Origin: an uncultured Deinococcales bacterium
GTDB lineage: Bacteria > Deinococcota > Deinococci > Deinococcales > JAAFIG01
Direction: 5' to 3'
NCBI GenBank assembly: GCA_964244895.1
Contig: CAXTKV010000167.1
Span: 1 to 11,841 of the forward strand
Length of the DNA: 11,841 bases
The notes under the pieces are model-generated. The model searched no databases, was not told where the DNA came from, and was given only the letters and a program-made list of their open reading frames with translations. Each line of letters begins with the position of its first letter. Positions within the stretch are counted from its first letter, which is position 1. The translations under genes were made by a program, and so were the position numbers. Shown piece after piece: positions 1-11,841 of the stretch.

Positions 1-450
1 CAGGCTGACCGTCGGCGGCGGGGTATCGGCGGTTGTGCAGTCTTTTTTGATCTTGACCATGATCTTTTCGGTGGTCAATACCTTGCCGCTTTTGAGGTAG
101 ATCTTGGCGGTGAAATGCCGCTCGTATTCGTTTGCGTTTTCGGTGTCTTCGCCGTCCGTCCCGCCGTTGGTGACGGATTGTGCAGCGATATCGAGGCTGT
201 ACGGGGTTGTGGTGCTGGTACCCAGCAAGGTCTTGCCCTGGTAGAACTCGACTTTGATCACTTCGCCGAGATCGGATTTCAGTTTGACAGCCAGCGTGAT
301 CGTGCCGGTGCAATCGGTCGTGACCGTGCTGCTCGAGAGTTCGCCGGTGGTCGGCGTGACGGTTCCCGTGGGTGTGGTGTTACAGCCGACCAGAAGCGTT
401 GCGCCGCCCCAACCCAGTGCCTGTACCGCCTGGCGTCGATTCATGTGCAT
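1..450 (-). CDS. Tat-type lipoprotein with bacterial Ig-like domain(s); partial, runs off the left edge
   Basis: Not in the ORF track; translated by hand. ATG at 450 follows GAGGGGG-N5 and the frame is open to base 1: MHMNRRQAVQALGWGGATLLVGC-NTTPTG...VIKVEFYQGKTLLGTSTTTPYSLDI...KKDCTTADTPPPTVSL. It has a twin-Arg N-region and lipobox LVGC. The VxKVEFYxGxxLLGTxTxxPYS and DTxPPTVSL motifs resemble Big_7-type Ig domains. Confidence 0.85.
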   Translation of the reverse strand, partial: MHMNRRQAVQALGWGGATLLVGCNTTPTGTVTPTTGELSSSTVTTDCTGTITLAVKLKSDLGEVIKVEFYQGKTLLGTSTTTPYSLDIAAQSVTNGGTDGEDTENANEYERHFTAKIYLKSGKVLTTEKIMVKIKKDCTTADTPPPTVSL

Positions 451-548
451 GTTGACCCCCTCGCGCGGCTGATGGCGCCACGCGCGACCTCGAGCGATGC
501 TCGTCCAGAATTCGGGTTGTGCGGTCGTTCCCCTCCCTGGAAACGGGT

Positions 549-1370
549 TTACTTGATGGTCCAGAAGCTTTCTTGGGTGGTGTGACAGTAGGTGCAGAAG
601 TGGTTGGGCAGGGTTTTCTGGAAGGCGACCAGATCTTCGGGGTTCTCGAGCAGGGTCTGTTGGGCGCGAACGTACTGAAGCGCCTGACCCAGATCTTGCG
701 GGCTGATTTCCTGAGCGCCCCGGTGGCAACTGGCGCAGCGCTCCGTGCCCGAAGCGATCAGCGTCGGGTGGTTCGGCACGAAATCCGCGCCGTGGCTGGC
801 GGGCACGTGGCATCTGGAACACGAACCGTCGCCGGATTTCCCGAAGCTGGTAAAAATCGTCGGGTTAACGGTCGGGGTGCCGCCCTCGAAGCTGGCGGGT
901 TTGGTCTGGGCGTTGTGGCACTGCGAACAGAACCGTCCGAGGGATTTCGCGGCGTGCGGCTCCAGGCTCACGTCCGGCGCGCGGGATTGAAAGTCCTTGC
1001 CGCTGCCCAGCCCGCGCTCGTCGGCGTGGCAGCTCAGGCAGTTCTTCGAACCCAGGGACGCGAAATGCCGTTCGTGGCTGAAGGTCACGCGGGTCGCACC
1101 TTTCGGCGCCCAGTGCTTCTCGATGTCCTGCGGCGGTCGCCACTGCGGTTGCGGGATGGCGGTTCCGTTTCGCAGTTCGACCCAGCGTCCCGCCTTGAGG
1201 CTCGAGATACCGAGTTCCGGCAGGGGCGCGCCGTTGGAGAGCGCGAAGGTTTTCGTGGCCGGGTCGTACCGCACCCAGGCCAGGGTTTTCCAGCCGTTCG
1301 CCAAGGCGATTCCCAGCCAGCCCACAATCAGCAGGGCGGCCAGGAACCGCGTGGCGGACGGTGTTTTCAC
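549..1370 (-). CDS. Secreted pentaheme c-type cytochrome (c3/c7-like N-terminal motif)
   Basis: Sec-like signal peptide (MKTPSATRFLAALLIVGWLGIALA). Five CxxCH motifs: CLSCH, CSQCH, CSRCH, CASCH, CTYCH. An FSHxxH motif precedes the first. The GTG start overlaps the yceI stop (GTGA). Confidence 0.9.
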   Translation of the reverse strand: MKTPSATRFLAALLIVGWLGIALANGWKTLAWVRYDPATKTFALSNGAPLPELGISSLKAGRWVELRNGTAIPQPQWRPPQDIEKHWAPKGATRVTFSHERHFASLGSKNCLSCHADERGLGSGKDFQSRAPDVSLEPHAAKSLGRFCSQCHNAQTKPASFEGGTPTVNPTIFTSFGKSGDGSCSRCHVPASHGADFVPNHPTLIASGTERCASCHRGAQEISPQDLGQALQYVRAQQTLLENPEDLVAFQKTLPNHFCTYCHTTQESFWTIK

Positions 1371-1912
1371 TGCGTAGCCGCCTCGGCTGAGATGCTCACG
1401 GTCACGTCGTTACCGACTTTCAGGCCCATCATGCTGGGTTGCTCCATCCGGTAATCGGTGATTTTCATGGCGAACTGCCCGGTGAACGTGACCTTGCCGC
1501 CGTCGGTTTTGGCCTGAGCCGCAATGTTGATCGGCGCGGTCACGCCGTGCATGGTCAGGTTGCCGGAAAGCACGAAGCCGCCCTTGGTCGGATCGCCCTG
1601 AATCTTGGTGGGTTCAAAGCAGGCGGTCGGGAATTTCTCGGCCTCGAACATGTCCTTGGTGTGGCTGTCGCGGATGATCTCGCCGGAAGCCCAGGCTTTC
1701 TGGTCGCTGCAAATCTTGCCCTTGACGGCGTTCGATTCCTTGTCCCAGGTGAACGCGCCGGTGACGGCCTTGTTGGTGCCCTTGAACTTGCCCAACGGCC
1801 CGGACGCTTCGTAGGTCAGTTGGGCGTTCGGCGTGTAACTGGCGGGTGCGGCGACGCTCGAGGCGAGCGTGGAAGCACCGGCGATAACGAGCGTGGCGAT
1901 CAGTGTTTTCAT
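1367..1912 (-). CDS. yceI: YceI-family polyisoprenoid/lipid-binding periplasmic protein
   Basis: Start reassigned to ATG 1912 after RBS GAAAGGA-N8. Signal peptide MKTLIATLVIAGASTLASSVAA. YceI-like motifs RDSH..MFEAEKFP..F and GNLTMHGVT. Confidence 0.85.
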   Translation of the reverse strand: MKTLIATLVIAGASTLASSVAAPASYTPNAQLTYEASGPLGKFKGTNKAVTGAFTWDKESNAVKGKICSDQKAWASGEIIRDSHTKDMFEAEKFPTACFEPTKIQGDPTKGGFVLSGNLTMHGVTAPINIAAQAKTDGGKVTFTGQFAMKITDYRMEQPSMMGLKVGNDVTVSISAEAATQ

Positions 1913-1959
1913 GGTGTTTTTCCTTTCAATAGACTTGGGCGGCGAGCCGACGACGGGGC

Positions 1960-2184
1960 TTAGGGGCGCCAGAAACCCGAAGCGTTGATGTCGAAATCGT
2001 TCGGGTTGACCTGGGCGTTGACCGCGCTGATCAACAAGAACACCGCAGCCGCCAACACCAGCGCGCCCCCGAGGGCAGCCAGCGCTTCGAGCGCGACCGT
2101 GGCCACCTCGAGACTTCTGGGGTTCTGCCTGGCTCGAGGATCGCGGGTCGGTGCGCGAAGGTCGGGGTTCCATAGGTGGGTCAT
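1960..2184 (-). CDS. Small single-pass membrane protein, 74 aa, unknown function
   Basis: Strong RBS GAAAGGAG-N6-ATG. One long hydrophobic segment (ALAALGGALVLAAAVFLLISAV). Co-oriented within the cluster. Confidence 0.7.
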   Translation of the reverse strand: MTHLWNPDLRAPTRDPRARQNPRSLEVATVALEALAALGGALVLAAAVFLLISAVNAQVNPNDFDINASGFWRP

Positions 2185-2280
2185 GATCGGCTCCTTTCGA
2201 GGGCTGAGGTGTCTGAGTCGCGGTGCGATCGTGTCTGAAAGCTTTTTGGAAAGATCGGCCAGGATAGTGTTTCTGGCATG

Positions 2281-2303
2281 CGAAAAATCGCGTCCTGGAC
2301 GGT
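2281..2303. repeat. Single copy of the dispersed palindromic (REP-like) unit
   Basis: Reverse complement ACCGTCCAGGACGCGATTTTTCG. Lies just after the beta-barrel stop and matches copies at 4730-4781, 8933-8986 and 10620-10644. Confidence 0.7.
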
Positions 2304-2310
2304 GCCGGAC

Positions 2311-3837
2311 TTACCTACAACCGCTCGGCGTAACAGCTGTCGGGGTTTCTTCCGGCCCGAGGATGCGCGCGTCCGGGGCGGGCGGATCGACGGGCACGTA
2401 AAACCAGCTCGAGAGCCCCAACTTGACGGTGGCCGCCGACGGGTTCGTGATCGGCGAGACGACCTCCAGAATCACTTGCCAGCCATCGAAGCTCGAGTAA
2501 CTGAGCCGCAGGTCGGCGTTGTAGCGGTTGTAGAAGCGCACGTCGGTCGTGGTCACGTCGAGCGCCACCGTGAACGGCCCGCCGAAGATATCGCGGTAGG
2601 TCACGCCCGCGCGCGCGCCGATGCGAAACTGCGTGTCCGAACCCGCGCTCAGCCCGAAACGCAATTCGACCGGGTCGCCCAGCCAGAGGCTGTCCACGTC
2701 GAGGTGTCCGGGCGTCGGCGAGAAGGTTCCGGTCGCGCCGAAACGCAGTTCCGTCAGGACATCCGGGATGGGTTTCAAGAAGCGGTATTCGCCGCGCACG
2801 AAGCTGCCGCCGAACGCGTCCGTGCGCCATTCCAGGCTCAGTTCGCGCGTGAAGAACAGCCCACCCGTGCTGAAACCCGTCGCGTCAATATCCGTCCGTC
2901 CGCGCAAGGATAACCAGCCCAGGGGCGTGTCAGTCACGAAGCCGATACCCTCGAGATAGACGCTCTTGTCCGTGCCGCCGAAGTTGAAACGGTAATCGGG
3001 CGCGTTCCTGATCTCGCCCGTGAAGCTCAGGACGTTCGCGCCGGACACGCCGAGCGCGGTTTCGGCCTGCGGTCTGTACTGGACGCTGCCGTGGAACTGA
3101 TCGTAACCGCCTTGCGCAGAAACGATCGGGTCTTGACCCAGGATGTTTAGGCTCGCGCCCGCGCAGACGTAAGGGCTGTTCCAGCCGATGCCGCCGCGCA
3201 TCGCGGCCTGGAACGGTCGCGCCCAACCGATCGCGAAACCGAACGGCAAATCCTGCGAGAGGTACAAGCCGCGCCCCGCATCGCCCGCCACGTGCAACGG
3301 TGCGCCGAAACTGTCGGCCAGCAGCGCCCGGAAGCCCTGGTAGCGCAGATCGACGCTTCCATCGAAGGACGCGTCCGGGCTCCAGGTCAGCGCACCGTTC
3401 AGGTGCAGGTCGCCCCAGCCACCCGACACGCGCAATCCCGCGTCACCACCCAGGCTGGGCGAGCCCGCCGGGTCGAACGCCCCGTTGCCGGAGAGGATCA
3501 CGTTGAAACCGGACTCGCCCGGTGAGCCGACCTCGAGCCGGTACGCGGTCTGCGCGCCGCTCGCGTCAATCACGGCCAGCGTCACCAGGCAGGTGCTGTA
3601 GCCCTTGGTAATGACCGTCAGCGCTGCGCGTCCCGGCCCCTCGAGTTGCGCGGCGTCGAGGCTCGCAGGGCAGGTGCTGGCGGCCACCGCGATTTGCAGC
3701 GTGCCAGTTTGAGCCAGCACCAGCCCGATCTCGACGCGATCGTTGAAGGCCACTGGAGCGTCCAGGCTGAGTTGAGCCATGACCGGGCAACACCCGATCA
3801 CGGCGAACAGAATGGCGCTGGCGAAGGATCGTCGCAT
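2311..3837 (-). CDS. Secreted protein, probable outer-membrane beta-barrel with a small N-terminal domain (508 aa)
   Basis: ATG 3837 lies 1 nt after the Rieske stop, suggesting translational coupling. Signal peptide MRRSFASAILFAVIGCCPVMA. Many Gly/aromatic amphipathic strands (LHLNGALTW, GSVDLRY, FVRGEYRF, FRIGARAGVTY, YNADLRLSY, VKLGLSSWFY). No family recognised. Confidence 0.7.
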   Translation of the reverse strand: MRRSFASAILFAVIGCCPVMAQLSLDAPVAFNDRVEIGLVLAQTGTLQIAVAASTCPASLDAAQLEGPGRAALTVITKGYSTCLVTLAVIDASGAQTAYRLEVGSPGESGFNVILSGNGAFDPAGSPSLGGDAGLRVSGGWGDLHLNGALTWSPDASFDGSVDLRYQGFRALLADSFGAPLHVAGDAGRGLYLSQDLPFGFAIGWARPFQAAMRGGIGWNSPYVCAGASLNILGQDPIVSAQGGYDQFHGSVQYRPQAETALGVSGANVLSFTGEIRNAPDYRFNFGGTDKSVYLEGIGFVTDTPLGWLSLRGRTDIDATGFSTGGLFFTRELSLEWRTDAFGGSFVRGEYRFLKPIPDVLTELRFGATGTFSPTPGHLDVDSLWLGDPVELRFGLSAGSDTQFRIGARAGVTYRDIFGGPFTVALDVTTTDVRFYNRYNADLRLSYSSFDGWQVILEVVSPITNPSAATVKLGLSSWFYVPVDPPAPDARILGPEETPTAVTPSGCR

Positions 3838-3838
3838 C

Positions 3839-4591
3839 TTATGGGCGCAAAATTCCCGTCGCGTAGACGGTGTTGTCGGAAGCAACCTGAAGGCTGTACT
3901 GCGCGAGCGGCTTGCTGGTCTTGTTGGCCGATCCCGTCGGCGTTCCGGTGGTGGCGGTGAACTGCTGACCGTGGTTCGGGCAGGTCATGATGCCGCTCGT
4001 GGGATTGCCGATGGACGTACCCTGGTGCGTGCAGACCCTCGAGAACGCCACGATCCAGACGCTGCCGCGCTGCACGCCGCCCGCGAGTTGGGTGCTGCTG
4101 GCGTAGACGATCACCGGGACGCCGCTGACGGTGACGCGTTTGAACTGCCCATCCGCCGTGACTTCGGTCGCCAGAAGCACCTGGGTTCCGGTCGGTGGTG
4201 GCGGAGGCGGCGGGGTCGGCCCAGGGGGCGGTGGCGGAGGGGTCGGGCCGGGTGGCGGCGGTGGTGGCGTCGGGCCCGGTGGGGGTGGTGGCGGTGTCGG
4301 CCCTGGCGGGGGTGGCGGTGGCGTTGGACCCGGCGGAGGTGGCGGTGGGGTCGGGCCGGGCGGTGGTGGCGGTGGGGTTGGGCCGGGCGGTGGTGAAGGC
4401 GGCGTCGGCGATGGAGGCGGTGGTGGCCCAGGCGGTGTCACGGGAGTGGCATCGAATTCGTTGCAGGCGCTCAGCACGACGGGAGCTGCCGTCAGGCACA
4501 ACAGGCAACCGATCATTCGCATCGCCTCGCGGCGGCTGAACTCCTTGTCGAGCGCACGATCCAGGATCGGTTCGGGGGTTGTCTCGGTCAT
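3839..4591 (-). CDS. Tat-exported lipoprotein with polyproline linker and C-terminal Rieske [2Fe-2S] domain
   Basis: Start reassigned to ATG 4591 after RBS AAAGGAG-N5. Twin-Arg motif FSRREAM and lipobox LSAC. Linker (GPTPPPPPP)x7. Rieske boxes CTHQG and CPNHG. Confidence 0.9.
   Translation of the reverse strand: MTETTPEPILDRALDKEFSRREAMRMIGCLLCLTAAPVVLSACNEFDATPVTPPGPPPPPSPTPPSPPPGPTPPPPPPGPTPPPPPPGPTPPPPPPGPTPPPPPPGPTPPPPPPGPTPPPPPPGPTPPPPPPPTGTQVLLATEVTADGQFKRVTVSGVPVIVYASSTQLAGGVQRGSVWIVAFSRVCTHQGTSIGNPTSGIMTCPNHGQQFTATTGTPTGSANKTSKPLAQYSLQVASDNTVYATGILRP
4193..4436 (-). repeat. 27-bp coding tandem repeat (GPTPPPPPP x7 plus degenerate units)
   Basis: Seven units are identical in amino acids but differ at synonymous positions. 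Confidence 0.95.
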
Positions 4592-4729
4592 CAGCACTCC
4601 TTTTGGGCTGCAAACCACCAAACCCGTGCGCCCCGGTGACACACGCGTCAAAACGGTGGATCCTTGCCCGAACAGGAGTCTCAGGATTTTGGTTAACTGA
4701 GGATTAGACCACTTTTGCAACGCATCCGA

Positions 4730-4781
4730 AGACCGTTCAGGACACGAATCTTGAGTCCTCAAAAATACCGTCCAGGACGGT
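4730..4781. repeat. Inverted doublet of the palindromic unit (~52 bp)
   Basis: AGACCGTTCAGGACACGAATCTTGAG-TC-CTCAAAAATACCGTCCAGGACGGT aligns end to end with 8933-8986. Confidence 0.8.
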
Positions 4782-4876
4782 GCTCGCGCGAACCGAAATC
4801 TTTTCCCGAGCCGTATTGATCGGGTTCCGTGCGATCCGGAACACCGCAGATGCCCAGCTCGAAGCCGCTGGGGTAG

Positions 4877-4882
4877 TACCGT
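4877..4882 (+). promoter_or_regulatory. Putative -10 box for leaderless transcription of the response regulator
   Basis: TACCGT (TANNNT) lies exactly 6 nt before ATG 4889, and no Shine-Dalgarno is visible. Confidence 0.6.
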
Positions 4883-4888
4883 GAAACC

Positions 4889-5563
4889 ATGCGATTGCTC
4901 GTAGTCGAAGACGACCCGGACTTGCTGCGCGCCCTGGCATCCGGCCTGCGCGAGGAAGGCTACGTCGTGGACGAATCCGACGACGGCGAGGACGCGGTCT
5001 ATCAGGCCAGCCTGACCTCGCACGATTTGATCGTGCTGGACGTGGGTTTACCGTCCCAGGACGGCTTTTCGGCCTGCCGGGAAATGCGCGCGCACGGTGT
5101 CAAGGCCGCGATCTTGATGCTGACCGCCAGGGACGACCTGCGCGATAAGGTCAGCGGTCTGGACGCGGGCGCGGACGATTACCTGACCAAACCCTTCGAG
5201 TTCGAGGAACTGCTGGCGCGATTGCGGGCGCTGCTGCGGCGCGGCGGCTCGAGCGCGCTCCTGGGCGTGGGCGACCTCAGCCTCGACCCGTCCAACGCCC
5301 GCGTCGAACGCGCCGGGAAGGTGATCGCTTTGAGCGCGCGCGAGTACGCGATGCTGGAATTCCTGATGCGCCACCCCGACGAGGTGCTGTCCCGCGCGCG
5401 GATCGCAGAAGCCGTCTGGCCCGACGATGCTGGCTTCGATTCCAACGTGGTGGACGTGTTCGTGTCGTATCTCAGAAAGAAGATTGACAAGCCTTTCACC
5501 GTAGCGTTGTTGCACACGGTGCGCGGCATGGGTTACGTGCTGCGCTCGCCGCAGGGTGGCTGA
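4889..5563 (+). CDS. OmpR/PhoB-family response regulator
   Basis: Receiver domain (LVVEDD, DLIVLDVGLP, LMLTA, GADDYLTKPF) plus winged helix (LSAREY.MLE.LM, SNVVDVFVSYLRKKID, HTVRGMGY). Confidence 0.97.
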   Translation: MRLLVVEDDPDLLRALASGLREEGYVVDESDDGEDAVYQASLTSHDLIVLDVGLPSQDGFSACREMRAHGVKAAILMLTARDDLRDKVSGLDAGADDYLTKPFEFEELLARLRALLRRGGSSALLGVGDLSLDPSNARVERAGKVIALSAREYAMLEFLMRHPDEVLSRARIAEAVWPDDAGFDSNVVDVFVSYLRKKIDKPFTVALLHTVRGMGYVLRSPQGG

Positions 5564-6990
5564 TGTCACTGCGGTTGCGGCTAACCCTGACGCTCGCCCT
5601 GGCGCTCTTATTGCCCGTCCTGAGCCTGGGTGCGGTGCTGTACGCCCTGACGGCGGCGGATGCGGGCGCGGACTTCGATCTGGAATTGCGAACCCTGGCC
5701 AGGGCTTACGCGCAACTCGCGGTCGGTGCGGATCGGGTGATGCTGCGCGAGCCACCCTCGACGCCGCTGCTGGAAAAACTGGGCGATCTTCAGGTGTTTT
5801 TGGTCAGGCCGAACGGAAGCGTGCAGGATGCTTTGAACTCGAACCAGATCAGCATCCCGGCGGATGTTCTGGCTCGAGTTCAGGGCGGTCAAGAAGCTTC
5901 TTTTGCCCTGGGCGGGGATCGGGGTGCAGCGGTCTTCCCGATCTTCTCGACGGACGGCACCTTCAGTCTGGCCTACGCTCTGGTGGTATCCGCCGCCGAT
6001 CTGGCGGGCACGCAGAGGCTGATGAAGTTGCGCTTGACGGTGATCGTCTGGCTGGTGGGAGCGGCGCTGTTGGCCTTCATCGTCGGTGATCGGCTGGCGG
6101 TCTGGTTGAGCCGCCCTCTGCGCGAGGTCGCCCAGACGGCCCGCGCGGTCGAACACGGCGAACTCTCGAGCCGCATCCCTCGGGCGGATTCGCGAGACGA
6201 GCTGGGCGCGCTCAAGCGCAGCCTGAACGGCATGCTGGAGCGCCTCGAATCGCTGGTCGAGGCGCAACGCCGCTTTACCGCCGAGGCCGCGCACGATTTG
6301 CGCACGCCCCTGTCGGTGCTGCGCACCGAGGTCGAGGTCGCGCTGCGCCGACCGCGCGAGGCGCCCGAGTACCGCGCCGTGCTGGAACGCCTTCTGGAAC
6401 GCATCGGCGGGCTCTCAAAGCTGGCCGAAGACCTGCTGACGCTGGCGCGACTCGAGGCTGGGCCGGAGGTTCCGTTCGAGCGTTTCGTGCTTTCAGACGC
6501 GCTCGAGACGGTGCGTTCGACCTACGCGCATCTGGCGACGCAGCGAGGGCTGGCGTATTCTTTTGAGATTCCACGCGATCTGGAATTCTACGGCGATGCC
6601 GTGATGATCGGTCGCGCCGTCGGCAACTTGCTCGAAAACGCGGTCGGTGCCGCCAGCAGCGAAGTCGGTTTGCGCGTTCGGGCCAAGGGGCGCGAGGTCA
6701 CGCTGCGCGTCTGGGACGACGGCTCCGGCGTTGACCCGCAGATGCGCGAGCGCTTGTTTACTCGTTTCGCCAAGGGCGCTCGCTCCCGTGGCGCGGGGCT
6801 GGGGCTGGCGATCGTGCAGGGGGTCGTGCGCGCCCACGAGGGCAGCATCGCGCTCGAAGAGGCCGCCAAGGGAGCCATGTTTGTGGTGACCTTGCCCAAT
6901 GCCTTCGATGCGGGTTCGTCCAACACGCGCGAAACGGGCATGAGGGCCTCGAGGACAGATTCCAATTCTCGTGTAACAAATGTGAAGTAA
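5563..6990 (+). CDS. Membrane sensor histidine kinase (2 TM, HAMP, HisKA, HATPase_c)
   Basis: TGATG overlap with the regulator. H-box AAHDLRTPL, N-box NLLENA, G1 DDGSG, G2 GAGLGLAI. Confidence 0.96.
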   Translation: MSLRLRLTLTLALALLLPVLSLGAVLYALTAADAGADFDLELRTLARAYAQLAVGADRVMLREPPSTPLLEKLGDLQVFLVRPNGSVQDALNSNQISIPADVLARVQGGQEASFALGGDRGAAVFPIFSTDGTFSLAYALVVSAADLAGTQRLMKLRLTVIVWLVGAALLAFIVGDRLAVWLSRPLREVAQTARAVEHGELSSRIPRADSRDELGALKRSLNGMLERLESLVEAQRRFTAEAAHDLRTPLSVLRTEVEVALRRPREAPEYRAVLERLLERIGGLSKLAEDLLTLARLEAGPEVPFERFVLSDALETVRSTYAHLATQRGLAYSFEIPRDLEFYGDAVMIGRAVGNLLENAVGAASSEVGLRVRAKGREVTLRVWDDGSGVDPQMRERLFTRFAKGARSRGAGLGLAIVQGVVRAHEGSIALEEAAKGAMFVVTLPNAFDAGSSNTRETGMRASRTDSNSRVTNVK

Positions 6991-7029
6991 TTTATGGCGA
7001 AGAAAATGGAAAAGAAAGGAGCAATTCAA

Positions 7030-7938
7030 ATGAGGCTGTTTCGAGGACGCAACAAATTGACCCGAGGGTTGATCACCCTCGTGGCGTTAGCGTATCCCTT
7101 CGAGATGACCGTGGCGCTCGGACATCCGGGACGCGGCTCGGCGCGGCCAGGAGACATCTTGCGGAATGGCAATTTTCGTCACCCGCGCAAAGAACTCTCT
7201 TCGCGGATCGGATCGAGCCTGATGCCCTGGCTCGAGTACACCGAAAATGACGATCCAAAAAAAGACCCGAAGAAACCTGAAGATCCCAAGAGAGACCCGA
7301 AGAAACCAGAAGATCCAAAAAAAGATCCGAAGAAGCCCGAAGATCCAAAAAAACCTGAAGACCCCAGGAAACCCGAAGACCCCAGGAGAGACCCGAGCAA
7401 ACCCGAAGATCAAGATCAAAATCCGAGTAAACCAGAAGATCCCAAGAAACCAACCGATCAACCCAAATCGACCCCGCAAGCTCCGCAGACGCCCAATACA
7501 CCGCGCGCGCTCGACGTGCCGCGTGAGCTTTCTCAGATACGGCGCGATCTCAAGATTGGGCAACTCTGGGTCGTGCAAATCGCCGACCGACCCAGCGCCA
7601 TTCGGGTCAGTATCGAGGTCGGTGATCGGGTCATCGGCACGATCACCCTGAACCCCGAGACGGGACAACCCGTCATCTTTCAGGAGCGCTCGAACTACCG
7701 ACCCTCGAGCGCACTCGAGAACACGCAGCTCAGCACCATGCTCCAAACCGTGCGCGCCCAAGCTTCAGAGATCAAGTTTGGAACCTTCGTACTGCCCTCA
7801 CCGCGCGGCCTCGAGGTTCAGGTGTATTTCTCGAATAAACTCGTCGGTTACGTTTATATCGACCCCAAAAGTGGTGGCGTCGTCACCGACGAAAACGCCA
7901 CACGCGAAATTGATTCGAGTTCGATCCGGCTGAAGTAA
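7030..7938 (+). CDS. Secreted protein with Lys/Pro/Asp/Glu repeat and two PepSY-like C-terminal modules
   Basis: RBS AAAGGAG-N8-ATG 7030. Basic N-region plus hydrophobic stretch. About eight P(K/R/S)KP(E/T)D units. Duplicated module ending IGTITLNPETGQPV / VGYVYIDPKSGGVV. Confidence 0.75.
   Translation: MRLFRGRNKLTRGLITLVALAYPFEMTVALGHPGRGSARPGDILRNGNFRHPRKELSSRIGSSLMPWLEYTENDDPKKDPKKPEDPKRDPKKPEDPKKDPKKPEDPKKPEDPRKPEDPRRDPSKPEDQDQNPSKPEDPKKPTDQPKSTPQAPQTPNTPRALDVPRELSQIRRDLKIGQLWVVQIADRPSAIRVSIEVGDRVIGTITLNPETGQPVIFQERSNYRPSSALENTQLSTMLQTVRAQASEIKFGTFVLPSPRGLEVQVYFSNKLVGYVYIDPKSGGVVTDENATREIDSSSIRLK
7252..7458 (+). repeat. Coding repeat of 18/30-bp units (PKKPED, DPKKDPKKPE)
   Basis: Visible in both DNA and translation. 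Confidence 0.9.
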
Positions 7939-7959
7939 GTCAGGGCTCTCGAGAGATCC

Positions 7960-8004
7960 TCACGGTGCTGCAAGCGCGCGAGCCTCTCCTTCGCAGCGCC
8001 GTGA
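7960..8004. terminator. Stem-loop between convergent genes (possible terminator)
   Basis: TCACGGTGCTGC (7960-7971) pairs with GCAGCGCCGTGA (7993-8004) with one G-U. No clear U-tract. Confidence 0.4.
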
Positions 8005-8027
8005 CCTTGAGGAATACCTTCGGGTCT

Positions 8028-8813
8028 TCAAAATTTGTAGGTGACGCGCAAAAACGCGTAGACCTGACCGTCAAAACCGATCTCGAAGCGCAAGCCGATC
8101 TGGTCGGTCAGGTCGTAGAAGGCGTTGGCGTACAGGTCGTACCCGAACGCACCCGATGACCAACTGAGGTACCCGCCCACCCCGAGATCGAGGTTGTCCA
8201 GCGCGACGTAATCCAGTTCCAGGTACGGATAAAAAACGGGTTTGAGCTGCGGGAACAAGCGCAAGTCAACCTCCAGACCTCCGTACAGGGTCGTCATCTC
8301 GTCCGCAGCGTAAGCAAAATCTGCGCCCGCCATCAGCAACCCTTCGACGCCGAGCGTCTGCGTCGGCGTTCCCCCTGGGCGGCGGTCGTCATTGGAGTCG
8401 TTGGAATCGTTCGAGTCGTTGGAATTATCGTTGGGGTCATCGTCTTCGGGCGTCGTGACGGTCGGTGGGTTCGGCGAGTAGCTACCGAACAGGCTCAAGC
8501 CGCCGTAACCGATCACGCCCAACTGACCGTCGCCATAAATGTTGAAACGGTAAAGCGCGTTCGGGTTGAGCCGCACCACGAAACTCCCGCCGAGCGGTGC
8601 GTTCTCGAGCGTCAACTTGCCACCGATGGTCAGGCCATCCAACGCGTCGTAGTCGACCTCGAATTGCGCTCGCGCGTTGGCGCTCAACGGCGTGACCGCA
8701 CCGAGTTGAAACGACACCGAGAACTGCTGCGCGAAGCCTGCAGAACCGAGCAATGCAGACCCGAGCAGCAGGCTACAGAGCACGATCATCTGACGCTGGG
8801 CGCGGTGGGTCAC
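8028..8813 (-). CDS. Outer-membrane beta-barrel protein with an acidic Asn/Asp/Ser loop
   Basis: GTG 8813 after AGAGGA (alternative ATG 8789). Signal peptide ending AGFA-QQ. Amphipathic strands and a C-terminal beta-signal-like FLRVTYKF. Confidence 0.85.
   Translation of the reverse strand: MTHRAQRQMIVLCSLLLGSALLGSAGFAQQFSVSFQLGAVTPLSANARAQFEVDYDALDGLTIGGKLTLENAPLGGSFVVRLNPNALYRFNIYGDGQLGVIGYGGLSLFGSYSPNPPTVTTPEDDDPNDNSNDSNDSNDSNDDRRPGGTPTQTLGVEGLLMAGADFAYAADEMTTLYGGLEVDLRLFPQLKPVFYPYLELDYVALDNLDLGVGGYLSWSSGAFGYDLYANAFYDLTDQIGLRFEIGFDGQVYAFLRVTYKF
8385..8447 (-). repeat. 9-bp coding repeat (SND x4) in an acidic loop
   Basis: Translation EDDDPNDNSNDSNDSNDSNDD. Confidence 0.85.
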
Positions 8814-8892
8814 GAGTCCTCTTTGGTTGGATGATGGAATGCTTCGATTGCGGGCAATATACCGCAGTCCGCTAGGCGACCGATCAGAACGC

Positions 8893-8906
8893 ACCGTGCA
8901 GCACGC
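8893..8906. repeat. Variant palindromic unit with a compensatory change
   Basis: ACCGTGCAGCACGC: CGTGC-A-GCACG instead of CGTCC-A-GGACG. Confidence 0.5.
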
Positions 8907-8932
8907 AGATTTACCGCCGAGCAACGCAAAAA

Positions 8933-8986
8933 AGACCGTCTGGGACGCGAATCTCGAGTCTCGAGAAACGGCGTGCTGGACGGTCT
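8933..8986. repeat. Inverted doublet of the palindromic unit; likely also the slyD terminator
   Basis: AGACCGTCTGGGACGCGAATCTCGAG-T-CTCGAGAAACGGCGTGCTGGACGGTCT. Perfect 8-bp inverted ends. It lies 13 nt past the slyD stop and is followed by a T run on the minus strand. Confidence 0.8.
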
Positions 8987-8999
8987 CCCCTGAATGATC

Positions 9000-9476
9000 T
9001 CAGTGGGTGTGGCCGTGATCGCCTTGGTGGGCGTGCCCGTGATCGAGTTCCTCCGGGGTGGCGTCGCGCACCTCTCGCACGGTCACGTCGAACTCGAGGG
9101 TTTCACCGGCCAGCGGGTGGTTGAAGTCCACCAGCACGCCGTCCGGTTTGACTTCCAGGACGGTGAACTGGATCGGTTCGCCCTCCTGGGTTTCGCCGGT
9201 GTAGCTCGCGCCGATCTCGAGGCTGTCGTCGAAAGCATCTCGCGGCAGCACCTGTTCGGCTTCCGGGTCGTACTCGCCGTAACCCTGGCCGGGTTCGACG
9301 CTGACGTGCTTGGCCTGTCCGGGCTCGAGGCCCGAGAGGGCGCTTTCCAGACCCGGAATGATGTTGCCGTGCCCGTGAAGGTACACGAGCGGGCTGCCGT
9401 TCGAGGCGTCGATGACTTCGCCTTCGACCTTGAGGCTATAGTCGATGGAGACGACCTTGTCGTTCTGTATTTTCAC
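9000..9476 (-). CDS. slyD: FKBP-type peptidyl-prolyl isomerase SlyD
   Basis: GTG 9476 after GAAAGGA-N5. Motifs YLHGHGNIIPGLE, GYGEYD, VDFNHPLAGETL.FDV.V.EVRDATPEEL.HGH. Short His-rich tail. Confidence 0.95.
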   Translation of the reverse strand: MKIQNDKVVSIDYSLKVEGEVIDASNGSPLVYLHGHGNIIPGLESALSGLEPGQAKHVSVEPGQGYGEYDPEAEQVLPRDAFDDSLEIGASYTGETQEGEPIQFTVLEVKPDGVLVDFNHPLAGETLEFDVTVREVRDATPEELDHGHAHQGDHGHTH

Positions 9477-9611
9477 GGGCATCCTTTCGTGCGCCACCTT
9501 GAGCCTGCGGCTCGCCTGGCCCATCTCGAGCCGTTTTCAGCCGCCGGGCGGCACGCTCGAGGGCTGAAGTTTACCGCACAGCCGAGGACGGCGCTCTCAA
9601 GTGGCAAGAAC

Positions 9612-9626
9612 ACCGTCTGGGACGGT
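9612..9626. repeat. Palindromic unit core downstream of the DUF72 gene
   Basis: ACCGTC-TGG-GACGGT. Confidence 0.7.
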
Positions 9627-9644
9627 CAAAAACGCGCGCGTCGC

Positions 9645-10457
9645 TCAGGCGTTTTGATCGTCCCACAGCGCCCGGAATTCGCGCGCGTTGGTCAGGCCCT
9701 GACCGCGCGTGGTGTTCTGAAAAAAAACGTAGGCCGATCTCGGGTGCGCGCGCTGAATGGCCGCGACCCACGGCTCGAGTTCGCCACTCGTGTACTGGTA
9801 ATCGTGGCGTTCGGCGGCGTCCTTGCCATCGAACCAGTTCCCAGCGTTGCGCCCGTGCATGCGCGCGTAGATCAGGCCAGATTGCGCGTTCGAAGCCCGC
9901 ACCGTAGAAGCGGGCAAACCCTCGAGCCTGGGCAAATCCACGCTGACGGCGTGCACGCCCAGATCCGCCAGGTACTGATAGACGGGTTCCTTGTCCCAGG
10001 ATTGGTGCCGGAATTCCACGGCCAGCTGCACGCCGTCACGCCGCCCGACGTTGAACCACTCCACCAGTTCCGCCAAGTGCGTTCTGGACGGTTGCGAGTT
10101 CTTGAAACTGTACGGGAACTGCGCCAGCAACGGCCCCAACTTGCCCGCCTGACGCACCGGGTCGATGGTGTACAAAAATCTTTTTGCGGCGTCCTCGTCC
10201 GCCATTTCCGGCTTGCCCAGATCGTGGGTGAACGAACGGTGCAACTTGACGCAGAACATCAAGCGCCCGAGGGATCGTTCCAGCATGGACGCGAAGGTTT
10301 TTTGCGCCGGAACCGCGTAGAAGGTCGAGTTGACCTCGACGGCGTTGAAATGCCGCGAGTAAAACTCGAGCCACTCGGTTTTTTTGAGTTCCGGCGGGTA
10401 GAACAACCCGACCCAGTCCTCGTTGCTGAAGCCGCCCGTGCCCAGGAACAGTTCCAC
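9645..10457 (-). CDS. DUF72 (YecE-like) protein
   Basis: Motifs GTGGFS..DW.G.FYP, VEVNSTFY, LAQFPYSF, AVEFRH.SW, YARMHGRN, DYQY...EL. Confidence 0.93.
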   Translation of the reverse strand: MELFLGTGGFSNEDWVGLFYPPELKKTEWLEFYSRHFNAVEVNSTFYAVPAQKTFASMLERSLGRLMFCVKLHRSFTHDLGKPEMADEDAAKRFLYTIDPVRQAGKLGPLLAQFPYSFKNSQPSRTHLAELVEWFNVGRRDGVQLAVEFRHQSWDKEPVYQYLADLGVHAVSVDLPRLEGLPASTVRASNAQSGLIYARMHGRNAGNWFDGKDAAERHDYQYTSGELEPWVAAIQRAHPRSAYVFFQNTTRGQGLTNAREFRALWDDQNA

Positions 10458-10463
10458 GCCCCA

Positions 10464-10469
10464 ATTTTA
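10464..10469 (-). promoter_or_regulatory. Putative -10 box for leaderless DUF72 transcript
   Basis: TAAAAT lies exactly 6 nt before the GTG start; no SD. Confidence 0.7.
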
Positions 10470-10619
10470 GGCGCTCGAGGTGAAAACCACCTCCGCCGTG
10501 CGGCTTAAGCCAGTCCTCGAAGGTCAGAACACCGCAGTGGACGGCATGAACTGAAGATTCTCGAGCGACGCAGGCTTCTCGAGGTACACCGAAACCGTGC
10601 TCGAGGCACAATTTCGCTG

Positions 10620-10644
10620 CTCGAGAAAACGCGTCTGGGACGAT
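10620..10644. repeat. Single copy of the palindromic unit
   Basis: Reverse complement ATCGTCCCAGACGCGTTTTCTCGAG. Confidence 0.7.
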
Positions 10645-10653
10645 ATTCTTGCC

Positions 10654-10659
10654 TACAAT
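10654..10659 (+). promoter_or_regulatory. Candidate -10 box for the pspC-yvlD operon
   Basis: TACAAT about 100 nt upstream of the pspC start; no clear -35. Confidence 0.4.
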
Positions 10660-10758
10660 GGTGCGATTGACGTAACCTGAATCGATTCCTCAGCGCGGGA
10701 ACCCGAGGGCAACGACCCGCGTACTACACGCAAACGCATGATCCCCAGACGGAGACAC

Positions 10759-11187
10759 ATGGAGCGCGGCACACGAATCTACCGAACCAGACGCGACCGA
10801 ACGCTCGGCGGCGTGGCGGGCGGGCTGGGCGTCAGCCTCGGGATTCACCCCGTGCTGGTGCGGCTCGGGCTGGTCGTGGTGGCTTTCTTGAGCCTGTTCT
10901 CGCCGCAACTGGCGGGATTGCTGGTGATCGCTTACATCGGCGCGTGGGTCGTCCTGCCGGAGATGCCCGCCGATCAGGAACCGTTCTTCAAGGCTTTCGT
11001 CCCGCCCGGTCTGACCCGACCGCGCCGGGGACGCGTGCTGGTCGGCGTCTGCGCGGGAATAGCGCGTTACACGAAGCTCCACGTGACGCTGGTGCGGATC
11101 GCGTTCGTGGCGCTCGGCTTCGCGATCGTGGGTTTGCTGGCCTACGCGGTCGGTTGGGTGCTGATGCCGGACGCGGATGGCTCTTGA
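10759..11187 (+). CDS. pspC: Membrane protein with two tandem PspC domains
   Basis: GGAG-N4-ATG 10759 (alternative 10738). The PspC motif occurs twice: YRTRRDRTLGGVAGGLG..LGIHPVLVRL and LTRPRRGRVLVGVCAGIARY..LHVTLVRI...AYAVGWVLMP. Confidence 0.88.
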   Translation: MERGTRIYRTRRDRTLGGVAGGLGVSLGIHPVLVRLGLVVVAFLSLFSPQLAGLLVIAYIGAWVVLPEMPADQEPFFKAFVPPGLTRPRRGRVLVGVCAGIARYTKLHVTLVRIAFVALGFAIVGLLAYAVGWVLMPDADGS

Positions 11188-11228
11188 GGCTCGAGCCACA
11201 ACCAAAAGGCTGTGAAAGGATGGAAGGC

Positions 11229-11588
11229 ATGAATTTTTTCTGGCGTGTACTGATCGGTGCGGGAGCGCTCTGGGTGGTTTCGGCGCTGTTCCCAGGATTG
11301 ATTTCCTTCGTCAACCCGACCGTCGGGGATTACCTGCTGACCGGGCTGGTGCTGGGGGTAGCAAACGCGATCCTCAGGCCGATTTTGCTGCTCTTGACGC
11401 TGCCGTTGAACTTCATCACGCTGGGGTTGTTCACTTTCGTGGTCAACGCCATCGTGCTGCTGGTCGTCTCGAATCTGACGCCGCTTCGGACGCACGGTTT
11501 CCTGGCCGCCATGATCGCGTCGATGCTGATCTCTTTCGCATCGTCCCTGATCGGTGGCCTGCTGCGCGAGCCTCAACGCTCGAACTGA
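11229..11588 (+). CDS. YvlD/DUF360 four-TM membrane protein ('phage holin family 4_2')
   Basis: AAAGGA-N8-ATG. Signature LG.ANAILRPILLLLTLPLNFITLGLFTFVVNA. It follows pspC as in Bacillus yvlC-yvlD. Confidence 0.9.
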   Translation: MNFFWRVLIGAGALWVVSALFPGLISFVNPTVGDYLLTGLVLGVANAILRPILLLLTLPLNFITLGLFTFVVNAIVLLVVSNLTPLRTHGFLAAMIASMLISFASSLIGGLLREPQRSN

Positions 11589-11624
11589 GGGTTGGACTTC
11601 AGCCCCTGTCGGCGCGTCAGTGCG

Positions 11625-11650
11625 GGGGCGAATACGAGATTCGCCCCTAC
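11625..11650 (-). repeat. GTAG-family REP element
   Basis: Minus strand reads GTAGGGGCGAAT-CTCGT-ATTCGCCCC: a GTAG foot on a perfect 9-bp GC-rich stem. Confidence 0.75.
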
Positions 11651-11683
11651 GGAACACCGTTCCTGTGCGGTGAGATCAAATCC

Positions 11684-11719
11684 GTTTTGATTTGATCAAA
11701 ATACAGATCAAATCAAAAC
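11684..11719. other. Perfect 14-bp AT-rich inverted repeat
   Basis: GTTTTGATTTGATC-N8-GATCAAATCAAAAC, with a third GATCAAATC at 11674-11682. Confidence 0.85.
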
Positions 11720-11732
11720 CGCGCTGTGGCGC

Positions 11733-11798
11733 GTAGGATGCGAATGAAATCGTCTGGAACTGAAGCGGCGAAGCCGCGCAAGTGAAAGACGATTTCAT
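11733..11798 (+). other. GTAG-led nested hairpin
   Basis: GTAG at 11733. ATGAAATCGTCT (11744-11755) pairs perfectly with AGACGATTTCAT (11787-11798) and encloses GCGGC-GAA-GCCGC. Confidence 0.65.
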
Positions 11799-11841
11799 AT
11801 GAGTTGGTGATTCACCCTCCCTCGAGAACGCCATCCCGGAA

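What the first reader, a model, noticed from the sequence alone, without database searches (positions are those of the whole stretch)
1..8813. Candidate undescribed trans-envelope redox system: tethered Rieske + beta-barrel + YceI + pentaheme cytochrome under a dedicated two-component system
Seen: six co-oriented genes, all with export or membrane signals, including two tightly coupled pairs (Rieske/barrel 1 nt apart; yceI/cytochrome GTGA overlap). They are divergent from an OmpR-HK pair, which is followed by a PepSY-like protein and a second barrel. Known: porin-cytochrome conduits (MtrAB, PioAB) pair a barrel with a multiheme cytochrome, and YceI proteins bind polyisoprenoid/quinone-like lipids. 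Exported Rieske proteins usually partner cytochrome b (bc complexes) or a molybdo-enzyme (AioAB), and neither is in this window. Inference: an inducible module moving electrons or a redox lipid across the envelope. I do not recognise this combination as a named system.
Basis: partly seen in the sequence, partly recalled or inferred. Interest (0 to 1): 0.8.

Follow-up and report, generated by a model that had tools for sequence, protein, structure and literature searches.

The report
Porin-cytochrome conduit with tethered Rieske proteins
An uncultured Deinococcus relative carries a rare, conserved gene cluster in which a large outer-membrane pore is predicted to hold a five-heme cytochrome, flanked by a likely quinone carrier and iron-sulfur proteins on long tethers, which together likely form an undescribed route for electrons at the outer membrane.

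Summary
The genes are real and the redox core is syntenic. The 508-aa protein models as a 26-strand barrel (pLDDT 84); PapC, FimD and MtrB tie as best fold matches. A complex model puts the pentaheme cytochrome into its periplasmic half (score 0.85, best control 0.00; mark reached by 116 of 157 solved and 2 of 215 mismatched pairs; MtrAB likeness may help). Full-length barrels occur in 6 of 364 Deinococcota genomes, always before YceI-cytochrome and beside tethered Rieske lipoproteins. The parts are not Mtr/Pio members by sequence; the barrel is homologous to usher-like proteins. No bc, Aio or Nrf operon flanks it. Electron export, direction and acceptor are untested, and the modelled contacts stop short of the outer loops. 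Rival: an envelope antioxidant of BcnA-LcoA type.

The parts
1..450 (-). N-terminal 150 aa of a Tat lipoprotein with Big_7 Ig repeats; most likely continues on contig C180 (L001:9389-10720) to three more Ig domains and a C-terminal Rieske domain
   Evidence: Big_7; C180 end overlaps window 1-128, first 54 nt identical, then 6 mismatches; C180 ORF has Big_7 x3 + Rieske; full-length homologues directly after the cytochrome in G006, G009, G015, G197
549..1370 (-). Secreted pentaheme c-type cytochrome of an unnamed family; N-terminal OB-like domain; predicted to insert into the barrel
   Evidence: 5 CxxCH and 5 further His (H99, H102, H139, H193, H201) invariant in 19 and in 39 aligned rows; model pLDDT 70.7; complex model
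1367..1912 (-). YceI-family lipocalin, likely quinone/polyisoprenoid carrier; constant partner of the cytochrome
   Evidence: PF04264; 7bwl 2e-8, 1wub 9e-7; directly upstream of the cytochrome in 54 of 55 loci with enough flank
1960..2184 (-). 74-aa protein with one hydrophobic stretch and a strong ribosome-binding site; not core
   Evidence: ORF and upstream sequence; no family; no hit in the other loci
2311..3837 (-). 508-aa outer-membrane protein: Ig-like domain + predicted 26-strand barrel without plug domain + short C-terminal tail; homologous to usher-like proteins
   Evidence: AlphaFold2 pLDDT 84.2; 26 strands counted; PapC Z 17.0, FimD 16.9, MtrB 16.7; hhalign to long forms 99.8%, E 5e-30
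3839..4591 (-). Tat lipoprotein Rieske [2Fe-2S] protein without the disulfide cysteines
   Evidence: PF00355; motif and signal; nearest solved chains AioB 5e-5 and 5cxm 4.5e-4
4193..4438 (-). Proline tether of the Rieske protein, residues 52-133, about 25 nm if a polyproline II helix
   Evidence: 82 residues, 63 Pro; length is arithmetic at 0.31 nm per residue
4889..5563 (+). OmpR-family response regulator, divergent; part of a separate cassette
   Evidence: Pfam; best NCBIfam cztR_silR_copR 227.5 bits, under its 279.2 cut-off; distribution
5563..6990 (+). HAMP histidine kinase
   Evidence: Pfam; best NCBIfam cztS_silS_copS 207.9 bits, under its 292.55 cut-off
6994..7938 (+). g9: K/D/E/P-repeat protein with a conserved C-terminal domain; PepSY assignment unverified; accessory
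   Evidence: no Pfam hit; homologues in 6 of 41 genomes, four of them without a cytochrome match
8028..8813 (-). g10: likely small outer-membrane barrel, convergent on g9; accessory
   Evidence: Atlas features 0.94-0.95 to DUF6733/KdgM-like clusters; travels with g9; paralogue on C33

Best explanation
The left-hand genes likely encode a porin-cytochrome electron conduit of a new make: a predicted 26-strand outer-membrane barrel is predicted to hold a five-heme cytochrome from the periplasmic side, a YceI protein likely brings it quinol from the inner membrane, and lipid-anchored Rieske proteins on 10-25 nm tethers would carry the electrons onward. Shown by sequence: the genes, cofactor motifs, tethers and their strict co-occurrence. 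Predicted: the barrel fold and the barrel-cytochrome complex. Inferred: bis-His hemes and Rieske centres lacking the disulfide or the usual Ser are fairly low in potential, so flow is most likely outward from menaquinol. The Rieske proteins appear exactly when the barrel does, so I take them as the stand-in for MtrC on the far side of the pore; a periplasmic shuttle role is nearly as likely. The job is more likely inducible reduction of a metal or oxidant at the cell surface than mineral respiration, since this is the only protein with three or more CxxCH found in the genome.
For: Barrel: pLDDT 84.2, 26 strands; MtrB 6r2q_B Z 16.7, rmsd 8.7, 349 aligned, tied with PapC Z 17.0, rmsd 5.8, 322 aligned. 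MtrB has 26 strands and takes MtrA from the periplasm (PMC7198977, passages). Complex: 0.85, best of 3 controls 0.00; runs agree in at least 89% of contacts; partner pLDDT at least 85; mark reached by 116 of 157 solved and 2 of 215 mismatched pairs, counts only rough here. Contacts map to lumen-parity residues, short turns, Ig domain and tail, all on one face. Lumen-facing F300, W308, W478, Y/F480 are aromatic in 5 or 6 of 6 short barrels. The contacted cytochrome positions 191-192 are A/P-S in 6 of 6 barrel-linked proteins and K/R-D in 12 of 13 barrel-less ones. 6 of 6 full-length barrels lie before YceI-cytochrome with a Rieske beside them; 0 of 50 barrel-less loci hold a Rieske. Barrel-linked cytochromes are one side of a branch, 93/87.
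Against: 27 of 33 cytochrome genomes have no full-length barrel match, so the cytochrome's basic job needs no pore. No modelled contact touches an outer loop; the deepest is 8 residues up strand 1, so a heme chain reaching the surface is not shown, and five hemes are half of MtrA's. The pass may draw on the solved MtrAB; no control used another multiheme protein; only 4 of 5 hemes were supplied. The charge-loss test is modest once circularity is reduced: 9 of 15 against 13 of 42 (p 0.048); against outgroup rows 8 of 17 against 10 of 33 (p 0.19); the reverse direction also shows more change at the interface, 6 of 15 against 8 of 40. The six loci are one clade, not six independent events. Rieske location and YceI ligand are untested. 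The D. radiodurans periplasm was measured at about 90 nm (PMC8688812, passages), longer than any tether.
Confidence: 0.55

Rival explanations
1. Envelope antioxidant or redox-maintenance module. The barrel only docks the cytochrome at the outer membrane, where it re-reduces YceI-bound quinone that quenches lipid peroxyl radicals; the Rieske proteins feed it from the periplasm and no electrons leave the cell. It would work like BcnA-LcoA with a c-type pentaheme in place of cytochrome b561.
For: YceI-cytochrome is the constant pair, 54 of 55 loci, also in Lentisphaerae and Leptospirales records. BcnA (YceI) plus LcoA protect against membrane lipid peroxidation, with quinone re-reduction proposed (PMC9113575, abstract and passages). 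Contacts are limited to the periplasmic half. In the Lentisphaerae locus a divergent gene looks like glutathione peroxidase (by eye).
Against: A 26-strand pore is an expensive anchor when lipid anchors are used next door. No cytochrome b561 in the locus. The LcoA-quinone step is itself only proposed in that paper.
Confidence: 0.25
2. The barrel is an usher-like secretion pore that exports the Ig-stalk Rieske lipoproteins to the surface; the cytochrome and YceI act separately in the periplasm and the modelled complex is false or a stalled intermediate.
For: PapC and FimD are top fold matches. Long homologues sit in four-gene operons with a two-Ig protein and two small secreted proteins, like chaperone-usher loci. 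Barrel and Rieske co-occur 6 of 6. Ig domains resemble usher cargo.
Against: The short barrel lacks the C-terminal domains of the long forms and no chaperone-like gene lies in the six loci. The complex passes with controls at 0.00. Lumen aromatics are kept in short forms and mostly not in long forms (that alignment is loose).
Confidence: 0.13
3. A stray part of a standard respiratory operon (Rieske/cytochrome b, arsenite oxidase or Nrf).
For: The Rieske's best hits are AioB (5e-5; TIGR02694 30.8 bits, cut-off 95.65). Weak NrfB hit, 17.2 bits against 166.6.
Against: C180 continues with tatA-like, polyferredoxin and 2-oxoacid oxidoreductase genes. The cytochrome b genes and their own Rieske are on C64. 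No AioA over cut-off in G000, G006, G009 or G015.
Confidence: 0.02

Closest known systems
MtrAB(C) of Shewanella (PDB 6R2Q); PioAB/MtoAB
   Same: 26-strand plugless barrel with a bis-His multiheme cytochrome predicted to enter from the periplasm; adjacent genes; lipoprotein redox partners nearby
   Different: No sequence match to MtrB/PioB models; five hemes, not ten; barrel about 375 aa with short loops, an Ig domain and a tail; Rieske lipoproteins instead of decaheme MtrC; YceI in the operon; phylum Deinococcota
PCC3 / PCC4 / OmbB-OmaB-OmcB porin-cytochrome clusters (PMC5566968, passages)
   Same: Non-Mtr porin gene clustered with multiheme cytochrome genes
   Different: One small cytochrome only; no 5-helix HX13H inner-membrane protein in the locus; Rieske and YceI partners; no direct sequence comparison was run
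BcnA-LcoA / YceI-YceJ (PMC9113575)
   Same: YceI lipocalin tightly linked to a heme protein; envelope location
   Different: Partner is a soluble pentaheme c, not membrane cytochrome b561; barrel and Rieske proteins added
Chaperone-usher ushers PapC/FimD
   Same: Very large barrel, best structural match; long homologues lie in pilus-like operons
   Different: 26 modelled strands against 24, no plug domain, no C-terminal domains, no chaperone or pilin in the locus
AioB, and the stand-alone Rieske of PDB 5CXM (named PetC3 in an earlier scan note; its envelope location is recalled)
   Same: Tat-exported Rieske domain; nearest solved sequences
   Different: No AioA; long proline or Ig tethers; lipid anchor; linked to a barrel

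Membership tests
MtrAB/PioAB/MtoAB | MtrB/PioB-family porin by sequence | tested here: not met
   No Pfam hit at E<=0.5, no NCBIfam hit at E<=0.01; profile search of 1.84 billion proteins gave 14 hits, none with an MtrB family
MtrAB/PioAB/MtoAB | 26-strand plugless barrel | tested here: met
   Model with 26 strands; 6r2q_B Z 16.7, rmsd 8.7, 349 aligned, tied with ushers
MtrAB/PioAB/MtoAB | Decaheme MtrA/DmsE-type cytochrome | tested here: not met
   Five CxxCH; TIGR03508 15.6 bits against cut-off 192.2
Porin-cytochrome conduits (general kind) | Multiheme cytochrome inserted in the barrel | tested here: met
   Prediction only: score 0.85, best control 0.00; lumen mapping
Porin-cytochrome conduits (general kind) | [quoted passage not shown] | not testable with these tools
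   Needs proteoliposome or whole-cell assays; modelled contacts stop short of the outer loops
BcnA-LcoA | YceI-family lipocalin | tested here: met
   PF04264 1.3e-21; 5ixg 4e-6
BcnA-LcoA | Adjacent cytochrome b561 | tested here: not met
   No such gene among the 14 window proteins scanned or in the neighbour loci read
Chaperone-usher system | Usher with plug and C-terminal domains, chaperone and pilins in the operon | tested here: not met
   Model shows no plug domain and ends 26 residues after the barrel; no such genes in the six loci
Chaperone-usher system | Long homologues are true ushers | tested here: inconclusive
   Operon layout and weak CarboxypepD_reg/WxLIP hits only; no PDB sequence match for the long forms
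Rieske/cytochrome b complex | Cytochrome b gene next to the Rieske gene | tested here: not met
   Both cytochrome b matches of G000 are on C64 with their own Rieske
AioAB arsenite oxidase | AioA large subunit | tested here: not met
   TIGR02693 best 68.2 bits against 359 in G000 (91% complete); over cut-off only in G197, 0.8 Mb from the module
NrfAB | NrfB-type pentaheme with NrfA | tested here: not met
   TIGR03146 17.2 bits against 166.6; no second protein with 3 or more CxxCH among 11,105 filtered ORFs

The most novel reading that the evidence does not exclude
Deinococcota built an outer-membrane electron conduit independently of Mtr: a pilus-usher-type pore lost its secretion domains and trapped a pentaheme cytochrome taken from a periplasmic YceI-cytochrome module, while Rieske [2Fe-2S] domains on tethers of graded length (short double Rieske, 4-6 Ig domains, 25-nm polyproline) form a heme-free relay ladder carrying electrons through a thick envelope or past the S-layer.
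Probability: 0.35. Interest if true: 0.9.

Novelty: new variant of a known kind. Interest (0 to 1): 0.76.

Why it matters
If right, it is a porin-cytochrome conduit in Deinococcota, where the searches run found none described. It would be built from parts unrelated in sequence to Mtr, Pio or Cyc2, and homology screens would miss it; MHCscan's default asks for 15 hemes per cluster (PMC11475568, passages) and this one has five. It gives a concrete case for the idea that such conduits arise by stalled secretion through a large pore (PMC7198977, passages), since its relatives look like pilus ushers. It offers a role for stand-alone exported Rieske proteins and a test of whether YceI proteins carry quinone to a redox partner. 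The barrel-less form is in cultured Thermus species, so the core can be studied at the bench; T. scotoductus reduces iron with cytochromes unlike those of Shewanella or Geobacter (PMC3235269, passages), though I did not test whether that strain carries the operon.

Tried and rejected
Fold searches of the cytochrome model found nothing firm: best Z 4.2 for the N-terminal OB-like part, no Foldseek match at E<=0.001; this does not show a new fold. Atlas search of the barrel gave only weak inverse-autotransporter-barrel leads at 0.84; not used. The recalled Bacteroidota Rieske/YceI/DUF5777 clusters: no DUF5777 hit and 0 papers; dropped. Promoter scan found 0 sites, terminators no more than shuffles; no shared operator repeat between the window and G006. 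No RNA holder listed. Read support across the C180 side of the junction is missing; a contig of run X1 covers window 1-2206 and 2278-3507 and runs on past base 1. The four-helix membrane protein of the barrel-less operons was not found at E<=0.001 in G000, G006, G015 or G197 (1 of 5 genomes); a full-sensitivity local search gave weak G000 hits on C216 (2.6e-4) and C13 (3e-3), so it is a lead only. The polyferredoxin after tatA is near-universal (39 of 41 genomes), so it is not a marker of the module. The script's 4TM column under-calls because of low-complexity masking; one search is the better count. Paper searches for the combination listed no description of it; term look-ups in PMC13741234, PMC10654088, PMC11475568, PMC5566968 and PMC6497744 found 'Deinococc' 0 times. 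Subscription papers and supplements were not seen.


Full report
Setting. The window is the whole of contig C167 of a 5.1-Mb, 328-contig genome, 91% complete. Same-family genomes are titled 'Deinococcales bacterium'.

Observation. Pfam confirms Rieske, YceI, a c7-like cytochrome, Big_7 and the regulator-kinase pair; the 508-aa, 74-aa, 314-aa and 261-aa proteins have no family. The cytochrome has five invariant CxxCH and five further invariant histidines in 39 aligned rows, so all hemes are probably bis-His (inference). The Rieske has a twin-Arg and lipobox pattern, an 82-residue linker with 63 prolines, and lacks the disulfide cysteines.

The cut gene. The end of contig C180 overlaps window 1-128; the first 54 nt are identical, then 6 mismatches follow. 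The window's right end shares an exact 55 nt with C116, so both look like assembly-graph overlaps. The C180 frame continues into three Big_7 domains and a Rieske domain, then a tatA-like gene, a polyferredoxin and 2-oxoacid oxidoreductase genes (tatA and the oxidoreductase named by eye and by similarity, the tatA-like ORF got no Pfam hit). Full-length Ig-stalk Rieske genes follow the cytochrome in G006, G009, G015 and G197, which supports the join. C180 could instead be a second tandem copy, as G009 and G015 have two.

Distribution. The cytochrome profile matched 33 of 364 Deinococcota genomes. The barrel profile matched 10 of 364: six full-length and four partial. All six full-length genes lie directly before YceI-cytochrome and beside at least one Rieske lipoprotein. 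G197, in Thermaceae, has the window's order: Rieske, barrel, YceI, cytochrome, Ig-Rieske. Over 55 fetched loci with at least 700 nt upstream (not de-duplicated; 11 left out for short flank), YceI is directly upstream in 54; five hold barrel plus Rieske and fifty hold neither. The barrel-less Thermaceae form is mostly DUF5666 lipoprotein, YceI, cytochrome, four-helix protein with invariant E27/H33/H83, regulator, kinase. YceI-cytochrome also occurs alone in a Lentisphaerae and a Leptospirales record. The six barrel-linked cytochromes are one side of a branch (93/87, not starred), with the two Thermaceae ones away from the other Thermaceae: one origin is not ruled out, and the six are not independent.

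The barrel. AlphaFold2 on 20 rows gives pLDDT 84.2: an Ig-like domain, 26 strands and a tail. Best matches are tied: PapC Z 17.0 (rmsd 5.8, 322 aligned), FimD 16.9 (5.7, 313), MtrB 16.7 (8.7, 349). A profile search of 1.84 billion proteins returned 14 hits; seven are 834-1105 aa long forms, homologous over the barrel (hhalign 99.8%, E 5e-30). In four genomes such long forms sit with a two-Ig protein and two small secreted proteins, a chaperone-usher-like layout that Pfam and PDB sequence searches did not confirm.

The complex. Barrel plus four hemes plus cytochrome scored 0.85 (0.84, 0.86, 0.85), best of 3 controls 0.00; runs agree in at least 89% of contacts and the partner's pLDDT is at least 85. 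The mark was reached by 116 of 157 solved and 2 of 215 mismatched pairs; these counts hold only roughly here, and MtrAB is solved, so memory may contribute. Contacts fall on lumen-parity residues of many strands, the short turns, the Ig domain and the tail, and on none of the 13 longer loops. By barrel topology that face is periplasmic (established rule), as for MtrA in MtrB (PMC7198977, passages). Sequence support: four lumen-facing aromatics are kept in 5 or 6 of 6 short barrels, and cytochrome 191-192 switch from K/R-D (12 of 13 barrel-less) to A/P-S (6 of 6). The wider test is weaker: p 0.0008 on all positions with the window included, but 9 of 15 against 13 of 42 (p 0.048) without it, p 0.19 against outgroup rows, and the reverse direction also favours the interface.

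The regulator side. The regulator that travels with the barrel-less operons is closer to a G000 gene on C13 (45-51%) than to the window's (36-43%); the window's has a 75% orthologue beside the module only in G006. RR-HK-g9-g10 also occur in G002 and G004 next to a DUF5666 gene, with no cytochrome match in those genomes (91 and 94% complete). So the pair is not shown to be dedicated. Its best NCBIfam matches are heavy-metal sensors, below cut-off, and two barrel-less loci checked lie among multicopper oxidase and heavy-metal ATPase genes: a hint towards metals only.

Standard operons excluded. Cytochrome b and its Rieske lie on C64; no AioA over cut-off in G000; NrfB, DmsE and AioB models score far under cut-off. 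Among 11,105 composition-filtered ORFs, this cytochrome is the only one with three or more CxxCH, which argues against a full mineral-respiring lifestyle.

Mechanism. Shown: genes, motifs, tethers, co-occurrence. Predicted: fold and complex. Inferred: quinol delivery by YceI, whose relatives bind isoprenoids and ubiquinone (PMC9113575, passages); outward flow; Rieske proteins as the next carriers. Tether lengths vary within and between genomes, from about 20 residues in the double Rieske of G197 to 3-6 Ig motifs, which fits surface display or a graded relay better than a fixed periplasmic ruler. In D. radiodurans the outer membrane to S-layer gap is about 20 nm and the periplasm about 90 nm (PMC8688812, passages); the host's envelope is unmeasured. 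I put the conduit at 0.55, an outer-membrane-docked antioxidant at 0.25, and export pore at 0.13.

Novelty. It works like MtrAB in architecture but fails its sequence and heme-number tests, so it is a new variant of the porin-cytochrome kind. Eight paper searches listed no description; the library lacks most subscription papers and supplements were not read. An earlier scan note (e1-9507154), seen after this analysis, describes the same kind of cluster in another genome; it is not independent support.

Noticed in passing
L095:1338-6507, L096:4876-10560, L097:5540-10458, L098:5936-11119: Four-gene operons in Deinococcales genomes G040, G291, G128, G076: 914-1070-aa barrel protein, two-Ig protein, two small secreted proteins. 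Look like an unannotated chaperone-usher-type pilus system with no Pfam family over cut-off.
   Followed up: partly
L017-L021, L035-L044: Barrel-less Thermaceae operon: DUF5666 lipoprotein, YceI, pentaheme cytochrome, four-helix protein with invariant E27/H33/H83 (possible heme or metal site), regulator, kinase, K/E-rich exported protein; present in cultured Thermus species.
   Followed up: partly
G000:C13:31400-34688 and L110:1-1456: Four-helix protein, stand-alone Tat Rieske and a second regulator-kinase pair; in G006 these lie in the same island as the module.
   Followed up: partly
L001:7879-9346; L015:14945-16192; L016:6220-7395: tatA-like gene and polyferredoxin follow the Ig-Rieske; G006 and G009 have this as an extra copy besides their common one.
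   Followed up: partly
G000:C64:15465-23486: Respiratory cluster with a cbb3-like oxidase, Rieske, two cytochrome b genes and a protein resembling MvhD by eye.
   Followed up: no
G000:C4:54741, C13:32064, C18:27465, C33:30255: Several further small Rieske proteins without cytochrome b nearby, three with a twin-Arg-like start; the C33 one follows a monoheme cytochrome.
   Followed up: no
window 4720-4785, 8914-9004, 11667-11809: Dispersed intergenic repeat families with many copies across the genome; the 8893-8986 copy is palindromic (REP-like).
   Followed up: no
L014:2512-4623: 703-aa lipoprotein-like protein with one CxxCH directly after tatA in the G015 module.
   Followed up: no
L016:5255-5962: Dps/ferritin-like protein with a signal-like, proline-rich N-terminus downstream of the G006 module.
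   Followed up: no
window 8994-11588: Unrelated neighbours: SlyD-type FKBP, DUF72, double PspC and a Phage_holin_4_2 membrane protein.
   Followed up: no
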